Part shown: one piece after another, positions 1-44,261 of the stretch
Position numbering within the stretch: position 1 is the stretch's first letter
Layout: each line of letters begins with the position of its first letter
Source of the DNA: Escherichia phage vB_Ec-G9
Length of the DNA: 44,261 bases
Sequence record: PQ433351.1
Direction: 5' to 3' (one strand)
Position numbers and translations under genes: made by a program
The notes under the pieces: generated by a model
What the model was told of the DNA's origin: nothing
Databases searched by the model: none
What the model saw: the letters and a program-made list of their open reading frames with translations, nothing else

Positions 1-1988
1 TGGCTATTATTCAGAATGTACCGTGTCCTGCCTGTCAAAAGAATGGACATGATGTTACCGGCAACCATCTCATGATCTTTGATGATGGTGCTGGCTATTG
101 CAACCGTGGTCACTTCCACGATAACGGAAAGCCATACTACCATAAGCCCGAAGGTGGCATCGAGATAACCGAGTTGCCTATTACTGGCAATATCAAATAT
201 ACACCTTCTCAGTTCAAAGAGATGGAGAAGGAAGGGAAGATAAGCGACCTTAAGCTACGCGCCATCGCACTAGGTGGTATGCGTATGAAAGACCGTTGGG
301 AGGTTATGAATGAGCAAGAAAGGGCAGACCAAGAAGCAGATTGGAAACTTGATGTTGAATGGTTCCTCACGCTTAAGCGTAAGAACCTTGTATCCCGACA
401 CATTCGCGGCGACATCGCAGCACTATATGATGTGCGAGTGGGCCATGATGAGGAAGGAAGAGTCAATCGTCACTACTACCCCCGCTTCGAGAAAGGTGAG
501 CTAGTAGGCGCTAAGTGCCGTACCTTACCTAAAGACTTTAAGTTTGGTCATTTAGGTAAACTATTTGGTATGCAAGATCTTTTCGGTATGAATACTTTGT
601 CTCACGTGTTAGACAAGGGAAGACGAAAGGATTGCTTGCTTATTGTAGGCGGCGAACTTGATGCACTAGCAGCCCAGCAGATGCTTCTTGATTCCGCCAA
701 GGGCACTAAGTGGGAAGGACAACCATATCATGTGTGGTCTGTCAACAAGGGTGAGTCTTGCCTTGAAGAGATAGTGCAGAACCGTGAACACATCGCTCAA
801 TTCAAGAAGATTATATGGGGCTTTGATGGTGATGAGGTTGGGCAGAAGCAGAACCAACAAGCGGCTCGCCTGTTTCCTGGTAAATCCTATATCCTTGAGT
901 ATCCTTCTGGGTGCAAAGATGCTAACAAGGCATTGATGGCTGGCAAGGCTAAAGAATTTGTGGATGCTTGGTTTAATGCAAAGTCATCTGATGAAGTCTT
1001 TGGTAGCCAGATTAAATCTATCGCATCTCAAAGGGATAAGCTCAAGGCTGCACGTCCAGAGCAAGGACTATCATGGCCTTGGCCTAAGCTGAACAAGGTA
1101 ACGCTAGGTATTCGTAAGAACCAACTTATCATTGTAGGCGCAGGCTCTGGTGTAGGTAAGACTGAGTTCCTTCGTGAAGTAGTTAAGCACCTCATTGAAG
1201 AACACGGTGAATCTGTAGGCATCATTTCTACAGAAGACCCGATGGTCAAGGTGTCCCGTGCTTTTATCGGCAAGTGGATTGATAAGCGTATTGAGTTACC
1301 GCCAACCAACGACCCGAAAGAAGATGGATACCGTGAGGTGTTCGACTACACCGAGGAAGAGGCTAACGCCGCCATTGATTATGTAGCTGATACAGGTAAG
1401 CTGTTTGTAGCTGACCTAGAGGGTGACTATTCGATGGAAAAGGTAGAGCAAACTTGCCTAGAGTTTGAGGCTATGGGCATTTCTAATATCATCATTGATA
1501 ACTTAACGGGGATTAAATTAGATGAGCGTGCTTTTGGTGGGAAGGTTGGTGCACTTGATGAATGCGTCAAGCGGATTGGTACTATCAAAGACCGACACCC
1601 GGTTACTATATTCCTTGTATCACACCTTACACGTCCTCCGGCAAACCGTACCCAACACGAAGAAGGTGGCGAGGTTATCCTTTCTGACTTCCGAGGTTCA
1701 GGCGCTATCGGATTCTGGGCATCTTACGCCTTGGGGATTGAGCGTAATACAAGAGCTGAAACGCTTGACGAAAGGACTACCACGTACATCTCATGTGTCA
1801 AAGACCGCGACCAAGGAATCTGGACTGGAACCAAGGTCATGCTTAAGGGTGACATTCAAACCGGACGTTTAATGGAACCACAAGCCCGTACTAAGTCATT
1901 TGATACAGGTGAAGCAAGGCAACAAGAGGTGCCGGATTTACCGGACACTATAGAAGAGACAACCTTTGACGATGAACAGGAGTTTTAA
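1..1988 (+). CDS. DNA primase/helicase (T7 gp4-like); 5' end runs off the window start, the ATG is formed by pos 44261 + pos 1-2
   Basis: Open in frame from pos 3 with no stop; N-terminal Cys zinc ribbon CPAC...CNRGH typical of primases; Walker A GAGSGVGKT in helicase half; acidic C-terminus ending DDEQEF. Confidence 0.85.
   Translation, partial: AIIQNVPCPACQKNGHDVTGNHLMIFDDGAGYCNRGHFHDNGKPYYHKPEGGIEITELPITGNIKYTPSQFKEMEKEGKISDLKLRAIALGGMRMKDRWEVMNEQERADQEADWKLDVEWFLTLKRKNLVSRHIRGDIAALYDVRVGHDEEGRVNRHYYPRFEKGELVGAKCRTLPKDFKFGHLGKLFGMQDLFGMNTLSHVLDKGRRKDCLLIVGGELDALAAQQMLLDSAKGTKWEGQPYHVWSVNKGESCLEEIVQNREHIAQFKKIIWGFDGDEVGQKQNQQAARLFPGKSYILEYPSGCKDANKALMAGKAKEFVDAWFNAKSSDEVFGSQIKSIASQRDKLKAARPEQGLSWPWPKLNKVTLGIRKNQLIIVGAGSGVGKTEFLREVVKHLIEEHGESVGIISTEDPMVKVSRAFIGKWIDKRIELPPTNDPKEDGYREVFDYTEEEANAAIDYVADTGKLFVADLEGDYSMEKVEQTCLEFEAMGISNIIIDNLTGIKLDERAFGGKVGALDECVKRIGTIKDRHPVTIFLVSHLTRPPANRTQHEEGGEVILSDFRGSGAIGFWASYALGIERNTRAETLDERTTTYISCVKDRDQGIWTGTKVMLKGDIQTGRLMEPQARTKSFDTGEARQQEVPDLPDTIEETTFDDEQEF
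1935..1958 (+). promoter_or_regulatory. phage RNAP promoter embedded in primase/helicase 3' coding region
   Basis: GATTTACCGGACACTATAGAAGAG matches the window's promoter consensus; encodes PDTIEE in frame. Confidence 0.7.
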
Positions 1989-2149
1989 TGGAAATTATTA
2001 AACCAGTATTGAATATCGGTATTGAGATCCTATTCATGCTTGTGATCGCAGATTATGCTGCACGATATGGCTTCAAGAAAGCAGTGAAACTTATCGTTGC
2101 ATCTGGTTTTATGATGTCAATGTTCTTTATTGTAACACGCCTTATCTAG
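1988..2149 (+). CDS. small hydrophobic protein (53 aa)
   Basis: ATG overlaps upstream stop (TAATG); hydrophobic sequence; below ORF-track size cutoff, found by reading. Confidence 0.35.
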   Translation: MEIIKPVLNIGIEILFMLVIADYAARYGFKKAVKLIVASGFMMSMFFIVTRLI

Positions 2150-2166
2150 TGTATTTATCAGGGCTT

Positions 2167-2182
2167 GTCTCACATGTGAGAC
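2167..2182. repeat. 16-bp perfect palindrome GTCTCACATGTGAGAC (copy 1 of 7)
   Basis: Exact palindrome in intergenic gap, flanked by extra symmetric bases (GCTTG...CAGGC). Confidence 0.9.
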
Positions 2183-2221
2183 AGGCTCTTATTAAGTACA
2201 TTAAATAACTGGAGATTGATT

Positions 2222-2905
2222 ATGTATAAATTAGTATTGAATGTAGGTGATTATGTTCGTAACATCAATGAAGCCTCACGTCGTTATCGTTGCCGTGGTG
2301 TAGTGGCTCGTGTAAGTGAGAACATGTATCATGTAGAATATGATGATGGTATTAAGGCTTCTTATCACAAGAAAACCGCACATAAATATCTTGAAAAGGT
2401 TGTAGAGGTAAACAATCAATGTAAGTGCATACATGATGAGGTTTGCGATAAATGTGCTCGCCAGATGCTTAAGAATTTCCTAGCTCCTCTTTATTATGGT
2501 GCTGGTCCTCAAACACTAGCAGAGTGCATGGCAGAAAAGAAAACCACACTCAAGAAAGAGCGTCGCAATGTAATCACTGGTAAGACTCAAAGTGAGATGA
2601 TTAAGCAATGTGGCACTGCATTAGGTGTTACACAGTTCAATACTCGTGCATTGGGTAAATCCACAGGGCAAGCTATGGTGAAGATTGGCGAAGCCATGAT
2701 GCATCCGAATATACCTGTACGAATCATGGATATAGACCATGCAATCACAGAACATGGGTCTTCACGCCGTGTTATTAACACCCATTTTGCCGACACTATA
2801 GAAGGTATTATTCGTAAGCAAGGTTTGAAGGGTCTTCACATCTTAAATGGTGAAGAATTACTGTACCTACCTATCGTTACTGAAGAGACATACGTGGATA
2901 TCTAA
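2222..2905 (+). CDS. hypothetical protein (228 aa)
   Basis: ORF with RBS GGAG 7 nt upstream of ATG 2222; Cys-rich segment CKCIHDEVCDKC; no recognisable family. Confidence 0.65.
   Translation: MYKLVLNVGDYVRNINEASRRYRCRGVVARVSENMYHVEYDDGIKASYHKKTAHKYLEKVVEVNNQCKCIHDEVCDKCARQMLKNFLAPLYYGAGPQTLAECMAEKKTTLKKERRNVITGKTQSEMIKQCGTALGVTQFNTRALGKSTGQAMVKIGEAMMHPNIPVRIMDIDHAITEHGSSRRVINTHFADTIEGIIRKQGLKGLHILNGEELLYLPIVTEETYVDI
2783..2805 (+). promoter_or_regulatory. degenerate phage-promoter-like sequence inside coding region
   Basis: CATTTTGCCGACACTATAGAAGG: core GACACTATAGAAG intact, -13 to -10 deviate from consensus; encodes ADTIEG in frame. Confidence 0.35.
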
Positions 2906-2915
2906 GGAGTTAATC

Positions 2916-3134
2916 ATGACTAAGGTATTAATTTACATGCGTGGACCTCATAAATGCTATGCAGTTGTAGCACCAAATGGTGTTAAGCCCTATAGTACTT
3001 CAAAAGGATTGGCATTAATAGGTGCTAGTAGTAGTGCAAGTTTCCAAATGGAACTTTTTGGTCATTGGAATGAAAGGCAATTCCGTGAGGATTTTAAAGT
3101 CATTGGCAGCTTCATAGTGAAATATGCAGAATAA
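2916..3134 (+). CDS. hypothetical protein (72 aa)
   Basis: Strong RBS AAGGAG upstream of ATG 2916. Confidence 0.55.
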   Translation: MTKVLIYMRGPHKCYAVVAPNGVKPYSTSKGLALIGASSSASFQMELFGHWNERQFREDFKVIGSFIVKYAE

Positions 3135-3300
3135 ACATAGTCTTAAAATGTTCGATGGTCATGAAGACCTGCAAGCCAAGATTACTAACCAAGCCTTCCT
3201 GTTTGCACAGTTAACTATGGCTGAAGCAAAGAAGAATAGCCTGACGCGTGAACAGGTTATCAAGGAAAGTGAAGTGAAACGTAAGATTCGCAGTCGATAA
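3124..3300 (+). CDS. hypothetical small protein (58 aa)
   Basis: ATG 3124 overlapping upstream stop; below ORF-track cutoff; weak RBS. Confidence 0.3.
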   Translation: MQNKHSLKMFDGHEDLQAKITNQAFLFAQLTMAEAKKNSLTREQVIKESEVKRKIRSR

Positions 3301-3310
3301 GTCAAGGGTT

Positions 3311-3326
3311 GTCTCACACGTGAGAC
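3311..3326. repeat. palindrome variant GTCTCACACGTGAGAC (copy 2)
   Basis: One central base differs from the perfect palindrome; intergenic. Confidence 0.8.
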
Positions 3327-3357
3327 AGCCTTTCATCATATTGATTGGAGGTGCATT

Positions 3358-3465
3358 ATGCCACGTGATTATGATTCTGATTGGGACTATTATGACTCAA
3401 TGAATCCAAAACCCGAACGTTCAGATGATTACTACGAAACAGAGGCAATGTATGAAGACTATTGA
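3358..3465 (+). CDS. very acidic Asp/Tyr-rich micro-protein (35 aa)
   Basis: RBS GGAGG upstream of ATG 3358; sequence MPRDYDSDWDYYDSMNPKPERSDDYYETEAMYEDY; overlaps DNA polymerase start. Confidence 0.3.
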   Translation: MPRDYDSDWDYYDSMNPKPERSDDYYETEAMYEDY

Positions 3466-5998
3466 TTGGAAGAAGGAGGCAGAAGGTCGTATCCTCGTGA
3501 TGGATGCGGAAGCTAAAGGACTCCTTGACGCTATCCGATATGGACACCGTGAAGATGTGCATATCATTTGCTGCATGGATTTGCTTACTACCGAGGAGTT
3601 TCTCTTCTTTGACCCGTATGAGATGCGTGACCCTGAAGCAAGAGAACGCCTGAAGGAATGGGAAGGTCATCAAGATGGAACCTTGGTTGACGGTGTTAAC
3701 TTCCTGAAGCATTGTGAAGCTATTGTGTCACAGAACTTCCTAGGGTATGACGGCCTTCTCTTTGAGAAGGCATTCCCTGATATTTGGAAAGGCTTTAACT
3801 ATACCGAGAAGCGCGGTAAGGGCAGACTCCGTGCTGACCTGTGTCCTATCCGTGTTGTAGATACGCTGGTGATGAGTCGTCTGCTAAACCCAGATAGACG
3901 CCTTCCTCCGCAAGCATATGCCAAAGGCATGGGTAACGTCGCCCCTCACTCAATTGAGGCGCACGGCATCCGTATAGGCCGCTATAAACCAGAGAACAAG
4001 GACTGGTCTAAACTAACTGACCACATGGTTCACCGTGTACGTGAAGACGTGGCAATTGGTCGTGACTTTTTCCTATGGCTTTACAACGGAGAGTGGACGG
4101 AGCACAAACGCCGTGGCGTGAACAAACGTACTGGCCTAGGGATTGAGACAGCCTTCCACATGGAGTCCATTGTGGCGCTGGAGATGAGCCGTCAGGCAGA
4201 GCGTGGATTCCGTCTGGATATTGACAAAGCACTAGCGCGATGCGAAGAACTGGACGCTAAGATTGATGAGACAGTCGCAGCGTTCCGCCCTCACATGCCT
4301 ATGCGTATCAAGTCTAAACCTTTTAAACCGGAAGAAAAGAATGAAGTATGCCAACGCGCAAATGAGTATGGAGCTAGCAACAATATACCTACTGTCCTTG
4401 ACCCCTCACACTTTCTTCATGCCGAGAGACGAGGAGATCGCAAGACAGTATGGAGTGTCACTACTAAGTCTGGTGATTGGTCGGCTAGTGTCAAGAAAGA
4501 CTTTCCTCACCTTAGAGGAAACCGTAATGACACGCCAAGCATCAAGTGGATTGGCGCTTACTCGCCTGTTACTTTCGAAGAGATTCCCTTGGGTAACAGG
4601 GATACAGTTAAGCAAGTGCTCTATGATTATGGATGGAAAGGTGTTGAATTTAACGATACCGAGCAAGCGCATCTCGATGAGCACGGAGTGTTACCCAAAC
4701 CTTGGAGTGGTAAGATAAATGAAAAGTCCCTTACTTTATGGCAAGAAAGAGCCGCACGTGAAGGTAAAACAGTCCCTGATTGGTGCTTGGGTATCGCTGC
4801 ATGGTACATACTCGTATCCCGTCGTGGTCAGATACTCAACCGTGGTGACGTTGAAGCCTTCAACGAGAAGGGAACGTGGCCCTCGCAGGCTGGTGTACGA
4901 AAGTGTCGCGGCCTTGTACCTGTAGCATTCAACAAGGAGCTAGGAATCAATGCGCAGCAATACTACGAGAGGTACGGATGTTGGCCTACGTCTGACAAAG
5001 ATGACGGAGAGTGGCGTGTTCCAGCTGTTGCTATTAGCATTGGCACTTCTACGTTCCGTATGCGTCATCGTAACGTGGTTAATATTCCTGCCCGTGGCTT
5101 GTATCCTTTACGTGATTTATTCATAGCAGGGAAAGGCAAGCTAATCCTTGGTTGTGACGGTGCAGGTCTTGAACTGCGTGTCCTGTCTCACTTCATGAAT
5201 GACCCTGAGTACCAAGAGATTGTACTGCACGGTGATATTCATACGCATAACCAGATGAAGGCTGGTCTTCCTAAGCGTGATATGGCGAAGACGTTTATAT
5301 ACGCCTTCCTCTATGGCTCTGGTATAGCCAACCTTGCAGCAGTATGTGGTGTTACTGAGGAAGAAATGAAGGAAGTTGTGGCAAGATTCGAGATTGAACT
5401 ACCATCTCTTGCACGTCTTCGTGAGAATGTTATCGCACAAGGTAACAAGTTTGGCTACCTGCAAGCACCTGATGGACATTGGGGTCGCATCCGCATGTCT
5501 GGTGGTGAACTTAAAGAGCACACGATGCTTAACGTATTACTCCAGATGACTGGCTCTTTGTGTATGAAATATGCATTAGTCAAGGCATTTGCAGTAATGC
5601 GCAAGGAAGGTGTAGCCTTGGATGCTATGGGAAATCCTTGTGGTGTGGCTAACGTGCATGATGAAATCCAGATGGAAGTTCCTGAAGAGGAGGTCTTGTA
5701 TCTTAACTACGACCTACCTTTCACCTTAGATGGGTTCGAAACAGAGAAGGTTGCCGTGAAAGCAGTGTTCGATGCAGAGGAGAAACGTGTTCATGTGGAT
5801 TCTGAAGGACGTATGTGGTCTGCTGCAAACCTAGTTAGTGTTGATGCTGATGCTGGTGTATTGCATTGCCAGCGCCGTTATCACCGTGCAGGTCATATCA
5901 TTGCCGACGCCATGACTTGGGCAGGGCAGTATCTGAAGATGCGTTGCCCGATGGCAGGCGAATATAAGATTGGCGCAAGTTGGAAGGAAACACACTGA
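3452..5998 (+). CDS. family A DNA polymerase with 3'-5' exonuclease domain (T7 gp5-like)
   Basis: Exo motif ILVMDAEA near N-terminus; pol motifs DGAGLELRV, KTFIYAFLYGSG, VHDEIQ; start placed at ATG 3452 (RBS GAGG) rather than ORF-track 3425. Confidence 0.9.
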   Translation: MKTIDWKKEAEGRILVMDAEAKGLLDAIRYGHREDVHIICCMDLLTTEEFLFFDPYEMRDPEARERLKEWEGHQDGTLVDGVNFLKHCEAIVSQNFLGYDGLLFEKAFPDIWKGFNYTEKRGKGRLRADLCPIRVVDTLVMSRLLNPDRRLPPQAYAKGMGNVAPHSIEAHGIRIGRYKPENKDWSKLTDHMVHRVREDVAIGRDFFLWLYNGEWTEHKRRGVNKRTGLGIETAFHMESIVALEMSRQAERGFRLDIDKALARCEELDAKIDETVAAFRPHMPMRIKSKPFKPEEKNEVCQRANEYGASNNIPTVLDPSHFLHAERRGDRKTVWSVTTKSGDWSASVKKDFPHLRGNRNDTPSIKWIGAYSPVTFEEIPLGNRDTVKQVLYDYGWKGVEFNDTEQAHLDEHGVLPKPWSGKINEKSLTLWQERAAREGKTVPDWCLGIAAWYILVSRRGQILNRGDVEAFNEKGTWPSQAGVRKCRGLVPVAFNKELGINAQQYYERYGCWPTSDKDDGEWRVPAVAISIGTSTFRMRHRNVVNIPARGLYPLRDLFIAGKGKLILGCDGAGLELRVLSHFMNDPEYQEIVLHGDIHTHNQMKAGLPKRDMAKTFIYAFLYGSGIANLAAVCGVTEEEMKEVVARFEIELPSLARLRENVIAQGNKFGYLQAPDGHWGRIRMSGGELKEHTMLNVLLQMTGSLCMKYALVKAFAVMRKEGVALDAMGNPCGVANVHDEIQMEVPEEEVLYLNYDLPFTLDGFETEKVAVKAVFDAEEKRVHVDSEGRMWSAANLVSVDADAGVLHCQRRYHRAGHIIADAMTWAGQYLKMRCPMAGEYKIGASWKETH

Positions 5999-6114
5999 TG
6001 GATAGGCTTGACATTGTTTACCTATTCTTCACTTTCTTTCTTACACTCCTTATGCTTGCTTGTTATGGGAGTATGAGACTAGATATACCTGATGAAGAAG
6101 AGGGTTACGACTAA
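5998..6114 (+). CDS. small membrane protein (38 aa)
   Basis: ATG overlaps DNAP stop (TGATG); hydrophobic core. Confidence 0.25.
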   Translation: MDRLDIVYLFFTFFLTLLMLACYGSMRLDIPDEEEGYD

Positions 6115-6212
6115 TGCAAACTGCTTTTATTATTCTTGGTATCGTATTATTTATGGTAGTACTCTGGGCCTTCTCTGGCATTGACCCGGATTGTGATGGT
6201 AACTACGACTGA
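6114..6212 (+). CDS. small membrane protein (32 aa)
   Basis: ATG overlaps previous stop (TAATG); hydrophobic. Confidence 0.25.
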   Translation: MQTAFIILGIVLFMVVLWAFSGIDPDCDGNYD

Positions 6213-6269
6213 GTTATACTCAAGGTCACTTACGAGTGGCCTTTATGAATAACTTAACTGGAGAGTATT

Positions 6270-6530
6270 ATGATTAAATCACAGAAGTATTTCTCAACTA
6301 AAGATCGTAAGGTAGATTTTGAAATCAAAGTTTGGGAAGACGGACACATTACTATTATTTACGAAGGTAAAGGTTCTAATGGTATGATGCTACGTAGATG
6401 CCGTACATTCACAAAGAAAGAATGTATGCATATGTCTGAATGCATGTTTCTTTACATCATTGCTGATGATATTAAAGGTATGAAGCTAATTGTATCTCTA
6501 CCTTTAATACCTAAATCTTTGTTAGGTTGA
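6270..6530 (+). CDS. hypothetical protein (86 aa)
   Basis: ORF with RBS GGAG upstream. Confidence 0.5.
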   Translation: MIKSQKYFSTKDRKVDFEIKVWEDGHITIIYEGKGSNGMMLRRCRTFTKKECMHMSECMFLYIIADDIKGMKLIVSLPLIPKSLLG

Positions 6531-6551
6531 TTTACTGGACACTATAGAAGG
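6531..6551 (+). promoter_or_regulatory. phage RNAP promoter
   Basis: TTTACTGGACACTATAGAAGG. Confidence 0.8.
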
Positions 6552-6616
6552 AAAGCCTAGGTAATCTAGGTTTATAAGGTAGTATGGGTAATTAAGTAAA
6601 TATAGGAGATATAAAT

Positions 6617-6994
6617 ATGTCAATGGTGACTACTCTGGTATTCGTAGCTCAATACTTTCGTGGTTTGGCTAACAAGTTCAAAGCTAAGGCTATCAAAGCT
6701 ATTGAGTCTCGCATTGAAGCAGTACAGGCAGAGCAGTTTGAAGTTGAAGAACATCGTAGTTCTCAAATGATTGACTGCCACAATCGCTACTATGCATCTC
6801 GTGATGACCTTAATGCACGTCAAGTCAAAGAGGTAGAAGAGATGATGGCACGTCACCAGCAAGAGCGAGACAATCTGAAGGCAGACTTTGAAGAGAACAA
6901 AGCATCCATTGCACTGGTACATCAAGCTGCATCTGACAGCCTGAAGAAAGAGATTGTTATGCTGGAGATTGAACTGGACAATCTGACCAAATAA
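6617..6994 (+). CDS. hypothetical coiled-coil protein (125 aa)
   Basis: RBS AGGAG upstream; charged heptad-like sequence. Confidence 0.6.
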   Translation: MSMVTTLVFVAQYFRGLANKFKAKAIKAIESRIEAVQAEQFEVEEHRSSQMIDCHNRYYASRDDLNARQVKEVEEMMARHQQERDNLKADFEENKASIALVHQAASDSLKKEIVMLEIELDNLTK

Positions 6995-7014
6995 TTACTG
7001 GACACTATAGAACA
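6994..7014 (+). promoter_or_regulatory. phage RNAP promoter
   Basis: ATTACTGGACACTATAGAACA. Confidence 0.75.
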
Positions 7015-7071
7015 ATAGGTCGGCTTAGTTCGGCCTATGATTGTGTAGTGTAACAATAGGAGACTAAATCA

Positions 7072-7875
7072 ATGGCACGTAATTTTGATTTTGGCGCAGA
7101 GGTCACTAAGTCAGAAGGTAAAGTATTTAAGAACCCAGAAGTGGGCGACCATGAAGCTGTAATCTCTGGAATCATTCATGTTGGTTCCTTCCAAGATATC
7201 TTTAAGAAAGGCAATACCACTGAAGTTAAGAAGCCAGCAAACTTTGTTCTTGTTAAGATTGTCCTGATGGGTGATGATGACAAGAACGAAGATGATTCAC
7301 GCATGGAACAGTGGATGGCTGTGCCTCTGAAGTCAGGTGATAAAGCTACTCTGACTAAGTTCCTGAATGCAGTTGATCCTAAAGAACTGCTGGGTGGCTT
7401 CGATGACTTCATCGGTGAATGCCTGACTGCAACTATGGTTGGCTCTGGCGACAAGAATGATGATGGTACTTTCAAGTATGTTAACTGGAAAGGCTTTGGC
7501 GGTATGCCTGATAAGTTGAAGAAGCTTGTACTGGCTCAGGTAGAAGAGGAAGGTCTGTCTATGACAGGTCATATCACCTTCGACAAGCTGACCAAAGAAA
7601 TCCTTGATGACATCCCAGCTAACTTGGTACGTCAATACTTCCTGAACGAGACACCTCGTGGTAAGAACCTGTCTGTTGCTGGCTCTCACGTAGAAGCTAT
7701 TATCAAAGCTGCTCGTGAAGAAGACCCAGAGTGGAAGAAAGCCAAGAAGAAAGATGACGAGGATGCTACTCCAGCTAATCGTAAGTCTCTGGATACTGGC
7801 GAGTCTGTTCCACAGGAAGTACCTGAAGCAGAAGATACTCCTGCACCGGAGATGGATGAGGACGCGGAATATTAA
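7072..7875 (+). CDS. abundant protein with acidic C-terminal tail; candidate ssDNA-binding protein (267 aa)
   Basis: RBS AGGAG; highly biased (expression-type) codon usage; C-terminus EMDEDAEY; position and tail resemble T7 gp2.5 logic; sequence similarity not established. Confidence 0.6.
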   Translation: MARNFDFGAEVTKSEGKVFKNPEVGDHEAVISGIIHVGSFQDIFKKGNTTEVKKPANFVLVKIVLMGDDDKNEDDSRMEQWMAVPLKSGDKATLTKFLNAVDPKELLGGFDDFIGECLTATMVGSGDKNDDGTFKYVNWKGFGGMPDKLKKLVLAQVEEEGLSMTGHITFDKLTKEILDDIPANLVRQYFLNETPRGKNLSVAGSHVEAIIKAAREEDPEWKKAKKKDDEDATPANRKSLDTGESVPQEVPEAEDTPAPEMDEDAEY

Positions 7876-7884
7876 GGAGAAAGG

Positions 7885-8103
7885 ATGAAAGTACAAATCG
7901 TAACCCTGCACTGCAAGAAAGGTATCACAACGCTCGGAGGTGGCACTTTCCACTCTTTCTCCGAAGGGGAGATTTATGCTGACCTGCACTACATCTGGCG
8001 CGACGGACAGCACGTGGTGAACTACAGCGACCCAGCTACGGGGAAACGCCACGGCGTATCGCTTCCGGCGCATGACATTGCTCAGGTGAACACAGTTTTA
8101 TAA
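7885..8103 (+). CDS. hypothetical protein (72 aa)
   Basis: RBS AAGGAG upstream. Confidence 0.55.
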   Translation: MKVQIVTLHCKKGITTLGGGTFHSFSEGEIYADLHYIWRDGQHVVNYSDPATGKRHGVSLPAHDIAQVNTVL

Positions 8104-8104
8104 A

Positions 8105-8120
8105 GTCTCACATGTGAGAC
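8105..8120. repeat. 16-bp perfect palindrome GTCTCACATGTGAGAC (copy 3)
   Basis: Exact; lies 15 bp upstream of promoter at 8136. Confidence 0.9.
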
Positions 8121-8135
8121 AAATCGGTGTCCGGT

Positions 8136-8159
8136 ATTTACTGGACACTATAGAAGAGA
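8136..8159 (+). promoter_or_regulatory. phage RNAP promoter
   Basis: TATTTACTGGACACTATAGAAGAG. Confidence 0.8.
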
Positions 8160-8207
8160 AGAATTTTAATCGGCGATAATGCCACAACTAACAAAGGAGA
8201 ATTTAAT

Positions 8208-8585
8208 ATGTTCAAGATTGAAACTATCGTAAACCGTGTTGTTAAAGGTGCTGCTCTGGTATCCGTTGAGTCTTTCATTATCGTCGATGAAGCTGATCAA
8301 CTGGTAGCTGGTACTAAGGCTTACGATACCCGTGAAGAAGCTCAGGCTAAGATTGACAGCATGGGTAACTTCGCTGCTGGTCTGGAGTTCGCTCGCGCTT
8401 GCTTCCCTGAGCAGGCTGACAAAGCTCAGATTGGTAAGGCTAATATCGTAGCTGAATATCTGGATTGGATTGCTGCTGGTAAGCCGGTGAAAGAAGTTAA
8501 GTCTGCTGAAGAAGCTGAAGCTCAGGCGGCAGAAGAAGTAGCTGCACCGGTAGATGCTCCGGTAAGCGAAGAAGAAGAGTTTTAA
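8208..8585 (+). CDS. highly expressed small protein with acidic C-terminal tail ending EEEEF (125 aa)
   Basis: Strong RBS AAAGGAGA; codon usage like capsid gene; followed directly by terminator; function unknown. Confidence 0.7.
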   Translation: MFKIETIVNRVVKGAALVSVESFIIVDEADQLVAGTKAYDTREEAQAKIDSMGNFAAGLEFARACFPEQADKAQIGKANIVAEYLDWIAAGKPVKEVKSAEEAEAQAAEEVAAPVDAPVSEEEEF

Positions 8586-8587
8586 TT

Positions 8588-8625
8588 GATGCCCTGTCTG
8601 CCTTAGTGTAGGCAGGGTCTTTTGC
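8588..8625 (+). terminator. intrinsic terminator (conserved twin of 18032)
   Basis: ATGCCCTGTCTGCC-TTAGTGTA-GGCAGGG followed by TCTTTTG; near-identical element after capsid gene. Confidence 0.65.
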
Positions 8626-8649
8626 GTAATAGTTATTGGAGAATGAATT

Positions 8650-8955
8650 ATGCCGACTATTAAATCTCGTTTAGTAGCAGACTATGTGTATGGTCGTGAC
8701 TTAAAGTTAATGCAAGATTACTTTAAAGTAATCATCCTGCTGGATGGAGAAGTGTTTCACACTAAAACATTCACCCTTCCTGAATTGTTTGATTTAGGTT
8801 ATTGGGGTTATACATATCAGGCCATAGCAGACAAGGTGCTACTCAGTGTATTAGAGGAGTGGCCTACATGCGACCAAACTTCGACTTCGGAGCTACAGTA
8901 TCGGAAGACAATAATCTCATCTTGTGGCCAACTGAAGGTAATCGAATCGCTTTAA
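8650..8955 (+). CDS. hypothetical ORF overlapping exonuclease start (101 aa)
   Basis: ATG 8650 with upstream GGAG; overlaps next gene by 88 nt in another frame, so uncertain. Confidence 0.3.
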   Translation: MPTIKSRLVADYVYGRDLKLMQDYFKVIILLDGEVFHTKTFTLPELFDLGYWGYTYQAIADKVLLSVLEEWPTCDQTSTSELQYRKTIISSCGQLKVIESL

Positions 8956-9896
8956 TAGATGCTGATATGTTACCTTACATCGTCGGGTATACAATCAGTG
9001 ACATGACTTATGTACGAGCTACAACTCGTGTTAAGTCAGGACAAGTCCCATCAATCAAAGATACCCCTGAGTGTAAGCAAGCGTGTGACCGTGTGAACTC
9101 CTTGCTTAACTCTTGGGTGTATGCAGCAGAGTGTGATGCTGCTAAGTTATTCATGACGAAATCAGAAGCTAACTTCCGTGTCCGCCTAGCATTCACCAAG
9201 CCTTACAAGGGTCAACGTAAGACCGAGAAGCCTCCATTCTTCTATGAATTGCGAGAGCATCTCTTAGAGGTTCATGGTGCAATCTTGGCAGATGGAGAAG
9301 AGGCTGATGACCTCATGAGCATTGCACAATGGGACAGCCACCGCCGCTTCCAGCAAGATACAGGTAACGAGTTCCCTATCGGTAGTCCAGAGCATAAAGC
9401 ATTCTCTGATACTTGCATCGTTTCCTTAGATAAGGATTTGATGATTGTTCCCGGTTGGCATCTTCAGCCGGGTCAAGAGAAGAAATGGGTAGAGCCTATG
9501 GGTTGGCTTGAGTTACGCCGTAAGGCTAATGGTCAGGTTAAAGACCTTAAAGGTGCTGGCCTCATGTTTCATTATGCACAGATGATTATCGGTGATGATA
9601 TTGATAACTATGCTGGCATACCTGGACGTGGTGCTAGATACGCCTATGATCTTCTCAAAGATTGTAAGACAGAGAAAGAGTTGTACATGGCAGTGCTTGG
9701 TGCTTACAAGGCTAAGTTCGGACATGGACAAGTTAAGATTAAGAATTACCGAGGGGGTTATCGTATCGGCAAGGCTTTTGACCTGATGCTCGAATGTGGT
9801 CGCCTAGCTCACATGGCAAGATTCAAAGGTGATATATGGCGAGCCGATAAGAACCCAATCTTGTGGGGAGATGATGCGGAATGGTTAGCAAATTAA
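8868..9896 (+). CDS. 5'-3' exonuclease (T7 gp6-like, FEN family)
   Basis: N-terminal IALIDADML and YKGQRK, EEADD motifs parallel T7 gp6 ILVMDGDWL / YKANRK / EGDD; start at ATG 8868 (RBS GAGGAG). Confidence 0.8.
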   Translation: MRPNFDFGATVSEDNNLILWPTEGNRIALIDADMLPYIVGYTISDMTYVRATTRVKSGQVPSIKDTPECKQACDRVNSLLNSWVYAAECDAAKLFMTKSEANFRVRLAFTKPYKGQRKTEKPPFFYELREHLLEVHGAILADGEEADDLMSIAQWDSHRRFQQDTGNEFPIGSPEHKAFSDTCIVSLDKDLMIVPGWHLQPGQEKKWVEPMGWLELRRKANGQVKDLKGAGLMFHYAQMIIGDDIDNYAGIPGRGARYAYDLLKDCKTEKELYMAVLGAYKAKFGHGQVKIKNYRGGYRIGKAFDLMLECGRLAHMARFKGDIWRADKNPILWGDDAEWLAN

Positions 9897-10282
9897 AATC
9901 ATCTGAGGTAGCAGCTTATAAGAGGGAATTGCTAGAGAAGCAAGGATGGAAGTGCCCCCTATGTGGCGGCAGTCTCAAGGCTGTTACTCCTATAAACCGT
10001 GTACTTGACCATGACCATGAGACAGGATTCTGCCGTGCTGTTGTATGCCGAGGCTGCAATGGTGCAGAAGGAAAGATTAAGGGTGTTATCTCTGGTTACG
10101 GTAAGGCGGGTAACAACCGTTACTTCCAGCTTCAATGGTTAGAGCGACTATATGAATACTGGAAGTTACATAGTACGCCTCAGACAGATAAGTTATATCA
10201 CAAACATCAAACGGAGGCAGAGAAGCGCGAGGCTAAGAACCGTAAGGCACGCCTTGCTTATGCAAGAAAGAAAGGAGTATGA
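9881..10282 (+). CDS. endonuclease VII-type Holliday junction resolvase
   Basis: CPLCG...DHDHETG...CRGCN zinc/HxH motif pattern typical of T4 endo VII family. Confidence 0.75.
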   Translation: MVSKLKSSEVAAYKRELLEKQGWKCPLCGGSLKAVTPINRVLDHDHETGFCRAVVCRGCNGAEGKIKGVISGYGKAGNNRYFQLQWLERLYEYWKLHSTPQTDKLYHKHQTEAEKREAKNRKARLAYARKKGV

Positions 10283-10283
10283 T

Positions 10284-10715
10284 ATGGACTGTATAGACCA
10301 CGGGCATTATAAGTGCTTAAATCAATTAGGTTACTACAGGTCGTGGCATAAACCTAGTAAGAAGTTGCAATTACTTCATCGCGTGGTCTATGCAGAGCAC
10401 CACGGCCTTTCTATAGAGGATATAAAGGATGTAGTGATTAGACACACTTGTGATAATGCAAGATGTATAAACCCTGCACACTTAATATCTGGTACACAGC
10501 AGGACAACATTCAAGACATGATAGGTAGAGGCAGGCGTGCTAGCTTTGCAGGCGAAAAGAATAATCGCGCTAAACTGACTTGGGATGTTGTACGTGCTAT
10601 CAGGGCAACATATGTTGCTAATAAGAAAGGTGAGAGGTTACGACTAGCTAAGCTATATAATGTCTCACCTGCTACCATTAGTGATATTGTAAGCGGGAGG
10701 GTTTGGAAAGAATAA
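10284..10715 (+). CDS. HNH homing endonuclease
   Basis: LHRVVYAEHHG ... VIRHTCDNARCINPAHL (HNH_3-like) plus C-terminal DNA-binding tail; RBS AAAGGAG. Confidence 0.8.
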   Translation: MDCIDHGHYKCLNQLGYYRSWHKPSKKLQLLHRVVYAEHHGLSIEDIKDVVIRHTCDNARCINPAHLISGTQQDNIQDMIGRGRRASFAGEKNNRAKLTWDVVRAIRATYVANKKGERLRLAKLYNVSPATISDIVSGRVWKE

Positions 10716-11722
10716 TGGGTAAGATTAGAAACTTGTTTACTAATAAGGAGGTAGAAGAAGCAGTTGAAAGTGCAAAGCGCGATGATGGCACTATCAACTA
10801 TCGCCTGATGGCGTCTATTCTCTCAGATAACACACATGGGACTACAGTTACAAGGCAGCTTGCAAAGTATTGGGCCAAACAGTTTGAAAAGCGGAAGAAG
10901 AATGGCGAGGCGTATGAAACCTTGGCTATTGCGAACCGTGCTATCAAAGAAGAACGTAAGCTCAGGACTCCTGACCGCTACGAGGATTTGGCTATTGTAC
11001 CATTGCCTGACTCGCCTCATCGAAGTGTATTGGTAATACCTGACACCCATGCACCTTATGAGCATCCAGATACATTAGAGTTTCTGGCAGCGGTGGCAGC
11101 ACGTTACCGTCCAGACACTGTAATTCATCTTGGTGATGAGGCGGACAAGCACGCACTTTCATTCCATACGTCAGATCCTAATCTGGATTCTGCTGGTATG
11201 GAGTTAGAGAAGGCTCGTATCTTCATGCGTAAATTACATAAGATGTTCCCTGTAATGCGCATCTGCCACTCTAATCATGGCTCCTTACATTTCCGTAAGG
11301 CCAGTGCTCATGGCATCCCTGTGCAATACCTGCGCACCTACCGTGAAGTCTTCTTCCCGCAGGGAGGTGGCGACCAGTGGGATTGGCAGCATACGCACGT
11401 CCTTGAGTTGCCGAATGGTGAACAAGTGGCATTCAAGCATCAACCTGCTGGCTCTGTCCTAGCAGATGCAGCGCATGAGCGTATGAACCTTGTGTGTGGT
11501 CACTTGCACGGTAAGATGTCTGTGGAGTACGCACGTAATACACATGAACAGTATTGGGCTGTGCAAGGTGGCTGCTTAATTGATGAGTCATCCCGTGCAT
11601 TTGCCTATGGGCGTGAGTCTAAATACAAGCCAGCATTAGGTTGTGTGGTTATTCTGGAGGGTGTACCTCATATTGTCCCGATGCAAACCAATAGCGACAA
11701 CCGTTGGATTGGCAAGATTTAG
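10715..11722 (+). CDS. calcineurin-like metallophosphoesterase
   Basis: VIPDTHAPY ... HLGDEADKH ... CGHLHG: DxH / GDxxD / GHxH metallophosphatase motifs. Confidence 0.75.
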   Translation: MGKIRNLFTNKEVEEAVESAKRDDGTINYRLMASILSDNTHGTTVTRQLAKYWAKQFEKRKKNGEAYETLAIANRAIKEERKLRTPDRYEDLAIVPLPDSPHRSVLVIPDTHAPYEHPDTLEFLAAVAARYRPDTVIHLGDEADKHALSFHTSDPNLDSAGMELEKARIFMRKLHKMFPVMRICHSNHGSLHFRKASAHGIPVQYLRTYREVFFPQGGGDQWDWQHTHVLELPNGEQVAFKHQPAGSVLADAAHERMNLVCGHLHGKMSVEYARNTHEQYWAVQGGCLIDESSRAFAYGRESKYKPALGCVVILEGVPHIVPMQTNSDNRWIGKI

Positions 11723-11742
11723 TTGACACTATAGAACAAAGG
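11717..11742 (+). promoter_or_regulatory. phage RNAP promoter (variant -12 to -10 GTT)
   Basis: GATTTAGTTGACACTATAGAACAAAG. Confidence 0.7.
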
Positions 11743-11822
11743 GCTAGGTAAGACTTTATCGGCTGGTGTATCCAAATGATATTGCACTAGCCCTTGATTG
11801 TATAGTGAATGGAGGATTCAAT

Positions 11823-12326
11823 ATGTCACACTATGAATGTAAGAAGTGTCATAAGCGTTATGATTACTGTACTTGTGGTCAAGAGAAAACATCTTTTAAA
11901 GTTGGAGACAAGGTATTTCGTAATGAAAAAGATTCGATTCCTTGGAATCAATACTGCAAAGAAGCTGGTATTGACCCTGATAGCCCTGTAACCATAGATG
12001 ATATTGATGGCATTAACTTGTGCTTTCGTGAGGTGAGGGGTACAGGTTGGGATTCCAAAAAATTCAAACTTGCATCTGATAAGTTAGACAACAATATGGT
12101 AACTCAGCCTAAGCACTACGAGTTCTTTGATGGCGTAGAAGCAATTACTATCATCGCCCGTAGTATGACCGAGAAGCAATTCGCGGGGTATTGCATGGGT
12201 AATGCTTTGAAGTATCGTCTGCGTGCAGGTAAGAAGTTCAATACTGAAGAAGACCTGAAGAAAGCAGACTACTACAAAGAGTTATTCCAGAAGCATCGTC
12301 ACGAATGTATTGATGAGGATATTTGA
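11823..12326 (+). CDS. hypothetical protein with N-terminal Cys-rich zinc-ribbon-like segment (167 aa)
   Basis: RBS GGAGG before ATG 11823; CKKCHKRYDYCTC; conserved-looking C-terminal block GYCMGNALKYRLRAGKK. Confidence 0.6.
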   Translation: MSHYECKKCHKRYDYCTCGQEKTSFKVGDKVFRNEKDSIPWNQYCKEAGIDPDSPVTIDDIDGINLCFREVRGTGWDSKKFKLASDKLDNNMVTQPKHYEFFDGVEAITIIARSMTEKQFAGYCMGNALKYRLRAGKKFNTEEDLKKADYYKELFQKHRHECIDEDI

Positions 12327-12327
12327 T

Positions 12328-13275
12328 ATGAATATCTTTGAGTTCCTAGGTCTTCCAGAAGACCACCGCAATCACCCATTCATGCTGGTGAAGCATCGCG
12401 GTGAAGTTCCTGAGAAGAAATTAACTTTTCCATGTTATGCACAGGTGAAACGAGATGGAATATTCAGTGCTGTTGTGGTGCGCAATGATGGTGCTGTTGC
12501 CATCTTTGGTCGTACTGGTAAGAAGCTCGCAAATGTTGAATCCTTGGAAAAGACATTTAGTTTATTTCCTGTCGGGTTGTATCTTGGTGAGTTGCAATCT
12601 ATGGCTGTTGATGTTTATCTTGAAGCTCTGTCAGGAGTGGTAAACCCTAATCGTACAGAGCCACTTGACTTCATAGGCCAGCAGATTAAAGACAACCTGT
12701 ATATCGACTTCTTCGATATGTTAACTATTAAGGCATTCCATGATGGATTCACTGATGTTTCTTATCTCAAACGTTACGATGCTTTACATCGTCGCATCGG
12801 CGCTCATCTTAGCGGGTACAACGCTATCCTTCCTATTACTCCTTGCCATAATGAGCGAGAAGTTGAAGCGTTTGCGCAAGAGCAGATAGACGCAGGCCGA
12901 GAGGGTGCTGTATTCAAACTGGACTGCGATTATGAAGCAGGCCACAAAGGTTATCGTCAGACTAAAGAAGTCCGTAAGGTAACTTATGACCTTACTTGTA
13001 TTGGCTTTGAAGAAGGTAAAGGTAAGTACAAAGGTAAGGTAGCTAACCTCATTTTCAAATGGAAAGGAGGCAAGACAATCAAAGCTATGTTAGGTAAAGG
13101 GTGGACTCATGCAGATGCAGAACAGATGTTCCACGACATTAAACATGGTGGACGATTGAATGTCATTGGTAAAATCTTTGAAGTCAAAGGTCTTCAGGAT
13201 TCAAGCAAGGGCAACATTCGTCTGCCCAAAGCGGGAGAATTAAGACATGACAAAGATGAACCAGATTTCTTTTGA
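12328..13275 (+). CDS. ATP-dependent DNA ligase
   Basis: Motif I KRDG (AQVKRDGIFS), EGAVFK motif; size and position fit phage ligase. Confidence 0.8.
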   Translation: MNIFEFLGLPEDHRNHPFMLVKHRGEVPEKKLTFPCYAQVKRDGIFSAVVVRNDGAVAIFGRTGKKLANVESLEKTFSLFPVGLYLGELQSMAVDVYLEALSGVVNPNRTEPLDFIGQQIKDNLYIDFFDMLTIKAFHDGFTDVSYLKRYDALHRRIGAHLSGYNAILPITPCHNEREVEAFAQEQIDAGREGAVFKLDCDYEAGHKGYRQTKEVRKVTYDLTCIGFEEGKGKYKGKVANLIFKWKGGKTIKAMLGKGWTHADAEQMFHDIKHGGRLNVIGKIFEVKGLQDSSKGNIRLPKAGELRHDKDEPDFF

Positions 13276-13462
13276 TAGCATGAAGGCAACTCGTGCAGTT
13301 GAGGTAGCAGAAGCTATCTTTGAAACTTTATCCTGTGGCATGGAAGTGCCATATACTTTACTTGCTGATGCAGAAGAACTTGGTCTTTCTGTAGAAGCTA
13401 TCCAAGAGAAGGTTGACGAATTATATGGTACAGACGAAGAAGAAACCGACGATTTCATTTGA
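13247..13462 (+). CDS. small acidic protein (71 aa)
   Basis: RBS GGAGA; acidic C-terminus TDEEETDDFI. Confidence 0.5.
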   Translation: MTKMNQISFDSMKATRAVEVAEAIFETLSCGMEVPYTLLADAEELGLSVEAIQEKVDELYGTDEEETDDFI

Positions 13463-13466
13463 AGGA

Positions 13467-13595
13467 ATGGAGATGCTTGAGATGATTCTCAAGCCTTCTT
13501 CTCCGAAGGTGACTAAGACTCATGAAGAGTTAATCGTTGATGAAGTGAAGCGTTACATCATGGATTGTGTCAGAGCACAACTGGTGGTCCAATGA
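13467..13595 (+). CDS. hypothetical small protein (42 aa)
   Basis: ATG 13467 with GAAGGA upstream; stop overlaps next start. Confidence 0.3.
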   Translation: MEMLEMILKPSSPKVTKTHEELIVDEVKRYIMDCVRAQLVVQ

Positions 13596-14053
13596 TACGT
13601 CCAGCTTCCTTCCTAGATATTCCTGAGATTATAAACCTTGGGAATAAATATGTGGAAGAGGAAGTCAAGGTAGTGGCCCATCACTCAGCCTCATGGAATG
13701 TAGAACAAAGCGCGCATAACCTTTGCGCATCTCTTAGTAGAGAAGATTTATTCCTATGGGTTGCTGTAGATGAAGGGCGGATTGTAGGGTTCCTGTGGGC
13801 TGGCTATCACGAGTTGGGCCCTTGGACACCTGTAAGGGTTGCCTCTGACATTCTCTTTTATATTATACCAGAGAAGCGAGGAACCCTACTTGGTATGCGT
13901 CTCATCAAAGCCCTAAAGCAATGGGCTAGTGATAATGAATGCTCTGAGGTTCGCCTGTCTATCGCCTCTGGTATTAATGAAGAACGTGTCGGACGTATGT
14001 ATAAGCGACTTGGCTTTGAACCGTTTGGCACTGTGTACAACCTGAAGTTCTAA
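13592..14053 (+). CDS. GNAT-family N-acetyltransferase
   Basis: GNAT-like core IVGFLWAG ... EKRGTLLGMRLIKAL ... YKRLGFEPFG. Confidence 0.65.
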   Translation: MIRPASFLDIPEIINLGNKYVEEEVKVVAHHSASWNVEQSAHNLCASLSREDLFLWVAVDEGRIVGFLWAGYHELGPWTPVRVASDILFYIIPEKRGTLLGMRLIKALKQWASDNECSEVRLSIASGINEERVGRMYKRLGFEPFGTVYNLKF

Positions 14054-14062
14054 GGAGATAAT

Positions 14063-14272
14063 ATGGGTGTTGTAAAGAAAGCATTTAAGGCTATCGGTCT
14101 TGCTCAAGATGCACCACGTATTGAAGCCAAAGTCCCAGCACAGCAGCTTGAGCGTAAGCCTGAGACTGAAGCTGAAGATATTCAAATTGGTGCAGGTGGT
14201 GATGATGCGACTGCATCTGCAAAAGGTAAGCGCGGCCTTGTCCGTCCGGTAGCTTCTAGCTTGAAGGTGTAA
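14063..14272 (+). CDS. hypothetical protein (69 aa), possibly virion-associated
   Basis: Strong RBS TAAGGAG; immediately upstream of portal. Confidence 0.5.
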   Translation: MGVVKKAFKAIGLAQDAPRIEAKVPAQQLERKPETEAEDIQIGAGGDDATASAKGKRGLVRPVASSLKV

Positions 14273-14273
14273 T

Positions 14274-15824
14274 ATGAAACAGAGCACAGATTTGGAGTAT
14301 GGAGGTAAGCGGTCTAAGATACCTAAGCTATGGGAGAAGTTCTCCACTAAACGTAGCTCTTTCCTTGATAGGGCGAAGCATTACTCCAAATTAACCTTGC
14401 CCTATCTGATGAATGACAAAGGTGATAACGAGACTTCGCAGAATGGATGGCAAGGTGTAGGTGCTCAGGCAACTAATCATCTAGCCAACAAGCTAGCGCA
14501 AGTACTATTCCCTGCACAGCGTTCCTTCTTCCGTGTAGACTTAACTGCACAAGGTGAGAAGGTTCTTAATCAGCGTGGCCTGAAGAAGACAGAGCTAGCT
14601 ACCATCTTCGCTCAAGTGGAAACACGGGCAATGAAAGAGTTAGAGCAACGTCAATTCCGGCCTGCTGTAGTGGAAGCATTCAAGCATCTTATTGTTGCTG
14701 GTAGCTGTATGCTATACAAGCCGAGCAAAGGTGCAATCAGTGCTATCCCAATGCATCACTATGTAGTTAACCGTGATACCAATGGCGACCTGTTAGACAT
14801 TATCTTACTGCAAGAGAAAGCCTTACGCACCTTTGACCCAGCTACACGTGCTGTAGTAGAGGTTGGCCTGAAAGGTAAGAAGTGCAAGGAAGATGACAGC
14901 GTTAAGCTGTACACACATGCTAAGTATCTTGGTGATGGATTTTGGGAACTCAAGCAATCTGCTGATGATATCCCTGTGGGTAAGGTGAGTAAAATCAAAT
15001 CAGAAAAGCTACCTTTCATCCCATTAACTTGGAAGCGAAGCTATGGTGAGGATTGGGGTCGCCCTCTTGCAGAGGATTACTCCGGTGATTTATTCGTTAT
15101 CCAATTCTTATCTGAAGCGGTTGCCCGTGGTGCTGCGCTGATGGCAGATATCAAGTACCTGATTCGTCCGGGTGCTCAAACTGATGTTGACCACTTTGTT
15201 AACTCTGGCACTGGTGAGGTTGTCACTGGTGTAGAAGAAGACATCCATATTGTACAGTTAGGTAAGTACGCAGACCTCACACCTATTAGCGCGGTTCTAG
15301 AGGTATACACTCGCCGTATCGGTGTTGTCTTCATGATGGAGACAATGACACGCCGTGACGCCGAACGTGTTACTGCTGTAGAAATCCAGCGAGATGCGTT
15401 AGAGATTGAGCAGAACATGGGTGGTGTATACTCCCTCTTTGCTACTACTATGCAATCGCCAGTAGCGATGTGGGGTCTGCTGGAGGCAGGGGAGTCCTTC
15501 ACTAGTGACTTAGTGGACCCTGTGATTATCACAGGTATTGAAGCTTTAGGACGCATGGCTGAGTTGGATAAACTGGCTAACTTTGCTCAGTATATGTCAC
15601 TGCCATTACAATGGCCTGAGCCTGTCCTAGCTGCTGTGAAATGGCCTGACTATATGGATTGGGTGCGTGGTCAAATCTCTGCTGAACTGCCGTTCCTTAA
15701 ATCGGCTGAAGAGATGGCACAAGAACAGGAAGCGCAGATGCAAGCACAGCAAGCACAGATGCTTGAAGAAGGTGTGGCTAAGGCCGTGCCGGGTGTAATT
15801 CAACAAGAACTTAAGGAGGCGTAA
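14274..15824 (+). CDS. portal (head-tail connector) protein
   Basis: Size, position before scaffold/capsid and sequence parallels to T7 gp8 (e.g. WQGVGAQATNHLANKL vs WQAVGARGLNNLASKL). Confidence 0.9.
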   Translation: MKQSTDLEYGGKRSKIPKLWEKFSTKRSSFLDRAKHYSKLTLPYLMNDKGDNETSQNGWQGVGAQATNHLANKLAQVLFPAQRSFFRVDLTAQGEKVLNQRGLKKTELATIFAQVETRAMKELEQRQFRPAVVEAFKHLIVAGSCMLYKPSKGAISAIPMHHYVVNRDTNGDLLDIILLQEKALRTFDPATRAVVEVGLKGKKCKEDDSVKLYTHAKYLGDGFWELKQSADDIPVGKVSKIKSEKLPFIPLTWKRSYGEDWGRPLAEDYSGDLFVIQFLSEAVARGAALMADIKYLIRPGAQTDVDHFVNSGTGEVVTGVEEDIHIVQLGKYADLTPISAVLEVYTRRIGVVFMMETMTRRDAERVTAVEIQRDALEIEQNMGGVYSLFATTMQSPVAMWGLLEAGESFTSDLVDPVIITGIEALGRMAELDKLANFAQYMSLPLQWPEPVLAAVKWPDYMDWVRGQISAELPFLKSAEEMAQEQEAQMQAQQAQMLEEGVAKAVPGVIQQELKEA

Positions 15825-16744
15825 TGTCTTTCTCATTTACTGAACCGTCAACCACTCACCCTACTGCTGAAGAGGGTCCGGTAGAAACCAAGGAGGTAAC
15901 AACTGATGCTGCTACTACTGATGCTCCTGCTGACGCTGGCACTGCTGTACAAGATGACAATGCTGGTGCACAACCTACTGAAGACACCGGAGGAGAAGCT
16001 TCTGGACAGCCTTCAGAAAAAGGAGACAATGGCGGAGAGAATGGTGAACCTAAGCCAGATGATACCGCGACCGACACTGAGGAAGTGCAATACTTCTTCG
16101 GAGAACATGAAGTAACAGTAGACATCCCACAGGATGTAACTGACAGCCTTAAAGAGAAAGGCATTGATGCCAAGCAGGTTGCCAAGGAACTCTATTCCAA
16201 AGGTGGCAAGTTTGAACTGTCAGATGCAACCAAGCAGAAATTGTATGATGCTTTTGGCAAGTTTGCGGTAGATGCTTACCTGTCAGGTCTTAAGGCTCAA
16301 AATGAAGCCTTCTTCCTGAAAGAAGCCAACGCAGCTAAAGAGTTGGAAGCAGCTAACACCCAACGCTTCTCTGATGTTTCTAAGGAAATTGGTGGCGAAG
16401 AAGGTTGGTCCCGTCTTGAGGAGTGGGCGCTTGAAACTCTATCCGATGACGAACTCACGGCATTCAATGCGGTGATGGAGTCTGGCAACCAATACCTTCA
16501 GCAATATGCTGTGCGTGAACTAGAAAGCCGCCGGAAATCTGCACAGGGTGATGACAAGCCAAACTTGATTGAACCCTCTGCACCTGCTGCTGCGTCTGAA
16601 GACAACGGCCCACTATCGCGTGAGCAGTACCTGCGTGAGATGATGACCCTTAGCTCTCGTTTCGGTACAGACAAGAAAGCGGCTGCTGAGTATCAGGCTA
16701 AACTGGATGCTCGCCGTCGTGCGGGGATGGCTCGCGGACTCTAA
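15824..16744 (+). CDS. scaffolding protein
   Basis: Acidic, low-complexity, between portal and capsid. Confidence 0.75.
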   Translation: MSFSFTEPSTTHPTAEEGPVETKEVTTDAATTDAPADAGTAVQDDNAGAQPTEDTGGEASGQPSEKGDNGGENGEPKPDDTATDTEEVQYFFGEHEVTVDIPQDVTDSLKEKGIDAKQVAKELYSKGGKFELSDATKQKLYDAFGKFAVDAYLSGLKAQNEAFFLKEANAAKELEAANTQRFSDVSKEIGGEEGWSRLEEWALETLSDDELTAFNAVMESGNQYLQQYAVRELESRRKSAQGDDKPNLIEPSAPAAASEDNGPLSREQYLREMMTLSSRFGTDKKAAAEYQAKLDARRRAGMARGL

Positions 16745-16748
16745 TCAG

Positions 16749-16772
16749 TATTTACTGGACACTATAGAAGGG
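16749..16772 (+). promoter_or_regulatory. phage RNAP promoter upstream of capsid gene
   Basis: TATTTACTGGACACTATAGAAGGG. Confidence 0.85.
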
Positions 16773-16820
16773 AGAAATGTCTCCCTAAAATATCACTTTG
16801 ATTTATAAGGAGGTTTATTA

Positions 16821-18026
16821 ATGTCTACACCGAATACTCTGACCAACGTTGCAGTCTCCGCTTCCGGTGAGGTAGACAGCCTGCTCATTGAGAAATTCAA
16901 TGGTAAGGTGAATGAGCAGTACCTGAAAGGTGAGAACATCATGAGCTACTTTGATGTTCAGACTGTAACTGGTACTAATACTGTAAGCAACAAATACTTG
17001 GGTGAAACCGAGTTGCAGGTTCTAGCACCGGGCCAGTCTCCGGCTGCAACCTCTACTCAGGCAGATAAAAACCAACTGGTAATTGACGCCACTGTTATTG
17101 CTCGTAACACTGTTGCTCACCTGCATGACGTACAGGGTGATATTGATAGCCTGAAGCCGAAGCTTGCTACTAACCAAGCGAAGCAGCTGAAGAAGATGGA
17201 AGATGAAATGCTGATTCAGCAGATGCTGCTGGGCGGTATTGCTAACACTCAGGCTAAGCGTACTAATCCGCGTGTTAAAGGCCATGGCTTCTCTGTCAAC
17301 GTAGAAGTTGCAGAAAGTGAAGCACTGGTCAACCCGCAGTATGTAATGGCGGCTGTAGAGTTTGCTCTGGAGCAGCAGCTTGAGCAGGAAGTAGACATCT
17401 CTGATGTAGCTATCCTGATGCCGTGGCGCTACTTCAACGTACTGCGTGATGCAGACCGTATCGTTGACAAGAGCTACACCATTAGCCAGTCTGGTGCAAC
17501 CATTCAGGGTTTTGTTCTGTCTTCTTACAACTGCCCTGTTATCCCGTCTAACCGCTTCCCTAAATTCTCTGAGGGTCAGAAACATCACCTGCTGTCAAAT
17601 GAAGACAACGGTTATCGTTATGACCCGACTGCAGAAATGAATGGCGCTATCGCGGTACTGTTCACAGCTGACGCTCTTCTTGTTGGTCGTTCAATTGATG
17701 TAACCGGTGATATCTTCTATGAGAAGAAAGAGAAGACCTATTACATTGACACCTTTATGTCTGAAGGTGCAATCCCTGACCGTTGGGAGGCAGTGTCTGT
17801 AGTTACCACCAAGCGAGAGACAAATGGCACGCCTACCACTACTGCAACTCAGGCCGCACAGCATACTCAGGTTCTGAACCGTGCACAGCGTAAAGCAGTG
17901 TATGTCAAGAATGCTGCTCAGGTTGCTGCCGCTGCTTCTAGCTTGTCTGCTGAAGACTTGGTTGCTGCTGTTCGTGCTGTAATGGCTAATGACATTAAGC
18001 CGACTGCAATGAAACCTGCTGAGTAA
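16821..18026 (+). CDS. major capsid protein
   Basis: Strong RBS AAGGAGG, expression-type codon usage, promoter upstream and terminator downstream, position. Confidence 0.9.
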   Translation: MSTPNTLTNVAVSASGEVDSLLIEKFNGKVNEQYLKGENIMSYFDVQTVTGTNTVSNKYLGETELQVLAPGQSPAATSTQADKNQLVIDATVIARNTVAHLHDVQGDIDSLKPKLATNQAKQLKKMEDEMLIQQMLLGGIANTQAKRTNPRVKGHGFSVNVEVAESEALVNPQYVMAAVEFALEQQLEQEVDISDVAILMPWRYFNVLRDADRIVDKSYTISQSGATIQGFVLSSYNCPVIPSNRFPKFSEGQKHHLLSNEDNGYRYDPTAEMNGAIAVLFTADALLVGRSIDVTGDIFYEKKEKTYYIDTFMSEGAIPDRWEAVSVVTTKRETNGTPTTTATQAAQHTQVLNRAQRKAVYVKNAAQVAAAASSLSAEDLVAAVRAVMANDIKPTAMKPAE

Positions 18027-18031
18027 TACCT

Positions 18032-18068
18032 ATGCCCTATCTACCTTGCGTAGGTAGGGTTCTTTTTG
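18032..18068 (+). terminator. intrinsic terminator after capsid gene
   Basis: ATGCCCTATCTACC-TTGCGTA-GGTAGGG followed by TTCTTTTTG. Confidence 0.7.
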
Positions 18069-18080
18069 TTAGGAGGGTTC

Positions 18081-18818
18081 ATGCCTGTAATTAAACAAAC
18101 CAGTAAAGTAGGACACATGATGGAAGATGTGGCCTTCCAGATTATTGATAGTAAACTTGAAGCGGTCAACTTATGTATGCGAGCCATTGGTCGTGAGGGT
18201 GTGGATTCTCTCGACTCCGGTGACTTGGATGCAGAAGATGCAAGCAAGATGATTGATATTGTGTCTCAGCGCTTCCAGTATAACAAAGGCGGTGGCTGGT
18301 GGTTCAACCGTGAACCTAACTGGCAAATTGCACCAGACACAAATGGTGAGGTTAACCTACCCAATAATTGCCTTGCTGTGTTGCAATGTTATGCTTTGGG
18401 TGAGAAGAAAGCCCCGATGACTATGCGCGCGGGTAAATTGTACTCTACTTGGAGTCACACCTTTGATATGCGCAAGCATGTTAATGCAAATGGTATGCTG
18501 CGACTTACCTTACTTACACTACTCCCTTATGAGCACCTCCCTACAAGTGTAATGCAAGCAATTGCATATCAAGCTGCGGCAGAGTTTATTGTATCTAAGG
18601 ATGCAGATAAAACTAAACTGGCTACAGCACAGCAGATTGCTACCCAGCTTCTTATGGATGTGCAGTCTGAACAAATGTCGCAGAAGAGGTTGAACATGTT
18701 AGTACATAACCCGACGCAGCGACAGTTTGGCATCATGGCTGGTGGCTCTCAGAATGTACCTGCTTACTCTCATTCACCTTATGATAGTTGGGCGCTCCGT
18801 CCGTGGGAGGATCGTTAA
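18081..18818 (+). CDS. tail tubular protein A
   Basis: RBS AGGAGGG; position; WWFN motif region resembles T7 gp11. Confidence 0.8.
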   Translation: MPVIKQTSKVGHMMEDVAFQIIDSKLEAVNLCMRAIGREGVDSLDSGDLDAEDASKMIDIVSQRFQYNKGGGWWFNREPNWQIAPDTNGEVNLPNNCLAVLQCYALGEKKAPMTMRAGKLYSTWSHTFDMRKHVNANGMLRLTLLTLLPYEHLPTSVMQAIAYQAAAEFIVSKDADKTKLATAQQIATQLLMDVQSEQMSQKRLNMLVHNPTQRQFGIMAGGSQNVPAYSHSPYDSWALRPWEDR

Positions 18819-21220
18819 TGGAAGTACAAGGTTCATTAGGTAGACAAATCCAAGGTATTAGCCAGCAGCCGCCAGCGGTACGCTTGGATGGTCAGTGCAC
18901 AGCCATGATTAATATGATACCAGATGTAGTGAATGGCACTCAATCACGCATGGGTACAACTCATATTGCAAAGATACTTGATGCGGGGACTGATGACATG
19001 GCTACTCATCATTATCGCAGAGGTGATGGTGATGAAGAGTATTTCTTCACGTTGAAGAAAGGACAAGTTCCTGAGATATTCGATAAGTATGGGCGCAAAT
19101 GTAATGTGACTTCACAAGATGCACCTATGGCTTACTTGGCTGAGGTGATAAACCCAAGAGAAGATGTGCAATTTATGACGATAGCTGATGTTACTTTCAT
19201 GCTTAACCGCAGGAAGGTGGTTAAAGCTAGTAATAGAAAGTCACCCAAAGTTGGAAACAAAGCCATTGTGTTTTGTGCATATGGTCAATACGGTACATCT
19301 TATTCCATTATAATTAATGGTGCTAACGCTGCTAGCTTTAAAACACCAGATGGTGGAAGGGCAGATCATGTTGAACAAATTCGAACTGAACGTATCACTT
19401 CTGAATTGTACTCTAAGTTGCAGCAATGGAGCGGTGTGAGTGACTATGAAATACAAAGAGAAGGTACTAGTATATTTATCGAGAGACGGGATGGTGCTAG
19501 CTTTACAATAACAACCACCGATGGTGCAAAAGGTAAGGATCTGGTGGCTATCAAGAATAGGGTTAGTTCTACTGACCTTCTTCCTTCTCGTGCGCCTGAA
19601 GGGTATAAAGTACAAGTGGGGCCTACTGGAAGTAAACCCGATGCCCGTTACTGGTTACAAGCGGAACCTAAAGAGGGAAACCTTGTATCTTGGCAAGAAA
19701 CAGTAGCTGCTGATGTATTACTTGGATTTGATAAAGGTACAATGCCTTACATCATTGAACGTACAGGTATCATTGACGGCATAGCTCAATTTAAGATTAG
19801 GCAAGGCGATTGGGAAGACCGCAAGGTAGGGGATGACTTGACTAACCCCATGCCATCCTTTATTGATGAAGAAGTTCCTCAGACAATCGGTGGGATGTTC
19901 ATGGTGCAGAACCGATTGTGCTTTACAGCAGGTGAAGCTGTCATTGCATCACGCACTTCCTACTTCTTTGATTTCTTCCGTTACACTGTTATCTCAGCTT
20001 TGGCTACCGACCCATTCGATATCTTCTCAGATGCGAGTGAAGTTTACCAGTTGAAACATGCAGTGACTTTAGATGGTGCTACTGTACTGTTCTCTGATAA
20101 ATCTCAATTTATCTTACCGGGAGATAAACCGCTGGAGAAGGCTAATGCCCTACTTAAGCCTGTAACTACTTTTGAAGTGAACAACAAAGTTAAGCCAGTT
20201 GCCACTGGCGAGTCTGTGATGTTAGCTACAAACGATGGTGCATATTCTGGTGTACGAGAGTTTTATACAGATTCTTATAGTGACACTAAAAAAGCTCAGG
20301 CAATCACGAGTCATGTGAATAAGCTAATCGAAGGTAATATTATAGGCATGGAAGCTAGCACCAATGTTAACCGTTTGCTTGTCACTACAGATAAGTACCG
20401 CAACATAATCTACTGCTATGATTGGTTATGGCAAGGAACAGACCGTGTACAATCTGCATGGCATGTATGGGAGTGGCCTTTGGACACAAAGGTACGAGGT
20501 ATGTTTTATTCTGGCGAATTACTTTACCTACTCCTTGAGAGAGGCAATGGTGTCTATCTGGAGAAGATGGATATGGGTGATGCATTAACCTATGGTTTAA
20601 ATGATCGCATCCGAATGGACAGACAGGCAGAGTTAATCTTCCAGCATTTCAAAGCAGAAGATGAATGGGTATCTGAACCGCTCCCTTGGGTTCCTACTAA
20701 CCCAGAACTTTTAGATTGCATCTTAATCGAGGGTTGGGATTCATATATTGGCGGCTCTTTCTTATTCAAGTACAACCATAGTGACAATACTTTGTCTACA
20801 ACCTTTGATATGTATGATGACAGCCATGTAAAAGCGAAGGTTATTGTTGGGCAAATTTACCCTCAAGAATTTGAACCTACACCTGTAGTTATCAGAGACA
20901 GGCAAGACCGTGTATCTTATATTGATGTACCTGTTGTGGGATTAGTTCACCTGAATCTTGATATGTATCCTGATTTCTCCGTGGAGGTTAAGAATGTGAA
21001 GAGTGGTAAAGTACGCAAGGTGCTAGCGTCAAACCGTATAGGTGGTGCTCTCAACAATACAGTAGGTTATGTTGAACCAAGAGAGGGTGTCTTCAGATTC
21101 CCACTGAGGGCTAAGAGTACGGATGCTGTTTATCGTATTATTGTAGAATCACCTCACACATTCCAGCTCCGCGATATTGAGTGGGAAGGGAGCTACAATC
21201 CAACCAAAAGGAGGGTCTAA
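18818..21220 (+). CDS. tail tubular protein B
   Basis: N-terminal GISQQP motif as in T7 gp12; size about 800 aa. Confidence 0.9.
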   Translation: MEVQGSLGRQIQGISQQPPAVRLDGQCTAMINMIPDVVNGTQSRMGTTHIAKILDAGTDDMATHHYRRGDGDEEYFFTLKKGQVPEIFDKYGRKCNVTSQDAPMAYLAEVINPREDVQFMTIADVTFMLNRRKVVKASNRKSPKVGNKAIVFCAYGQYGTSYSIIINGANAASFKTPDGGRADHVEQIRTERITSELYSKLQQWSGVSDYEIQREGTSIFIERRDGASFTITTTDGAKGKDLVAIKNRVSSTDLLPSRAPEGYKVQVGPTGSKPDARYWLQAEPKEGNLVSWQETVAADVLLGFDKGTMPYIIERTGIIDGIAQFKIRQGDWEDRKVGDDLTNPMPSFIDEEVPQTIGGMFMVQNRLCFTAGEAVIASRTSYFFDFFRYTVISALATDPFDIFSDASEVYQLKHAVTLDGATVLFSDKSQFILPGDKPLEKANALLKPVTTFEVNNKVKPVATGESVMLATNDGAYSGVREFYTDSYSDTKKAQAITSHVNKLIEGNIIGMEASTNVNRLLVTTDKYRNIIYCYDWLWQGTDRVQSAWHVWEWPLDTKVRGMFYSGELLYLLLERGNGVYLEKMDMGDALTYGLNDRIRMDRQAELIFQHFKAEDEWVSEPLPWVPTNPELLDCILIEGWDSYIGGSFLFKYNHSDNTLSTTFDMYDDSHVKAKVIVGQIYPQEFEPTPVVIRDRQDRVSYIDVPVVGLVHLNLDMYPDFSVEVKNVKSGKVRKVLASNRIGGALNNTVGYVEPREGVFRFPLRAKSTDAVYRIIVESPHTFQLRDIEWEGSYNPTKRRV

Positions 21221-21948
21221 TGGCTATAGGTTCTGCCGTTATGGCTGGTATGTCTTCTATTGGTAGTATGTTTACAGGCAGCGGTGCAGCAGCCGCTGCT
21301 GGAGGTTCTGCCGCAGCAGCAGGTGGTGGAGGCTTACTAGGTTCCGTGGGAGGTTTCCTAAGTGGTTCCACTGGTGGTTTCTCCAATGCAGGGCTTCTTG
21401 GTGCTGGCCTTCAAGGTTTAGGCTTAATTGGTAATCTCTTTGGCGGCAGTGATGAAGCCAAGGCAATGAAGAAAGCACAAGAAGAACAGTGGCGGCAGCA
21501 ACTTATTGCTACACAAGAAGCATACAAAACAGTAGCAGATGCAGAACGCTCTGCTGCTAAACAGTATCATGCAGATGCAATCAGTAATCAGGCTTCACTG
21601 CTACAGCAAAGAGCACAGGTTGCATTACTTGCTGGTGCTACTGGTACTGGTGGTAACTCTGTGTCTTCTATGCTGAATGACTTAGCAGCAGAAGGCGGAA
21701 GGAACCAGAGTACAATTATCGATAACTATGAGAATCAGAAGATTAACTTCACCAACCAGCTTAAGTCCATCCAACGTGGTGGTCAGATGCAGATGCGTGA
21801 GTTTAAGAAACCTTCTGCCGTGAGCACCTTGGTGCAAGGTATCCCGAGTCTGGCATCTGCCTATGTAACAGGTAGTAAGTCCGGCATGGCTTTAGGTAAA
21901 GCTTTAACTGATTCTCGTACATATTCATCTGGAACAAGAGGTATTTAA
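21220..21948 (+). CDS. internal virion protein A (Gly/Ala-rich N-terminus)
   Basis: Position after tail tube B; Gly-rich low-complexity N-terminus. Confidence 0.7.
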   Translation: MAIGSAVMAGMSSIGSMFTGSGAAAAAGGSAAAAGGGGLLGSVGGFLSGSTGGFSNAGLLGAGLQGLGLIGNLFGGSDEAKAMKKAQEEQWRQQLIATQEAYKTVADAERSAAKQYHADAISNQASLLQQRAQVALLAGATGTGGNSVSSMLNDLAAEGGRNQSTIIDNYENQKINFTNQLKSIQRGGQMQMREFKKPSAVSTLVQGIPSLASAYVTGSKSGMALGKALTDSRTYSSGTRGI

Positions 21949-24896
21949 TGGCAATTGAGCGACAAGCAGTACAAGGTCTGCCACAAGTGCAGGCCACTTC
22001 TCCTAATGTCATGACCTTTGCACCTCAGCGAGTTGGAGGTGTAGAGGCTGGCGTAGCTTCTACCTCCGGTAGTCGATTTATCGAAGATCTTATTCGAGCA
22101 GCCAGCAGTGTAGCTGATGTTACCACTGGTATCCTTAATCAGAAGATTGAGGAAGATAAGGTTGTTCAAATGGAACGGGCATATAACGGATTAATGCCTT
22201 CTGAGGATGCAACTCGTGGTGGCGCTCGTGCTAACATGCTTGTCAAAGCTCAACTGCTAGCTAATGATGAAGCAGCACGAATGAAAGACATGGCTACTCG
22301 TTTCCAAGGAACGGATGATGAGTGGACACAACTTATGGTTGACTCTCGTAATGAGATGCAGAATAAGCTGTTCCAGCAATACCCTGAGTTGCAAGGTGAC
22401 AAAGATACTATGCGTATGATCACTAATGTCTTCCAAGAACAGCAGCCTCAGATTTGGGCTACACGAACCCAGCATAAACTTGACCGTGAACAAGCAGACC
22501 GTGAGGATACCTTTGACGGGCGAGTGGCTTCTACTTGGGATTCTAATATTGACCCTGAAGCCTCTGGCTATGCTTTACAGGAACGAATCCGCGAAGGTCT
22601 TACTCAAGGATTACTACCTGAACAGATGTACAAGAAGTTAGTCCAGCGAGCAATTTCACTTGCACAAGGCGGTGATGTTAGCATGGCTGAAGCCCTGAAG
22701 TATGTGAAGGACGATAAGGGTGTTTCTGTTTATGCTAAGAATCCACAGCTTATCACAGCCATCACTAGTGGTAACGCAGTTTGGGCTAGGAATAATGTAG
22801 CTGATGTAACTCGTATGTCTTTCGAAGTTAAAGAATCCTACCTTGCAGGTGATTTAACTGATGAAGAATTGTTGGAACGAGCACAGCACATTAATAATCT
22901 GACAGGTAACTCTGTCTTCTCTAATCCAGAACTAGAGGCACTGATGCGCCAACGGGCTAAGCAGAATGCAGAGCTAGGTGCAATGCAGGATATGCGACGT
23001 GAGCTTTACTCCGACCGCCTGACTGGCTTCCAAGGTAAGACTGATAAAGAGAAGAAGGCTTACATTGATGTTATCAAACAAGATAGCCAACTTTATGCAG
23101 ACCAGCAAATCAAACAACGTGGCTTGGACCCTTACAGTCAAGAGGCTGAAGCTATTCGTGGTGCAGTGGAAGTGCAGCGCCTGCAATTCATGAACTCCAA
23201 AGGCTTAGTGGATGATACCTTTGAGTCTCGTATCAAAGCCATGGAATCTATGCTATCGCCTGAGCACTTTGCCAAGGGCGAACCACAGGAGTTGATGACT
23301 ATTCGCCAGTTGTGGGAACAGTTGCCAGAAGAGAGCCGAGGTGTCTTTGGTGACACGGTGAATGGCTACATGGATAACTACAACACTGCACTACAAATGG
23401 GAGAGACACCTTTGCAGGCTGCAAGGTTTGCGCGTGAAGCACAGCAGAAATTCTCTCGTACTGAGAAGGAAACCAAGAAGTTCAACTCAGCTATTGGAGA
23501 TGCACTGGATGAGGTATCTGGTGCTGGCTGGTTCGATGGTAAAACCGAAGTGTCAGACTTAGGTAAAGCTATTGCAGAAGAGGAGTTACGAGCTAAGGCT
23601 AATATGCTGTGGTCTAGTGGTATGCGTAACATGGATTCCATCAAGAAGGCTTTAATTACTTGGGGCAATAAACGCTACACTCAATCAGAGGATGCAAAGA
23701 CTTCCGGTGGCTATTTCATTAAAGGTGATTACACTTCTGCATCTGATATGCTTATGTCAGTTGGGAAAGGCGTAAACCCTACCGATGTACCTCTGGCGCT
23801 TGGTAGGTATGTAGAAACACAGATGCCAGAATTGAAGAAGGAACTTCAAGAGTGGGAAACTAAAGATGATATATACATTGATTACAATGAACAGAAAGGT
23901 ACTTTCGTGATTCGTGCTGGTGCAGCAGGTCGCCCTCTTTCTGGAGTAATCCCTGTAACCTCTTTAGATACCACTTCACTACTAGATTCTGCCTATCAGA
24001 AGAAAGTCGAGGAACGAGATAAAGGCGAGTATGTTCACCCTTATCGTACAGATATTGGTGCACAAGAGCCTATGCCAGCTAAACCAACTGCCAAAGATAT
24101 TGGTAAATTTGGACTAGCTAACTTCCTCATGTCTTCTGCTTTTGCTTCTGGTGAGAATCTGCCTTCTAACTTCGAGATTAACTATCGAGGTAATATGCAA
24201 CAATTCTATGACAAGCTAGCTATGGCTGAGAATAAAGATAAAGTTGGCTTTAATAAGGCAACTGGAACCTTTACTCCATATAAAGACGCTCACGGTGAGT
24301 CTATCGGTTACGGTCATTTCTTAACGGAAGAAGAGAAGCGAAACGGGTATATTAAGATTGGCGATGAACTAGTTCCCTATCGAGGGTCTATGTCTCAGCT
24401 TACAGAGAGCAAGGCTCGCGCTCTTATGGAGCAAGATGCTAAGAAGCATGTGCCTCCTACTCGTGACTGGAAGATTCCGTTTGACCAGATGCATCCTGCA
24501 CAGCAACGTGGCTTGATGGATTTAACCTACAATTTAGGTAAAGGTGGAATCCAGAACTCACCGCGTGCTCTTGCTGCATTCAAAGCTGGTAAGCTTACGG
24601 AAGGCTTTATCGAAATGCTGGGCACTGCATCAAGTGAAGGTAAGCGTATTCCTGGCCTACTGAAGCGACGCGCTGAGGCATACAATATGGCATCTGCTGG
24701 TGGTGTGCCTAAGATTACCGAAGTGGAGACTCGTGAAGATGGCTCCATGTGGGTTAGGTTTGGTGGACCTATGCCAGCAGGTTCTGTCTCGGCATGGACT
24801 CATAAACGTATTGGCGCGGATGGTTGGTATCAGGTTTATGAGGCTGCACCTACCAAGTTAGCTAAAGATTCTAAGGTAGGTAAAGTTAAGTTGTAG
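21948..24896 (+). CDS. internal virion protein B with C-terminal lysozyme-like (GH24) domain
   Basis: C-terminal PYKDAHGESIGYGHFLT and GLMDLTYNLG resemble T4 lysozyme YKDTEGYYTIGIGHLLT region. Confidence 0.8.
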   Translation: MAIERQAVQGLPQVQATSPNVMTFAPQRVGGVEAGVASTSGSRFIEDLIRAASSVADVTTGILNQKIEEDKVVQMERAYNGLMPSEDATRGGARANMLVKAQLLANDEAARMKDMATRFQGTDDEWTQLMVDSRNEMQNKLFQQYPELQGDKDTMRMITNVFQEQQPQIWATRTQHKLDREQADREDTFDGRVASTWDSNIDPEASGYALQERIREGLTQGLLPEQMYKKLVQRAISLAQGGDVSMAEALKYVKDDKGVSVYAKNPQLITAITSGNAVWARNNVADVTRMSFEVKESYLAGDLTDEELLERAQHINNLTGNSVFSNPELEALMRQRAKQNAELGAMQDMRRELYSDRLTGFQGKTDKEKKAYIDVIKQDSQLYADQQIKQRGLDPYSQEAEAIRGAVEVQRLQFMNSKGLVDDTFESRIKAMESMLSPEHFAKGEPQELMTIRQLWEQLPEESRGVFGDTVNGYMDNYNTALQMGETPLQAARFAREAQQKFSRTEKETKKFNSAIGDALDEVSGAGWFDGKTEVSDLGKAIAEEELRAKANMLWSSGMRNMDSIKKALITWGNKRYTQSEDAKTSGGYFIKGDYTSASDMLMSVGKGVNPTDVPLALGRYVETQMPELKKELQEWETKDDIYIDYNEQKGTFVIRAGAAGRPLSGVIPVTSLDTTSLLDSAYQKKVEERDKGEYVHPYRTDIGAQEPMPAKPTAKDIGKFGLANFLMSSAFASGENLPSNFEINYRGNMQQFYDKLAMAENKDKVGFNKATGTFTPYKDAHGESIGYGHFLTEEEKRNGYIKIGDELVPYRGSMSQLTESKARALMEQDAKKHVPPTRDWKIPFDQMHPAQQRGLMDLTYNLGKGGIQNSPRALAAFKAGKLTEGFIEMLGTASSEGKRIPGLLKRRAEAYNMASAGGVPKITEVETREDGSMWVRFGGPMPAGSVSAWTHKRIGADGWYQVYEAAPTKLAKDSKVGKVKL

Positions 24897-24913
24897 TACC
24901 TAACTCAAGGCTT

Positions 24914-24929
24914 GTCTCACATGTGAGAC
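24914..24929. repeat. 16-bp perfect palindrome GTCTCACATGTGAGAC (copy 4)
   Basis: Exact; flanks GCTTG...CAGGT; between the two large internal virion protein genes. Confidence 0.9.
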
Positions 24930-24960
24930 AGGTCTTTATGATAGGCACTATGGAGGATTT

Positions 24961-27900
24961 ATGGAACAAGACATTAAGACTAATTGGGCTGGATATGTCC
25001 AGTCTACTCCTGAGCCGTTTTCTATTGAGGCGGCTCCAGTATTGGCTCCTACGATACGCCAGCGTAATGAGTTACAAGAGCAAGTTCTTGAAGCTAAAGC
25101 TGACGCTGATATCTTAGGTGCTGTAGGTGCTGCCTTCCAGAATGAGTGGTTGGCATTCGGAGGCAAGCGGTGGTATGACCGTGCCACTGCTGATTTCACA
25201 CCTCAACCAGACTTTGAGATACAACCTGAGCAACGTGAAGCACTACGTTTCAAATATGGTACGGATATGATGCAGACAATCACTGAGGGTGTTCGTTCTG
25301 AGGATGAATTGAACTTCCGTATTCAGAATGCCGATGAAGACCTTGAGCGCAATAAGCGCATTGCTCAGGCTGGCTGGGTCGGCTCTGTGGCGACGATTGG
25401 CGCTGCTGTGCTTGACCCTGTGGGATGGGTTGCCTCTATTCCAACCGGTGGTGCCGCTAAAGTTGGACTCGTAGGCCGTGCTGTGCGTGGCGCTATCGCC
25501 GCTGGCGTGAGTAATGCCGCTATTGAATCCGTATTGGTCCAAGGTGACATGACTCGTGATTTAGATGACATTATGGTAGCACTAGGTTCCGGTATGGCTA
25601 TGGGTGGCGTTATTGGCGCTGTAGCGCGTGGTAGGGCCACTAAGCTCAGTGAGCAAGGGGATGACAGGGCTGCGAGCGTTGTGCGCAGTGCAGACGCAGG
25701 GGACCGCTATGTTCGTGCTGTTGCCGATGACAGTATCGGTGCGATGCGTGTTAAGGGCGCAGAGGTTCTCACTGAGGGTGTATTCGATATCTCCAGTAAG
25801 GGTGAAGACCTACTGAAAACCTTGCAACGAGAAGGTAATGCGATTGATATGACACCTCGCCGTTGGGCTGGAACTATGTCTGCCCTCGGTACTGTCGTGC
25901 ACTCATCTAAAGATGCAAGTATCCGAGGCCTTGGTGCTCGCCTGTTTGAGTCCCCGCAAGGCTTAGGTGCACAGAAGGCATCGGCTAGTCTCATGCAGAA
26001 TACTAACTTGAACCGTCTTAAATCTGCTGATATGAATCGTTTCAACGATGGGTTCGATTTATGGCTCAAAGAGAATAATATCAATCCGGTTGCAGGTCAT
26101 ACTAACTCTCACTATGTGCAGCAATATAATGAGAAGGTATGGGAAGCTGTACGCATCGGTATGGATGAGTCTACGCCTAAGTCTATCCGTATGGCAGCAG
26201 AGGGGCAGCAAGCTATGTATCGTGAAGCATTAGCATTACGGAAGCGCTCTGGTGAAGCTGGTTTTGAAAACATTAAAGCGGATGATAAGTATATGCCTGA
26301 TATCTTTGACACTATGAAAGCTCGCCGTCAGTTTGATAGGATAGGAAAGGATATAGATAAAGAAGACATCATCGAACTTTTCTCTCGTGCCTACCAGAAT
26401 GGCGCTCGTAAGATTCCAAAGGAAGCAGCAGATGAGATTGCACGAGCACAGGTAAATCGCGTTGCTGATGCTACCTTAACTGGAAAGCTTAGTTTTGAAA
26501 AGGCAATGTCAGGTCAGACTAAGGCAGAGTATGAAGCTATCATGCGTAAGGCAGGCTTCAGTGATGAAGAAATTGAAAAGATGGTAGAAGCTCTGGATAA
26601 CAAAGAAACCAGAGATAACATCTCTAACCGAGCTAAAATGAGTTTAGGATTAGATGTTACTCAAGAATACAATGGCATTCGTATGCGTGACTTCATGAAT
26701 ACCAACGTGGAAGAGCTAACAGATAACTATATGAAGGAAGCAGCAGGTGGCGCTGCATTGGCTCGCCAAGGCTTCTCTACCTATCAGGCTGCACTTAATG
26801 CAATTGACCTTGTAGAGCGAAATGCACGAAACGCGGCTAAGGATAGCAAGGCTAGTTTGGCATTAGATGAAGAGATTCGTCAGATGCGAGAAGGTCTTCG
26901 CCTGATTATGGGCAAGTCGATTGATGCAGACCCACAAGCTATATCTACTAAGATGATGCGTCGTGGTCGTGATATCACAGGTGTGCTTCGCTTAGGTCAA
27001 ATGGGCTTCGCACAGCTAGGTGAACTTGCCAACTTTATGGGTGAGTTTGGTATTGCTGCAACCACTATAGCTTTAGGTAAGCAATTCCGCTTTACATCTA
27101 AGGCTTTGCGGAGCGGTGATGGCTTCTTCCGAGATAAGAACTTGGCAGAAGTAGAGAGGATGGTAGGTTACATCGGTGAGGATAACTGGCTAACAACTAA
27201 GGGTGCACGTCCTGATGAATTTGGTGATGTAACCACAGTAAGAGGGATGATGGCTCACTTCGACCAATCCATGAACTCAATACGTCGTGCTCAAACCAAC
27301 CTATCACTCTTCCGCATGGCACAGGGTTCTCTGGAGCGAATGACTAATAGGCAAATAGCTTTGTCTTTCATTGACCACCTTGAAGGCAAGAAGATTATTC
27401 CTCAGAAGAAACTGGAGGAACTTGGTCTTACTCAGGAGGTCATGACTAACCTACAGAAGCACTATGATGCTAACTCTAAAGGTTCTGGCTTGCTTGGCTT
27501 TGATACAATGCCTTATGCCATGGGTGAAACTTTAGCTAATGCTATTCGTCGTAAGTCAGGTCTAATTATCCAACGTAACTTCATTGGTGATGAAGGTATC
27601 TGGATGAACAAAGCACTAGGTAAGACATTTGCACAGCTTAAGTCATTCTCTCTTGTATCTGGTGAGAAGCAATTTGGTCGAGGGATTCGCCACGATAAAA
27701 TTGGTCTTGCTAAGAAGACAGCTTACGGTTTTGCTTTGGGTTCAATAGTGTATGCGGCAAAAGCCTATGTGAACTCTATTGGGCGAGAAGACCAAGATGA
27801 ATATTTGGAAGAGAAGTTATCGCCTAAAGGGTTGGCCTTTGGTGCAATGGGTATGATGAGTACAACTGCTGTATTTAGTCTAGGTGGAGATTTCTTAGGT

Positions 27901-28158
27901 GGCCTAGGTGTTCTACCTTCTGAGTTAGTACAATCCCGTTATGAGGCTGGATTTCAGACTAAGGGTTTGATAGACCAAATACCACTAGTAGGTGTTGGTC
28001 AAGATGCATATCGTTTAGCAGCTTCTATAACTAAATACGCAGAGGGTGATACAGAAGGTGTAGATGTGGCACGTAGGGCTTTACGCTTAGTGCCTCTAGC
28101 TAATGTAATAGGAATCCAGAACGCATTGCGTTATGGCTTAGATGAACTGGAGGATTAA
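24961..28158 (+). CDS. internal virion protein C (ejection/core protein, 1065 aa)
   Basis: Size and position equivalent to T7 gp16; RBS GGAGG. Confidence 0.8.
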   Translation: MEQDIKTNWAGYVQSTPEPFSIEAAPVLAPTIRQRNELQEQVLEAKADADILGAVGAAFQNEWLAFGGKRWYDRATADFTPQPDFEIQPEQREALRFKYGTDMMQTITEGVRSEDELNFRIQNADEDLERNKRIAQAGWVGSVATIGAAVLDPVGWVASIPTGGAAKVGLVGRAVRGAIAAGVSNAAIESVLVQGDMTRDLDDIMVALGSGMAMGGVIGAVARGRATKLSEQGDDRAASVVRSADAGDRYVRAVADDSIGAMRVKGAEVLTEGVFDISSKGEDLLKTLQREGNAIDMTPRRWAGTMSALGTVVHSSKDASIRGLGARLFESPQGLGAQKASASLMQNTNLNRLKSADMNRFNDGFDLWLKENNINPVAGHTNSHYVQQYNEKVWEAVRIGMDESTPKSIRMAAEGQQAMYREALALRKRSGEAGFENIKADDKYMPDIFDTMKARRQFDRIGKDIDKEDIIELFSRAYQNGARKIPKEAADEIARAQVNRVADATLTGKLSFEKAMSGQTKAEYEAIMRKAGFSDEEIEKMVEALDNKETRDNISNRAKMSLGLDVTQEYNGIRMRDFMNTNVEELTDNYMKEAAGGAALARQGFSTYQAALNAIDLVERNARNAAKDSKASLALDEEIRQMREGLRLIMGKSIDADPQAISTKMMRRGRDITGVLRLGQMGFAQLGELANFMGEFGIAATTIALGKQFRFTSKALRSGDGFFRDKNLAEVERMVGYIGEDNWLTTKGARPDEFGDVTTVRGMMAHFDQSMNSIRRAQTNLSLFRMAQGSLERMTNRQIALSFIDHLEGKKIIPQKKLEELGLTQEVMTNLQKHYDANSKGSGLLGFDTMPYAMGETLANAIRRKSGLIIQRNFIGDEGIWMNKALGKTFAQLKSFSLVSGEKQFGRGIRHDKIGLAKKTAYGFALGSIVYAAKAYVNSIGREDQDEYLEEKLSPKGLAFGAMGMMSTTAVFSLGGDFLGGLGVLPSELVQSRYEAGFQTKGLIDQIPLVGVGQDAYRLAASITKYAEGDTEGVDVARRALRLVPLANVIGIQNALRYGLDELED

Positions 28159-29120
28159 TGAGTTATACTTTCACAGAACATATAGCCAACGGTACGCAAG
28201 TAACCTATCCCTTTAGCTTTGCTGGTAGGGATAAAGGTTATCTTCGTGCCTCAGATGTGATAGTGGAATCTCTTCAAGGTAACACTTGGATTGAGGTTAC
28301 ATCTGGCTGGCAACTAACTGGCACGCACCAGATTACTTTTGATGTAGCACCAGTTGCAGGTTTGAAGTTCCGTATTCGGAGGGAAGTACAAAAGGAGTAT
28401 CCATACGCTGAGTTTGACCGTGGTGTTACCTTGGATATGAAGTCTTTAAATGGTTCTTTCATTCATATACTGGAGATTACACAGGAGTTACTTGACGGGT
28501 TTTATCCAGAAGGATACTTCATTAAACAGAATGTAAGCTGGGGTGGCAATAAGATTACTGATTTGGCTGATGGCACAAACCCGGGAGATGCAGTAAATAA
28601 AGGGCAGCTTGATGCCATTGACAAGAAGCATACAAATTGGAACACCAAACAGGATATTGAGATTGCTGGCCTTAAGGCTAGTATGACTTCTGGTATTGCG
28701 CACAGAACTGTTCCTTGGTACACGATAGCCCAAGGTGGTGAGATTTCCGTAAAACCACCTTATGAATTTCAAGATGCACTAGTTTTCCTTAATGGGGTAT
28801 TGCAGCACCAAATTGTAGGCGCATACTCTATAAGCAACAACACTATCACTTTCGCAGAGCCGCTTGTGGCTGGTACAGAGGTGTATGTGCTGATTGGTAG
28901 TCGTGTGGCTACATCTGAACCTAATATTCAGTTAGAGTTGAACTTTGACTTAGTAGAAGGCCAACAAGTAGTACAGATTGGCTCTGCATTTAAGTACATT
29001 GAGGTCTACCTTGATGGATTATTACAACCTAAACTTGCTTATCAGGTAGACGGTGACATTGTTACTTTCTCAGAGGGAGTGCCAGAATGCCGGATGACTG
29101 CTAAGATTATCACAGCATAA
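28158..29120 (+). CDS. tail fibre adaptor (T7 gp17 N-terminal domain-like)
   Basis: N-terminus MSYTFTEHIANGTQVTYPFSF and GGNKITDLADGTNPGDAVNKGQL parallel T7 gp17 N-terminal domain; no long distal domain. Confidence 0.75.
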   Translation: MSYTFTEHIANGTQVTYPFSFAGRDKGYLRASDVIVESLQGNTWIEVTSGWQLTGTHQITFDVAPVAGLKFRIRREVQKEYPYAEFDRGVTLDMKSLNGSFIHILEITQELLDGFYPEGYFIKQNVSWGGNKITDLADGTNPGDAVNKGQLDAIDKKHTNWNTKQDIEIAGLKASMTSGIAHRTVPWYTIAQGGEISVKPPYEFQDALVFLNGVLQHQIVGAYSISNNTITFAEPLVAGTEVYVLIGSRVATSEPNIQLELNFDLVEGQQVVQIGSAFKYIEVYLDGLLQPKLAYQVDGDIVTFSEGVPECRMTAKIITA

Positions 29121-29129
29121 GGAGGTGGG

Positions 29130-29324
29130 ATGATTAACTCCGAACTGGTAGATAGTGGTGTGAAGCTTGCGCCACCTGCACTCGTATCAGGTGGGTACTT
29201 CCTCGGTATCAGTTGGAATAATTGGGTGTTAATAGCAACATTCATTTATACCGTGTTGCAAATTGGGGACTGGTTTTATAATAAGTTCAAGATTTGGAGG
29301 GAGAAGCGTGAGCGTACACAATAA
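29130..29324 (+). CDS. class II holin (T7 gp17.5-like)
   Basis: ELVDSGVKLAPPALVSGGYFLGIS...IYTVLQIG closely parallels T7 holin ELIKAAPIVGTGVADVSARLFFGLS...AYTVVQIG. Confidence 0.8.
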   Translation: MINSELVDSGVKLAPPALVSGGYFLGISWNNWVLIATFIYTVLQIGDWFYNKFKIWREKRERTQ

Positions 29325-29607
29325 ACATGCAGCTACAGAGGACGAGGTTGGCATTCTGCATGGTGCTATTACCAAAATCTTCAATAAGAAAGCACAGGCA
29401 ATACTGGACACTATAGAAGAAGACCCTGATGCAGCATTACATTTAGTGTCTGGTAAGGATATTGGTGCGATGTGTAAGTGGGTTCTTGATAACGGCATTA
29501 CCGCCACACCTGCTGCACAGCAGGAAGAGTCCAAGTTATCTAAGCGCCTCAAGGCTATCCGAGAGGCATCCAGTGGTAAGATAATTCAATTCACTAAGGA
29601 GGATTGA
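29308..29607 (+). CDS. terminase small subunit (positional call)
   Basis: GTG start with RBS GGAGGGAG; between holin and large terminase as in T7 gene 18. Confidence 0.55.
   Translation: MSVHNKHAATEDEVGILHGAITKIFNKKAQAILDTIEEDPDAALHLVSGKDIGAMCKWVLDNGITATPAAQQEESKLSKRLKAIREASSGKIIQFTKED
29401..29422 (+). promoter_or_regulatory. phage RNAP promoter embedded in small terminase coding region
   Basis: ATACTGGACACTATAGAAGAAG; encodes LDTIEE in frame. Confidence 0.6.
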
Positions 29608-31505
29608 TGGCTAAGGCAAGAGAATCACAAGCGGAGGCTCTTGCCAGATGGGAGATGCTACAGGAGTTACAGCAGACCTTTCCTTACACAGCGGAAGGTT
29701 TGCTTCTCTTTGCAGATACAGTTATCCATAACTTGATTGCAGGCAACCCTCATCTGATTCGTATGCAGGCTGATATCTTGAAGTTCCTATTCTACGGACA
29801 TAAGTATCGCCTCATCGAAGCGCCTCGTGGTATCGCTAAGACAACACTATCAGCAATCTATACGGTATTCCGTATTATCCATGAACCGCATAAGCGTATC
29901 ATGGTTGTATCCCAAAACGCCAAGCGAGCAGAGGAAATCGCAGGTTGGGTAGTTAAAATCTTCCGTGGCCTAGACTTTCTTGAGTTTATGCTACCAGACA
30001 TCTACGCAGGGGACCGTGCATCCGTTAAGGCGTTTGAGATTCATTACACCCTACGTGGTAGTGATAAGTCTCCTTCTGTATCCTGTTACTCAATCGAAGC
30101 AGGTATGCAGGGTGCTCGTGCTGATATTATTCTAGCGGATGACGTAGAGTCGATGCAGAATGCTCGTACGGCAGCGGGCCGTGCCTTGCTTGAGGAACTG
30201 ACTAAGGAGTTTGAATCTATCAACCAGTTTGGGGATATCATTTACCTTGGTACACCTCAGAACGTAAACTCTATCTACAACAACCTACCTGCTCGTGGTT
30301 ACTCTGTTCGTATCTGGACTGCGCGTTACCCTTCAGTAGAGCAAGAGCAATGTTATGGCGACTTCCTTGCACCTATGATTGTTCAAGATATGAAGGACAA
30401 CCCAGCACTTCGCTCAGGGTACGGGTTGGATGGTAATAGTGGTGCACCTTGTGCCCCTGAAATGTATGATGATGAAGTCCTGATTGAGAAGGAAATCTCT
30501 CAGGGTGCTGCTAAGTTCCAGCTTCAGTTCATGCTTAACACTCGCATGATGGATGCTGACAGATACCCATTACGCCTGAACAATCTAATCTTCACCTCGT
30601 TTGGTACAGAGGAAGTCCCTGTGATGCCTACGTGGAGTAATGATTCCATAAACATCATTGGTGATGCACCTAAGTATGGTAACAAGCCTACGGATTTCAT
30701 GTACAGACCTGTAGCTCGCCCATACGAATGGGGTGCTGTCTCCCGCAAGATTATGTATATTGACCCTGCGGGTGGTGGTAAGAACGGAGATGAGACGGGT
30801 GTAGCCATCGTATTCCTGCACGGCACATTCATTTATGTGTATCAGTGCTTTGGTGTACCTGGTGGATACCGAGAGTCGTCCCTGAATCGCATTGTGCAGG
30901 CCGCAAAGCAGGCGGGTGTTAAAGAGGTATTCATTGAGAAGAACTTTGGTCATGGCGCGTTTGAGGCGGTAATTAAGCCGTACTTTGAACGAGAGTGGCC
31001 TGTAACTCTGGAAGAGGATTACGCCACCGGACAGAAAGAGTTGCGTATCATTGAGACGCTGGAGCCGCTCATGGCAGCCCATAGGCTTATCTTCAATGCA
31101 GAGATGGTGAAGTCAGACTTCGAGTCGGTACAGCACTATCCGCTTGAACTACGCATGTCCTACAGTCTTTTCAATCAAATGTCGAACATAACGATTGAGA
31201 AGAACAGCCTCCGGCACGATGACCGCCTAGACGCCCTGTATGGCGCTATACGGCAATTAACTTCTCAGATAGACTATGACGAGGTTACACGGATTAATCG
31301 CCTCAGAGCGCAGGAGATGCGCGATTACATCCATGCTATGAACACACCTCATCTACGCAGGGCAATGCTATATGGAGATTACGGTACTGAGCGAAGAGTG
31401 ACCAACACTTCCGTAGCGATGCAGCAGCGAGTTTACGGGCAGAACTACCGAAATAAATCGGCAAGCAGAAATACACTTTCTGCAAGGATTTCAAGGACTT
31501 ATTAA
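29607..31505 (+). CDS. terminase large subunit
   Basis: ATPase motif region GHKYRLIEAPRGIAKTT; size about 630 aa; position. Confidence 0.9.
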   Translation: MAKARESQAEALARWEMLQELQQTFPYTAEGLLLFADTVIHNLIAGNPHLIRMQADILKFLFYGHKYRLIEAPRGIAKTTLSAIYTVFRIIHEPHKRIMVVSQNAKRAEEIAGWVVKIFRGLDFLEFMLPDIYAGDRASVKAFEIHYTLRGSDKSPSVSCYSIEAGMQGARADIILADDVESMQNARTAAGRALLEELTKEFESINQFGDIIYLGTPQNVNSIYNNLPARGYSVRIWTARYPSVEQEQCYGDFLAPMIVQDMKDNPALRSGYGLDGNSGAPCAPEMYDDEVLIEKEISQGAAKFQLQFMLNTRMMDADRYPLRLNNLIFTSFGTEEVPVMPTWSNDSINIIGDAPKYGNKPTDFMYRPVARPYEWGAVSRKIMYIDPAGGGKNGDETGVAIVFLHGTFIYVYQCFGVPGGYRESSLNRIVQAAKQAGVKEVFIEKNFGHGAFEAVIKPYFEREWPVTLEEDYATGQKELRIIETLEPLMAAHRLIFNAEMVKSDFESVQHYPLELRMSYSLFNQMSNITIEKNSLRHDDRLDALYGAIRQLTSQIDYDEVTRINRLRAQEMRDYIHAMNTPHLRRAMLYGDYGTERRVTNTSVAMQQRVYGQNYRNKSASRNTLSARISRTY

Positions 31506-31526
31506 TTACTGGACACTATAGAAGGA
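31503..31526 (+). promoter_or_regulatory. phage RNAP promoter
   Basis: TAATTACTGGACACTATAGAAGGAAGG. Confidence 0.8.
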
Positions 31527-31662
31527 AGGCCCAGATAATAAGAGAAAATAATAGGTAATATATAGGTTAACCTAGGTTATATAGGTATGCCTTAGTATGG
31601 GTGTACTCCTGTACACCCTATTCCTTACTACCTTACTATATTTACATAATAGGAGAGAGACA

Positions 31663-31938
31663 ATGGCTAATGATTATAGTAGTCAACCATTAACAGGTAA
31701 GTCTAAGAGAAAGCAGGTACAACCTGTAAGTGAAGAACTAATGCTTCCGGTACTCCCAAAAGAGGCAGCTAGTAAGAAAAGCAATGTTATTAATGATGCC
31801 ACCAAATCAGGTAAACAGAAAGGGGCCATGGTATGTCTTGAAGTGGACGGTGCATTGCAGATTGCTATCGCGGTTGATGGCAAAGAAGATTCAGAGTGGA
31901 AGTTAGTAACAGTGGGTTCCACTGTTACCCCAGTTTAA
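31663..31938 (+). CDS. hypothetical protein, paralogue 1 of tandem pair
   Basis: RBS AGGAGAG; shares SGKQKGAMV...IA(I/V)A...VTP with next gene. Confidence 0.6.
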   Translation: MANDYSSQPLTGKSKRKQVQPVSEELMLPVLPKEAASKKSNVINDATKSGKQKGAMVCLEVDGALQIAIAVDGKEDSEWKLVTVGSTVTPV

Positions 31939-31956
31939 GAGAAGGAGGAAGATTAC

Positions 31957-32247
31957 ATGGCTAAATATGGTACTACAGGTTCTGTTACGGGTCAGGCTTT
32001 TCGAGTGAAAGCAGTACAAACTATTGCAACGGCAATTCCTATGCCTGTTGTTAAGGAAGCAGACCTTAAGAAGAAAGACCACCCTATCAACATCAAACAT
32101 TTATCAGGTAAACAGAAAGGTGCAATGGTTGCTCTTGAGAAAACTGACACAACCATGCATATTGCTGTTGCACGTGGCAGTGAACCAACAGACCCTTGGG
32201 ATGTAACTGGTATGGGAGTGGACGCTGTTACTCCAGCAGGGGAATAA
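31957..32247 (+). CDS. hypothetical protein, paralogue 2 of tandem pair
   Basis: RBS GAAGGAGG; paralogous to 31663..31938. Confidence 0.6.
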   Translation: MAKYGTTGSVTGQAFRVKAVQTIATAIPMPVVKEADLKKKDHPINIKHLSGKQKGAMVALEKTDTTMHIAVARGSEPTDPWDVTGMGVDAVTPAGE

Positions 32248-32249
32248 TA

Positions 32250-32594
32250 ATGCTTAATAAATACTTCAAGCGTAAAGAGTTCGCTTGTCGTTGTGGGTGC
32301 GGTACATCCACTGTTGATGCTGAATTACTACAGGTAGTCGCAGATGTGCGTGAGCACTTTGGTTCTCCTGTAGTTATCACTTCGGGGCATCGCTGTGCTA
32401 AGCACAATGCTAATGTAGGAGGAGCTAAGAACTCCATGCATCTTACTGGTAAGGCTGCTGACATTAAGGTACGAGGCATCTTACCTTCTGATGTACATAA
32501 GTATCTTACTGATAAGTACCAAGGCAAATATGGGATTGGTAAGTATAACTCCTTTACTCATATTGATGTACGTGACGGGTGTGCACGATGGTAG
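32250..32594 (+). CDS. endolysin, zinc peptidase M15-type (L-alanyl-D-glutamate or D-Ala-D-Ala peptidase fold)
   Basis: SGHRCAKHNANVGGAKNSMHLTGKAADI: H-x-H / D zinc-binding pattern of VanY/M15 peptidases. Confidence 0.75.
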   Translation: MLNKYFKRKEFACRCGCGTSTVDAELLQVVADVREHFGSPVVITSGHRCAKHNANVGGAKNSMHLTGKAADIKVRGILPSDVHKYLTDKYQGKYGIGKYNSFTHIDVRDGCARW

Positions 32595-32702
32595 GTTGTG
32601 TTGCATGGTGTGAACGCATGGTTGCTAAGGCTTCAGAGGAAGGCAACTATGAAGATTGGCAGAACTACTCAACTTTATTAGCTCAATGGAAAGGGAGATG
32701 CA

Positions 32703-32852
32703 ATGAAAAAGCTGTTCAAATCTAAGAAGGTTGTAGGTGCACTAGTTGCATTGGCAATTGCTCTTGTTTCTGTAGGTCTTGGTGTAGACCTTGGCTCTGG
32801 CACGGAATCCTCTGTGACAGATGTGGTATGCCAAGTGATCACCTGTGAATAA
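32703..32852 (+). CDS. small membrane protein (49 aa), lysis-cassette associated
   Basis: RBS GGAG; N-terminal TM VVGALVALAIALVSVGLGV. Confidence 0.4.
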   Translation: MKKLFKSKKVVGALVALAIALVSVGLGVDLGSGTESSVTDVVCQVITCE

Positions 32853-33063
32853 GTTTCTAGAAGTTCTGGCAGGTCTTATTGGCCTGCTTGTCTCTGCTAA
32901 GAAGAAACAAGAAGAGAAGGAGGCACAAAGTGAAGCGAATCATGTTAGTGACAACCCTTCTGATTGGTTCGCTGACCACTTCCGGGTGTCAGCAGGCGTT
33001 ACCAGAGAAAGCAATGGTGAAACCTCTGAGGCCGACGCTGACGGAAGTTTACGAGGTAGATGA
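32845..33063 (+). CDS. candidate i-spanin (Rz-like), GTG start
   Basis: N-terminal TM FLEVLAGLIGLLVSA then charged periplasmic part; contains embedded +1 frame lipoprotein ORF; weak start signals. Confidence 0.35.
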   Translation: MNKFLEVLAGLIGLLVSAKKKQEEKEAQSEANHVSDNPSDWFADHFRVSAGVTRESNGETSEADADGSLRGR

Positions 33064-33139
33064 TAAGGTCTGCTTTAGTAAGCCTGACGCTACAAAATTA
33101 GGTTTGTATATTCTTTCGCTAGAACGCGGATATAATTAA
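32942..33139 (+). CDS. candidate o-spanin (Rz1-like outer membrane lipoprotein)
   Basis: Lipobox-like LTTSGC after hydrophobic signal; starts inside Rz-like ORF in another frame and extends past it. Confidence 0.45.
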   Translation: MLVTTLLIGSLTTSGCQQALPEKAMVKPLRPTLTEVYEVDDKVCFSKPDATKLGLYILSLERGYN

Positions 33140-33167
33140 TACATAGCTTTATGTATCAGTGTCTTAC

Positions 33168-33192
33168 GATTTACTGGACACTATAGAAGAGG
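33168..33192 (+). promoter_or_regulatory. phage RNAP promoter upstream of tailspike genes
   Basis: GATTTACTGGACACTATAGAAGAGG. Confidence 0.8.
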
Positions 33193-33270
33193 TAAGATAG
33201 CGCCGTTCTTTTGAGCGGCCTATTACTAGCCAATCTTCATAGGGAGGGTTGGAAAGTAATAGGAGATAGC

Positions 33271-35169
33271 ATGGCTAAATTAACCAAACCTAATACTGAA
33301 GGAATCTTGCATAAAGGACAATCGTTGTATGAGTACCTTGATGCGAGAGTTTTAACATCAAAGCCGTTTGGTGCTGCAGGTGACGCCACTACTGATGATA
33401 CGGAGGTTATAGTTGCTTCATTAAACTCTCAGAAAGCTGTCACAGTCTCAGATGGTGTATTCTCTAGCTCTGGTATTAATAGTAATTACTGTAACTTAGA
33501 CGGTAGGGGTAGTGGCGTGCTAAGTCACCGTTCCAGTACAGGTAACTACTTAGTATTTAACAATCTACGTGCAGGTCGCTTAAGTAATATTACGGTAGAA
33601 AGTAATAAGGCGACTGATACAACTCAGGGACAGCAGGTATCTCTTGCTGGTGGAAGTGATGTTACTGTAAGTGACGTTAACTTCTCAAACGTTAAAGGTA
33701 CTGGTTTCAGTTTAATCGCATACCCTAATGATGCGCCACCTGATGGACTTATGATTAAAGGCATTCGAGGTAGCTATTCCGGCTATGCTACTAATAAGGC
33801 AGCCGGGTGTGTACTTGCTGACTCCTCAGTTAACTCCCTCATAGATAACGTCATTGCTAAGAACTACCCTCAGTTCGGAGCAGTAGAGCTGAAAGGTACA
33901 GCCAGTTATAACATAGTCAGCAATGTTATAGGGGCAGACTGCCAGCATGTAACTTACAACGGTACAGTAGGGTCAATAGCTCCCTCTAACAACCTTATCA
34001 ATGGGGTAGTGGCTAATAATCCTAAATATGCAGCGGTTGTTGCAGGCAAAGGTAGTACCAACTTAATCTCAGATGTGCTTGTAGATTTCTCAATCTCTGA
34101 TGCTAGTCAGGCTCACGGTGTTACAGTAGAAGGCTCTGATAACGTAATAAGCAATGTGCTTATGTCAGGATGTGATGGTACTAACTCTTCAGGACAAGCT
34201 CAAACTGCTACAATTGCGCGCTTTATAGGTACAGCTAATAACAACTATGCGTCTGTATTTCCTAGCTACAGTGCTACAGGTGTTATTACTTTCGAATCAG
34301 GTTCTACCCGTAACTTCGTAGAGGTAAAGCATCCGGGAAGGAGAAACGACCTTCTCAGTACTGCTAGTGCTATTGACGGTGCAGCTACTATTGACGGCAC
34401 TAGTAATAGTAACGTAGTGCACGCACCTGCCTTAGGGCAGTACATAGGTAGTATGTCAGGTAGGTTCGAATGGCGGATTAAGTCCATGTCACTCCCTTCA
34501 GGCGTTCTTACTTCTGCTGATAAGTACAGAATGCTTGGGGATGGTGCTGTGTCATTAGCTTTAGGTGGTGGCACTTCTTCTCAAGTTCGCCTATTTACTT
34601 CTGATGGTACTTCTCGGACAGTGTCCCTCACCAACGGTAACGTGCGTCTTTCTACCAGTAGCACAGGCTTTTTGCAGTTAGGTGCTGATGCAATGACCCC
34701 AGATAGTACTGGTACATACGCATTAGGTTCCGCCAGTCGAGCATGGTCTGGCGGTTTTACTCAAGCAGCATTCACTGTTACCTCAGATGCTCGGTGTAAA
34801 ACAGAACCTCTTACTATCTCAGATGCCTTACTGGATGCTTGGTCTGAAGTTGACTTTGTGCAGTTTCAGTATTTGGATCGTGTTGAGGAGAAGGGTGCAG
34901 ACTCAGCTAGATGGCACTTTGGCATCATAGCTCAGCGAGCTAAGGAGGCTTTCGAACGACACGGTATAGATGCACATCGCTATGGCTTCTTGTGCTTCGA
35001 CAGTTGGGATGATGTATACGAGGAAGATGCCAATGGCTCTCGTAAACTGATTACACCAGCAGGTTCCCGCTACGGTATTCGTTACGAGGAAGTACTGATA
35101 TTAGAGGCTGCGTTGATGCGGCGGACTATTAAGCGTATGCAGGAGGCACTAGCTTCCCTGCCTAAGTAA
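33271..35169 (+). CDS. tailspike 1 with beta-helix body and C-terminal intramolecular chaperone (peptidase S74-like) domain
   Basis: RBS AGGAG before ATG 33271; repetitive Ser/Thr/Asn/Gly-rich beta-helix-like body; C-terminal ~110 aa block (DARCKTEP...WHFGIIAQRAKEAF...GIRYEEVLILEAA) resembles the auto-cleaving chaperone domain of endosialidase/K5-lyase tailspikes, from memory. Confidence 0.7.
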   Translation: MAKLTKPNTEGILHKGQSLYEYLDARVLTSKPFGAAGDATTDDTEVIVASLNSQKAVTVSDGVFSSSGINSNYCNLDGRGSGVLSHRSSTGNYLVFNNLRAGRLSNITVESNKATDTTQGQQVSLAGGSDVTVSDVNFSNVKGTGFSLIAYPNDAPPDGLMIKGIRGSYSGYATNKAAGCVLADSSVNSLIDNVIAKNYPQFGAVELKGTASYNIVSNVIGADCQHVTYNGTVGSIAPSNNLINGVVANNPKYAAVVAGKGSTNLISDVLVDFSISDASQAHGVTVEGSDNVISNVLMSGCDGTNSSGQAQTATIARFIGTANNNYASVFPSYSATGVITFESGSTRNFVEVKHPGRRNDLLSTASAIDGAATIDGTSNSNVVHAPALGQYIGSMSGRFEWRIKSMSLPSGVLTSADKYRMLGDGAVSLALGGGTSSQVRLFTSDGTSRTVSLTNGNVRLSTSSTGFLQLGADAMTPDSTGTYALGSASRAWSGGFTQAAFTVTSDARCKTEPLTISDALLDAWSEVDFVQFQYLDRVEEKGADSARWHFGIIAQRAKEAFERHGIDAHRYGFLCFDSWDDVYEEDANGSRKLITPAGSRYGIRYEEVLILEAALMRRTIKRMQEALASLPK

Positions 35170-35175
35170 GCAACA

Positions 35176-35199
35176 GGCAGTGCGTAAGCACTGCTTTTC
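35176..35199 (+). terminator. intrinsic terminator between the two tailspike genes
   Basis: GGCAGTGC-GTAA-GCACTGC stem with tetraloop followed by TTTT. Confidence 0.6.
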
Positions 35200-35254
35200 A
35201 CGCAACTTTTCTTAAAGGTTATCATGGTGGTAGCCTTTCAGAAAAGGAGGTTAC

Positions 35255-36967
35255 ATGCTTCAAAGATTAAGTGCTTACTTGGTGAAGTACAAGAGTAAAC
35301 TAACAGGTACTATTGAGCGCCTGCTATCTGATAAACTATCGGATACAATAGATGTTGCGGATTTTGGAGTTAATCCATCCTCTAATGACAACAGGCAAGC
35401 CCTTCAAGCTGCATTCAATGCGGTCAGACTGCTAGGCGGTGGTACTGTAGCAGTCACTAAAGCTGGCGAATATAAACTCAGTGGTACTGTTGAGATATTT
35501 GCTAATACACACTTCAAGGTTGCTAAAGGTGTAACATTTGTACGTGACTACGAAACAGGAGATACTCTATTCAGATTATCACAAGGGCAAGCTAGTAATG
35601 TAACAGTCAGTGGAGGTATCTATGAAGGCAATGGTCACACTAAGGGAGATACACCTTTTGTAGTATTTGCATCTACTAGTAATAATGATTTGAAGTTTGA
35701 AGGCATAACAGTTAACAATGTAGTGGACTACCACGCCATAGATTTAGCAGATTGGAACAACGTAGTTATTCGTGATTGTAAATTCCTAGGGTTTAAGAAT
35801 ACAGGCAGTCGTAACTTCTCAGAGGCTATACAGTTAGACCCAGGACTTATTACAGTAGGTCGCTATGTGCAGTCTAGTGGTTTACTGGTAGAGAATTGCT
35901 ATGCTGGCCCAAACCTTGATTCTGGATTTGGCGGGTATGGTGCTCTAGTAGGGAATCATGCATCAGCTTATGGTGTTCAAGATAACAACATTAGAATCCT
36001 AAATTGCACTACAGATGGTGCGCTCTTTGCAGGTGTACGTGTATTTAACTGGAAAAACTGGACAGTACGTGGTTGCACCTTTAGAAACTCTAATGCAAGA
36101 GGTGTTCATGTTACACCTGTCTCCTCTCAAACTAAACCGCAAGGAACTCGACAAGGTAGTGTTGTAGATTGTACTTTTGATGGCGTAAGAACACCAGTGC
36201 TAATTGCTGCACCATCTTGGCCTTTTACCGATATTAGTGACATTTGGCATGACCATATTGAAATTTCTAATAATATTATGATCCTCACAGAGGATGTATC
36301 CTATGGTGTAGATGCAAGGTGGTGTAAGAATTTAATTGTAAAAGGTAATACAGGCTCTGGTGGCTTAGGGTTAATCGGTTTACGCTTTGGGACAAAGTAC
36401 CACATCGAAGGTAATACTTGGGAAAACGGAAGAGGTAGTGGGATTTGGTTAAGTGAGTCTGATGCTACTACATTCATTGGTACTGGTTTATCAGGAGAAG
36501 GTATACTTAGTCGTAATATCTTCTCTAAATTAGGGCAACATGGTATTCATGTAAACTGCAAGGTTGGCGGTCTAGTGATTAAGGCTAATAATATGAAGGA
36601 AGTATCTACAGCTGAAGCAGGTAGGCACTTCATTAGCATAGACACAGGAGCTAACAACATCCTAGTAGAGGGTAATATTGGAGTAGATGGAGAAAGCCCT
36701 AACAAGCCAAGCCTTGGTATTAGTGTTACTTCTTCTTGCTCCAATATTAAACTAATTGGCAATGATTGCTATGGTACGCAAGCACCTCAGGATAACCAAG
36801 GAGTCGGTTCTAGTACGGTGATTGTTTATGGACTAAATGGCAATCCTACAACTTTAGGCGTAGGTGCACCTGTAGGCTCTTTAGCAACTAATATCAATGG
36901 GTCTGGTGGTAGTGCATTGTACGTTAAAAAATCTGGTACTTCTGCTAAAGGCTGGGTTGCAAAGTAG
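35255..36967 (+). CDS. tailspike 2, right-handed beta-helix (pectate-lyase-like depolymerase fold)
   Basis: Strong RBS AAAGGAGG; repeated NxxV / GNxG beta-helix-like motifs; no chaperone domain. Confidence 0.75.
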   Translation: MLQRLSAYLVKYKSKLTGTIERLLSDKLSDTIDVADFGVNPSSNDNRQALQAAFNAVRLLGGGTVAVTKAGEYKLSGTVEIFANTHFKVAKGVTFVRDYETGDTLFRLSQGQASNVTVSGGIYEGNGHTKGDTPFVVFASTSNNDLKFEGITVNNVVDYHAIDLADWNNVVIRDCKFLGFKNTGSRNFSEAIQLDPGLITVGRYVQSSGLLVENCYAGPNLDSGFGGYGALVGNHASAYGVQDNNIRILNCTTDGALFAGVRVFNWKNWTVRGCTFRNSNARGVHVTPVSSQTKPQGTRQGSVVDCTFDGVRTPVLIAAPSWPFTDISDIWHDHIEISNNIMILTEDVSYGVDARWCKNLIVKGNTGSGGLGLIGLRFGTKYHIEGNTWENGRGSGIWLSESDATTFIGTGLSGEGILSRNIFSKLGQHGIHVNCKVGGLVIKANNMKEVSTAEAGRHFISIDTGANNILVEGNIGVDGESPNKPSLGISVTSSCSNIKLIGNDCYGTQAPQDNQGVGSSTVIVYGLNGNPTTLGVGAPVGSLATNINGSGGSALYVKKSGTSAKGWVAK

Positions 36968-36978
36968 TAGGAGGTTGA

Positions 36979-37128
36979 ATGCCATTAATCAAATCAGTCA
37001 AGCAAAGTGCTGTACGCCAGAACACAGAAGAGCTTATTCAATCAGGACGTGACCATAAGCAAGCTTATGCGATTGCCAAGGATGTACAACGTCGTGCTAT
37101 GAAGAAACCTTCTGCATCTTCTGCGTAA
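36979..37128 (+). CDS. hypothetical small basic protein (49 aa)
   Basis: Strong RBS AGGAGG; below ORF-track cutoff. Confidence 0.4.
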   Translation: MPLIKSVKQSAVRQNTEELIQSGRDHKQAYAIAKDVQRRAMKKPSASSA

Positions 37129-37154
37129 GCAGGTTAATATCTTAGGAGGTAATT

Positions 37155-37616
37155 ATGGAAGTTTGGAGGCCTATTGCTGGTATACCAGATTACATGGTTT
37201 CCTCCTTTGGTCGTGTTAGATCTCATAAAAGAGGTAAGGTTACTATACTAAACCCTCCGCACGACAAAGGAGGTTATCGTAATGTTGTGCTACGTGTTAA
37301 TGGTGAAAAGATAAATCGCAAGGTACATAGGCTTGTGGCAGAGGCTTTCTTACCTAACCCTCACGGTTTACCTCAAGTAAATCACAAGGATGAAGTAAGA
37401 GACAATAATCATGTAAGTAATCTGGAGTGGTGTGATTGTGCATACAACGTAGATTACTCTCAAGCAGCTACTTATACTGTGATGTGCCCTAAAGGTAATA
37501 TCTTAGTAGTAAGGAATGTGGCTAAGTTTTGTAGGGAAAACGGATTAAGCAGTGGTTCTTTTACAGATATGCTTAAGGGAAGACGTAAGCAACATAAGGG
37601 TTATCGCTTAGTGTAA
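37155..37616 (+). CDS. HNH homing endonuclease (NUMOD4 + HNH)
   Basis: WRPIAGIPDYMVSSFGRV (NUMOD4-like) and VNHKDEVRDNNHVSNLEW (HNH). Confidence 0.8.
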   Translation: MEVWRPIAGIPDYMVSSFGRVRSHKRGKVTILNPPHDKGGYRNVVLRVNGEKINRKVHRLVAEAFLPNPHGLPQVNHKDEVRDNNHVSNLEWCDCAYNVDYSQAATYTVMCPKGNILVVRNVAKFCRENGLSSGSFTDMLKGRRKQHKGYRLV

Positions 37617-37669
37617 TACTTAGTGAGAGGGCTATACATGCCAAGTGGAAAATTTGATATGTATATGCG

Positions 37670-37980
37670 TCAAGTGTCTCGCCCTCGCCCTCGCCGGGTT
37701 GTCCCCATAGGGTGGCCTGAGGGAATCCGTCGAAGACGGGCAGGGCTGATGTCCTCCTTGGCTAGTACAAGGGAAGACCGAGGGAACGCCTAGGACGGCC
37801 TAGGGAATGGTTTAGTGGCGGACAAGGTGATTGCCTTAGTGAAGCCTCTTAGTACATTCCTGAGGCCATTCAGGGCGTTTATGAGGCATTGACAGGGTGG
37901 GCGTGGGTGGGCTATCTGTTCGTTTCGTTCACTCCGCTTGCGCTACGTTCACTCGCTCACGTGTACCTTAGGTTGTTCCT
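37670..37980. other. GC-rich non-coding segment; candidate terminal-repeat / genome-end region
   Basis: No ORF of 60 aa or more on either strand in 37617-38418; composition unlike flanking genes; short direct repeat CGTTCACTC twice. Confidence 0.3.
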
Positions 37981-37990
37981 TGATGGATAG

Positions 37991-38093
37991 CTTAGGTTAG
38001 CCTTAGTGGACTACCTTAGTTATAACCTTAGTGCTTATCTTAGTAATAGCTTAGTAGTGTACCTTAGTAAGTCTTAGTGTCTTCTCTTAGTGA
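37991..38093. repeat. array of about 9 short [CT]CTTAG[GT] heptamer-like repeats at about 12-bp period
   Basis: GCTTAGG, CCTTAGTG, CCTTAGTT, CCTTAGTG, TCTTAGTA, GCTTAGTA, CCTTAGTA, TCTTAGTG, TCTTAGTG; further scattered copies to 38410. Confidence 0.8.
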
Positions 38094-38238
38094 TTGCACA
38101 TGCAAGCATGTAAGATGCCATTAGGTCGCGGTCGGTAGACCGCTAAAGAAAGAGAATAGTAATAAGATGCAGTAGGAGGAACACCAGAAACCTAGCCAAC
38201 CTAGCCTATCCTAGCTCTGTATCTATTGCTTTTCCTTA

Positions 38239-38254
38239 GTCTCACATGTTAGAC
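38239..38254. repeat. palindrome variant GTCTCACATGTTAGAC (copy 5)
   Basis: One half-site base changed. Confidence 0.75.
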
Positions 38255-38288
38255 AACCTAGCTTATTCTTAGTGATGATAACTTAGTG

Positions 38289-38317
38289 TTGACAAGATAA
38301 TCTTAGTGTAATACTAT
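38289..38317 (+). promoter_or_regulatory. host sigma70-type early promoter candidate
   Basis: TTGACA - 17 bp - TACTAT. Confidence 0.55.
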
Positions 38318-38389
38318 GCATCACGTAGGCGGTGCTGAGGCACCTAGTAGCCAGCTAGTAAGGCATACGAAGAGACTAGCGCTTACATT

Positions 38390-38401
38390 GCTCTTTAACA
38401 A
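38390..38401 (+). promoter_or_regulatory. boxA-like antitermination element (copy 1)
   Basis: GCTCTTTAACAA, extended TTGCTCTTTAACAATTTG, identical to E. coli rrn boxA core. Confidence 0.6.
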
Positions 38402-38460
38402 TTTGCTTAGTGTAACCTATGTATGCCGTGGTTAATTACTTATTGAATGAGGGATTAACT

Positions 38461-38640
38461 ATGACATTAAACAACCGTGAACTATCCGTTCTCTTCACTC
38501 TGTTGTGCTACATGATTCGTAACAACGAATTGCTTACAGATGACGAGTTGGCACTGTATCACCGCTTTCTTAACGAAGGTTGGACCGATACAGTTAATCA
38601 ATACCGTAACATGATAGATGAGTTGAGGGAGGGTAAATAA
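38461..38640 (+). CDS. early hypothetical protein (59 aa)
   Basis: RBS GAGGG before ATG 38461; ORF-track start 38419 lies inside an inverted repeat and lacks an RBS. Confidence 0.55.
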   Translation: MTLNNRELSVLFTLLCYMIRNNELLTDDELALYHRFLNEGWTDTVNQYRNMIDELREGK

Positions 38641-38864
38641 TGTATCAACATGAGGTATTCTTTGAATCAGCTAGCGAAGCTATTCGCTTCCGTGATGATA
38701 TGATGCAAGCTGGTGTAGGCGTTGATGTGTATCACTATTTGATAGATTACGACACTGAATATCACCGAGTTACCTTAGTATCTGAGTATGACAACCAAGT
38801 CATTACTGAGTATCTAGGCAGTGAAGATTACGATTACGATGAAGTAATCACGACAAATCTCTAA
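38640..38864 (+). CDS. early acidic Asp/Tyr-rich protein (74 aa)
   Basis: RBS GAGGGAGGG; ATG overlaps upstream stop; acidic C-terminus EDYDYDEVITTNL. Confidence 0.6.
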   Translation: MYQHEVFFESASEAIRFRDDMMQAGVGVDVYHYLIDYDTEYHRVTLVSEYDNQVITEYLGSEDYDYDEVITTNL

Positions 38865-38872
38865 ATTAACTG

Positions 38873-38901
38873 TTGACAGCCACGGCATACAAGGTTACAT
38901 T
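38873..38901 (+). promoter_or_regulatory. host sigma70-type early promoter candidate
   Basis: TTGACA - 17 bp - TACATT. Confidence 0.5.
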
Positions 38902-38934
38902 AAGCATCAAGACGGCGACGTCTTTAAACATCCC

Positions 38935-38946
38935 GCTCTTTAACAA
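38935..38946 (+). promoter_or_regulatory. boxA-like antitermination element (copy 2)
   Basis: CCGCTCTTTAACAAGATG. Confidence 0.55.
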
Positions 38947-38993
38947 GATGGCTAGTGTCTTGATAGGCTAACTGACTAACTAAGGTAATTATC

Positions 38994-39104
38994 ATGAAAG
39001 GTTTAATTTGTGTAGAACGTATGGTCAATGGTAAACTTGAAATATTACCACTGGAAAACCAATCTAGCTTCAAAGAGTGGTATGGCTGTTTCTCACTGAT
39101 TTAA
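38994..39104 (+). CDS. early hypothetical small protein (36 aa)
   Basis: ATG 38994; weak RBS; flanked by boxA copies and a short inverted repeat. Confidence 0.3.
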   Translation: MKGLICVERMVNGKLEILPLENQSSFKEWYGCFSLI

Positions 39105-39146
39105 AGTAAAGGCTGGCACTAGTCAGCCTATCAAGGCACTATCCTT

Positions 39147-39158
39147 GCTCTTTAACAA
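39147..39158 (+). promoter_or_regulatory. boxA-like antitermination element (copy 3)
   Basis: TTGCTCTTTAACAATTTG, 18/18 identical to copy 1. Confidence 0.6.
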
Positions 39159-39253
39159 TTTGGAAGGTAGCTTCTTAGTCGGGATAGGTTAGACCTAGGG
39201 CATTCTTTGAGTGCCCTATAATGTAACCTAACTAACTAATGAGGATTAATAAC

Positions 39254-39610
39254 ATGGCTATGTCTAATATGACTTACTCTCAGGTTTACAACACCGCTCA
39301 CGCTGCATTAGTTGAACGTATCTGGGATGATGCTATTGATTGTATCGATAACGCACATGATGCAATCCATGAGGTGGCGGATAGTGCTGTACCAATCTAT
39401 TATGCTGACATCTTCTCAGTGATGGCCAGTGAAGGCATCGACCACTTCTTCGAGGATTCTGGCTTAATGCCAGACACTAAGGATGTGACGGTCGTACTAC
39501 AAGCCCGTATTTATGAACAACTCACCATTGATTTATGGGAACGTGTTCAAGATATGATTGATGCGTACATCGACTCAGCCGAAGATTTAGAAGAAGAAGA
39601 GGAAGAATAA
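39254..39610 (+). CDS. ocr: Ocr-like DNA-mimic anti-restriction protein (T7 gene 0.3 homologue)
   Basis: MAMSNMTY... [18 protein letters not shown]...[13 protein letters not shown]...[15 protein letters not shown] closely matches T7 Ocr as recalled; acidic EEEEEE C-terminus; RBS GAGGA. Confidence 0.85.
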
Positions 39611-39612
39611 AG

Positions 39613-39726
39613 ATGGAAAAGCAATATAACTTTATCTTTTCTGATGGTGTAACCTTGAAATGCTCCTTACGATTCGCCCAGATTCGCGAGGAAGTGCTAG
39701 GTACTACATATAAACTATTTATCTGA
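39613..39726 (+). CDS. early hypothetical small protein (37 aa)
   Basis: ATG 3 nt after ocr stop; below ORF-track cutoff. Confidence 0.3.
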   Translation: MEKQYNFIFSDGVTLKCSLRFAQIREEVLGTTYKLFI

Positions 39727-39740
39727 CACTATAAGAGAGG
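39716..39740 (+). promoter_or_regulatory. phage-promoter-like variant (ACTATAAGAG)
   Basis: TATTTATCTGACACTATAAGAGAGG: upstream half matches, +1 region differs. Confidence 0.35.
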
Positions 39741-39805
39741 ATTTAACAGGGCGTTACTTGTTAGCGCCCGATTAAGTTTATCTCAATAAACCAAATAGGT
39801 GACTT

Positions 39806-40690
39806 ATGACTACTGAAAACACCCTCCTGTCTGTTCGTGAAGCTGCAACCGCTGAGATCAAGCAACACTTAGACAATATCGGCACTTCTTACATCAAAGT
39901 TGGCGCTTGTCTTAATGAGTTACGCGGTGACTTTGAAGGTCAAAAAGACTTTTTGGCTTATGTAGAATCAGAATTTGGAATCAAGAAAGCACAATGTTAC
40001 AAGCTGATGAGTGTAGCCCGTGTCTTTGAAGGCGATGATCGCTTTAAAGGCGTGGCGATGCGTGTAATGCTGGCACTTGTTCCTTTCGCTGATGAAAATA
40101 TCATCATGGAGAAAGCCGCAGAACTTGCCGCAGCGGGCAAGCTGGACACTAACGCCGTGAACGCCCTGATTGAGCCTAAGAAAGAGCCAAAGTCTGAGAC
40201 GGTACAATCCAAGGCTGAGCCTGTAAAACCGAAGGAGAACGCGACTGCGGCCGCAGAATTACAGGAAACGCAAGCGCCGCAGGAAGTGCCGCCAGCAAGT
40301 GAGTCGGATGACGACAAATCAGCACCGTGGGAAGAGGAAAGCAAGCCGGAAGCGCCAAAGGCCGCGCCACTGGACAACACGGCTAACACTGAAAACGCCG
40401 CTATGGCTGGCCTACTGGCACAAATTAAGGCACTGACTGAGCAATTACAGGCAGCTAACGACCGCATCGCCGCCCTAACCAGTGCACGTGAAAGCAAGAA
40501 GGCAGCCGCGCCTATGCTTCCCCAATTCAAATCTAAATGTCTCTATGCTCGCTTGGGTTTAAGCGCTGAGGAGGCAACGAAGAAAACAGCAGTTAACAAG
40601 GCACGCCGCGAACTGGTTAAGCTAGGCTATGGTGAAGGCCATGAAGCATGGGCCTTAATCTCTGAGGCAGTAGAAGAATTAACTAAGTAA
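39806..40690 (+). CDS. early protein with low-complexity Pro/Glu/Lys/Ala-rich central linker (294 aa)
   Basis: ORF immediately upstream of RNAP gene (position of T7 gene 0.7); noticeably GC-richer codon usage; no kinase motifs seen. Confidence 0.6.
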   Translation: MTTENTLLSVREAATAEIKQHLDNIGTSYIKVGACLNELRGDFEGQKDFLAYVESEFGIKKAQCYKLMSVARVFEGDDRFKGVAMRVMLALVPFADENIIMEKAAELAAAGKLDTNAVNALIEPKKEPKSETVQSKAEPVKPKENATAAAELQETQAPQEVPPASESDDDKSAPWEEESKPEAPKAAPLDNTANTENAAMAGLLAQIKALTEQLQAANDRIAALTSARESKKAAAPMLPQFKSKCLYARLGLSAEEATKKTAVNKARRELVKLGYGEGHEAWALISEAVEELTK

Positions 40691-40753
40691 CCTTATCGGT
40701 GGCATCTTCTTAGGTGTCACCTATTAAGGTTTCTTTCACTAGGAGTAAACAAG

Positions 40754-43381
40754 ATGCAAGACTTACACGCTATTCAACTTCAACTTGAAGAAGAAATGTT
40801 TAACGGCGGTATCCGTCGCTTTGAAGCGGACCAACAGCGCCAGATTGCATCCGGTAATGAATCAGACACGGCATGGAATCGCCGCTTATTGTCCGAGTTA
40901 ATTGCGCCAATGGCTGAAGGTATTCAGGCATACAAGGAAGAGTATGAAGGTAAAAGAGGCCGTGCACCGCGTGCATTAGCTTTCATTAACTGCGTAGAAA
41001 ATGAAGTGGCAGCGTATATCACGATGAAAATCGTTATGGATATGCTGAACACGGATGTAACCTTGCAGGCTATAGCCATGAATGTAGCTGACCGCATTGA
41101 GGACCAAGTACGTTTTAGCAAGCTGGAAGGTCACGCCGCCAAATACTTTGAGAAAGTTAAGAAGTCACTTAAGGCAAGTAAGACTAAATCATATCGCCAT
41201 GCGCACAACGTAGCGGTCGTGGCTGAGAAGTCAGTAGCTGACCGTGACGCTGATTTCTCTCGCTGGGAGGCGTGGCCTAAAGATACCTTGCTACAAATCG
41301 GTATGACCTTGCTAGAAATACTGGAAAATAGTGTATTCTTCAATGGTCAGCCTGTCTTTCTTCGCACCTTGCGCACTAATGGTGGCAAGCATGGCGTTTA
41401 CTACTTACAGACTAGCGAACACGTAGGTGAATGGATAACTGCATTTAAAGAGCACGTAGCTCAGCTGAGTCCAGCCTATGCACCTTGCGTTATTCCTCCG
41501 CGTCCGTGGGTTTCTCCGTTTAATGGTGGCTTTCACACCGAGAAGGTGGCGAGTCGTATTCGTCTGGTTAAAGGAAACCGCGAGCACGTCCGCAAGCTGA
41601 CCAAAAAGCAAATGCCAGCGGTTTACAAGGCTGTTAACGCTTTGCAGGCGACTAAGTGGCAGGTTAATAAAGAGGTTTTGCAGGTAGTAGAGGACGTTAT
41701 CCGTCTCGACCTTGGTTATGGTGTGCCTTCCTTTAAACCACTCATCGACCGTGAGAACAAGCCAGCTAATCCAGTGCCGTTAGAGTTCCAGCACCTGCGA
41801 GGCCGTGAACTTAAAGAGATGCTAACGCCAGAACAGTGGCAAGCTTTTATAAACTGGAAAGGAGAATGTACCAAGCTGTATACCGCTGAAACTAAGCGCG
41901 GAAGCAAGTCGGCGGCGACCGTTCGCATGGTAGGACAAGCGCGCAAGTACAGCCAGTTCGACGCGATTTATTTCGTGTATGCACTGGATAGCCGTTCACG
42001 CGTTTATGCGCAATCTAGCACGCTCTCTCCGCAATCAAACGACTTAGGCAAGGCATTGCTCCGTTTTACCGAAGGGCAGCGTCTTGATAGCGCTGAGGCG
42101 CTTAAGTGGTTTTTGGTGAACGGGGCGAATAACTGGGGTTGGGATAAGAAAACTTTTGACGTGCGCACCGCTAACGTGCTGGATAGCGAATTTCAAGACA
42201 TGTGCCGCGACATTGCAGCCGACCCGCTGACCTTCACTCAATGGGTAAATGCTGATTCCCCTTACGGCTTCCTTGCATGGTGCTTTGAATATGCGCGTTA
42301 TCTGGATGCACTGGATGAAGGCACGCAAGACCAATTCATGACGCACCTACCCGTCCATCAAGACGGTAGTTGCTCTGGTATCCAGCACTATAGCGCGATG
42401 TTACGCGATGAAGTAGGTGCGAAAGCAGTAAACCTTAAGCCTTCTGACTCCCCTCAAGATATTTATGGCGCGGTTGCGCAGGTTGTTATCCAGAAGAATT
42501 ACGCCTACATGAATGCAGATGATGCAGAGACTTTCACATCTGGAAGCGTCACACTTACAGGTGCAGAACTGCGTAGCATGGCTAGTGCGTGGGATATGAT
42601 AGGAATCACTCGCGGCCTGACCAAAAAGCCCGTAATGACACTACCTTATGGCAGCACACGTCTAACCTGCCGTGAATCAGTGATTGATTATATCGTTGAT
42701 TTGGAAGAAAAAGAGGCCCAACGAGCTATTGCCGAAGGGCGGACGGCGAATCCCGTGCACCCTTTTGATAATGACCGCAAAGACTACCTTACACCTGGTG
42801 CAGCCTACAACTATATGACGGCTTTAATTTGGCCTTCTATCTCTGAGGTTGTTAAAGCTCCTATAGTGGCGATGAAGATGATTCGCCAGCTTGCACGTTT
42901 CGCAGCTAAAAGGAATGAAGGGTTAGAATACACCTTGCCAACTGGCTTCATCTTGCAACAAAAGATAATGGCTACCGATATGCTCCGTGTATCCACTTGC
43001 TTGATGGGTGAAATCAAGATGAGTCTACAGATTGAAACTGATGTAGTGGATGAAACGGCAATGATGGGCGCTGCCGCTCCTAACTTTGTTCACGGGCACG
43101 ATGCTAGTCACCTTATATTAACGGTATGTGACCTTGTTGATAAAGGGATTACATCTATCGCAGTAATTCATGATTCTTTTGGCACTCATGCAGGCCGTAC
43201 AGCCGATCTACGCAACAGCTTAAGGGCAGAAATGGTGAAGATGTATCAAGGCCGTAATGCACTGCAAAGCCTGCTAGATGAGCACGAAGAACGCTGGTTA
43301 GTTGATACAGGAATCCAAGTACCAGAGCAAGGAGAGTTTGACCTTAACGAAATCTTAGTATCTGACTATTGCTTCGCATAA
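40754..43381 (+). CDS. single-subunit DNA-dependent RNA polymerase (T7/SP6 type)
   Basis: [39 protein letters not shown] and C-terminal SDYCFA match T7 RNAP catalytic and C-terminal motifs; 875 aa. Confidence 0.95.
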
Positions 43382-43389
43382 TATTAATA

Positions 43390-43420
43390 GGCCATTCCTT
43401 CGGGAGTGGCCTTTCTTTTA
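43390..43420 (+). terminator. strong intrinsic terminator with UUCG tetraloop after RNAP gene
   Basis: GGCCATTCC-TTCG-GGAGTGGCC (9-bp stem, one G.U) followed by TTTCTTTT. Confidence 0.8.
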
Positions 43421-43454
43421 CCTACTACCTGTAACATTTCATTAACATAAACGT

Positions 43455-43470
43455 GTCTAACATGTGAGAC
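43455..43470. repeat. palindrome variant GTCTAACATGTGAGAC (copy 6)
   Basis: Mirror-image variant of copy 5; abuts promoter at 43471. Confidence 0.75.
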
Positions 43471-43495
43471 TTATTTACCGGACACTATAGGATAG
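43471..43495 (+). promoter_or_regulatory. phage RNAP promoter
   Basis: TTATTTACCGGACACTATAGGATAG. Confidence 0.7.
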
Positions 43496-43499
43496 CCGT

Positions 43500-43630
43500 C
43501 GGAGACGGGAAAGAAAGGGAAGATAAAAGGATATAAAAGGAAGTAATAGGTATTAAAGGTTATATATAGGTTTACCTAGGAATACCTATTACCTTCTTCC
43601 TTCCTCTTATTACTACTTAGAGGAAGGGCA
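43500..43630. other. AT-rich imperfect long inverted repeat; candidate replication origin or structured leader
   Basis: Purine-rich arm GGGAAAGAAAGGGAAGATAAAAGGA and pyrimidine-rich arm CCTTCTTCCTTCCTCTT around TATATAGGTTTACCTAGG; sits between two tandem phage promoters just downstream of the RNAP gene. Confidence 0.4.
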
Positions 43631-43640
43631 GATCTAGGTT

Positions 43641-43656
43641 GTCTCACATGTGAGAC
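43641..43656. repeat. 16-bp perfect palindrome GTCTCACATGTGAGAC (copy 7)
   Basis: Exact; 4 bp upstream of promoter at 43661. Confidence 0.9.
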
Positions 43657-43660
43657 TTCG

Positions 43661-43684
43661 TATTTACCGGACAGTATAGATAAG
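43661..43684 (+). promoter_or_regulatory. phage RNAP promoter (variant -5 G)
   Basis: TATTTACCGGACAGTATAGATAAG. Confidence 0.6.
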
Positions 43685-43706
43685 ACTAACTTACTTTGGA
43701 GGTTAC

Positions 43707-44123
43707 ATGCGTAAATCATTAGCTCAAAGAGTAGAGCAAGCAGGTTATACTATACAAGACGACGGCACTATCAAAGGTAAACGAGGTAACACCTTGAAAC
43801 CCTGGCTTCAATCTTCAGGATATCCAGTTGTAAATATAGTATTCAAGAAAGGTACAAGAACAACTACCCTTGTGCATCGCATAATTGCTAGTAAGTATTG
43901 TCCTTGCTCTGACCCATTGGCTAATGATGTAAACCACAAAGACGGAAACAAGACTAATAATGCAGCTTCTAATCTTGAATGGATTACACGTAGGCAGAAC
44001 CGTAATCACTATTTAGGTTTTGAGGACTATATGATACTTACGGCAGATGATGCCCGTAAGAAGAATAATGAGCGCACTATTGCTCGACGTAAATTACTTA
44101 AACAGTTGAATAATAAGGATTAA
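43707..44123 (+). CDS. HNH homing endonuclease
   Basis: LVHRIIASKY ... VNHKDGNKTNNAASNLEW; RBS GGAGG. Confidence 0.8.
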   Translation: MRKSLAQRVEQAGYTIQDDGTIKGKRGNTLKPWLQSSGYPVVNIVFKKGTRTTTLVHRIIASKYCPCSDPLANDVNHKDGNKTNNAASNLEWITRRQNRNHYLGFEDYMILTADDARKKNNERTIARRKLLKQLNNKD

Positions 44124-44125
44124 TT

Positions 44126-44257
44126 ATGCGTACTAACTTTGAGAAGATGACCCGTAAAGCTAACCGTTTTGACATGGAAGAAGGGCAGAAGAAAGGCAAG
44201 AAGCTGAACAAACCTGTCCGCGACCGTGCATCTAAACGCGCTGCGTGGGAGTTCTAA
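44126..44257 (+). CDS. hypothetical small basic protein (43 aa)
   Basis: RBS AAGGA 6 nt before ATG 44126; directly upstream of primase/helicase start. Confidence 0.4.
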   Translation: MRTNFEKMTRKANRFDMEEGQKKGKKLNKPVRDRASKRAAWEF

Positions 44258-44261
44258 GTTA

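What the first reader, a model, noticed from the sequence alone, without database searches (positions are those of the whole stretch)
32250..33139. Lysis cassette separated from the holin, with overlapping spanin-like ORFs
The T7-type holin lies at 29130, upstream of the terminase genes, while the M15 peptidase endolysin is at 32250, followed by a small TM protein (32703), a TM protein with a GTG start (32845) and a lipoprotein-like ORF in another frame (32942, lipobox LTTSGC). The arrangement resembles overlapped Rz/Rz1 spanins, but the start signals are weak.
Basis: inference. Interest (0 to 1): 0.35.

Follow-up and report, generated by a model that had tools for sequence, protein, structure and literature searches.

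The report
Phage lysis cassette with overlapping spanins
This is the ordinary end-of-infection lysis gene block of a K1-5-like coliphage, but the small GTG-started gene overlapping the outer-membrane lipoprotein gene is real, conserved, mostly unannotated, and the best candidate for the missing inner-membrane spanin partner.

Summary
The window is a Vectrevirus (K1-5-like, SP6 supergroup) genome.

Two corrections. The lipoprotein starts at GTG 32930 behind a perfect AAGGAGG, not at ATG 32942.

The 72-aa ORF is a real gene. It is open with a conserved start that overlaps the upstream stop in 25 of 25 distinct relatives, and it shows third-position-biased substitutions where it overlaps nothing. 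It belongs to PHROG 9219 ("unknown function"). In all 46 loci examined, including unrelated metagenomic phages, it overlaps the same o-spanin family (PHROG 8971).

Public annotation is inconsistent. The 2018 spanin census called the 49-aa protein the i-spanin in K1-5, K1E and SP6 (flagged "too small?") but called the 72-aa homolog the i-spanin in UAB_Phi78.

My best reading is an overlapped two-component spanin (72-aa ORF plus lipoprotein), with the 49-aa protein being a holin-family relic. Caveats: the ORF's membrane helix is weak, its flanking charges point the wrong way, and it has no cysteines. This is a new member of a known kind, of modest interest.

The parts
29130..29324 (+). T7-type (gp17.5-like) holin, 64 aa, located upstream of the terminase genes
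   Evidence: Pfam PF10746 at 1.5e-27; phrog_920 'holin' at 2.5e-28
31506..31526 (+). SP6/K1-5-type phage RNA-polymerase promoter that opens the transcription unit containing the lysis genes
   Evidence: TTACTGGACACTATAGAAGGA. It is one of 9 matches in the window, against 0 expected in shuffles
32250..32594 (+). Endolysin, 114 aa, a Zn peptidase of family M15_3 with no signal sequence
   Evidence: PF08291 at 5.9e-33; phrog_894 at 1.1e-44; weak match to PDB 1LBU, a D-Ala-D-Ala carboxypeptidase
32588..32725 (+). Conserved 45-aa gene of unknown function. Its ATG overlaps the endolysin stop (ATGGTAG).
   Evidence: phrog_1312 at 1.3e-17. It is annotated in AAPEc6 and UAB_Phi78 and is also present in Gajwadongvirus, Edwardsiella and Aeromonas phages
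32703..32852 (+). 49-aa single-pass membrane protein (K1-5 gp44). It is predicted N-in/C-out, with a 21-aa tail ending in C-x4-C. It is a holin-family relative. The spanin census and CPT labelled it 'i-spanin'.
   Evidence: phrog_4712 'holin' at 3e-27. Related 2-TMD proteins hit phrog_34682, phrog_297 and phrog_4712 holin families. Codon-position substitutions are 17/4/48. It is retained in PP1 and K44PH129C1, which lack the next two genes
32845..33063 (+). 72-aa GTG-started gene (ORF72), the candidate i-spanin. Parts: N-terminal hydrophobic helix (residues 4-18), charged helix (19-35), conserved motif DNPxDWFxDHFRV (36-48), and a variable acidic tail.
   Evidence: phrog_9219 at 4.4e-32. Conserved GTG/ATG start that overlaps the upstream stop. 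Coding signature 26/16/44 and pN/pS of 0.25-0.6. It equals SP6 gp48 and the UAB_Phi78 'OIS'. AF2 gives helices 3-35 and 38-46
32917..32923 (+). AAGGAGG Shine-Dalgarno for the lipoprotein gene, lying inside ORF72
   Evidence: Read directly from the sequence. The same Shine-Dalgarno is listed for K1-5 and K1E in the spanin census
32930..33139 (+). o-spanin lipoprotein precursor, 69 aa (K1-5 gp45). The signal peptide is MKRIMLVTTLLIGSLTTSG|C. The mature protein is 50 aa with a second conserved Cys and a conserved C-terminal LGLYILSLERGY.
   Evidence: phrog_8971 'Rz-like spanin' at 2.3e-38. Lipobox pattern match. It is one of only two hits of a whole-window lipoprotein scan that carry a Shine-Dalgarno (the other is the 38-aa ORF at 5998). 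Codon signature is 8/1/20 in the non-overlapped part
33171..33191 (+). Next phage promoter, for the tail-spike gene. It closes the lysis transcription unit.
   Evidence: Exact match to TTACTGGACACTATAGAAGAG

Best explanation
The block 32250-33139 is the late lysis cassette of a K1-5-like podophage. It is transcribed from the phage promoter at 31506 and translated as a chain of coupled genes.

Proposed mechanism (inferred from family knowledge):
1. The T7-type holin (29130) permeabilises the inner membrane.
2. This lets the signal-less M15 endolysin reach the murein.
3. Once the murein is cut, a two-component spanin disrupts the outer membrane.

The o-spanin is the 69-aa lipoprotein starting at GTG 32930. 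Its partner is most likely the 72-aa protein started at GTG 32845 (ORF72). ORF72 would be anchored in the inner membrane by its N-terminal helix, and its conserved DNPxDWFxDHF motif would contact the conserved C-terminus of the lipoprotein (VCFxxPDAxxLGxYILxLERGY).

The two genes share DNA in the classic overlapped Rz/Rz1 manner. The lipoprotein gene begins 85 nt inside ORF72, in the +1 frame, and runs 76 nt past it. The 49-aa protein just upstream is a truncated holin-family membrane protein, not the i-spanin.

What is shown: gene reality, starts, conservation, overlap geometry, family memberships and co-inheritance.

What is inferred: the membrane topology of ORF72, its contact with the lipoprotein, and the outer-membrane disruption function.
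For: 1. ORF72 is a real gene under purifying selection.
- It is open in 25 of 25 distinct sequences spanning Vectrevirus, Zindervirus, Acadevirus and Klebsiella phages.
- Its start is invariant and overlaps the upstream stop. Gajwadongvirus and Erwinia phages have ATG in TAATG or ATGA overlaps.
- Substitutions are 26/16/44 by codon position and pN/pS is 0.25-0.6 where it overlaps nothing.

2. In the stretch shared with the lipoprotein signal peptide, changes follow ORF72's third codon position (4/4/9). So ORF72's motif is the more constrained reading there. Downstream of the lipobox the constraint passes to the lipoprotein frame.

3. The two genes are co-inherited.
- tblastn finds ORF72 in 155 phage records and the lipoprotein in 156, with near-identical taxon counts.
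- All 46 loci that carry the ORF72 motif have the overlapped lipobox ORF.
- An exhaustive HMM search finds 48 clusters, listed at 49-132 aa and mostly 61-83 aa; the two longest look like chimeric calls and the 95-aa one is a deletion fusion. Each of the seven such clusters whose metagenomic contig was examined has the same overlap at the end of a lysis cassette, whereas the upstream membrane protein differs between them.

4. Two lineages (Pectobacterium PP1, Klebsiella K44PH129C1) lost ORF72 and the lipoprotein together but kept the 49-aa gene.

5. The 49-aa protein and its 2-TMD relatives hit holin PHROGs. This gives the canonical order of endolysin, holin-like gene, then i/o-spanin.

6. The spanin census itself called the UAB_Phi78 homolog of ORF72 an overlapped i-spanin. 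It flagged the K1-5 49-aa candidate as 'Too small?' and the pair as 'Too short'.

7. Periplasmic length: ORF72 (about 54 aa) plus the mature lipoprotein (50 aa) gives about 104 residues. The 49-aa protein plus the lipoprotein gives 71. The catalogued range is 62-300.
Against: - ORF72's hydrophobic helix is marginal. Its Hessa-scale 15-mer sum is +0.9, with a Glu inside the helix, against -1.8 for the 49-aa protein.
- Across 42 family representatives, only 11 have a clearly hydrophobic 15-mer. About 20 look amphipathic, although some of these are truncated gene calls.
- Family-wide, K/R residues average 0.24 before the helix and 3.14 in the ten residues after it. The positive-inside heuristic therefore favours N-out/C-in, the opposite of an i-spanin.
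- AF2 shows one helix-turn-helix and a disordered tail at mean pLDDT 61, with no long coiled coil.
- ORF72 has no Cys, and only 2 of 42 family representatives have any.
- Because the two genes share DNA, their co-inheritance is partly automatic.
- No Pfam, NCBIfam or PDB relative exists.
- No experiment on this family was found in the literature searches.
Confidence: 0.55

Rival explanations
1. A 'separated' two-component spanin, as in the 2018 spanin census and in the CPT and GenBank SP6 annotations. In this model the 49-aa protein (32703-32852) is the i-spanin and the lipoprotein is the o-spanin. ORF72 is a conserved accessory protein that sits N-out/C-in, or lies on the cytoplasmic face of the membrane, for example as a holin or antiholin-type regulator of lysis timing.
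For: - The 49-aa protein has an excellent TMD with a K-rich N-terminus, so N-in/C-out is predicted. Its periplasmic tail has two Cys, as many spanins do.
- It is called i-spanin in LL11, Premi and AY288927.2.
- ORF72's flanking charges (0.24 before the helix against 3.14 after) fit N-out/C-in. Its small size and highly charged C-terminal part are also hallmarks of holins.
- The 49-aa gene is translationally coupled to ORF72.
Against: - The periplasmic tail is only about 21 aa, which the census authors doubted ('Too small?', 'Too short').
- The 49-aa gene, with its C-x4-C tail, persists in K44PH129C1, which has no lipoprotein. In PP1 it persists without the cysteines.
- In unrelated phages the same o-spanin family, with the same conserved C-terminus, sits behind a different 2-TMD, Cys-free holin-like protein whose periplasmic loop is about 10 aa. 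ORF72 is always present in those loci.
- The 49-aa family is related to holin PHROGs.
Confidence: 0.22
2. A three-piece envelope-disruption system. The 49-aa membrane protein, ORF72 and the lipoprotein all belong to one complex. For example, the 49-aa protein provides the firm inner-membrane anchor and the disulfide-forming cysteines, while ORF72 provides the lipoprotein-binding motif.
For: - The three genes form a tightly coupled translational chain in every Autographiviridae relative examined.
- ORF72's own anchor is weak and it lacks Cys, whereas the 49-aa protein has both a strong TMD and a C-x4-C tail.
- A natural variant, seen in two Tara samples, fuses TM1 of the upstream membrane protein in frame to the ORF72 domain.
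Against: - The fused variant is a singleton. It is a 113-nt deletion in an otherwise 100% identical locus whose normal form, seen on many contigs, has two separate genes. It may well be defective.
- The upstream membrane protein is not of one conserved type across the ORF72 family. One of them shows no similarity at all (z = 0.2).
- The 49-aa gene survives without the other two genes.
Confidence: 0.15
3. ORF72 is not a gene. It is an accidental open frame created by the flanking genes and the overlapped lipoprotein gene, and the 77-nt stretch between the 49-aa gene and the lipoprotein gene is simply intergenic.
For: - It has a GTG start and no Shine-Dalgarno.
- It is not annotated in K1-5, LL11 or AAPEc6.
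- Its C-terminal tail varies in length (61-73 aa) and in sequence.
Against: - The frame stays open, with the start conserved, in 25 of 25 distinct relatives down to about 42% amino-acid identity.
- Substitutions are third-position-biased in the 'intergenic' stretch, 26/16/44 and 10/3/24.
- The other two frames are closed.
- The protein-level family extends to 48 clusters in metagenomes, with a motif containing invariant residues Q28, P38, H45 and F46.
Confidence: 0.02

Closest known systems
Overlapped two-component spanins (for example P2 LysB/LysC; the lambda Rz/Rz1 and T7 gp18.5/18.7 pairs are the embedded version)
   Same: A small outer-membrane lipoprotein gene starts inside the preceding gene in the +1 frame and extends beyond it. 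The pair sits at the end of the lysis cassette, next to the endolysin. Both reading frames are under selection.
   Different: - The candidate i-spanin is only 72 aa, against about 150 aa for Rz and 149 aa for K1F gp18.5.
- Its hydrophobic helix is marginal, its flanking charge bias is reversed, it has no predicted coiled coil and no Cys.
- No sequence similarity to Rz, gp18.5 or LysB was detected. The original SP6 and K1-5 papers reported no gp18.5 homolog (as cited).
UAB_Phi78 'overlapped' spanin pair in the spanin census (Kongari et al. 2018, PMC6139136)
   Same: It is directly homologous. The UAB_Phi78 69-aa 'OIS' is the ORF72 ortholog (MNKLLKVLAGLLGLLVAYKREQ...DNPADWFADHFRV). Its 'OOS' groups with the K1-5, K1E and SP6 o-spanins.
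   Different: The census treated it as a singleton i-spanin family. It did not connect it with K1-5, K1E and SP6, where the same ORF exists but a different gene was chosen.
K1-5 / K1E / SP6 'separated' spanin call (gp44 as i-spanin, gp45 as o-spanin)
   Same: The same locus and the same o-spanin. The window's 49-aa protein is 98% identical to K1-5 gp44.
   Different: That call ignores the conserved ORF in the 77-nt 'gap'. Its authors flagged gp44 as 'Too small?' and the pair as 'Too short'. My comparative data favour ORF72 as the partner.
Class II / SPP1-type small holins (PHROGs 34682, 297, 4712)
   Same: The 49-aa protein is homologous to the N-terminal half of 64-65-aa two-TMD holin-like proteins that occupy the same position in other cassettes.
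   Different: It is truncated to a single TMD with a C-x4-C tail, and the phage also carries a T7-type holin. No functional data exist.
Unimolecular spanin (T1 gp11) and the spanin-less 'disruptin' route (phiKT gp28). Both comparisons are from my own knowledge.
   Same: Both are alternative ways to breach the outer membrane with very small proteins.
   Different: The lipoprotein here has no C-terminal TMD, since LGLYILSLERGYN is too short and too polar for one. ORF72 is net acidic (9 K/R against 13 D/E), not a cationic peptide.

Membership tests
o-spanin (Rz1-like outer-membrane lipoprotein) | N-terminal lipoprotein signal peptide with a lipobox and an invariant Cys | tested here: met
   MKRIMLVTTLLIGSLTTSG|C. 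There are K/R residues in the n-region, and the pattern {DERK}6-[LIVMFWSTAG]2-[LIVMFYSTAGCQ]-[AGS]-C is matched with Cys at residue 20. The Cys is invariant in 20 diverse homologs.
o-spanin (Rz1-like outer-membrane lipoprotein) | Small mature protein encoded next to, or overlapping, its i-spanin gene in a lysis cassette | tested here: met
   The mature protein is 50 aa. The gene lies about 340 nt downstream of the endolysin stop and overlaps ORF72 by 134 nt. It matches phrog_8971 'Rz-like spanin' at 2.3e-38.
o-spanin (Rz1-like outer-membrane lipoprotein) | Actual lipid modification, sorting to the outer membrane, and a requirement for lysis | not testable with these tools
   This needs globomycin or palmitate labelling and genetics.
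i-spanin (Rz-like), applied to ORF72 (32845-33063) | N-terminal transmembrane domain with type II (N-in/C-out) topology | tested here: inconclusive
   - The hydrophobic 15-mer FLEVLAGLIGLLVSA scores +0.9 on the Hessa scale, against -1.8 for the 49-aa protein.
- The census accepted a TMD in the UAB_Phi78 ortholog.
- Family-wide K/R counts are 0.24 before the helix and 3.14 after it, and about half of the family has amphipathic helices. This argues against type II topology.
- Some catalogued i-spanins (the K1G type) also lack N-terminal positive charges.
i-spanin (Rz-like), applied to ORF72 (32845-33063) | Predominantly helical or coiled-coil periplasmic domain long enough, together with the o-spanin, to cross the periplasm | tested here: inconclusive
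   AF2 gives helices 3-35 and 38-46 and then disorder, at pLDDT 61. The combined periplasmic length of about 104 aa lies inside the catalogued range of 62-300. More than 120 catalogued i-spanins also lack coiled-coil predictions.
i-spanin (Rz-like), applied to ORF72 (32845-33063) | Gene contains or overlaps the start of the o-spanin gene in another frame, and the two are inherited together | tested here: met
   The lipoprotein gene starts at ORF72 nucleotide 86, in the +1 frame. The overlap is present in 46 of 46 loci. ORF72 is found in 155 phage records and the lipoprotein in 156. Two lineages lost both together.
i-spanin (Rz-like), applied to ORF72 (32845-33063) | Physical complex with the o-spanin, and a requirement for outer-membrane disruption | not testable with these tools
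i-spanin, applied to the 49-aa protein (32703-32852) | Periplasmic domain able to reach and bind the o-spanin, and co-occurrence with it | tested here: not met
   - The periplasmic tail is only about 21 aa, flagged 'Too small?' by the census.
- The gene is retained in K44PH129C1 and PP1, which lack the o-spanin.
- Other phages with the same o-spanin family have a different, Cys-free 2-TMD protein in this position.
T7-type holin (Pfam PF10746) | Profile match above the curated threshold, small size, and one hydrophobic segment followed by a charged C-terminus | tested here: met
   95.5 bits against a 25.4-bit cut-off over residues 4-59. The C-terminus is KFKIWREKRERTQ.
Peptidase M15_3 endolysin | Full-length profile match above the threshold, and position in a lysis cassette | tested here: met
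   113.7 bits against a 23.2-bit cut-off, covering profile positions 1-108 of 108; phrog_894 'endolysin'. Enzymatic specificity was not tested.

The most novel reading that the evidence does not exclude
The PHROG 9219 family (ORF72) may not be a classical type II i-spanin at all. It is a protein of about 70 aa whose N-terminal helix is often amphipathic and is followed, not preceded, by a cluster of positive charges.

It could sit N-out/C-in, or lie on the cytoplasmic face of the inner membrane. Alternatively it could reach the periplasm only through holin lesions. It might also act together with the holin-family 49-aa protein and the lipoprotein as a three-piece system.

Any of these would be a third spanin architecture, beside the two-component and unimolecular types. 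It would be widespread in SP6-like coliphages, Klebsiella, Proteus, Salmonella and Pectobacterium phages, and marine phages.
Probability: 0.2. Interest if true: 0.65.

Novelty: new member of a known kind. Interest (0 to 1): 0.35.

Why it matters
K1-5, K1E and SP6-type phages are model systems and therapy candidates, yet their outer-membrane lysis step has never been settled. The original genome papers found no Rz homolog. The spanin census picked a doubtful 49-aa protein. GenBank SP6 now labels the wrong frame 'o-spanin'.

Showing that a conserved, mostly unannotated 72-aa gene overlaps the o-spanin gene in about 155 phage genomes and in 48 metagenomic clusters does three things:
- It gives a concrete and cheaply testable candidate for the missing partner.
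- It would correct many annotations.
- It would assign a function to PHROG 9219.

If the unusual helix and charge features mean a non-canonical topology, the finding would widen the known repertoire of spanin mechanisms. Otherwise this is a routine lysis cassette.

Tried and rejected
1. Rosetta-stone argument. P0078 (95 aa) looked like a natural fusion of a TM49-like TMD to the ORF72 domain. A follow-up search and a DNA alignment showed it is a singleton. It is a 113-nt deletion in a locus that is otherwise 100% identical to the common two-gene form. It is also compatible with either topology, so I demoted it to weak evidence.

2. Phylogenetic profile of the 49-aa protein by tblastn. It found only 91 records, because the query is short and low in complexity, so the count cannot be compared with the 155 and 156 records of the other two genes.

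3. Programmed frameshift joining the 49-aa gene to ORF72. I rejected this. ORF72's frame is closed 1-2 codons upstream in all but the Klebsiella K13/H01-type sequences (26 codons open there). The start codon is conserved as GTG or ATG in typical stop-start overlaps, and there is no slippery site in ATCACCTGTGAATAA.

4. Pseudo-multimer AF2 of ORF72 plus a linker plus the mature lipoprotein on a paired alignment.

5. Pfam, NCBIfam and PDB sequence searches of the 49-aa protein, ORF72 and the lipoprotein gave no informative hits.

6. The word-indexed protein search with ORF72 returned only close relatives with no functional names.

7. A terminator and sigma-70 promoter scan of 31400-33400 found nothing above shuffled expectation. 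The hairpin after the lipoprotein stop is not significant, with z = -1.4.

8. A search for another spanin pair in the genomes that lack ORF72 and the lipoprotein. K44PH129C1 has none. PP1 has only an unannotated 38-aa lipoprotein upstream of its endolysin.

9. Literature searches found no experimental work on these three genes. The KBNP1315 lysis study concerns a distant relative with a different endolysin.
Full report
**Identity of the window**

The 1-kb region around the finding is 97.9% identical to Escherichia phage vB-Eco-KMB47 and to several Vectrevirus isolates. It is 93.5% identical to phage K1-5. The window is therefore a K1-5-like member of the SP6 supergroup (Autographiviridae, Molineuxvirinae, Vectrevirus). 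Nine copies of the SP6/K1-5-type promoter TTACTGGACACTATAGAAGAG occur in the window, against none expected. Two of them, at 31506 and 33171, bracket the lysis block.

**Checking the observation**

- The ORF at 29130-29324 is a T7-family holin (PF10746, 1.5e-27; phrog_920).
- 32250-32594 is a full-length Peptidase_M15_3 endolysin (5.9e-33; phrog_894 at 1.1e-44). It has a weak match to the D-Ala-D-Ala carboxypeptidase 1LBU.
- 32703-32852 encodes a 49-aa protein with a K-rich N-terminus, a strong 19-residue hydrophobic segment and a GGGAG Shine-Dalgarno.
- 32845-33063 is a 72-aa GTG ORF, which I call ORF72.
- A lipobox ORF ends at 33139.

Three corrections are needed.
- The lipoprotein starts at GTG 32930, six bases after a perfect AAGGAGG (32917-32923), which gives a normal MKR n-region. 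The spanin census uses the same start.
- ORF72's GTG lacks a Shine-Dalgarno, but it overlaps the stop of the 49-aa gene (GTGAATAA). This is a coupling layout, not a weak signal.
- A conserved 45-aa gene at 32588-32725 was overlooked. Its ATG overlaps the endolysin stop, and it matches phrog_1312 at 1.3e-17.

**Is ORF72 a gene?**

Public records disagree.
- K1-5, LL11 and AAPEc6 do not annotate it.
- RefSeq SP6 annotates it as gp48.
- GenBank AY288927.2 labels a truncated version of this frame 'o-spanin', although it has no lipobox.

I extracted the locus from 29 relatives, giving 25 distinct sequences: Vectrevirus, Zindervirus including SP6 and UAB_Phi78, Proteus Acadevirus, and Klebsiella phages.
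- The frame is open in all of them, and the GTG is invariant. In all but the Klebsiella type, the frame is closed one or two codons upstream.
- In Gajwadongvirus (ECBP5, PP99, MR4), and in Edwardsiella, Aeromonas and Erwinia phages, the homolog starts with ATG in TAATG or ATGA overlaps.
- In the 25 codons that overlap no other gene, minimum substitutions by codon position are 26/16/44. That is the 77-nt 'gap' of the published 'separated spanin' model.
- Pairwise pN/pS there is 0.25-0.6, and the two other frames carry stops in 17 of 25 and 24 of 25 sequences.
- In a 15-genome subset the counts are 10/3/24 for ORF72 alone. They are 17/4/48 for the 49-aa gene and 8/1/20 for the non-overlapped part of the lipoprotein gene.

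By my arithmetic the departure from uniformity for ORF72 has chi-square of about 14-18 with 2 degrees of freedom. The counts are not fully independent.

ORF72 matches phrog_9219 ('unknown function') end to end at 4.4e-32. It is a real gene under purifying selection.

**How the two overlapping frames share the DNA**

- In the stretch that encodes both ORF72 residues 29-48 and the lipoprotein signal peptide, changes fall 4/4/9 in ORF72's frame. They fall on ORF72's wobble position, which is the lipoprotein's second codon position.
- So the ORF72 motif DNPxDWFxDHFRV is held fixed while the signal peptide drifts among hydrophobic residues.
- After the lipobox the pattern reverses (11/17/23 in the lipoprotein frame), and both products are loosely constrained there.
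- ORF72's tail also varies in length, from 61 to 73 aa.
- The functional parts are therefore ORF72 residues 1-48, and the lipoprotein's lipobox plus its C-terminal roughly 30 residues.
- In 20 diverse pairs the invariant or near-invariant residues are Q28, P38, W41, F42, H45 and F46 in ORF72. In the lipoprotein they are the lipid Cys, K-P, a second Cys, and D..A..LG.YI..LER.

**Distribution**

- tblastn finds ORF72 in 155 phage records and the lipoprotein in 156, with near-identical taxon counts.
- An exhaustive profile search of 1.84 billion representatives finds 48 clusters, listed at 49-132 aa and mostly 61-83 aa. The two longest (103 and 132 aa) look like chimeric calls and the 95-aa one is a deletion fusion. 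None is a long Rz-like protein.
- I looked at the metagenomic contig of seven of these clusters. Each shows the same overlap with a phrog_8971-type lipoprotein at the end of a lysis cassette.
- The flanking genes differ between contexts: a Phage_holin_3_3 plus DUF5675 cassette, a Peptidase_C92 cassette, and marine M15 cassettes.
- In total, 46 of 46 loci that carry the ORF72 motif have the overlapped lipobox ORF.
- Pectobacterium phage PP1 and Klebsiella phage K44PH129C1 have lost ORF72 and the lipoprotein together. Both keep the 49-aa gene directly before the tail-spike gene.
- A genome-wide lipobox scan recovers 32930 in the window as a positive control. It finds no alternative o-spanin in K44PH129C1, and only a tiny unannotated lipoprotein upstream of the endolysin in PP1.

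**What the 49-aa protein is**

- It matches phrog_4712 'holin'.
- In non-Autographiviridae contexts its place is taken by 64-65-aa proteins with two TMDs. These hit several holin PHROGs, including 4712, and weakly hit Pfam Holin_SPP1.
- The 49-aa protein aligns with the N-terminal half of those proteins (z = 5.5-7.6 against shuffles).
- The cassette therefore reads endolysin, (ORF45), holin-family protein, then an overlapped pair. That is the canonical order if the overlapped pair is the spanin.

**What is already published**

- The original SP6 and K1-5 analyses reported no homolog of T7 gp18.5 (as cited).
- The 2018 spanin census (PMC6139136) lists K1-5, K1E and SP6 as 'separated', with the 49-aa gp44 as i-spanin and gp45 as o-spanin. 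[quoted passage not shown]
- The same census lists UAB_Phi78 as 'overlapped', with a 69-aa i-spanin. The coordinates and sequence show that this is the ORF72 ortholog.
- It notes that the o-spanin family has 'members from different architectures'.
However, the two published calls are mutually inconsistent. My comparative data favour the overlapped reading for all of these phages.

**Caveats**

- ORF72's hydrophobic helix (FLEVLAGLIGLLVSA) is marginal, and it contains a Glu.
- Among 42 family representatives, only 11 have a clearly hydrophobic 15-mer. About 20 look amphipathic, although some of these are truncated gene calls.
- Positive charges average 0.24 before the helix and 3.14 in the ten residues after it, and only 2 of 42 contain any Cys. 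By the positive-inside heuristic this favours N-out/C-in, which would put the conserved motif in the cytoplasm.
- Against that, some catalogued i-spanins (the K1G type) also lack N-terminal positive charges.
- AF2 on a shallow alignment gives helices 3-35 and 38-46 and a disordered tail, at pLDDT 61.
- A seemingly informative fusion protein turned out to be a singleton 113-nt deletion variant. It is also compatible with either topology.
- Because the genes share DNA, part of their co-inheritance is automatic.
- I found no experiments on this family.

**Verdict**

- The lipoprotein is an o-spanin with high confidence.
- ORF72 is a genuine, under-annotated gene and the best candidate for its partner (about 0.55).
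- The 49-aa protein is better explained as a holin-family relic than as the i-spanin.
- The rival models remain open: the 'separated' spanin with ORF72 as a cytoplasmic-side regulator (about 0.22), and a three-piece system (about 0.15).
- Simple genetics in the non-overlapped 75 nt of ORF72 would separate them.

Overall this is a new member of a known kind, in a well-known phage group. Its interest is modest, and lies mainly in resolving an inconsistent annotation and giving PHROG 9219 a testable function.

Noticed in passing
window 31663-31938 and 31957-32247: Two paralogous genes of about 91-96 aa lie between the large terminase gene and the endolysin, and share a ...SGKQKGAMV.LE...IAVA...W motif. 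RefSeq relatives name them 'acetyl-CoA acetyltransferase', but Pfam finds nothing significant. The name looks like an unsupported, propagated annotation.
   Followed up: partly
window 32588-32725: A conserved 45-aa Cys- and Trp-containing gene (phrog_1312, unknown function) has an ATG that overlaps the endolysin stop. It keeps this position even in Gajwadongvirus, Edwardsiella and Aeromonas phages whose endolysin is a transglycosylase. So it travels with the 49-aa / ORF72 / lipoprotein module rather than with the endolysin.
   Followed up: partly
window 5998 (+ strand, 38-aa ORF): A small early-region ORF, MDRLDIVYLFFTFFLTLLMLACYGS..., has a Shine-Dalgarno and a lipobox-like LMLAC. It is the only other hit of the lipoprotein scan that has a Shine-Dalgarno.
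   Followed up: no
L056 (GenBank AY288927.2, SP6) 39607-39804: The CDS labelled '48: o-spanin' is in the ORF72 frame, starting at an internal GTG, and has no lipobox. The true lipoprotein frame (39671-39880) is not annotated in that record. This is a public-record mislabel.
   Followed up: yes
L046 (Pectobacterium phage PP1, NC_019542) record 41333-41449: An unannotated 38-aa lipoprotein ORF, MRKIILALALCFSLSGC..., with a Shine-Dalgarno lies immediately upstream of the endolysin. This phage lacks ORF72 and the usual o-spanin. Its role is unknown; it could be a short o-spanin or a superinfection-exclusion lipoprotein.
   Followed up: no
P0049 and P0050: Two database proteins of 103-132 aa end in an exact copy of SP6 ORF72 residues 32-72, preceded by unrelated sequence. 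They look like chimeric ORFs from constructs that carry the SP6-promoter fragment, which lies just downstream of this gene. This is unverified.
   Followed up: no
L061 vs L067 (Tara Oceans contigs): A 113-nt deletion, in an otherwise 100% identical marine phage locus, fuses TM1 of the 64-aa holin-like protein in frame to the ORF72-like domain. It was seen in two samples. It is a natural 'fusion' whose viability is unknown.
   Followed up: yes
Spanin census tables: Vibrio phages VP4, VP3, ICP3, N4(Vibrio): These are listed with 'separated' i-spanins of about 47 aa (21 periplasmic residues) and o-spanins of about 65 aa. Those are almost the same sizes as the K1-5 call, so they may hide the same unrecognised overlapped ORF.
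   Followed up: no

Follow-up and report, generated by a model that had tools for sequence, protein, structure and literature searches.

The tailspike locus of Escherichia phage vB_Ec-G9 compared with the dual-spike system of phage K1-5

The closest described system is the gp37/gp46/gp47 dual-tailspike system of phage K1-5 (Scholl et al. 2001; Leiman et al. 2007, as summarised in PMC6872550 and PMC5380687), in which gp37 acts as an adaptor with two docking sites for spikes (PMC6872550). Phage SP6 has the same architecture, with gp46, gp47 and the adaptor gp37; according to papers that cite Gebhart 2017 and Tu 2017, both of its spikes are directed against O-antigens of Salmonella, and a K5 lyase is not among them. 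The self-cleaving chaperone domain was defined in four families of phage proteins, one of them the K5 lyases, and a Ser/Lys dyad whose members are five residues apart (S911/K916) is essential in endoNF (PMC8326128). A pair of spike genes like the one described here has been published for LL11 (PMC6687929), vKMB47 (PMC11162368) and Sem1-4 (PMC13005862). The dual-spike adaptor design, the K5 lyase, the self-cleaving chaperone and even the particular second spike are already known.

Genome and spike cassette

The window, which means the whole stretch of 44,261 nucleotides that was analysed (PQ433351.1), holds, in circularly permuted form, the genome of a Vectrevirus, a K1-5-like podophage of the T7 supergroup. 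The right end of the K1-5 genome maps at about position 37914. Over most of its length the genome is 95-97% identical to vKMB47, 101101UKE1, VEc3 and LL11. Two spike genes lie side by side close to the right end of the genome; a phage promoter precedes them, and a conserved spacer of about 85 nt sits between them. The preliminary description had placed two tailspike genes in 33271-36967, and both were found there, at 33271-35169 and 35255-36967. The main parts of the cassette are:

28158-29120, plus strand: tail adaptor, K1-5 gp37 homologue, 320 aa (Pfam Phage_T7_tail at residues 3-153; 98% identity to K1-5 gp37)
33169-33191, plus strand: phage RNA polymerase promoter of SP6/K1-5 type, expected to drive the spike cassette (perfect match to the window's own consensus ATTTACTGGACACTATAGAAGAG)
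33271-35169, plus strand: tailspike 1, K5 capsule (heparosan) lyase of KflA/gp46 type, 632 aa precursor (98% identity to K1-5 gp46)
33271-33291, plus strand: spike 1 docking heptapeptide MAKLTKP (identical to the peptide given in PMC6872550)
35255-36967, plus strand: tailspike 2 of LL11 gp53 type, 570 aa, 60.4 kDa, presumed depolymerase, without chaperone domain
35255-35287, plus strand: spike 2 docking undecapeptide MLQRLSAYLVK (7/11 identical to K1-5 gp47 MIQRLGSSLVK)

We are highly confident that the locus is a K1-5-type dual tailspike cassette, the receptor-binding cassette of a K1-5-like podophage of genus Vectrevirus. K1-5 belongs to the same genus and has the same gene order. Besides the 98% identities of adaptor and K5 lyase, the two phages have the promoter, the leader, the 85-nt spacer and the docking peptides in common. 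The difference lies in the second spike, which is an 811-aa K1 endosialidase in K1-5 but a 570-aa beta-helix protein in the window; K1-5 gp47 belongs to the endosialidase family, which has the S74 chaperone, whereas spike 2 of the window is without it. K1-5 also lacks the HNH endonuclease gene that the window carries downstream of the spikes. Because the locus is nearly identical to the characterised K1-5 system, the main elements of the earlier reading are supported.

The LL11 gp52/gp53 pair is also present in EC120, 101101UKE1, vKMB47, Sem1-4, EEc2/4, 6948/6949 and LI10P3, and in these carriers the whole 33000-37200 region is 95-97% identical to the window. LL11 shares a terminator annotation and the downstream HNH gene with the window as well. 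The carriers differ in the K5 lyase, where the window has a divergent patch (codons ~200-370).

The gp17-N-like adaptor that had been proposed at 28158 was confirmed by the Phage_T7_tail match and the identity to K1-5 gp37. Its N-terminal domain is of the tail-binding T7 gp17-like type, and a receptor-binding domain is absent. The protein is ~71% identical to the SP6 counterpart gp37, and showed a dN/dS of 0.09 against K1-5. The first ~35 residues of spike 2 align to K1-5 gp47. By analogy with K1-5, six gp37-like adaptor trimers would be present on the tail, and each would hold one spike 1 trimer and one spike 2 trimer through their short N-terminal peptides, so that both spikes are expected on the virion from homology to the K1-5/K5A work.

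The promoter consensus had 8 matches in the window against 0 expected by chance, and the next one downstream of 33169 was at 43473. Scanning the window with this consensus revealed no phage promoter between the spike 1 and spike 2 genes. The promoter and leader are kept in LL11, K1-5, K1E and SP6, and the promoter at 33169 would transcribe both spike genes.

Spike 1 and its chaperone domain

The spike 1 gene starts with ATG at 33271, preceded by an AGGAG ribosome-binding site, and stops at 35169. The protein matched PHROG 14895 (tail spike) over its full length, and its residues 1-505 aligned end to end and without gaps to the K5 lyase of PDB 2x3h with ~97% identity (1040 bits). Thompson et al. 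2010 is said to be the work on this enzyme, the K5A lyase KflA. [quoted passage not shown] Judged by its sequence, spike 1 is a K5 heparosan lyase. The mature protein of about 52 kDa would cut the K5 capsule by beta-elimination, an activity expected from homology to K1-5 and K5A.

Between KflA, which comes from another phage, and spike 1 there are ~15-20 substitutions, and these concentrate at residues 222-367. In its middle (codons ~200-370) spike 1 carries a divergent allele, in which nine substitutions, R279S among them, are private; the private changes fall at 273-367. This patch was nearest to the K5 lyase encoded by UE-M6, UE-S5a and UE-M3, phages of 74-76 kb (97.3-97.7%), compared with 92-93% for the Vectrevirus relatives carrying the LL11-type pair. 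Positive selection on the private changes was considered and rejected: the patch also has a cluster of synonymous changes, and its sequence agrees with that of another K5 lyase lineage. The same two findings identify it as a recombination mosaic. Since the patch is divergent and includes R279S, the activity or fine specificity of spike 1 could differ from that of KflA.

The C-terminal part of spike 1 had been described as a chaperone block of roughly 110 aa. The block is present and is an S74-type chaperone, but its size is 128 aa (505-632):

34783-35169, plus strand: intramolecular chaperone/autocleavage domain (Peptidase S74, Pfam PF13884), residues 505-632, with Ser505 and Lys510

Residues 505-565 matched PF13884 Peptidase_S74 (E=1.6e-14, 54.3 bits, cut-off 22), and residues 505-630 aligned to the chaperone domain structures of phi29 gp12 (3gud, E=1e-23) and K1F endosialidase (3gw6, E=4e-21). 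In alignments to 3gud, 3gw6, 7y5s, 6eu4 and 4uw8, S505 and K510 take the Ser and Lys positions of the S-x4-K motif; the dyad segment S505-D-A-R-C-K510 aligns with S/K of 3gud and 3gw6, the latter being an S911A mutant. The dyad was kept in all eight relatives compared, and the deposited 2x3h chain stops at the residue equivalent to Ser505. The computed masses of spike 1, 66.5 kDa at full length and 51.8 kDa for residues 1-504, agree with the maturation listed for K1-5 ORF46, which is 67 to 52 kDa. Schwarzer 2007 and Schulz 2010 reportedly dealt with such a C-terminal intramolecular chaperone (ICA) domain. In spike 1, the S74 domain would drive folding of the trimeric stalk and, after folding, would cut itself off at Ser505 by means of the Ser505/Lys510 dyad, as homology to K1-5 and K5A suggests. 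The S74 domains of endoNF (3gw6), phi29 gp12 (3gud) and T5 pb1 (4uw8) have the S-x4-K dyad and the C-terminal helix region in common with spike 1 but are only 25-45% identical to its domain, and cleavage of spike 1 is predicted.

Spike 2 and its possible target

DNA homology to K1-5 (blastn) extends to 35308, which is codon 18 of spike 2, and resumes at 36976, just past the spike 2 stop. From codon 19 to the stop codon, spike 2 stands in place of the K1 endosialidase of K1-5. The right border of the exchanged module is formed by a small gene:

36979-37128, plus strand: small conserved ORF of 49 aa, K1-5 gp48 homologue (PHROG 2423, E=4.5e-23)

Occupying the K1 endosialidase slot of K1-5, spike 2 would give the phage a second host specificity. 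Its body is a right-handed parallel beta-helix, and the protein models as a complete beta-helix. A Pfam profile search of the 570 aa gave no S74 match at E<=0.01, and the C-terminal end is a different conserved motif. This matches the earlier claim that tailspike 2 is a beta-helix protein without the chaperone domain, and spike 2 would fold without an S74-type chaperone. About 21 of the sequenced Vectrevirus genomes carry spike 2. Its identity is 96% to LL11 gp53 and 96-98% across carriers of the same pair, and its dN/dS of 0.13 against LL11 shows purifying selection. Its invariant columns (H160, E190-D195 'EAIQLD', H235 and others) suggest an active site, and homologue searches gave no characterised close relative.

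The preliminary description had also proposed a dual-spike virion that recognises two polysaccharides. K5 as the first of them is shown by homology of spike 1, and the second is not covered by that homology. Spike 2 may target O-antigen and not capsule, which would give the phage one capsule depolymerase and one LPS-specific spike; we regard this as quite possible, if somewhat short of probable. The nearest relatives outside Vectrevirus have 44-51% identity and other anchor domains, and those in E. coli prophage-like proteins carry the P22-type head-binding domain PF09008, which is typical of O-antigen-specific spikes. The O-antigen endoglycosidases of HK620 and Sf6 are among the structural neighbours, and SP6, with its spikes for Salmonella O-antigens, is cited as a parallel. 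However, capsule depolymerases, adhesins and epimerases are equally frequent among the fold neighbours, so the fold of spike 2 does not discriminate O-antigen from capsule. The sole host hint is that vKMB47, which has the same spike 2, forms plaques on CFT073 (O6:K2), unlike vKMB14 (PMC11162368). Because CFT073 is O6:K2, this hint does not separate O6 from K2, and it is weakened further by the GenBank record of vKMB47, where a 55-nt insertion frameshifts the spike 2 gene after codon 34. The insertion may be an assembly artefact.

A K2-capsule depolymerase was considered separately for spike 2, in view of the plaques of vKMB47 on CFT073 and of remote homologues among the spikes of Gram-positive phages (SPO1 gp18.3, phi29-type appendages). 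It was unsupported: the literature search gave no substrate, the fold neighbours are generic and the vKMB47 record is frameshifted.

The practical value of these results lies in host-range prediction for phage therapy, where the expected hosts are K5-capsulated E. coli plus a second strain group. Assigning a substrate to spike 2 would give the E. coli depolymerase catalogue one more entry.

The spacer between the spike genes

The 85-nt spacer contains two conserved hairpins:

35175-35196, plus strand: hairpin 1, terminator-like stem-loop with 9 bp stem and GUAA loop (-14.8 kcal/mol, z=-5.2)
35206-35246, plus strand: hairpin 2, 7+11 bp (-19.7 kcal/mol, z=-5.4)

Across 11 phages, hairpin 1 had 4/9 pairs changed on both sides, with 96% of cells paired; its compensatory changes extend across genera. 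Hairpin 2 had 97.8% of cells paired with only one-sided, G-U-compatible changes, and is nearly invariant from SP6 to K1E; its 3' arm runs into the spike 2 Shine-Dalgarno AAGGAGG (35244-35250) and takes up three bases at the start of it. SP6 retains both the promoter leader and this spacer with its two hairpins; one pair of hairpin 1 shows a compensatory change there. The spacer is much better conserved than the flanking genes and was found in 111 phage records. Rfam had no family for it, either for the whole window at the gathering threshold or for 33000-38400 at E<=1.

The two spike genes had been described as separated by a terminator. A conserved and very stable hairpin is indeed there, and its GC-rich stem-loop is of the terminator kind; the LL11 record annotates 'terminator' at its position. 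Against this stand a short U-run and the lack of an own promoter for spike 2. Hairpin 1 is followed by UUUU only (35195-35198), of which the first two U also form the last two stem pairs, and then by CACG, so that the U-tract stays below 5/8 U. The consensus terminator scan of the window did not call hairpin 1 on the plus strand because it requires 5 T in 8. With only four U and no phage promoter following, any termination at hairpin 1 must be leaky, and from its sequence features the terminator role is not secure.

The hairpins may instead not be a terminator at all and may serve in RNA processing or stability (an RNase III-type site would be one example), combined with a translational gate for spike 2 and a homology arm for recombination of spike modules. 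We consider this possible, though less likely than not. RNase III-type sites lie between T7 late genes. Since spike 2 lacks its own promoter, transcription must read through the spacer, and full termination there is impossible. The U-run of hairpin 1 is short, in several relatives even shorter or missing, and is not conserved in the Proteus, Citrobacter, Lelliottia and Pectobacterium relatives, although the stem covaries, and hairpin 2 is an 18-bp duplex overlapping the spike 2 Shine-Dalgarno. The strong conservation of the spacer, whose 111 records include one in the 147-kb myovirus 'alia', immediately 3' of a putative spike gene, and the K1-5/window homology break just inside spike 2 also point in this direction. 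On the other hand, TransTermHP-based annotation gives hairpin 1 as a terminator in LL11 and KAW1A4500, and a GC-rich stem with UUUU is the usual partial terminator form for T7-type polymerases, which counts against a non-terminator reading. The lack of an Rfam match means no independent support for any RNA class of the spacer.

In a K1-5-type cassette read from a single promoter, the two-hairpin spacer would pass part of the transcription and would probably also tune spike 2 translation. A wider proposal is tentative and in our view unlikely: the spacer would be a functional RNA module that sets the spike ratio, by leaky termination at hairpin 1 and ribosome-binding site masking or processing at hairpin 2, and also a portable recombination junction that moves spike modules, even into large myoviruses, and spike 2 would be a depolymerase of a specificity assigned to no enzyme yet, for example for the teichoic-acid-like K2 capsule or the O6 antigen of ST73 uropathogens. 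If true, neither the spacer RNA module nor the novel spike 2 specificity would amount to a novel type of system. For engineered spike swaps, the conserved spacer offers a convenient natural junction that is already in use.

It is highly improbable that spike 2 is a decaying or non-assembled passenger and not a functional second receptor-binding protein, leaving in effect a single-spike K5 phage. Decay of one slot to a small inactive protein does occur, as the truncated gp46 remnant of K1E shows, and the vKMB47 record is frameshifted, perhaps only by its assembly. But the spike 2 gene of the window is full-length and intact and has kept its docking peptide along with a strong ribosome-binding site, its product has the complete beta-helix and low dN/dS given above, and the gene is also intact in EC120, 101101UKE1, LL11 and Sem1.

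Spike proteins and their adaptor

The ORF list returned both tailspike genes exactly where the preliminary description had put them, together with the gene of the adaptor:

28158-29120: adaptor ORF, 320 aa
33271-35169, + strand: spike 1, 632 aa, ATG at 33271 preceded by AGGAG
35255-36967, + strand: spike 2, 570 aa

Spike 1 showed 98% identity (617/632) with the K5 lyase gp46 of phage K1-5. Its residues 1-505 gave an ungapped alignment with the structure of K5A lyase KflA (PDB 2x3h); the chain deposited there ends exactly at the residue equivalent to Ser505. Pfam Peptidase_S74 matched residues 505-565 (E=1.6e-14, 54.3 bits, cut-off 22), and the last 128 residues aligned with the chaperone domains of phi29 gp12 (3gud), K1F endosialidase (3gw6), T5 pb1 (4uw8) and two other spikes; the S-x4-K motif of these solved domains fell on S505-D-A-R-C-K510, its Ser on S505 and its Lys on K510. 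A C-terminal chaperone had been proposed for the first spike, to be abandoned if the C-terminal block lacked S74 homology; because this homology was found, the proposal holds, and only the length of the block changes, from about 110 to 128 aa. The chaperone domain was defined on four phage families, K5 lyases among them, and self-cleavage of endoNF is impossible without its Ser/Lys dyad S911/K916 (PMC8326128). K1-5 ORF46 is listed in a review table at 67 kDa with a mature form of 52 kDa (PMC5380687), and the masses computed for spike 1 are 66.5 kDa (precursor), 51.8 kDa (residues 1-504) and 14.7 kDa (residues 505-632). From these similarities we infer proteolytic self-cleavage of spike 1.

Spike 2 had only the Pfam matches Beta_helix and NosD, which agrees with the earlier view of a beta-helix protein without chaperone. 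The AlphaFold2 model, made from the alignment of its relatives in a large protein collection, was a long right-handed beta-helix with mean pLDDT 84.8.

Residues 3-153 of the adaptor matched the T7 tail-fibre N-terminal domain (Pfam), as expected from its description as gp17-N-like, and the whole protein was 98% identical to K1-5 gp37. In the part of PMC6872550 that summarises Leiman et al. 2007, gp37 docks gp46 via the heptapeptide MAKLTKP and gp47 via the undecapeptide MIQRLGSSLVK. Spike 1 carries MAKLTKP exactly, and spike 2 carries MLQRLSAYLVK, identical to the undecapeptide at 7 of 11 positions. The dN/dS was about 0.1 in the adaptor, spike 1 and spike 2 genes, showing purifying selection on all three. 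Because of the adaptor homology, the docking peptides and this selection, a virion carrying both spikes is a well supported prediction by homology.

All parts of the dual-spike finding are already known, since three papers describe them. According to the LL11 announcement, one of the two tail-fibre proteins of this phage is identical to the K5 lyase and its partner is a distant relative of the K1 endosialidase; K1-5-like dual host recognition is proposed there (PMC6687929). The vKMB14/vKMB47 paper described two spike genes, the first K5 lyase-like and the second variable (PMC11162368), and the Sem1-4 paper described a beta-helix and a Peptidase S74 type of depolymerase (PMC13005862). The preliminary observation is confirmed and its interpretation supported, except for an over-firm "terminator"; the system itself was known before.

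Exchange and mosaicism in the spike genes

Spike 2 was 96% identical to LL11 gp53, and 21 phage records had it at >95% identity; among the matches listed, all were Vectrevirus-type genomes (one named Klebsiella phage). The next phage relatives were spikes of Gram-positive phages with merely 25-31% identity. The nearest other relatives, from the large protein collection, had 44-51% identity. They are anchored differently at the N-terminus, by PF18668 or by PF09008 (P22-type head-binding domain), as is common for receptor-binding modules that shift between anchor types. Resemblance to K1-5 gp47 was confined to the first ~35 residues. DNA homology to K1-5 ended at 35308 (spike 2 codon 18) and restarted at 36976, nine bases past the stop codon; judged from these borders, the unit exchanged relative to K1-5 is precisely the putative receptor-binding body of spike 2.

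At the end of spike 2 (window 36800-36964, residues ~515-570), the last ~35-50 residues contain the motif GAPVGSxYxRxDGGxxTTLYVKESGTxxxGWVAK, which is kept in relatives whose N-terminal anchors are of quite other kinds. Here the monomer model is weak (pLDDT ~50), and the region may be a trimer-dependent C-terminal domain.

Our literature search found no assignment of a substrate for spike 2. CFT073 (O6:K2:H1) is plaqued by phage vKMB47 but not by vKMB14, whose second spike is a different one (PMC11162368), a weak hint to K2 or O6 as target. This hint and any host-range inference from vKMB47 are weak because its GenBank record (vB-Eco-KMB47, OR424385; 2256-4023 of L008, the vKMB47 locus) carries within the spike 2 gene, past its nucleotide 103, a 55-nt insertion that causes a frameshift, and the gene is annotated there as two fragments. 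The insertion is an artefact of assembly, or else it knocks the gene out naturally.

Compared with 8 Vectrevirus relatives, spike 1 has a divergent allele in its central part: synonymous and non-synonymous changes clustered in codons ~200-370 (window 33868-34380), where its private residues include F273, I275, S279, S294, S307, A310, T364 and A367. The closest DNA match of this patch was the K5 lyase of UE-M6, UE-S5a and UE-M3, phages of 74-76 kb (97.3-97.7%), whereas other Vectrevirus reached only 92-93%. This match pattern indicates an intragenic recombination mosaic across phage families, which is ordinary among receptor-binding proteins.

The spacer between the spike genes

The fold of the 85-nt spacer (z-score -6.1 over its entire length) consists of two hairpins:

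35175-35196: hairpin 1, -14.8 kcal/mol
35206-35246: hairpin 2, -19.7 kcal/mol, overlapping the spike 2 Shine-Dalgarno sequence

It was close to invariant across LL11, K1-5, K1E and SP6, and 111 phage records contained it, spread over phages of Escherichia, Salmonella, Proteus, Citrobacter, Lelliottia and Pectobacterium; no Rfam family matched it. In an 11-phage alignment, hairpin 1 had both-sided changes in 4/9 pairs with 96% of cells paired, and hairpin 2 retained 97.8% pairing with one-sided, G-U-compatible changes. When partners were shifted by 1-3 columns as control, pairing fell to 36-56%. Because pairing is kept across the 11 phages and lost on sliding the partners, both stems are real structures under selection.

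The spike genes had been described as separated by a terminator. Hairpin 1 is real and conserved, and in the LL11 record it carries a terminator annotation, but the term is over-firm. The stem is followed by no more than four U, of which two pair within it; the U-run is shorter or absent among more distant relatives, and a consensus terminator scan gave no call at the + strand hairpin 1 site. Promoters were found as follows (at most 3 mismatches to consensus; chance expectation none):

1936, 6530, 6993, 8136, 16750, 31504, 33169, 43473, + strand: eight phage promoters, SP6/K1-5-type consensus ATTTACTGGACACTATAGAAGAG

The promoter that closely precedes spike 1 (33169-33191) matched the consensus perfectly. 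The scan of the window found none between the spike genes, therefore spike 2 relies on read-through. The spacer is a conserved structured element in which hairpin 1 may attenuate transcription; a role in processing, stability or translation is equally plausible.

A spacer copy was also observed in Escherichia phage alia (MN850632 22710-22786; 4001-4077 of L006, the alia locus), a 147-kb Justusliebigvirus myovirus. It follows immediately on the stop codon of alia_23, which codes for a hypothetical protein of 574 aa and lies in the tail-fibre region. In this copy hairpin 1 is identical and hairpin 2 mostly there. The spacer seems to accompany spike modules as these pass between podoviruses and myoviruses.

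Genome identity and neighbouring genes

Megablast of 33000-37200 matched 106 phage records, 17 of which had at least 80% query cover and 95-97% identity. All 17 belonged to genus Vectrevirus (Autographiviridae, Molineuxvirinae); records with this cover include LL11, EC120, vKMB47, 101101UKE1, EEc2/4, 6948/6949, Sem1-4 and LI10P3. The initial 25 kb gave the same Vectrevirus pattern. In the alignments, K1-5 has its right genome end at ~37914 and LL11 its record end at 38246; early-region genes begin past ~38400. From the Vectrevirus matches and the position of the K1-5 right end, the window is a circularly permuted, complete ~44 kb phage genome with every gene on the + strand. The permutation shows at ~37650-38250, where the K1-5 and LL11 ends align.

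Downstream of the spike cassette, 37155-37616 holds an HNH homing-endonuclease gene (153 aa; NUMOD4, HNH_3 and an I-HmuI-like NUMOD domain). LL11 likewise has an HNH gene, whereas K1-5 is without it and has a far shorter stretch matching 37146-37642.

Two adjacent small paralogous genes (31597-31938 and 31957-32247) have the common motif (K/L)SGKQKGAMV.LE. RefSeq names the homologues of both "acetyl-CoA acetyltransferase", which seems an unlikely function for proteins as short as 96-113 aa, and LL11 carries a note on this gene pair as a likely duplication.

Follow-up and report, generated by a model that had tools for sequence, protein, structure and literature searches.

The region at 37617–38460 of Escherichia phage vB_Ec-G9 (accession number PQ433351.1; the whole stretch of 44,261 nucleotides that was analysed is hereafter called the window) is almost certainly the concatemer junction, together with the left-end non-coding leader, of a K1-5/SP6-type phage, i.e. 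of the T7 supergroup. Combined with the proposal that a short-repeat array in this leader serves as a packaging platform, this junction identity provides what we consider the best explanation overall, and a likely one. The end region is real but ordinary and represents an already described kind of feature, since the K1-5 and SP6 genomes, published long ago, contain it and its layout is homologous to the T7 ends. It is a further instance of the highly conserved organization of T7-group genome ends, i.e. TCTC...CCCCATAGGG, ATCTGTT and a lineage-specific array. The original prediction had read the region as fitting concatemer-junction or packaging signals, and this reading is supported by the terminal repeat, its ATCTGTT boundary and the T7-type terminases.

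Genome identity and the non-coding region

When the repeat and end region was compared with GenBank phages by BLAST, 102 records matched, nearly all of them K1-5/SP6-type podoviruses (Vectrevirus and Zindervirus), with 84–95 % identity among the records listed. The whole window aligned with K1-5 (accession number AY370674) in collinear matches of 88–99 % identity, with 92–95 % over most of its length and likewise 92–95 % within the end region. Since the last and first bases of the window adjoin in K1-5 (6258–6684) and the alignment runs from end to end, the window is, as judged by homology, a rotated complete genome, i.e. the circularly permuted genome of a K1-5-like Vectrevirus. According to the alignment with K1-5, the rotated record opens in the helicase gene and its two terminal repeats have been collapsed to one copy. 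With the assembly rotated and short of one 238-bp repeat copy, the virion DNA should measure about 44,499 bp. For annotators, this means that the true genome ends would lie at about 37677 (left) and about 37914 (right), and that ORF calls within the repeat would be spurious.

As in T7, the window harbours T7-type terminase genes, i.e. one for a gp18-like small subunit (29263–29607; Pfam DNA_Packaging_2, 5e-16) and one for a gp19-like large subunit (29604–31505; Pfam Terminase-T7_RNaseH-like, 1.6e-35). Together with a single-subunit RNA polymerase gene (40754–43381), which is collinear with gp7 of K1-5, these are the genes that go with a junction of the T7 supergroup. The small terminase is 100 % identical to that of K1-5 and 77 % identical to that of SP6, and both of these phages carry the CTTAG[TG] motif described below. 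In the right-end flank, a gene encoding an HNH homing endonuclease (37155–37616) is found in place of the gene 49 region of K1-5.

The stop codon of this HNH ORF (37616) and the first early gene, whose ATG is at 38461 (38461–38640, + strand), are 845 bp apart; this gene, a homologue of K1-5 gene 1, closes the non-coding region (37617–38460). This is the longest ORF-free stretch on the + strand of the window, and it still comprises 625 bp when a 56-aa ORF located within it is counted, the next longest stretch being 374 bp. About 670 bp without ORFs had originally been predicted here; the ORF-free stretch is real and has no equal on the + strand, but its size was understated. The 56-aa ORF (GTG start, 37623–37793) is the sole ORF in the region, and its frame is also open in K1-5. 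However, it has no Pfam match, it starts in flanking sequence that the relatives do not share and GC-rich DNA opens frames by chance; it was therefore rejected as a gene. That the region serves to encode a small protein or, alternatively, a structured RNA is extremely improbable, and the evidence on the RNA is considered with the hairpins of the leader.

The GC content is 0.50–0.62 over 37650–37999 (in 100-bp windows) versus 0.37–0.45 on either side, which bears out the GC-rich block that had been placed at 37670–37980. By its position, this block is mainly the terminal repeat itself, which has a GC content of 0.59 versus 0.45 for the genome. The block had been left undivided before; its parts are the terminal repeat, an RNA polymerase pause signal and a linker.

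The terminal repeat and its boundaries

Based on homology with K1-5 and on the starts of database records, the direct terminal repeat spans 37677–37914 on the + strand (238 bp, present as a single collapsed copy). The K1-5 record has an exact 234-bp repeat at both of its ends that aligns to 37679–37914 of the window, and we set the repeat here at 37677–37914 by adding the two preceding bases found in other records. In fact, eight independent GenBank records, two of which (K1-5 and VEc3) exist as RefSeq copies as well, start at 37677–37679 of the window, and the annotations of RoP3a and Mt1B1_P10 place repeat_region features there. The identity and boundaries of the repeat are in this way established by homology. 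Termini mapping elsewhere, which had been named beforehand as evidence that would speak against the original prediction, were not found, the homologous ends mapping to 37677–37914. On the same footing of homology, the window would have the short exact direct terminal repeat (about 150–400 bp) at both virion ends that is typical of such junctions; the repeat lengths are 238 bp here, 234 bp in K1-5, 174 bp in SP6 and 160 bp in T7. The 238-bp segment at 37677–37914 would thus be found at both ends of the virion DNA, and once between units in replicating concatemers. Within it, CTTAGT occurs at 37835 and 37848.

The left edge of the repeat carries the signature TCTC-N22-CCCCATAGGG (37677–37712, + strand), which emerged when the first 70 nt of K1-5, SP6, Era103, T7 and T3 were aligned with the window from 37677 onwards. 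All five of these phages have (TC)TC at the very terminus, and CCCCATAGGG is located at nt 24–36 of the genome in K1-5, SP6, Era103 and T7, with T3 having the variant CCCCCCCCATAGCCCC. The window therefore has the conserved left end of the group, i.e. a TCTC terminus with CCCCATAGGG about 25 nt further in, and its mature left end is probably the left edge of the repeat, TCTC...CCCCATAGGG.

Directly abutting this boundary is a conserved flank (37647–37676, + strand), which reads GGAAAATTTGATATGTATATGCGTCAAGTG in the window and CAAAATTTTGATRTAGGCGTGTG... in most relatives. Its AAAAT(T)TTGAT core and the G/T-rich tail directly before TCTC are common to 13 distinct relatives, and T7 has an A/T-rich stretch in this place. 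The flank may contribute to cleavage at the left end. A pair of inverted repeats spanning the left repeat boundary (37622–37638 and 37675–37691) was also considered and, at 76 % complementarity, found to be too weak. Further to the left, the unique right-end flank contains two CTTAGT copies at 37607 and 37619 (37607–37624, + strand), i.e. 53–70 bp before the terminal repeat, and a CTTAGG is also found at 37141, ahead of the inserted HNH gene. Most relatives have at least one CTTAGT about 55–75 bp to the left of the repeat, irrespective of the upstream gene, and three CTTAGT-type copies are found farther upstream of the repeat in K1-5 and SP6. The right-hand short repeats of T7 are the counterpart of these copies.

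At its right boundary, the repeat runs into ATCTGTT (37914–37920, + strand), the class II pause/termination core for T7-type RNA polymerase (the 'CJ' signal), whose first base overlaps the last base of the repeat (37914). This core is strictly conserved in class II signals, a natural copy of which is located at the T7 concatemer junction (bioRxiv 10.1101/2021.01.11.426313 and 10.64898/2026.02.12.705533; PMC11617373). In the window it appears as T-ATCTGTT (37913–37920), in keeping with the A, C or T that precedes a class II signal at the right edge of the repeat. A single + strand copy of ATCTGTT is present in each of the window, K1-5, SP6 and T7, versus 2.3–3.1 copies expected in each, and it is always located at the repeat boundary. 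All of the 21 relatives covering the site have GGGCTATCTGTT (GGGCTAATCTGTT in RoP3a), and in further relatives, taken with 20-kb flanks, the only ATCTGTT is the one preceding the CTTAGT array.

Evidence for the role of this site comes from T7, where an insertion screen identified two essential positions at the end of the left repeat, 142 and 162, while most genome-end loci tolerated insertions (PMC11482910). Position 162 falls inside the ATCTGTT of T7 (161–167). The T7 RNA polymerase pauses at ATCTGTT when crossing the concatemer junction, and, as reported by Lyakhov and McAllister and by Zhang and Studier, polymerase mutants that do not respond to this signal show no concatemer processing. 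From the pausing of T7 at ATCTGTT and its essential position 162, we infer by analogy that 37914–37920 is a pause site marking the right-end cut. On its way through from the late genes, the phage's own single-subunit RNA polymerase would be expected to pause here, as in T7, where the pause is tied to concatemer processing and to packaging by the gp18/gp19-type terminase.

There is also a clear difference from T7 and T3, in which phiOL and phiOR are annotated on either side of the junction. In the window, a search for the phage-polymerase promoter consensus found none between 33171 and 43475, the nearest matches being at those two positions, and the junction is thus not flanked by phage promoters of the phiOR and phiOL kind. 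Since K1-5 and SP6 share this lack by homology, a junction flanked by phiOR and phiOL is a trait of the T7/T3 subgroup and not of the whole group. Because there is no phage promoter near the junction, the T7 model using phiOR is not transferable unchanged.

The pause signal is followed by a variable linker (37921–37963, + strand) of 43 bp with 70 % C+T. It holds both copies of CGTTCACTC, at 37926 and 37946, a sequence which had been said to occur twice in the GC-rich block. Linker length and sequence vary among the relatives; it stays C/T-rich, however, and opens with a T-rich run (CGTTT or CCTTT). The two CGTTCACTC copies are not conserved and are absent from K1-5, which differs from the window in its linker sequence as well as in having the gene 49 region at the site of the HNH gene. 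T7, in contrast to the SP6 group, has no pyrimidine-rich linker between the pause site and its array.

The CTTAG[TG] array and its conservation

The array (37967–38091) consists of ten CTTAG[TG] units and one degenerate unit, CCTTGA (37978), with a mean period of 11.9 bp and with all units on the + strand. The ten units start at 37967, 37991, 38002, 38015, 38027, 38039, 38050, 38063, 38073 and 38086, giving spacings of 24, 11, 13, 12, 12, 11, 13, 10 and 13 bp, with CCTTGA at 37978 filling the 24-bp gap. An array of about nine units at 10–13 bp spacing had been predicted at 37991–38093; the array is real, but there are ten units, and the first of them lies at 37967. The prediction of more copies up to 38410 proved accurate, with five dispersed CTTAGT counted at 38235, 38268, 38282, 38302 and 38406 (38235–38411, + strand). 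Tandem-repeat analysis, one of the checks proposed at the outset, likewise detects the array, which Tandem Repeats Finder calls with a two-unit period of 23–24 bp.

Judged from the rest of the genome, 0.08 units would be expected in 130 bp, compared with the ten observed (Poisson P ~4e-18), and every other 130-bp window of the genome contains at most four copies. Genome-wide, CTTAGT occurs 53 times versus 29.6 +/- 4.7 times in shuffled sequences, with the whole excess located in the end region. Over 37100–38800, all 22 copies lie on the + strand and the - strand has none (binomial P 5e-7), i.e. the terminal repeat is flanked by short-repeat arrays of the same orientation.

For comparison with relatives, we combined 19 IMG/VR loci, fetched via a hairpin to the right of the array, with K1-5, SP6, RoP3a, Mt1B1_P10 and the window, resulting in 24 sequences. 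Every one of these (Vectrevirus and Zindervirus) has 7–14 CTTAG[TG] copies on the same strand upstream of the hairpin and no more than one on the opposite strand, and the positions of the arrays are nearly superimposable. Absence of the repeats from close relatives with the same packaging system, which had been put forward in advance as a reason to abandon the prediction, is thus contradicted by all 24 sequences. A search with a small-terminase alignment for more distant relatives yielded no sequences outside this close group. When 22 distinct sequences were aligned, the mean majority frequency was 0.94 in motif columns versus 0.735 in spacer columns (Mann–Whitney p 6e-14), and two relatives (L012 and L013) lack 24–26 bp, i.e. 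two units. Therefore, the motif is under selection, while the spacer sequence and the exact copy number are not, and individual units are dispensable.

The loss of whole units in these two relatives could also be taken to mean that the array arose near the genome end through slippage during replication or through recombination, as a by-product without a function of its own. In the same direction, T7-like Yersinia phages (fPS series) carry 11–34 repeats in the interval from the left terminal repeat to the first phage promoter, and their number is a source of length differences between close relatives (PMC5923468); these phages belong to another subfamily with other motifs and were compared by published description only. 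The tolerance of most T7 genome-end loci to insertions (PMC11482910) would fit such a by-product as well. However, neutral slippage is unlikely because the motif is conserved above the spacers (0.94 versus 0.735, p 6e-14) and the strand bias is 22 to 0. Further arguments against it are the persistence of the array across two genera with only 77 % identity between their small terminases, as well as the presence of an array at this place, with its own motif, in every T7-group lineage examined. Taken together, we regard a by-product as quite improbable.

The comparison with the left-end arrays of SP6 and T7 relatives that had been called for showed the same layout in SP6, T7, T3 and Era103. K1-5 and SP6 (AY370674 and NC_004831, respectively) have the elements of the window in the same order, i.e. 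a repeat starting with TCTC/TCGCC...CCCCATAGGG, GGGCTATCTGTT at its right edge, a pyrimidine-rich linker and 8–10 CTTAG[TG] units, further followed by the palindrome, the GCGGTC hairpin, the CCTAGC triplet and the TTGACA promoter. When T7, T3 and Era103 were read directly, the terminal repeat was followed by (A)TCT(G/A)T and then by an array in all three, with the array motif depending on the lineage: CCTAAAG in T7, C[CT]TAAAG in T3, and CCTTATG together with GGCTAGGCTA in Era103.

The analogy to the short repeats beside the T7 terminal repeats, drawn in the original prediction, holds in that T7 also has a terminal repeat, ATCTGTT and a CCTAAAG array. More precisely, T7 has TCTC...CCCCCATAGGGGG at its left end, and the only ATCTGTT of its coding strand marks the right repeat boundary. 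Directly after ATCTGTT there are about 12 short units on the same strand, with fewer inside the repeat and in the right-end flank, and these are then followed by early promoters for the host polymerase. In contrast, the T7 motif is CCTAAAG instead of CTTAG[TG], and the T7 spacing is wider and more irregular. The T7 short repeats are known as SRL and SRR, names that Dunn and Studier reportedly gave them in their 1983 T7 sequence paper. A literature search on these repeats, covering sources other than the primary SP6 and K1-5 genome papers, found nothing relevant. We regard the CTTAG[TG] array as the SP6-group version of these CCTAAAG repeats, with fewer copies inside the terminal repeat and in the right-end flank here too.

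Same-orientation direct repeats in non-coding DNA, beside A/T-richer DNA, are also reminiscent of the iterons of a replication origin, and a secondary origin lies close to the left end of T7. Yet units of 6–7 bp at 12-bp spacing are far shorter than iterons, and the K1-5-type gene set includes no initiator gene; the combination of iterons of about 17–22 bp with a nearby cognate initiator is thus missing here. Origins of the T7 group depend on phage-polymerase promoters, and there is none between 33171 and 43475. Because of the unit size, the lack of an initiator and the lack of nearby phage promoters, a left-end origin with iterons is very unlikely.

Possible roles of the array and other leader elements

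Regarding function, we propose that the array could act as a redundant, orientation-specific, multi-site platform to which protein binds for cutting and packaging. The likeliest partner would be the oligomeric small terminase, as about 11 sites at 12-bp spacing would correspond to roughly one turn of DNA around the ring. With packaging in the direction known from T7, the array might give a termination-side signal to the motor arriving from the right. The cleavage site of lambda has repeated small-terminase sites beside it, together with a distinct termination element that acts downstream. The likeness to cosB and cosQ of lambda is a functional analogy only, as lambda has cohesive ends instead of terminal repeats and shares neither sequence nor protein homology.

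The circumstantial evidence for a small-terminase site is that the array lies beside both cut sites and that its motif is common to phages with 77–100 % identical small terminases. The strict orientation and the conservation of only the 6–7 bp motif likewise favour a platform, whereas the dispensability of single units, the lack of helical phasing in a 12-bp period and the position of some copies at a predicted host promoter, which would suit a transcriptional role just as well, are points against it. No experiment that we know of has established what the T7 short repeats or the CTTAGT array do. While the terminase may bind the array, which would make it a putative packaging signal, we put forward its role as a terminase platform as a tentative possibility.

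It is tempting to speculate further that each motif of the array is read by one subunit of the small-terminase ring, that the platform stops the motor in a directional manner and positions the terminal cuts, and that the same applies to the short repeats of the T7 group, although we consider this extended version doubtful. If true, the ring-platform reading would give a function to the T7-group repeats, which, as far as we are aware, have been without an assigned one since the T7 sequence was published. Given its clean distinction between conserved motif and variable spacer, the SP6/K1-5 group would be a convenient system for tests of array function.

An alternative is that the CTTAGT copies serve early infection and not packaging, either as sites for a host factor or for host RNA polymerase or by modulating the early promoter or DNA entry. 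The array is located 290–415 bp from the left end, in the few hundred base pairs that enter the cell first, and precedes the first strong sigma-70-like promoter. This predicted early promoter for the host polymerase, TTGACA-17-TACTAT (38289–38317, + strand), has 10 of 12 consensus matches and is conserved in K1-5, RoP3a and Mt1B1_P10. One of the five dispersed CTTAGT copies abuts its -35 hexamer (CTTAGTG-TTGACA) and another lies inside the promoter spacer, an arrangement that is kept in SP6 for both copies; the spacer of the T7 A1 promoter also holds a TTAAAG. On the other hand, ten copies form a tight array that contains no promoter consensus, and copies are also found in the terminal repeat and in the right-end flank, the parts that enter the cell last. 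Moreover, a 12-bp period provides no helical phasing for bending, and we know of no E. coli DNA-binding protein with a CTTAG[TG] site. A role in early infection is therefore unlikely, but it has to be taken as a serious rival to the terminase platform, because some of the copies sit at the predicted host promoter and single units are dispensable. A second candidate host promoter, TTGCAC...TAAGAT (38094–38116), was ruled out, as its spacer comprises only 11 nt.

Between the array and the early promoter, the leader contains a 14-bp palindrome, ACATGC-AA-GCATGT (38098–38111, + strand), and the hairpin GCGGTC-GGTA-GACCGC (38128–38143, + strand). The palindrome has a second allele in relatives, ATAGCT-AA-AGCTAT, which was found in 9 of 15 sequences; three of the five pairs change on both sides and stay paired. 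The hairpin is invariant among the relatives, partly by construction because it was the anchor used for fetching them. These two small hairpins (38098–38143), one of them with covariation, are what speaks for a structured RNA, but they lie outside both the array and the repeat and match no Rfam family. An Rfam scan of 37000–39000 at a permissive threshold gave only two chance snoRNA matches below the gathering score, and a known structured RNA was rejected on this basis. Further downstream follow three CCTAGC units at 9–10 bp spacing (38191–38215, + strand), with a fourth at 38257, and these units are kept in K1-5, SP6, RoP3a and Mt1B1_P10.

Pause signal at the repeat boundary

On the + strand of the window, which is the coding strand, the pause-site sequence ATCTGTT (37914-37920), i.e. 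the core of the class II signal for T7-type RNA polymerase, occurs only once, at the boundary of the terminal repeat, versus about three copies expected, while the opposite strand carries three. Likewise, K1-5, SP6 and T7 have no coding-strand ATCTGTT besides the copy at the repeat boundary. This pattern would fit selection against class II pause signals in the interior of the genome.

Within the terminal repeat, 18 nt ahead of the pause-site TATCTG, lies a −35-like hexamer, TTGACAG (37889-37895), which is kept in K1-5, SP6 and Era103. According to a recent preprint, the T7 junction signal is able to serve as a host promoter.

Palindrome, hairpin and short repeats beyond the CTTAG array

Directly past the array of CTTAG[TG] units lies a 14-bp palindrome, ACATGC-AA-GCATGT (38098-38111). 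Nine of 15 relatives have ATAGCT-AA-AGCTAT in its place, and SP6-like sequences have ATAGC-TAC-GCTAT. Among these alleles, three of the five pairs are altered on both sides with pairing retained, and the palindrome may act as a hairpin or as a symmetric binding site. The alleles are discordant with the remainder of the alignment, suggesting that they were swapped by recombination.

It is followed by the hairpin GCGGTC-GGTA-GACCGC (38128-38143), which was invariant, partly by construction, as it was the anchor for fetching the relatives. Two copies of TAAGATGC lie 52 bp apart on either side of this hairpin (38111-38118 and 38163-38170). Both the hairpin and the TAAGATGC pair are kept in K1-5 and SP6. 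The combination TTGCAC...TAAGAT resembles a promoter, but was rejected given its spacer of just 11 nt. A second short-repeat family, CCTAGC, is present in three copies at 9-10 bp spacing (38191-38215) and a fourth at 38257-38262, and is retained in K1-5, SP6, RoP3a and Mt1B1_P10.

Right-end flank and tailspike genes

The right-end flank, i.e. the unique DNA to the left of the terminal repeat, harbours an HNH homing endonuclease gene (37155-37616, +) with NUMOD4, HNH_3 and I-HmuI NUMOD-like domains, whereas K1-5 carries gene 49 and three clustered CTTAG motifs at this site. The insertion is flanked by CTTAGG (37141) on one side and two CTTAGT (37607 and 37619) on the other, and the gene occurs at the identical position in phage LL11 as well. 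A 56-aa GTG ORF (37623-37793, +) spans the flank into the terminal repeat; K1-5 also has this frame open, and hypothetical proteins are annotated at this location in some GenBank records. No family match was found in Pfam, and the ORF is probably artefactual, a product of the high GC content.

The first tailspike gene (33211-35169, +; 652 aa, endosialidase-chaperone domain) is collinear with the K5 lyase gene of K1-5. In contrast, the second (35255-36967, +), encoding a 570-aa product with a right-handed beta-helix domain, differs from its K1-5 counterpart, the K1 endosialidase, and whole-window alignment left 35309-36961 without any K1-5 DNA match. This tailspike comparison suggests that the capsule specificity of the phage differs from that of K1-5.

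What the first reader, a model, noticed from the sequence alone, without database searches (positions are those of the whole stretch)
38390..39158. Three exact copies of the host rrn-type boxA antitermination motif in the early leaders
GCTCTTTAACAA occurs at 38390, 38935 and 39147, each 60-110 bp upstream of an early gene start and downstream of sigma70-like promoters (TTGACA-N17-TACTAT at 38289; TTGACA-N17-TACATT at 38873). Copies 1 and 3 share 18 identical bases, TTGCTCTTTAACAATTTG. This is the core of the E. coli ribosomal RNA operon boxA (UGCUCUUUAACAAUUUA), the NusB/NusE loading site for processive antitermination. It suggests the phage recruits the host rrn antitermination complex so that host RNAP reads through about 5 kb of early genes to the RNAP gene. 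Three exact 12-mers in under 800 bp cannot be chance.
Basis: partly seen in the sequence, partly recalled or inferred. Interest (0 to 1): 0.78.

Follow-up and report, generated by a model that had tools for sequence, protein, structure and literature searches.

The report
Ribosomal-operon-style boxA leaders in phage
A K1-5-like (T7-supergroup) coliphage carries three exact copies of the host ribosomal-RNA "boxA" signal in its early transcripts, a signal already known from phage T7, but here each copy sits directly in front of a conserved RNA helix, so the early operon is laid out like a miniature ribosomal RNA operon.

Summary
GCTCTTTAACAA occurs exactly three times (38390, 38935, 39147, + strand) and nowhere else in the window; 0.01 matches are expected by chance. 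It is identical to the E. coli rrn leader boxA.

The window is a circularly permuted Vectrevirus genome (K1-5/SP6 group). T7 has the same 12-mer once, between promoter A3 and gene 0.3, and it is described there as an antitermination element. The basic reading is therefore a new member of a known kind, not a discovery.

Each boxA lies 2-12 nt upstream of the 5' strand of a helix:
- Helix A (38404-38433 with 38878-38906, 29 bp) encloses genes 1-2. Its 3' strand is the spacer and -10 of internal promoter P2.
- Helix B (38950-38969 with 39125-39144) encloses a 36-codon ORF and ends 2 nt before boxA3.
- boxA3 precedes a local hairpin in the position of the T7 RNase III site (R0.3), upstream of ocr.

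Both long-range helices covary in relatives (96-98% paired; 10 of 29 and 5 of 20 pairs compensatory). The enclosed ORFs are swappable. The layout recurs in a Pseudomonas podophage and a T5-like phage.

Nus factor (NusB/S10) recruitment, RNase III cleavage and any coupling between them are inferred, not shown.

The parts
38289..38317 (+). P1, sigma70-like early promoter (TTGACA-N17-TACTAT); inferred transcription start about 38324
   Evidence: Consensus scan, 10 of 12 matches. About 375 bp from the genome left end, which lies near window 37915.
38390..38401 (+). boxA1, rrn-type boxA GCTCTTTAACAA
   Evidence: Exact match. Unpaired in the minimum-energy fold of the 937-nt P1 transcript. Invariant in 15 relatives despite at least 6 different upstream flanks.
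38404..38433 (+). Helix A, 5' strand (starts 2 nt after boxA1)
   Evidence: 29-bp duplex with 38878-38906, -48.1 kcal/mol. It is the unique best partner in the 5-kb early region; the median for other windows is -16.5. Covariation supports it.
38461..38864 (+). Cargo of helix A: gene 1 (38461-38640, 59 aa) and gene 2 (38640-38864, 74 aa), function unknown
   Evidence: ORF list; phrog_9275 and phrog_6403, function unknown; K1-5 gp1 and gp2 annotation.
38873..38901 (+). P2, internal sigma70-like promoter (TTGACA-N17-TACATT); inferred start about 38907-38909
   Evidence: Consensus scan, 10 of 12. A TTGAC -35 directly upstream of the helix A 3' strand is present in all 17 relatives examined.
38878..38906 (+). 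Helix A, 3' strand (coincides with the spacer and -10 of P2)
   Evidence: repeat pairs I5 and I14. Covariation: 96.2% of cells paired, 10 of 29 pairs compensatory, slid controls at most 39%.
38909..38924 (+). Small hairpin AAGACG-GCGA-CGUCUU at the 5' end of P2 transcripts, upstream of boxA2 (boxB-like position; not conserved in all relatives)
   Evidence: Folds. Absent in L132, L134 and L138-type flanks.
38935..38946 (+). boxA2
   Evidence: Exact match. Conserved in relatives; GCTCTTTAATAA or GTTCTTTAACAA variants in L130 and L133 still fit the consensus.
38950..38969 (+). Helix B, 5' strand (starts 3 nt after boxA2); sequence type GGYTWGTGTCTTGATAGGCT shared with SP6, K30, PhiM1 and phD2B
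   Evidence: (repeat pair I1).
38994..39104 (+). Cargo of helix B: 36-codon ORF (MKGLICVERMVNGK...), no family match
   Evidence: The ORFs in the equivalent bracket of SP6, K30, PhiM1, phD2B, L130 and L132 are unrelated in sequence and length.
39110..39129 (+). Local hairpin AGGCUG-GCACUAGU-CAGCCU after the small ORF, overlapping the base of the helix B 3' strand by about 5 nt
   Evidence: listed as the minus-strand terminator-like site 39129-39110. Covarying equivalents in SP6, K30, L132 and L130 were read by eye from alignment A2, not scored.
39125..39144 (+). Helix B, 3' strand (ends 2 nt before boxA3)
   Evidence: 98.2% of cells paired, 5 of 20 pairs compensatory, slid controls at most 44.5%. 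Best partner in the 5-kb region.
39147..39158 (+). boxA3, positional homologue of the single T7 boxA (T7 813-824)
   Evidence: No consensus promoter between 39104 and 39147.
39171..39244 (+). Local irregular hairpin of about 29 bp, in the position of the T7 RNase III site R0.3; its 3' base includes the ocr Shine-Dalgarno sequence
   Evidence: MFE -35.4 kcal/mol, z = -2.8. Compensatory changes in the apical stem: GGGCA/UGCCC, GGAGA/UCUCC, GGGUA/UACCC.
39254..39610 (+). ocr (DNA-mimic anti-restriction, T7 gene 0.3 homologue)
   Evidence: Pfam PF08684, E = 5e-42.
40754..43381 (+). Phage single-subunit RNA polymerase gene, last gene of the host-transcribed early unit
   Evidence: Pfam PF00940 and PF14700.
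43389..43420 (+). Intrinsic-terminator-like hairpin plus T-run ending the early unit. The first phage-type promoter follows at 43475-43495.

Best explanation
The three motifs are functional rrn-type boxA RNA elements in early transcripts made by host RNA polymerase from P1 and P2.

Inferred mechanism: nascent boxA binds NusB-S10(NusE). With NusA, NusG and SuhB this converts host RNAP into an rrn-type antitermination complex that is fast, processive and Rho-resistant. That complex carries transcription, and probably transcription-driven genome entry as in T7, through the 5-kb early unit to the intrinsic terminator after the RNAP gene.

Shown at sequence level: the elements are not free-standing. 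Each sits immediately 5' of the 5' strand of a conserved helix. The repeated unit is boxA, then a 5' strand, then a small-gene cargo, then a 3' strand, then the next boxA. This is the same logic as the rrn operon: leader boxA, a leader-trailer helix around 16S, then a spacer boxA.

Further inference:
- The boxA-anchored complex holds the 5' strand near the RNA exit channel so that the long-range helix forms when the 3' strand emerges.
- The 20-29 bp helices are RNase III sites that cut the polycistronic early RNA into units, as in T7.
- A fresh boxA directly after each helix re-arms RNAP after the upstream boxA is cut off, and also arms transcripts that start at P2.

At the DNA level, the conserved boxA-plus-helix brackets also act as recombination joints through which early ORFs are swapped, gained and lost.
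For: Identity and placement:
- Exact identity to the host rrn boxA and to the functional consensus.
- The motif is confined to the early leader, sense strand, in whole genomes of K1-5, PhiM1, K30 and this window.
- 15 relatives chosen only by RNAP homology all have 2-3 copies 1.6-3.1 kb upstream of RNAP.
- The T7 counterpart has genetic evidence for antitermination (PMC3709561 citing Savalia 2010).
- No phage-type promoters lie in 37900-43412, and an intrinsic terminator follows RNAP.

Helices:
- Energies are -48.1 and -38.5 kcal/mol, and each is the unique best partner in 5 kb.
- Both helices and the unpaired boxAs appear in the MFE fold of the 937-nt P1 transcript, z = -6.2.
- Covariation is strong.
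- Over 10 unrelated sequence types, cognate duplexes average -45.6 kcal/mol and non-cognate ones -21.3 +/- 6.6.
- G.U cells number 39 against 4 A.C cells, and the plus sense is more stable in 27 of 32 pairs, which favours RNA pairing on the transcribed strand.

Cargo and cassette behaviour:
- Cargo ORFs are unrelated between phages.
- The cassette is missing in L131, L134 and L143, with the junction exactly at boxA.

The rrn model (boxA, leader-trailer helix, RNase III, second boxA set, and the anchoring hypothesis) comes from PMC10250234.
Against: - Nothing here measures Nus binding, termination, RNase III cleavage or RNA ends.
- The early unit is densely coding, so translation should already protect it from Rho.
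- T7 manages with one boxA and several later RNase III sites that have no following boxA. PhiM1 has the helix-B bracket with a single boxA and a promoter instead of a second boxA. 'Re-arming' is therefore not obligatory.
- No boxC consensus is present.
- In Warner et al., boxA mutations reduced 30S function only 2-3 fold, so the chaperone role of the antitermination complex is itself unsettled.
- Copy number could simply track cassette number through recombination.
Confidence: 0.55

Rival explanations
1. Plain antiterminators plus recombination history. Each boxA only recruits Nus factors, as in T7. The helices are ordinary RNase III or stability elements with no functional link to boxA. The number of copies simply reflects how many promoter, leader and small-gene cassettes (morons) were acquired by recombination at conserved leader sequences.
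For: - Copy number varies from 2 to 3 among close relatives, with junctions exactly at boxA.
- Flanks are mosaic: the SP6 copy at 926 combines the upstream flank of window copy 3 with the downstream flank of window copy 1.
- Cargo ORFs are unrelated.
- T7 works with one copy.
- PhiM1 has the bracket with one boxA.
Against: - The spacing is tight and recurs: boxA ends 2-3 nt before the 5' strand, and the helix B 3' strand ends 2 nt before the next boxA.
- The same layout recurs with completely unrelated helix sequences in Pseudomonas phage Alpheus and a T5-like Klebsiella phage. This is hard to explain by shared ancestry of one cassette.
Confidence: 0.27
2. DNA-level mobile element. The inverted repeats are terminal inverted repeats of a small non-autonomous element, and the flanking 12-bp boxA direct repeats are target-site duplications, with boxA as the preferred target.
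For: The pattern is direct repeat, inverted repeat, cargo, inverted repeat, direct repeat. 'Empty' sites in L131, L134 and L143 consist of one boxA.
Against: - G.U-type mismatches outnumber A.C-type 39 to 4, and the plus sense is more stable in 27 of 32 pairs. A DNA-level repeat would not show this asymmetry.
- No transposase is present anywhere nearby.
- Cargo differs completely while the brackets are kept.
- The helix A 3' strand doubles as a promoter, and 28 nt separate it from boxA2.
- boxA is also present as a single copy at the same place in T7.
Confidence: 0.05
3. Nus-factor decoy or translational control. Abundant early RNAs with several boxAs either titrate NusB/S10/SuhB away from host rrn operons (host shut-off), or the boxA-bound complex occludes the downstream ribosome-binding sites, as at suhB.
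For: - Strong consensus promoters and several copies per transcript.
- boxA2 is 47 nt from a start codon, within the range where boxA represses suhB translation (PMC5725501).
- RNAalifold paired boxA UCUUUA with the ocr Shine-Dalgarno UGAGGA.
Against: - T7 genetics point to antitermination of host RNAP on the phage genome.
- Repression of ocr, which must be made first, makes little sense.
- A decoy does not explain the fixed position in front of helices.
Confidence: 0.08

Closest known systems
Phage T7 early-region boxA (T7 nt 813-824, between promoter A3 and the R0.3 RNase III site and gene 0.3)
   Same: Identical 12-mer GCTCTTTAACAA. Same position relative to host-type early promoters, a hairpin and ocr/gene 0.3. 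Described as an antitermination element acting on host RNAP (PMC3709561).
   Different: T7 has one copy, after three promoters, followed by a local hairpin. This phage has three copies, two of them tied to long-range helices that enclose genes, and an internal promoter embedded in a helix strand.
E. coli rrn operon antitermination and processing architecture (boxB-boxA-boxC, leader-trailer helices, RNase III, rrnTAC)
   Same: Same boxA sequence. boxA lies just 5' of the 5' strand of a 20-30 bp long-range helix. A new boxA follows the 3' strand. The helices are supported by covariation.
   Different: The payload is a small protein-coding cassette of 110-400 nt, not rRNA. There is no boxC consensus and no conserved boxB. 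Loops are 150-450 nt rather than 1.5-2.9 kb. RNase III cleavage is untested.
Lambda nut sites (boxA-boxB with N protein)
   Same: A phage uses host Nus factors through a boxA in early transcripts.
   Different: Lambda boxA deviates from the consensus and needs N bound to a boxB hairpin placed 3' of boxA. Here boxA is the full rrn consensus, which suffices without N. None of the six small early ORFs scanned against PHROGs matched an antiterminator family, and the hairpins do not follow the boxA-boxB order.
boxA upstream of suhB and of CRISPR arrays (non-rRNA Nus targets)
   Same: Consensus boxA in the leaders of non-ribosomal transcripts, giving Rho protection or regulation (PMC5725501; PMC7665894 by title and abstract).
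   Different: Those are single copies in host genes or arrays. No bracketed-helix repeat unit is described for them.
T4-type PeSL 'mobile regulatory cassettes' (promoter-early stem-loops flanking hypervariable early ORFs; Arbiol, Comeau and Krisch 2010, recalled from memory and not checked here)
   Same: Conserved early regulatory sequences flank swappable small ORFs and act as recombination joints.
   Different: Different sequences, a different phage group, and no boxA or Nus connection.

Membership tests
rrn-type BoxA (NusB-NusE/S10 binding RNA element) | Match to the functional gamma-proteobacterial consensus GYTCTTTAANA | tested here: met
   All three copies read GCTCTTTAACA(A). The consensus is from PMC5725501.
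rrn-type BoxA (NusB-NusE/S10 binding RNA element) | Identity with the host's own rrn leader boxA | tested here: met
   12 of 12 identical, and 16 of 18 with flanks, to the E. coli rrn leader. That leader is present about 7 times per genome and lies upstream of 16S.
rrn-type BoxA (NusB-NusE/S10 binding RNA element) | Present in the sense strand of an RNA made by host RNAP | tested here: inconclusive
   The sequence context fits: consensus sigma70 promoters lie upstream, there are no phage-type promoters before 43475, and the orientation is the same as the genes. Transcription itself was not measured.
rrn-type BoxA (NusB-NusE/S10 binding RNA element) | Accessible (single-stranded) in the transcript | tested here: met
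   boxA1 and boxA3 are unpaired and boxA2 only weakly paired in the MFE and centroid folds of the 937-nt P1 transcript.
rrn-type BoxA (NusB-NusE/S10 binding RNA element) | Purifying selection on the motif relative to its flanks | tested here: met
   The motif is invariant or consensus-preserving in 15 RNAP-selected relatives, with at least 6 unrelated upstream flank types. It is conserved across Molineuxvirinae, Studiervirinae and Corkvirinae.
rrn-type BoxA (NusB-NusE/S10 binding RNA element) | Binds NusB-NusE and confers Nus-dependent antitermination | not testable with these tools
   Only the T7 precedent is available.
T7-group early boxA upstream of gene 0.3 | Located after the host-type early promoters and immediately before an RNase III-type hairpin and ocr/gene 0.3 | tested here: met
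   Copy 3 is followed by the hairpin 39171-39244 and ocr at 39254. T7 has boxA at 813-824, a hairpin, and gene 0.3 at 925.
rrn-operon-like leader-trailer helix architecture | Complementary flanks forming a long helix around a payload, supported by covariation | tested here: met
   Helix A is 29 bp and helix B is 20 bp plus an extension. 96.2% and 98.2% of cells are paired, and 10 and 5 pairs are compensatory.
rrn-operon-like leader-trailer helix architecture | boxA just upstream of the 5' strand, and a second boxA after the 3' strand | tested here: met
   Spacings are 2, 3 and 12 nt after the boxAs. Helix B's 3' strand ends 2 nt before boxA3, and helix A's 3' strand ends 28 nt before boxA2.
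rrn-operon-like leader-trailer helix architecture | boxC consensus (UCUGUGUGGG) within the 5' strand | tested here: not met
   There is no match with up to 2 mismatches anywhere near the boxAs.
rrn-operon-like leader-trailer helix architecture | Helices cleaved by RNase III; payload is a structured RNA | not testable with these tools
   Cleavage cannot be tested. The payloads are small ORFs, not rRNA.
Lambda-type nut site | boxB hairpin 3' of boxA, bound by a phage N-type protein | tested here: not met
   What follows each boxA is a 20-29 bp helix strand, not a short N-binding hairpin. None of the six small early ORFs scanned matches an antiterminator family, and no Rfam family matches.

The most novel reading that the evidence does not exclude
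Virulent phages of several families (Autographiviridae, T5-like Demerecviridae) build their host-transcribed early operons as mimics of the rRNA operon. A consensus boxA tethers the 5' strand of a long-range helix to host RNAP through the rrn antitermination complex. The complex chaperones helix formation across a small-gene cargo, RNase III then excises the unit, and the next boxA re-arms the polymerase. The conserved brackets double as an integron-like exchange system for early anti-host genes.
Probability: 0.3. Interest if true: 0.75.

Novelty: new variant of a known kind. Interest (0 to 1): 0.5.

Why it matters
The bare finding, a host rrn boxA in T7-group early leaders, is already known from T7 and adds only a further member.

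The repeated unit of boxA, helix strand, cargo, helix strand and boxA would matter for three reasons:
- It gives a compact, genetically tractable system of about 150-450 nt loops in a lytic phage. This could test the unsettled idea that the rrn antitermination complex acts as an RNA-annealing chaperone for leader-trailer helices.
- It explains why some phages carry several boxAs.
- It identifies conserved brackets that mark, and probably mobilise, hypervariable early genes. Those genes are candidates for anti-defence or host-takeover functions.

It also offers portable parts for phage engineering: insulated, processed and antiterminated expression cassettes.

Tried and rejected
- Chance occurrence: rejected.
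- boxA as part of a promoter: rejected. The copies lie 66, 27 and more than 230 nt downstream of the inferred starts, and copy 3 has no promoter.
- boxA as part of the helices themselves: rejected. The helices start 2-12 nt after the motif, and boxA is unpaired in the folds.
- Known RNA family: none in Rfam.
- boxC: absent.
- Conserved boxB: the upstream flanks are hypervariable.
- Long-range partner for the sequence after boxA3: none stands out, and a local hairpin forms instead.
- gp0.7-type kinase that would link to RNase III: the 294-aa early protein has no Pfam hit and only an unknown-function PHROG.
- RNAalifold on the third hairpin failed because MAFFT misaligned distant rows. It was replaced by counting pairs on a stated structure.
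- Literature: Dobbins 2004 (PMC374404) and Savalia 2010 (PMC2941873) are not held. Scholl 2004 (SP6/K1-5 genomes, J Mol Biol) was not looked up. Full-text searches combining boxA with SP6, K1-5, K1E, T5, phiKMV, T7-like or Autographiviridae found no description of multiple boxAs or of the helices. Prior description in those papers therefore cannot be excluded.
Full report
**Observation.** The 12-mer GCTCTTTAACAA occurs exactly three times in the window, at 38390, 38935 and 39147, all on the + strand. The expected count is 0.01, and no shuffle reached three. Relaxing to two mismatches adds nothing meaningful: the only 1-mismatch site, 36876 GCTCTTTAGCAA, breaks the functional consensus. Copies 1 and 3 share 18 identical bases.

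I recalled the E. coli rrn leader sequence from memory and then verified it. It is 100% identical to E. coli genomes, present about seven times per genome in all 5,426 genomes, and lies directly upstream of 16S rRNA. It contains the same 12-mer, and 16 of 18 bases match when flanks are included.

- The distances from the end of each motif to the next start codon are 59, 47 and 95 nt.
- Copy 3 has no promoter of its own.

**What the window is.** The region is 91-97% identical to Vectrevirus genomes (K1-5, AAPEc6 and others; Autographiviridae, Molineuxvirinae, relatives of SP6). The window is circularly permuted, with the genome left end near 37915.

The three motifs lie in the first 1.3 kb of the genome. 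Moving rightward, they are followed by:
- ocr, 39254-39610 (Pfam ocr);
- small ORFs of unknown function;
- the phage RNA polymerase gene, 40754-43381;
- an intrinsic-terminator-like hairpin at 43389-43412;
- the first phage-type promoter at 43475.

No phage-type promoter lies between the left end and the terminator. This 5-kb unit is therefore, by sequence, the host-transcribed early operon.

**The basic idea is known.** T7 carries the identical 12-mer once, at 813-824. It lies downstream of promoters A1-A3 and upstream of a hairpin and gene 0.3. [quoted passage not shown] Mutations in it make the host-RNAP inhibitor Gp2 dispensable (PMC3709561 citing Savalia et al. 2010). Window copy 3 is the positional homologue: boxA, then a hairpin, then ocr.

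All three copies fit the functional consensus GYTCTTTAANA derived for gamma-proteobacteria (PMC5725501).

**Distribution in related genomes.**
- In the complete genomes of K1-5, PhiM1 (Corkvirinae) and K30 (Studiervirinae), and in this window, the consensus occurs only in the early leader on the sense strand.
- SP6 has two exact copies and one 1-mismatch copy.
- Fifteen relatives retrieved only by RNAP homology all have 2-3 copies 1.6-3.1 kb upstream of the RNAP gene. The motif is preserved while the upstream flank of copy 1 exists in at least six unrelated versions.

The sequence directly after each boxA is complementary to the sequence shortly before the next boxA.

- Helix A pairs 38404-38433 with 38878-38906. 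It has 29 bp with one bulge and an energy of -48.1 kcal/mol. It encloses genes 1 and 2.
- Helix B pairs 38950-38969 with 39125-39144 and has an irregular extension, with an energy of -38.5 kcal/mol. It encloses a 36-codon ORF and ends 2 nt before boxA3.

For both helices, the partner is the single best match anywhere in the 5-kb early region. The scores are -48 and -37 against medians of -16.5 and -17.5 with an sd of 4-5. Both helices appear in the minimum-energy fold of the whole 937-nt P1 transcript, where the boxAs remain unpaired (z = -6.2).

The sequence after boxA3 has no long-range partner. It forms a local hairpin of about 29 bp (39171-39244, z = -2.8) that includes the ocr Shine-Dalgarno sequence, in the position of T7 R0.3.

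**Are the helices real?** Covariation was counted on alignments of 11 distinct relatives.

| Element | Cells paired | Pairs with compensatory change | Best slid-register control |
|---|---|---|---|
| Helix A | 96.2% | 10 of 29 | 39% |
| Helix B | 98.2% | 5 of 20 | 44.5% |
| Third hairpin (several misaligned rows) | 80% | 8 of 29 | 50% |

Across all loci with two consecutive boxAs, 32 of 42 distinct pairs form duplexes below -35 kcal/mol. Shuffled controls give about -17 +/- 3.5. Over ten unrelated sequence types, cognate strands average -45.6 kcal/mol and non-cognate combinations -21.3 +/- 6.6.

G.U juxtapositions outnumber A.C by 39 to 4 in helices A and B. The plus-sense duplex is more stable than the minus-sense one in 27 of 32 cases. 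Selection is therefore on RNA pairing in the transcribed sense, not on a DNA inverted repeat.

**Further anatomy.**
- The 3' strand of helix A coincides with the spacer and -10 of promoter P2. A TTGAC -35 sits directly upstream of that strand in all 17 relatives examined.
- P1 transcripts therefore contain the whole helix, whereas P2 transcripts start just after it.
- If RNase III cuts helix A, processed P1 RNA and primary P2 RNA would have nearly the same 5' end, just before boxA2.

**Cargo and cassette behaviour.**
- The ORFs enclosed by helix-B-type brackets are unrelated in SP6, K30, PhiM1, phD2B and different Vectrevirus lineages. The bracket itself (boxA, then GGYTWGTGTCTTGATAGGCT ... 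AGCCTATCAAGGCAC, then boxA) is conserved across three subfamilies.
- Some close relatives lack the cassette altogether. In those, the upstream flank of copy 2 is joined to the downstream flank of copy 3 exactly at one boxA (L131, L134, L143).
- SP6 shows flank mosaics.

The brackets thus behave as recombination joints for swappable early genes. As I recall it, T4-type PeSL cassettes behave in a comparable way.

**Comparison with the rrn operon.** In rrn operons, boxB-boxA-boxC follows promoter P2. boxC lies in the 5' strand of a 25-40 bp leader-trailer helix around 16S rRNA that RNase III cleaves. A second boxA set precedes 23S. boxA is necessary and sufficient for assembling the antitermination complex. 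Wahl and colleagues proposed that boxA-NusB anchoring keeps the 5' strand at the RNA exit channel until the trailer emerges (PMC10250234).

The phage unit has the same order and similar helix lengths. It lacks a boxC consensus and a conserved boxB, and it carries mRNA cargo.

**Best explanation.** The boxAs recruit NusB/S10 and the rest of the rrn-type complex to host RNAP. This part is inferred, with T7 as precedent. It would give fast, Rho-resistant transcription of the early unit.

The fixed position of each boxA in front of a helix reflects a link to co-transcriptional formation of those helices, which are probable RNase III sites as in T7. A new boxA after each helix then arms P2-initiated transcripts and re-arms RNAP once processing has severed the upstream boxA. 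This coupling is also inference.

Arguments against the coupling:
- T7 has one boxA and several later RNase III sites.
- PhiM1 has the bracket with a single boxA and a promoter after the 3' strand.
- The chaperone role of the complex is itself modest or unsettled.

**Rival explanations.**
- The main rival is plain antiterminators whose number only reflects cassette acquisition.
- A transposon-like reading (inverted repeats plus a 12-bp target duplication) is disfavoured by the G.U/A.C asymmetry, the absence of a transposase and the variable cargo.
- Decoy or translational-repression roles are possible minor functions.

**Generality.** These fall into several groups:
- T7-like genomes with 1-3 leader copies.
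- Pseudomonas phage Alpheus (L017), with a -61 kcal/mol bracket.
- The terminal repeat of the T5-like Klebsiella phage IME260 (L072), with a -41 kcal/mol bracket.
- Contigs of virulent-phage size with 3-5 boxAs, in L014 each about 20 nt after a -10 element.
- Prophage-like contigs with a hairpin abutting boxA.

Multi-copy rrn-type boxA is thus common in phages of Enterobacterales and beyond.

**Novelty and limits.** I could not read the SP6 genome paper (Dobbins 2004) or Savalia 2010, and I did not look up Scholl 2004, the SP6/K1-5 genome paper. Full-text searches found no description of multiple boxAs or of boxA-adjacent long-range helices in these phages.

I rate the bracketed, rrn-like repeat unit as a new variant of a known kind, pending the literature check. 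All functional steps (Nus binding, Rho resistance, RNase III cleavage and coupling) remain untested.

Noticed in passing
window 37600-38310 (dense at 38002-38091 and 38235-38307); also 38406 and 39174: CTTAGT occurs 53 times in the window against 29.6 +/- 4.7 expected. There is an array of 8 copies with a period of about 12 nt just inside the genome left end, and more copies around P1. The same hexamer recurs right after boxA1 and boxA3. These are probably the T7-type left-end short repeats. The link to the boxA flanks is unexplained.
   Followed up: partly
L014 5647-7045 (104-kb contig); L072/L073 (Klebsiella phage IME260 terminal repeat); L088; L107: Large virulent-phage contigs carry 3-5 rrn-type boxAs within 0.4-1.4 kb. 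In L014 each lies about 20 nt downstream of a TATAAT-like -10. The IME260 pair brackets a -41 kcal/mol long-range duplex. Only IME260 was identified as T5-like; L014, L088 and L107 were not identified. The boxA-helix design is therefore not restricted to the T7 supergroup.
   Followed up: partly
L040-L044, L050, L066, L067, L095, L096 and others; L056, L065, L093, L123-L125: Two large families of prophage-like contigs have a G+C-rich hairpin (AAAAAAGCGCCC...GGACGCTT or GCGCCGGACAC...CCGGCAT) abutting a consensus boxA on its 5' side. This gives a boxB-boxA order like rrn, not like lambda nut. They were not identified further.
   Followed up: no
L005 (PhiM1) 730-990: PhiM1 has the helix-B-type bracket (5' strand after boxA at 730, 3' strand near 965-985) but only one boxA. 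The 3' strand is followed by a TTGACA promoter-like sequence instead of a second boxA. A second candidate partner lies near 2900.
   Followed up: partly
window 39149-39154 with 39240-39245: RNAalifold paired boxA3 UCUUUA with the ocr Shine-Dalgarno UGAGGA in all 11 relatives. This is reminiscent of boxA-dependent S-D occlusion at suhB, but is probably incidental.
   Followed up: no
window 43707-44123: An HNH homing-endonuclease-like ORF (138 aa, phrog_959, E = 1e-33) sits just after the RNAP gene and the first phage promoters.
   Followed up: no
window 43641-43656; similar sequences at 43455-43470 and 38236-38250: The palindrome GTCTCACATGTGAGAC and near-copies precede the phage-type promoters at 43475 and about 43660. 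A related copy (agtctcacatgttagac) lies upstream of P1. Function unknown.
   Followed up: no
window 36876-36887: GCTCTTTAGCAA is a one-mismatch boxA-like sequence near the genome right end. The A9G change breaks the functional consensus, so it is probably not a boxA.
   Followed up: no

Follow-up and report, generated by a model that had tools for sequence, protein, structure and literature searches.

The early region of the window

The window, meaning the complete 44,261-nucleotide stretch of DNA of Escherichia phage vB_Ec-G9 (PQ433351.1), is a permuted Vectrevirus genome of the K1-5/K1E group and belongs to an SP6/K1-5-like phage. Its early region has matches in 112 phage records. All features described below are given on the + strand.

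The first of two small genes (38461–38640) encodes a 59-amino-acid homologue of K1-5 gp1 (phrog_9275) and is preceded by a GAGGG ribosome-binding site placed 5 nt before the start codon. The second (38640–38864) encodes a 74-amino-acid gp2 homologue (phrog_6403). The sequence-only reading that drew attention to this locus described the second protein as acidic and rich in Tyr and Asp, and its composition agrees with this description (pI 4.05; nine Asp, eight Glu, nine Tyr and no Lys). Both PHROG families lack an assigned function. The gp2 chain is predicted to fold as beta-alpha-beta-beta-alpha-beta, and the best PDB matches of the model are PII/CutA, with an E-value of about 1e-3. Searches of Pfam and PADLOC with gp1, gp2 and a 36-amino-acid open reading frame located further downstream (38994–39104; ribosome-binding site AAGG; unannotated in K1-5) returned no matches, the PADLOC models being for defence and not for anti-defence systems. 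The proposal that the two genes are anti-defence candidates finds no homology to known anti-defence proteins by Pfam/PADLOC: the gp2 model offers only a generic ferredoxin-like fold, and acidity alone is not diagnostic of Ocr-like DNA mimicry. An ocr (gp0.3) homologue, annotated as Ocr in relatives, is found at 39254–39610.

Two sigma-70 promoters are predicted from a consensus scan, each matching at 10 of 12 positions. P1 (38289–38317; TTGACA-17-TACTAT) has a near-identical counterpart annotated as a 'putative host promoter' in Proteus phage Pm5460 (618–644), and P2 (38873–38901; TTGACA-17-TACATT) corresponds to an element annotated as a host promoter in the same phage (1522–1551). No promoter for the phage RNA polymerase is present between 33177 and 43480, a region that is served only by the predicted host promoters.

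The same early region contains three exact copies of the 12-mer GCTCTTTAACAA, at 38390–38401, 38935–38946 and 39147–39158, all in the + orientation. It is identical to the boxA of the E. coli rrn leader. When up to one mismatch is allowed, four matches are obtained against 0.28 expected. The same 12-mer is found at position 813 of T7; we know of no phenotype attached to it there. P1 lies 73 nt upstream of boxA 1 and P2 lies 34 nt upstream of boxA 2. The copies resemble boxA elements of the rrn type in that they fit the consensus GYTCTTTAANA (PMC5725501), lie on the sense strand downstream of a predicted sigma-70 promoter and, in the case of copies 1 and 2, are accompanied by a processing-type helix.

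Helix A encloses gp1 and gp2

The two genes are bracketed by an inverted repeat with arms TGTAACCTATGTATGCCGTGG (38411–38431) and CCACGGCATACAAGGTTACA (38880–38899), complementary except that the 5' arm has one additional A (38419). As the sequence-only reading proposed, the arms enclose exactly the reading frames 38461–38640 and 38640–38864. The repeat was described there as 20 bp long, and in this respect it was underestimated: pairing extends over 38404–38433 and 38878–38906, giving 29 pairs and a bulge with G·U and U·G pairs included. Only the 5' arm is followed by TTAATTA, a motif that had been ascribed to both; the 3' arm continues with TTAAGCA, which is part of the helix. A repeat search splits the arms at the indel into inverted repeats of 12 nt (100% identity) and 15 nt (93%).

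At the RNA level we refer to this duplex as helix A. Its 5' strand (38404–38433; 30 nt, with A38419 bulged) starts 2 nt past boxA 1, and its 3' strand (38878–38906; 29 nt) starts 14 nt past the gp2 stop codon and ends 28 nt before boxA 2. The duplex has an energy of −48.1 kcal/mol, compared with −26.2 ± 2.3 kcal/mol (minimum −32.2 kcal/mol, z = −9.5) for the same arm against 150 dinucleotide-shuffled versions of the 1.7 kb that follow. In a fold of the transcript 38375–38935 helix A closes both the MFE and the centroid structure, and it does so again in both when the whole 38324–39262 leader is folded.

Transcripts from P1 contain both arms. The 3' strand of helix A consists of the last base of the −35 hexamer, the spacer and the −10 hexamer of P2. 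As the predicted start of P2 is near 38906–38909, transcripts from P2 lack the 3' arm.

Conservation and strand polarity of helix A

Covariation was analysed in 30 distinct relatives from phages of Escherichia, Salmonella, Klebsiella, Proteus and Lelliottia. A related-locus search with gp2 returned only six loci, and the diversity of the set was supplied by a DNA pattern scan and a phage collection. Ns were entered instead of gaps in the alignment such that pairs are kept in register (MAFFT misplaced a gap in phD2B). In alignment A3 the two or three unpaired bases between arm and boxA were trimmed in two rows, and the K1E module at 1663 is represented by its proximal 3' arm.

Across this set 97.0% of the cells of helix A are paired, against 22–41% when the partner strand is slid by one to three columns. 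Compensatory changes are seen in 18 of the 30 pairs, the observed covariation score is reached by none of 500 shuffles and pairing is kept by compensatory change across at least four genera. The mismatches have a polarity: with helices A and B (see below) pooled, the non-Watson–Crick cells read on the + strand are 65 G·U and 20 A·C. The predominance of G·U on the + strand marks helix A as a helix that is conserved in the early RNA. The 20 A·C cells are mostly located at helix ends.

An 8-bp core, GUAUGCCG paired with CGGCAUAC, is invariant apart from a single U-A to A-U swap and therefore carries no covariation signal; it may be read in a sequence-specific manner by some other factor. Among the 30 relatives the TTGACA hexamer of P2 hardly varies, and changes in the spacer are matched by changes in the 5' arm. 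Because the 3' strand also serves as a promoter, its conservation cannot be attributed to pairing alone. Covariation of this kind is proof of pairing and does not identify the enzyme or factor that reads the helix. Ribosomes translating the loop might hinder annealing of the arms.

Helix B and the hairpin before ocr

A second long-range duplex, helix B, follows boxA 2. Its 5' strand (38950–38969; 20 nt) starts 3 nt past boxA 2 and its 3' strand (39125–39144; 20 nt) ends 2 nt before boxA 3, such that the 36-amino-acid reading frame lies inside. It consists of 20 bp with one mismatch, and folding of the early transcript recovers it in both the MFE and the centroid structure. In relatives 98.2% of its cells are paired and six of the 20 pairs are compensatory. 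The shuffle test gives a moderate z of −4.0, with one shuffle nearly equal to the observed duplex. The promoter scan found no promoter in helix B. Its loop holds other small genes in relatives, such as gene 1 in SP6 and gp2.5 and gp2.8 in K1E. Both helices are double-stranded over roughly two helical turns (at least 20 bp) on the transcribed strand, as is characteristic of RNase III sites.

BoxA 3 has no long-range partner (z = +0.6). Just upstream of ocr, the first gene past the series of modules, lies an irregular local hairpin (39171–39244; fold z = −3.6), the base of which pairs with the ocr ribosome-binding site.

A recurrent module in SP6-group phages

The repeat belongs to a set of several long-range RNA stems, all conserved, that each follow a boxA and bracket the first genes. 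The module consists of boxA, the 5' strand of a 20–30 bp helix, a small gene cassette, the 3' strand and the next boxA. Across 52 distinct modules, boxA and the start of the 5' strand are 0–3 nt apart. A boxA lies within 1–29 nt after the 3' strand in 49 of them and the remaining three have degenerate copies. The duplex energies are bimodal, with helices at −33 kcal/mol or below and noise between −20 and −30 kcal/mol.

The arms are intergenic at all loci examined, and they are retained even where the interior differs. Homologues of gp1 occupy helix-A loops in SP6 (as gp3), BP12B, PA45-9, K1E and others, with gp1.5 added in K1E and two genes added in ACG-C91. The order of the modules also varies: helix A precedes helix B in the window, and B precedes A in SP6 and phD2B. 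The comparison of related phages for presence or absence of the cassette, as had been advised, reveals no relative with the genes but without the arms and no empty site. Every relative examined has the arms irrespective of the interior, and this lack of presence/absence polymorphism speaks against the small inserted module that had been offered as an alternative.

Pectobacterium phage PP1 has a post-boxA helix of −52.6 kcal/mol with an unrelated sequence, the 3' strand of which again contains a promoter (TTGCAT-17-TACATT) and is followed by boxA. In this phage the architecture has outlasted the sequence. A search of Rfam (E ≤ 10) over 37000–41000 identified no known RNA family, only sub-threshold snoRNA and miRNA noise. 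A full-text literature search yielded no description of boxA copies or of long-range helices in phages of the SP6 group, although the boxA copies may have been noted in the SP6 genome paper or the K1-5 paper.

Comparison with rrn operons and other phage systems

The layout boxA–helix–boxA is identical to that of the E. coli rrn operons. The same search applied to an rrn operon as a control recovers the 16S-flanking helix, which starts at the first nucleotide after boxA and has an energy of −54.4 kcal/mol. According to a review (PMC8632103), this helix is the primary RNase III target; the review also sets out a model in which the 5' strand, being tethered, is 'delivered' to the complementary strand. 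The rrn and window boxA 12-mers are identical, the 5' strand starts 0 nt past boxA in rrn and 0–3 nt past it in the phages, and the helices are of comparable strength (−48 kcal/mol in helix A against −54 kcal/mol in rrn for the first 40 nt). In both, another boxA follows the 3' strand ahead of the next helix, and the host RNA polymerase transcribes the region from sigma-70 promoters, which in the phage are predicted. The bases TCTGG or TTTGG that follow the rrn spacer boxA also follow boxA in T7, T3, K1F and most SP6-group copies, but there is no sequence similarity past boxA and these first few bases. The loops differ in nature, being translated mRNAs of about 120–870 nt in the phages and structured rRNA of 1.5–2.9 kb in rrn. 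Unlike the rrn helix, phage helix A has a promoter built into its 3' strand, and a boxB-like hairpin is present in some of the phages only.

The RNase III sites of T7 and T3 (R0.3, R0.5, R1 and others) are intercistronic and occupy the same genome region on a polycistronic transcript of the host polymerase. In T7, T3 and K1F a boxA immediately precedes R0.3, and in T3 the annotated 'RNase III recognition site R0.3' is found 30 nt past boxA. Each of these three phages has one boxA with only a local hairpin and no long-range partner; Studiervirinae have one copy, whereas the SP6 group has two to four. When folded beside T7 813–937, the hairpin at 39171–39244 has the position and shape of the T7/T3 R0.3 site and precedes the same gene, ocr. 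The T7/T3 sites fold locally into hairpins of about 50 nt that contain internal loops, whereas helices A and B are near-perfect duplexes that enclose whole genes and whose strands are separated by 160–870 nt.

The nut sites of lambdoid phages likewise place boxA RNA on early transcripts, where it recruits host Nus factors, a role that the window copies would share. The boxA of lambda nut is a weaker form, while that of the window is the rrn consensus. Unlike nut sites, the window has no evident N-like protein or conserved boxB, and its boxA is coupled to a long-range helix.

Proposed function and alternatives

The stems probably let host RNase III cut each small message from the early transcript. 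In its full form we regard the early region as a series of Nus/boxA modules that mimic rrn, with the helices acting as RNase III processing sites. To this reading, in which Nus-factor binding and cleavage are inferred, we assign a probability of roughly 57%. The main suggestion of the sequence-only reading, a long-range duplex that sets the two-gene mRNA apart for processing or stability, is supported at the level of sequence analysis by the compensatory changes, by mismatches that favour the + strand and by a position at which T7 and T3 have RNase III sites.

The proposed sequence of events is as follows. Host RNA polymerase would start at P1 and transcribe boxA, upon which NusB/NusE and other Nus factors would assemble as they do on rrn leaders. 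This assembly would result in fast, Rho-resistant elongation, with boxA and the adjoining 5' strand tethered to the polymerase. The 3' strand would emerge about 470 nt later and the two strands would anneal, possibly assisted by the tether. Cleavage of the helix by host RNase III would free the gp1–gp2 mRNA, stabilized because its ends remain clamped in the inner, GC-rich half of the stem, and would also sever the boxA tether. The next boxA would then reload the factors for the following module, that is for helix B and subsequently for the R0.3-like hairpin before ocr. Because P2 is located within the 3' strand, transcripts started there would be without the helix; if P2 is active, they would begin near the end generated by processing, and primary and processed transcripts would share nearly the same 5' end.

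The strongest competitor, although we consider it rather unlikely, is a structural device independent of RNase III in which the gp1–gp2 message forms a panhandle. Its ends could be shielded from RNase E and 3' exonucleases, its folding insulated from the RNA next to it or ribosome recycling favoured. The covariation and polarity data fit such a panhandle equally well, as they do not tell what reads the helix; both arms are located immediately outside the ribosome-binding site and the stop codon, and in its inner half the helix is rich in GC and does not vary. However, the same layout serves as an RNase III site in rrn operons, and T3 and T7 have RNase III sites at the homologous position after boxA. 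In E. coli, a near-perfect 29-bp duplex is a canonical RNase III substrate. The boxA straight after every 3' strand is, moreover, most easily explained by cutting of the tether.

Explanations at the DNA level fare worse. That the arms are recombination sites or terminal inverted repeats of an exchangeable or mobile cassette seems improbable. The loop content and module order do vary between phages while the arms stay, and inverted repeats of about 20–30 bp around a short segment of variable content are reminiscent of MITE-like elements. Yet the position is fixed in all relatives, neither an empty site nor a duplication is seen, and the helix A loop holds two small reading frames with no Pfam domain and no transposase or homing enzyme. 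The arms are fused to RNA and transcription signals, with boxA on one side and a promoter on the other, and they show compensatory changes and fixed G·U wobbles on the + strand only, which are not expected from DNA repeats or gene conversion. The conserved flanks could still promote cassette exchange as a side effect. We find it more improbable again that the 3' arm is kept solely as P2, the 5' arm being a leftover inverted copy or a minus-strand promoter with no role in RNA. The 3' arm does coincide with the conserved TTGACA-17-TACATT, but promoter spacers are normally not constrained in sequence and this one covaries with the 5' arm (18 of 30 positions). No mirrored −35 hexamer or minus-strand promoter is found beside the 5' arm in the scan, one relative (L076, boxA at 7800) keeps such a helix with no TTGACA beside its 3' arm, and helix B has no promoter. 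Chance complementarity, for which one can only point to the many short chance repeats of AT-rich intergenic DNA, is refuted by the z of −9.5 together with the covariation across genera and has a negligible probability.

Returning to rrn-like processing, a broader and more tentative extension is that the early operon of the SP6 group consists of portable copies of the rrn leader that hijack NusA/B/E/G, SuhB and S4. These could speed up transcription and thereby genome entry, and could act as an RNA chaperone that brings the tethered 5' strand to its remote partner for co-transcriptional excision of each cassette by RNase III, with promoters embedded in the helix strands. Standard boxA–helix flanks would let early, possibly anti-host, genes swap between phages as ready-made expression units.

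If rrn-like processing is correct, the phage modules offer a small, non-essential and easily mutated model for a question that is hard to study in rRNA operons, namely whether a boxA/Nus-modified polymerase physically delivers a tethered 5' strand to its distant 3' partner for RNase III. Loop length, arm sequence and boxA can be altered in the phage or on a plasmid with ribosome synthesis left untouched. It would also explain how the first-expressed genes are organized and exchanged in phages of the SP6/K1-5 type, a group that finds use in phage therapy directed at K1 E. coli, Klebsiella and Salmonella, and would improve the annotation of early-gene boundaries, small unannotated reading frames and start codons in the subfamily. 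In helix A a single 29-nt stretch can be both a predicted promoter and a strand of an RNA helix.

Small hairpins next to the helices

A small hairpin with a GNRA loop, AAGACG-GCGA-CGUCUU (38909–38924), lies between P2 and boxA 2 and forms in both the MFE and the centroid structure. In rrn leaders this place is taken by boxB, and the hairpin would have a corresponding role. Its counterparts in relatives have GGGA or GAGA loops on other stems, and it is absent in SP6 and BP12B. A further local hairpin, AGGCUG-GCACUAGU-CAGCCU (39110–39129), overlaps the first 5 nt of the helix B 3' strand. It surfaced as a 'terminator-like' match on the minus strand, and relatives retain a hairpin here in a different register.

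Helix A and its genomic setting

The inverted repeat enclosing the two small early genes gp1 (38461-38640) and gp2 (38640-38864) has its arms where the sequence-only reading placed them, with one extra A (38419) in the 5' arm, but it is longer than was proposed. The pairing, here called helix A, joins 38404-38433 with 38878-38906 through 29 pairs, among them one G·U and one U·G. TTAATTA was said to follow each arm; the 3' arm is instead followed by TTAAGCA, which still belongs to the helix. The duplex energy is -48.1 kcal/mol; when the arm is paired with shuffled downstream sequence, it is -26.2 +/- 2.3 kcal/mol (z = -9.5). In the suggested RNA fold, helix A is the closing helix of both the MFE and the centroid structures of 38375-38935, and it is so again in those of the whole 939-nt leader, from the transcription start of promoter P1 to the gene ocr. 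For phage CrRp3 and a number of other relatives, the search for duplexes adds a second, inner stem, formed by TTAATTACTT just after the 5' arm and AAGTAATTA in the part of gp2 that encodes the conserved EEVI motif at the C-terminus; in the window this stem corresponds to 38434-38443 with 38840-38848 and has one mismatch.

The window is a complete, circularly permuted genome, and its RNA polymerase gene (40754-43381) and ocr homologue (39254-39610) assign it to the SP6/K1-5 group (Autographiviridae, Molineuxvirinae). Vectrevirus genomes (K1-5, K1E, EEc4, AAPEc6 and many others) match the helix A region at 90-96% identity, and the enclosed ORFs are K1-5 genes 1 and 2. The K1-5 and EEc4 records start at about window position 37678, where the physical genome end would then lie. 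Helix A is thus in the early, host-transcribed region and within its first kilobase. An HNH-type endonuclease-like ORF of 153 aa (37155-37616) is found just ahead of this putative end. Phage-polymerase promoters (..GGACACTATAGAAG) occur 11 times in the window, with none between 33177 and 43480, so that the early region is served by host sigma-70 promoters only. Two good ones are predicted, P1 at 38289-38317 and P2 (TTGACA-17-TACATT) at 38873-38901. The window also contains four copies of a perfect 16-bp palindrome, GTCTCACATGTGAGAC (2167, 8105, 24914 and 43641), and half copies at 38239 and 43460. The copy at 8105 is about 20 nt upstream of a phage-RNA-polymerase promoter containing GGACACTATAG at 8143, and another such promoter, at 43480, has the half copy at 43460 just upstream of it; the palindrome may be a hairpin that serves middle or late transcription as a terminator, a processing site or a protein site.

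Serial boxA modules

The 12-mer GCTCTTTAACAA, identical to the boxA antitermination signal of E. coli rRNA-operon (rrn) leaders, is present in the window in three exact copies, each of them on the + strand (38390, 38935 and 39147); allowing at most one mismatch there are four matches, against 0.28 expected. It fits the functional boxA consensus GYTCTTTAANA (PMC5725501). The 5' arm of helix A begins 2 nt past copy 1. A second long-range helix, helix B (38950-38969 with 39125-39144), begins 3 nt past copy 2, and its 3' strand stops 2 nt ahead of copy 3. Exactly within helix B lies a 36-aa ORF (38994-39104) with a good ribosome-binding site of its own, unannotated and absent from the K1-5 annotation; in relatives the helix B loop holds other small genes, namely SP6 gene 1 and K1E gp2.5 and gp2.8. 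No distant partner was found for copy 3 (z = +0.6), which is followed by an irregular local hairpin (39171-39244) extending to the ocr ribosome-binding site.

The survey covered about 40 SP6-group phages and viral contigs whose hosts are Escherichia, Salmonella, Citrobacter, Klebsiella, Proteus, Lelliottia and Pectobacterium; in their early regions, the 40 nt after each boxA were tested for the best duplex in the following 1.7 kb. The energies are bimodal: 63 of 102 are at or below -33 kcal/mol, and the others, at about -19 to -33 kcal/mol, come mostly from the final boxA ahead of ocr or of its equivalent, together with a few loci cut before the 3' arm. Across 52 distinct modules the 5' strand starts 0-3 nt after boxA and the strands lie about 160 to 870 nt apart. 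The next boxA follows 1-29 nt past the 3' strand in 49 modules, with degenerate copies in the other three. The order is A-B in the window, B-A in SP6 and phD2B and A-B-B in K1E. The helix A loop usually carries a gp1-like gene, with a gp2-like gene last and variable extra genes; in blastn with a 561-nt query, distant relatives match at both ends only (boxA plus arm, arm plus promoter). Relatives with the genes and without the repeat, which would have spoken against the sequence-only reading, were looked for and never found: both arms are present in every gene-carrying phage among the loci examined.

Several smaller features surround the boxA copies. Between P2 and copy 2, at the boxB position of rrn leaders, there is a hairpin with a GNRA loop (GCGA; 38909-38924); relatives have GGGA or GAGA loops on different stems, and SP6 and BP12B have no hairpin. 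TCTGG or TTTGG follows boxA in T7, T3, K1F and most SP6-group copies (window 39147-39165; T7, L015, 813-830; L099 4213-4230), and the spacer boxA between E. coli 16S and 23S (GCTCTTTAAAAATCTGGAT) is followed in the same way, which suggests from sequence that a longer linker is conserved. Klebsiella phage PA45-9 uses the spacer variant GCTCTTTAAAAA. About 55 prophage-sized IMG/VR contigs (L019, L021, L022, L026-L028 and some 50 others) have an rrn-type boxA followed by the conserved GCTCTTTAACAAAC[AT]GAACCGCGTGACAGGTAAGCCG; they have no relation to the SP6 group and are probably nut-like sites carried by temperate phages.

Covariation and the level of selection

With boxA and both arms of 30 distinct sequences aligned in register, 97.0% of helix A pairs are standard; sliding the partner by 1-3 columns lowers this to 22-41%. 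Both-sided changes occur at 18 of the 30 pairs, and the covariation score was matched by none of 500 column shuffles. Large parts of both arms are rewritten in concert in Proteus phages, phD2B, the Klebsiella 'type 5' helices and one IMG/VR contig, and an 8-bp core (GUAUGCCG / CGGCAUAC) is invariant but for one U-A to A-U swap. Helix B (14 sequences) is 98.2% paired, with compensatory changes at 6 of 20 pairs and slid controls of 26-44%. Pectobacterium phage PP1 has a helix of unrelated sequence after boxA (-52.6 kcal/mol), with a promoter (TTGCAT-17-TACATT) in its 3' strand and then boxA; the architecture thus outlives its sequence. A conserved + strand RNA helix is almost certainly present.

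Within P2, the last -35 base, the whole spacer and the -10 hexamer all belong to the 3' arm of helix A, and the predicted start near 38906-38909 means that P2 transcripts are without this arm. The promoter also appears in Proteus phage Pm5460 (1522-1551), where the record's authors independently annotated a putative host promoter. Along the alignment TTGACA is almost invariant and the spacer covaries with the 5' arm. Pairing as a by-product of promoter conservation is disfavoured by contig L076 (boxA at 7800), in which a helix of the helix A type has no TTGACA beside its 3' arm, and by helix B, in which no promoter was found. A repeat maintained at the DNA level would be expected to acquire G·T and A·C mismatches equally often through transitions. 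Helices A and B together contain 65 G·U cells on the + strand and 20 A·C cells, an excess that is supportive rather than a formal test as the cells are phylogenetically non-independent. The wobbles also keep their places from lineage to lineage: 22 of the 30 helix A sequences have G·U at pair 21-91, and 7 of the 14 for helix B have U·G at pair 24-90. Together with the same-strand boxA, an RNA signal, and the intergenic position of all arms, this excess points to selection acting on the + strand transcript.

Comparison with rrn operons and T7

As a control, the same pipeline applied to an E. coli rrn operon recovered the 16S-flanking helix (-54.4 kcal/mol), which begins immediately behind the leader boxA and has its partner 11 nt past the 16S 3' end. 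The conserved, polar phage helices stand in a strict boxA-helix-boxA layout identical to this one. The rrn helix is the primary RNase III target, and in a long-standing model the boxA region stays bound to the polymerase through a Nus-factor complex, by which the 5' strand is 'delivered' to its complement (PMC8632103).

T7, T3 and K1F have one boxA each with a local hairpin and no long-range partner (-23 to -30 kcal/mol), and the third module of the window resembles these in position and shape. In the T3 record the hairpin is annotated as RNase III recognition site R0.3, and T7 R0.3 is reportedly the classical RNase III site of Dunn and Studier. A boxA followed by an RNase III site is thus a shared theme, to which the SP6 group adds rrn-style long-range helices around genes.

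We therefore favour, with a probability of roughly 0.57, helix A being an RNase III site that works in an rrn-like boxA module. Nus factors would load at boxA, the tether would help the two strands to anneal and RNase III would cut the helix, after which the next boxA would reload Nus factors; the stem's GC-rich inner half may stabilise the excised mRNA. That each 3' strand has a new boxA behind it is as expected if cleavage severs the tether, as it does between 16S and 23S in rrn. Both components are already known, namely RNase III processing of T7-group early RNA and the rrn boxA with its long-range RNase III helix. Their combination, with serial rrn-leader mimics around translated phage gene cassettes and a promoter within one strand, appears to be new: the searchable literature yielded no account of it, although the 2004 SP6 or K1-5 genome paper may mention the boxA copies.

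The enclosed proteins

The PHROGs of gp1 (59 aa) and gp2 (74 aa, pI 4.05) are without assigned function, and neither protein has Pfam or PADLOC matches; the anti-defence role proposed for them is a guess. AlphaFold, run on the single gp2 sequence, gave a confident model (pLDDT 83) with a beta-alpha-beta-beta-alpha-beta fold. Foldseek returned only generic matches (PII/CutA, E about 1e-3), and the top matches in a viral library include uncharacterised small proteins of CrRp3, PM116 and PP1; in CrRp3 the last gene of the helix A loop is about the size of gp2. In EEc4, gp1 is annotated with 73 aa (window 38419-38640; L002 741-962), from an upstream ATG that falls within the 5' strand of helix A. 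The start at 38461 is favoured by the ribosome-binding site GAGGG and the K1-5 annotation.

Follow-up and report, generated by a model that had tools for sequence, protein, structure and literature searches.

The early region of Escherichia phage vB_Ec-G9 raises two linked questions: whether the open reading frame (ORF) at 39254-39610 encodes an Ocr-type inhibitor of host defences, and whether the small genes that surround it hide further, undescribed anti-defence functions. The window analysed here is the whole 44,261-nt sequence (PQ433351.1), the circularly permuted ~44-kb genome of a K1E/K1-5-like Vectrevirus, an SP6-type podophage of the Autographiviridae, Molineuxvirinae. Positions 38000-40750 matched 104 phage records by megablast, the best of which are Vectrevirus genomes (T205P5 at 95.2%, AAPEc6, K1E and K1-5). 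Nucleotide 320 of K1-5 aligns with position 38000, and the physical left end therefore lies near 37680. The early genes, named here by the K1-5 numbering (gp1, gp2, gp3 = ocr, gp4, gp6 and gp7 = RNA polymerase), are laid out as follows.

38461-38640, + strand: gp1, 59 aa, mildly acidic, orthologue of K1-5 gene 1 and SP6 gp3; phrog_9275; preceded by a GAGGGA Shine-Dalgarno sequence
38640-38864, + strand: gp2 (K1-5 gene 2), 74 aa, net charge -14; phrog_6403
38994-39104, + strand: 36-aa ORF in a variable cassette slot, without a PHROG; may be translated
39254-39610, + strand: ocr, in the position of K1-5 gene 3 and homologous to T7 gene 0.3, 118 aa, net charge -25
39613-39726, + strand: gp4, 37 aa, slightly basic, 3 nt 3' of the ocr stop codon; phrog_11746
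39806-40690, + strand: gp6, 294 aa, orthologue of SP6 gp7; phrog_4571; not among the genes named in the initial annotation
40754-43381, + strand: single-subunit phage RNA polymerase (gp7), annotated as RNA polymerase in relatives; closes the early region

Our main reading of the first question, to which we would give a probability of about 90%, is that the ORF at 39254-39610 is ocr in a K1E/K1-5-like Vectrevirus and encodes an early-expressed DNA mimic that blocks type I restriction-modification (R-M) and, by extension, BREX. The initial annotation had described the product as a close match to T7 Ocr, and that call is right. The ORF starts with ATG, encodes 118 aa and contains all of the motifs that were quoted, and its matches to the Pfam family PF08684 'DNA mimic ocr' (142.8 bits against a cutoff of 25, E 5.3e-42, model positions 1-100 of 101), to T7 Ocr in PDB entry 1s7z (residues 1-117 aligned to 1-117 with no internal gaps, E 9e-42) and to phrog_2568 'ocr-like anti-restriction' (E 5e-49) are all far beyond chance. 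Nine PDB entries besides 1s7z also match, with the T7 protein present in several complexes, and a homologue is found in 571 phage records. The protein holds 29 D/E against 4 K/R, which gives its net charge of -25, and has a pI of 4.05. A GAGGA Shine-Dalgarno sequence lies 8 nt upstream of the start at 39254, from which the N-terminus reads MAMSNMTY, identical to that of T7; an alternative in-frame ATG at 39239 was rejected as the start because it overlaps this Shine-Dalgarno sequence.

Judged by its reading frame and its substitutions, the gene is intact and under purifying selection. Its pN/pS is 0.00-0.10 in comparisons with eight Vectrevirus relatives and 0.25-0.32 in those with T7 and SP6, and because nearly all differences from the eight relatives are synonymous, the protein is probably functional. 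All seven alleles compared have I53, F54, V56, M57 and A58, and the conserved central segment corresponds to the one through which T7 Ocr dimerises. That the ORF might instead be a decaying or inactive remnant is hardly credible, given a full-length intact frame, a good Shine-Dalgarno sequence, a pN/pS no higher than 0.10 among close relatives and the retention of both the core and the acidity.

The resemblance to T7 Ocr (gp0.3) is concentrated in particular parts of the protein. Over its 117 aa, the T7 protein shares 76 residues (65%) with the 118-aa vB_Ec-G9 protein, and identity rises to 100% over residues 1-8 and to 88% over residues 46-96, which include an identical 15-residue central segment. 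Several further features are held in common, including identical core segments, a poly-acidic C-terminal tail, a pI of about 4 and acidic residues at 24 of the 34 positions that are acidic in T7. By contrast, residues 9-45 are 43% identical and the acidic tail 33%, and the net charge is -28 in T7 against -25 here. Because residues 9-45 and the tail diverge from T7, the target range of vB_Ec-G9 Ocr could differ. The genomic setting also differs: whereas gene 0.3 is the first gene of T7, ocr in vB_Ec-G9 is preceded by gp1, gp2 and a second promoter.

Closer matches come from within Vectrevirus. K1E Ocr is identical to that of vB_Ec-G9 over residues 1-111 and 99% identical over its full length, and the proteins of AAPEc6, VEc3, fTuEco01 and ACG-C91 are 97-98% identical, with the few differing residues in the tail. 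All five phages share with vB_Ec-G9 the gene order gp1-gp2-...-ocr-gp4, but unlike it they carry extra small ORFs together with gene 5. The ocr orthologues of relatives are labelled 'ocr-like anti-restriction' in RefSeq and 'protein Ocr' in GenBank. By these comparisons, vB_Ec-G9 ocr is a known and already annotated kind of gene, and its identification is correct and ordinary; Ocr is a textbook anti-restriction protein, the vB_Ec-G9 allele is essentially identical to deposited, labelled ones, and the value of the result lies mainly in annotation. Several GenBank records place a 'protein kinase' label under the Ocr match, which we regard as a mis-annotation, as Ocr has no kinase-family Pfam match. 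One Vectrevirus record also carries a 'protein kinase' label somewhere in its early region.

A second class of allele, represented by K1-5 gp3 and K1F gp0.3, belongs to the same family, and the K1-5 copy occupies the same genomic slot, but K1-5 Ocr is only 49% identical to vB_Ec-G9 Ocr overall and 61% in the core. Two divergent Ocr allele classes thus circulate within Vectrevirus. Comparison with the RNA polymerases makes the pattern clearer. Unlike T7, vB_Ec-G9 is SP6-type, with an RNA polymerase 86% identical to that of SP6 and 32% to that of T7, and the corresponding Ocr identities are 61% and 65%. SP6 and T7 likewise share 32% identity in their RNA polymerases and 79% in Ocr, whereas for K1F and T7 the values are 63% and 63% (the latter over the core, 78 aa). 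As RNA polymerase identities track taxonomy and Ocr identities do not, Ocr alleles have passed between phages of the T7-like and SP6-like groups. The 83% identity between the Ocr proteins of K1-5 and the T7-like K1F likewise shows that one allele has replaced another by horizontal exchange. Ocr thus travels between the two groups separately from the remaining genome.

Expression signals ahead of ocr fit an early role. Sigma-70-like promoters and boxA elements precede the gene, the phage RNA polymerase gene follows it, and the signals are arranged in this order:

38289-38317, + strand: sigma-70-like early promoter upstream of gp1, TTGACA-17-TACTAT, 10/12 consensus match
38389-38405, + strand: rrn-type boxA element 1, TGCTCTTTAACAATTTG, containing an exact CTCTTTAACAA and found at the same place in all relatives
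38873-38901, + strand: second sigma-70-like promoter, TTGACA-17-TACATT, 10/12 match, conserved in K1-5 and K1E
38934-38947, + strand: boxA element 2, CGCTCTTTAACAAG, with the exact 11-mer at 38936-38946
39146-39162, + strand: boxA element 3, TGCTCTTTAACAATTTG, 106 nt ahead of the ocr start
39171-39244, + strand: long imperfect hairpin between boxA element 3 and the ocr Shine-Dalgarno sequence (z = -3.9; 0/200 shuffles fold as well)

The number of sigma-70-like sites in the early region is not above shuffle expectation, and as the site count is uninformative, the promoter call at 38289-38317 rests on its position and on the boxA element downstream. The boxA elements themselves are more distinctive. 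Elements 1 and 3 are identical at 16 of 17 bases to the E. coli rrn boxA-spacer ugcucuuuaacaauuua, a sequence tabulated in PMC2724277 (Table 1), and element 2 has the exact 11-mer. This 11-mer, CTCTTTAACAA, occurs exactly three times in vB_Ec-G9, always within the early region, and the boxA consensus UGCUCUUUAACAAUUUA has five matches with at most one mismatch in the whole sequence, three of them exact, against 1.0 expected. The segment around element 2 is 80-88% conserved in distant Pectobacterium, Edwardsiella and Klebsiella phages and in SP6. The T7 early leader holds the same 11-mer at nt 814-824, 111 nt ahead of gene 0.3, although T7 has a single boxA where the vB_Ec-G9 early region has three.

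The order boxA, hairpin and Shine-Dalgarno sequence is also collinear with that of the T7 leader, in which a comparable hairpin sits at the same relative position. Seven phages, T7 and SP6 among them, yield a consensus structure for the hairpin at 39171-39244 in which five pairs persist although both partners have changed, and we regard the hairpin as a putative RNase III processing site. The CTCTTTAACAA repeats had been entertained as RNase III sites and were dropped, as they match the rrn boxA-spacer exactly and the hairpin is the better candidate. An Rfam scan of 37600-40800 returned nothing but sub-threshold snoRNA noise. The presence of three rrn-type boxA signals on the early transcripts provides a handle for studying the uncharacterised early genes.

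Taken with what is established for the T7 protein, these elements suggest how the system may work. Host RNA polymerase would transcribe the early genes from the sigma-70 promoters, and the three boxA elements on the transcripts may, by analogy, recruit NusB/NusE for antitermination. The conserved long hairpin lies just ahead of the ocr ribosome-binding site, as in T7, and synthesis of Ocr would fall in the first minutes of infection. If it behaves as T7 Ocr does, the protein would form a highly acidic dimer imitating bent B-form DNA and would fill the DNA-binding groove of host type I R-M enzymes, the targets here being those of the T7 protein; by extension, it may also occupy the BREX methyltransferase. 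The incoming unmodified genome would in this way escape cutting. That a type I restriction/BREX inhibitor is encoded here, as the initial annotation suggested, is backed as firmly as sequence by itself permits by the full-length homology, the conserved core, the acidity, the purifying selection and the early context, and such a role is accordingly probable.

Ocr is described as blocking R-M and BREX through DNA mimicry, and is also reported to be able to inhibit host RNA synthesis (PMC13645617; PMC12455610). These reports raise the prospect that the protein here serves mainly in some other capacity, whether as a BREX inhibitor, through interference with host RNA polymerase or as a liability that triggers Ocr-sensing abortive systems. 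Apart from the literature, the several complexes in which the T7 protein is found across PDB entries would fit such a role, and two allele classes with alleles crossing subfamilies are what would be expected if hosts select on the protein. However, activities of this kind are compatible with anti-restriction and would use the same DNA-mimic surface, so that sequence cannot separate them, and we consider a different main role rather unlikely. On the preferred reading, anti-restriction by DNA mimicry, vB_Ec-G9 is predicted to withstand both type I R-M and BREX, a point relevant to predicting the host range of therapeutic phages of the K1 type.

The second question concerns the neighbours. The initial annotation had placed four uncharacterised and mostly acidic early genes beside ocr, at 38461, 38640, 38994 and 39613, and had proposed this stretch as the likeliest location of additional anti-defence functions. 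All four ORFs are present at those starts, and uncharacterised is an apt description: none has a Pfam, NCBIfam or PDB sequence match, the PHROGs of gp1, gp2 and gp4 are of 'unknown function', and across Pfam, NCBIfam, PHROG and PDB searches, with fold searches for gp2, no likeness to any characterised protein was found for gp1, gp2, gp4 or the 36-aa ORF. A literature search on early-gene functions in Vectrevirus, K1-5 or SP6 found nothing specific. The description 'mostly acidic' does not survive, as only two of the four are acidic and one of them strongly so: net charge is -14 for gp2 (pI 4.05), -4 for gp1 (pI 4.7), 0 for the ORF at 38994 (pI 6.0) and +1 for gp4 (pI 7.9).

By their conservation, gp1, gp2 and gp4 are genuine conserved genes. 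The first, gp1, has a pN/pS of 0-0.18 against Vectrevirus relatives and 0.28 against SP6, in which it is 69% identical, and its homologues form 118 clusters, all without names and mostly on ~44-kb phage-like contigs. A match between gp1 and designed pentatricopeptide repeat proteins (E 8e-5) was set aside as chance inflated by repeats, since no single stretch passes. For gp4, pN/pS is 0.00-0.04, and the comparison with K1-5 yields 12 synonymous and 0 non-synonymous differences (0.00); it is 74% identical to an SP6 ORF that lacks annotation.

The homologues of gp2 fall into 46 clusters at 66-99% identity, mostly from ~44-kb phage-like contigs. The C-terminal half of gp2 is invariant and acidic/aromatic (EYLGSEDYDYDEVITTNL), its N-terminal half is variable, its pN/pS is 0-0.14 and it has a weak counterpart in SP6 (22%, E 0.015). 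The AlphaFold model (pLDDT 83.5) has a beta-alpha-beta-beta-alpha-beta, ferredoxin-like arrangement, for which Foldseek against the PDB gave a best E of 7e-4 at 11-17% identity and TM 0.5-0.7, with PII, CutA, ACT, NikR and designed ferredoxin folds scoring equally. We therefore rejected membership of the PII/GlnB-like or ACT families, as the generic ferredoxin-like fold alone is what is common to them and gp2 has no Pfam match; a match to fibronectin (E ~0.5) is at chance level. The nearest viral models are uncharacterised proteins of ~70 aa from Citrobacter, Pectobacterium and Proteus phages.

The 36-aa ORF at 38994 is of a different character. None of the seven annotated relatives that were inspected lists it as a gene (two others are records without annotation), and the protein is 100% identical in six relatives. 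These differ by 0-1 nucleotides, so that selection on it is unreadable. The promoter, boxA and leader that stand ahead of it precede longer, unrelated ORFs in K1E, fTuEco01 and SP6, and no similarity was found between it and the ORFs in the same slot of K1E, fTuEco01, ACG-C91 and SP6.

Between gp4 and the RNA polymerase gene lies gp6, the largest of the uncharacterised early proteins. Its place, ahead of the RNA polymerase gene, is the one that the gp0.7 kinase takes in T7; no homologue of that kinase was found anywhere in the 44,261-nt sequence, and gp6 has no kinase-family Pfam match. JSS1_004 proved to be a homologue of gp0.7 kinase and has no bearing on this region. An exhaustive search recovered gp6 homologues in 136 cluster representatives, and the gene is present in 213 phage records, from podophages of ~43-47 kb infecting Escherichia, Klebsiella, Vibrio, Pseudomonas, Erwinia and Marinomonas. 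It mostly falls in the first few kb of the record, and a search of plasmids found none. Its pN/pS is 0.10-0.15.

At pLDDT 53, the AlphaFold model of gp6, which is all-helical and has a disordered linker at residues 117-192, is too poor for fold searches, and the fold was accordingly approached through family sequence profiles. These suggest a DUF3102-like N-domain, a disordered acidic/Pro-rich linker, a coiled coil and a C-domain that is J-like but has no HPD motif. Although gp6 itself matches neither DUF3102 (PF11300) nor DnaJ (PF00226) in Pfam, 30 of 99 relatives match DUF3102 at E < 0.01 (one of ten checked passes the cutoff, 26.7 against 24.4 bits), and 11 of 99 match DnaJ, all below the cutoff (best 26.0 against 27.8 bits). 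The family profile matches PDB J-domains at E 0.0036-0.6, and the C-terminal ~50 residues align to J-domain helices II-III with an hhalign probability of 94.6% over 48 columns. In this respect the C-domain resembles the J-domain co-chaperones. However, the HPD position reads GEG in gp6, and HPD is found in none of the 99 aligned family members (NPD, TPE, SKT and others stand in its place). Because HPD is absent and DnaJ scores fall under the Pfam cutoff, gp6 is best described as J-like, and its membership of the true J-domain co-chaperones was rejected. A match to an integron cassette protein (E 0.69) is at chance level. A J-like domain without HPD in a conserved 294-aa early protein of SP6-type phages offers another handle on the uncharacterised early genes.

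What, then, might these proteins do? We think it most likely that gp1, gp2, gp4 and gp6 are conserved early proteins that act as host-takeover factors, redirecting host physiology in the manner of the T7 gp0.4-0.7 products rather than inhibiting defence, and would give this about even odds. They are core early genes under strong purifying selection, with gp1, gp4 and gp6 67-74% conserved in SP6 and gp2 weakly so; gp6 is spread over podophages of many host genera, occupies the slot of the missing kinase, and has a J-like domain that points to an interaction with a chaperone or another host protein. Since they form a conserved core, are under purifying selection and are present in SP6, these genes fit host takeover better than they fit arms-race accessory genes. 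Against this, the T7 0.4, 0.5, 0.6 and 0.7 proteins give no matches in vB_Ec-G9, and the T7 kinase is itself described as a broad anti-defence factor (PMC13645617), so that the two categories overlap.

For the proposal that the neighbours include at least one undescribed anti-defence protein, the case is only circumstantial, and we hold it tentatively, as a possibility with clearly worse than even chances. The strongly acidic gp2 is the most plausible candidate: it packs a net charge of -14 into 74 aa, is predicted to be expressed ahead of ocr from the first promoter, and combines a variable N-terminal half with an invariant C-terminal one. These genes also enter the cell and are transcribed before any others, in a region where Ocr alleles are swapped between phage subfamilies and cassettes are gained or lost among relatives; K1E, fTuEco01 and ACG-C91 have extra small ORFs upstream of gp1 and between gp2 and ocr. 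Yet acidity by itself is weak evidence, the fold of gp2 is generic and unlike known inhibitors, gp1 is mildly acidic, and gp4 and the 36-aa ORF are not acidic. Moreover, gp1, gp2, gp4 and gp6 are core genes, found also in SP6 and strongly constrained, whereas vB_Ec-G9 has little in the slots that do vary, as it lacks gene 5 and has the 36-aa ORF alone between gp2 and ocr.

Host takeover thus remains the reading that we prefer for the neighbours. That the proteins flanking ocr include a mechanism of host manipulation or anti-defence that is altogether undescribed is a more speculative idea, which we view as doubtful, with gp2 and gp6 as the candidates. If it were true, gp6, which stands in for the T7 kinase in SP6-type phages, might bind host Hsp70 or some other partner without a catalytic role.

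The early region is also compact. Gene 5, which lies between gp4 and gp6 in all relatives and whose small products have hydrophobic or signal-peptide-like segments, is cleanly deleted in vB_Ec-G9 when aligned with relatives, and the distance from boxA element 1 to the RNA polymerase start, 2363 nt, marks the shortest early region among eleven phages compared. Two elements lie between the end of gp4 and the start of gp6, the first of them overlapping gp4:

39717-39739, + strand: phage-RNA-polymerase promoter-like site, ATTTATCTGACACTATAAGAGAG, overlapping the end of gp4 and resembling the repeated vB_Ec-G9 motif ATTTACTGGACACTATAGAAGAG
39749-39769, + strand: GC-rich hairpin 3' of the promoter-like site (z = -5.6), a terminator-like scan match

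The promoter-like site is kept in T205P5, K1-5, K1E and SP6, and the junction of the gene 5 deletion comes after the hairpin.

The phylogeny of Ocr, the DNA-mimic anti-restriction protein encoded at 39254-39610, is at odds with that of RNA polymerase when the window is compared with T7, SP6, K1-5 and K1F. Ocr is 79% identical between SP6 and T7 and 83% identical between K1-5 and K1F, and the RNA polymerase of the window shares 86% identity with that of SP6 but only 32% with that of T7. Ocr has thus been exchanged horizontally between phage subfamilies. Several GenBank phage records (among them OL964749 for T7, MH382198, OQ729742, MT431699 and OR924234) label the Ocr locus 'protein kinase', which looks like a propagated mis-annotation; in the Vectrevirus record OR424384.1 this label falls somewhere within the early region.

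Around ocr, the early region contains the following features:

38389-38405, 38934-38947 and 39146-39162, + strand: three rrn-type boxA antitermination motifs (sequence match)
39171-39244, + strand: long imperfect hairpin between the third boxA and the ocr ribosome-binding site
39717-39739, + strand: site resembling a phage RNA polymerase promoter, ATTTATCTGACACTATAAGAGAG, which overlaps gp4 at its 3' end
39740-39805: gene 5 deletion junction, a clean deletion in the window
39806-40690, + strand: gp6, a conserved early protein of 294 aa in the SP6 gp7 family

All three boxA motifs lie within the host-transcribed early region, and two of the three sites read TGCTCTTTAACAATTTG, which matches the E. 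coli rrn boxA-spacer at 16 of 17 bases. Whereas the T7 early region has one boxA, the window has three; at least one copy was present in all 11 related early regions compared, with at least three in each SP6-type phage. The hairpin is kept across Vectrevirus, SP6 and T7 with compensatory changes, its 3' arm extends into the ocr Shine-Dalgarno sequence, and it is probably where RNase III processes the ocr leader.

The start of gp4 lies 3 nt after the ocr stop codon (39610-39616). Translational coupling of this 37-aa protein to ocr is suggested because its sole Shine-Dalgarno-like sequence, GAGGAAG, sits inside ocr and is formed by codons of the Ocr poly-glutamate tail.

The promoter-like site, also kept in K1-5, K1E, T205P5 and SP6, would mean that gp6 and the RNA polymerase gene have a phage promoter upstream of them in addition to the host promoters, an arrangement that suggests possible autoregulatory amplification. 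Gene 5, whose products are small and have signal-peptide-like or hydrophobic segments, was found in all nine Vectrevirus relatives examined and is missing from the window, whose early region is the shortest among eleven phages compared; in SP6 its slot is occupied by SP6 gp6. The gp6 of the window takes the slot of the T7 kinase. Its N-domain is DUF3102-like and its C-domain is J-like but lacks the HPD motif; between them lie a disordered acidic/Pro-rich linker and a coiled coil. Homologues of this protein occur in 213 podophage records, and none were found in plasmids.

Three further features lie towards the genome ends or after the RNA polymerase gene:

37155-37616: HNH homing-endonuclease-like ORF (NUMOD4, HNH_3 and I-HmuI NUMOD-like), near the right genome end
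37607-38412: dense repeat array of the heptamer CTTAGTG, with CTTAGTA variants
43707-44123: HNH homing-endonuclease-like ORF (HNH_3), directly after the RNA polymerase gene

Short-repeat arrays adjoin the terminal repeats of T7, and the CTTAGTG array, directly before the first early promoter, is reminiscent of these: 11 of the 21 copies of the heptamer in the window are packed into ~800 nt at the genome-end region.
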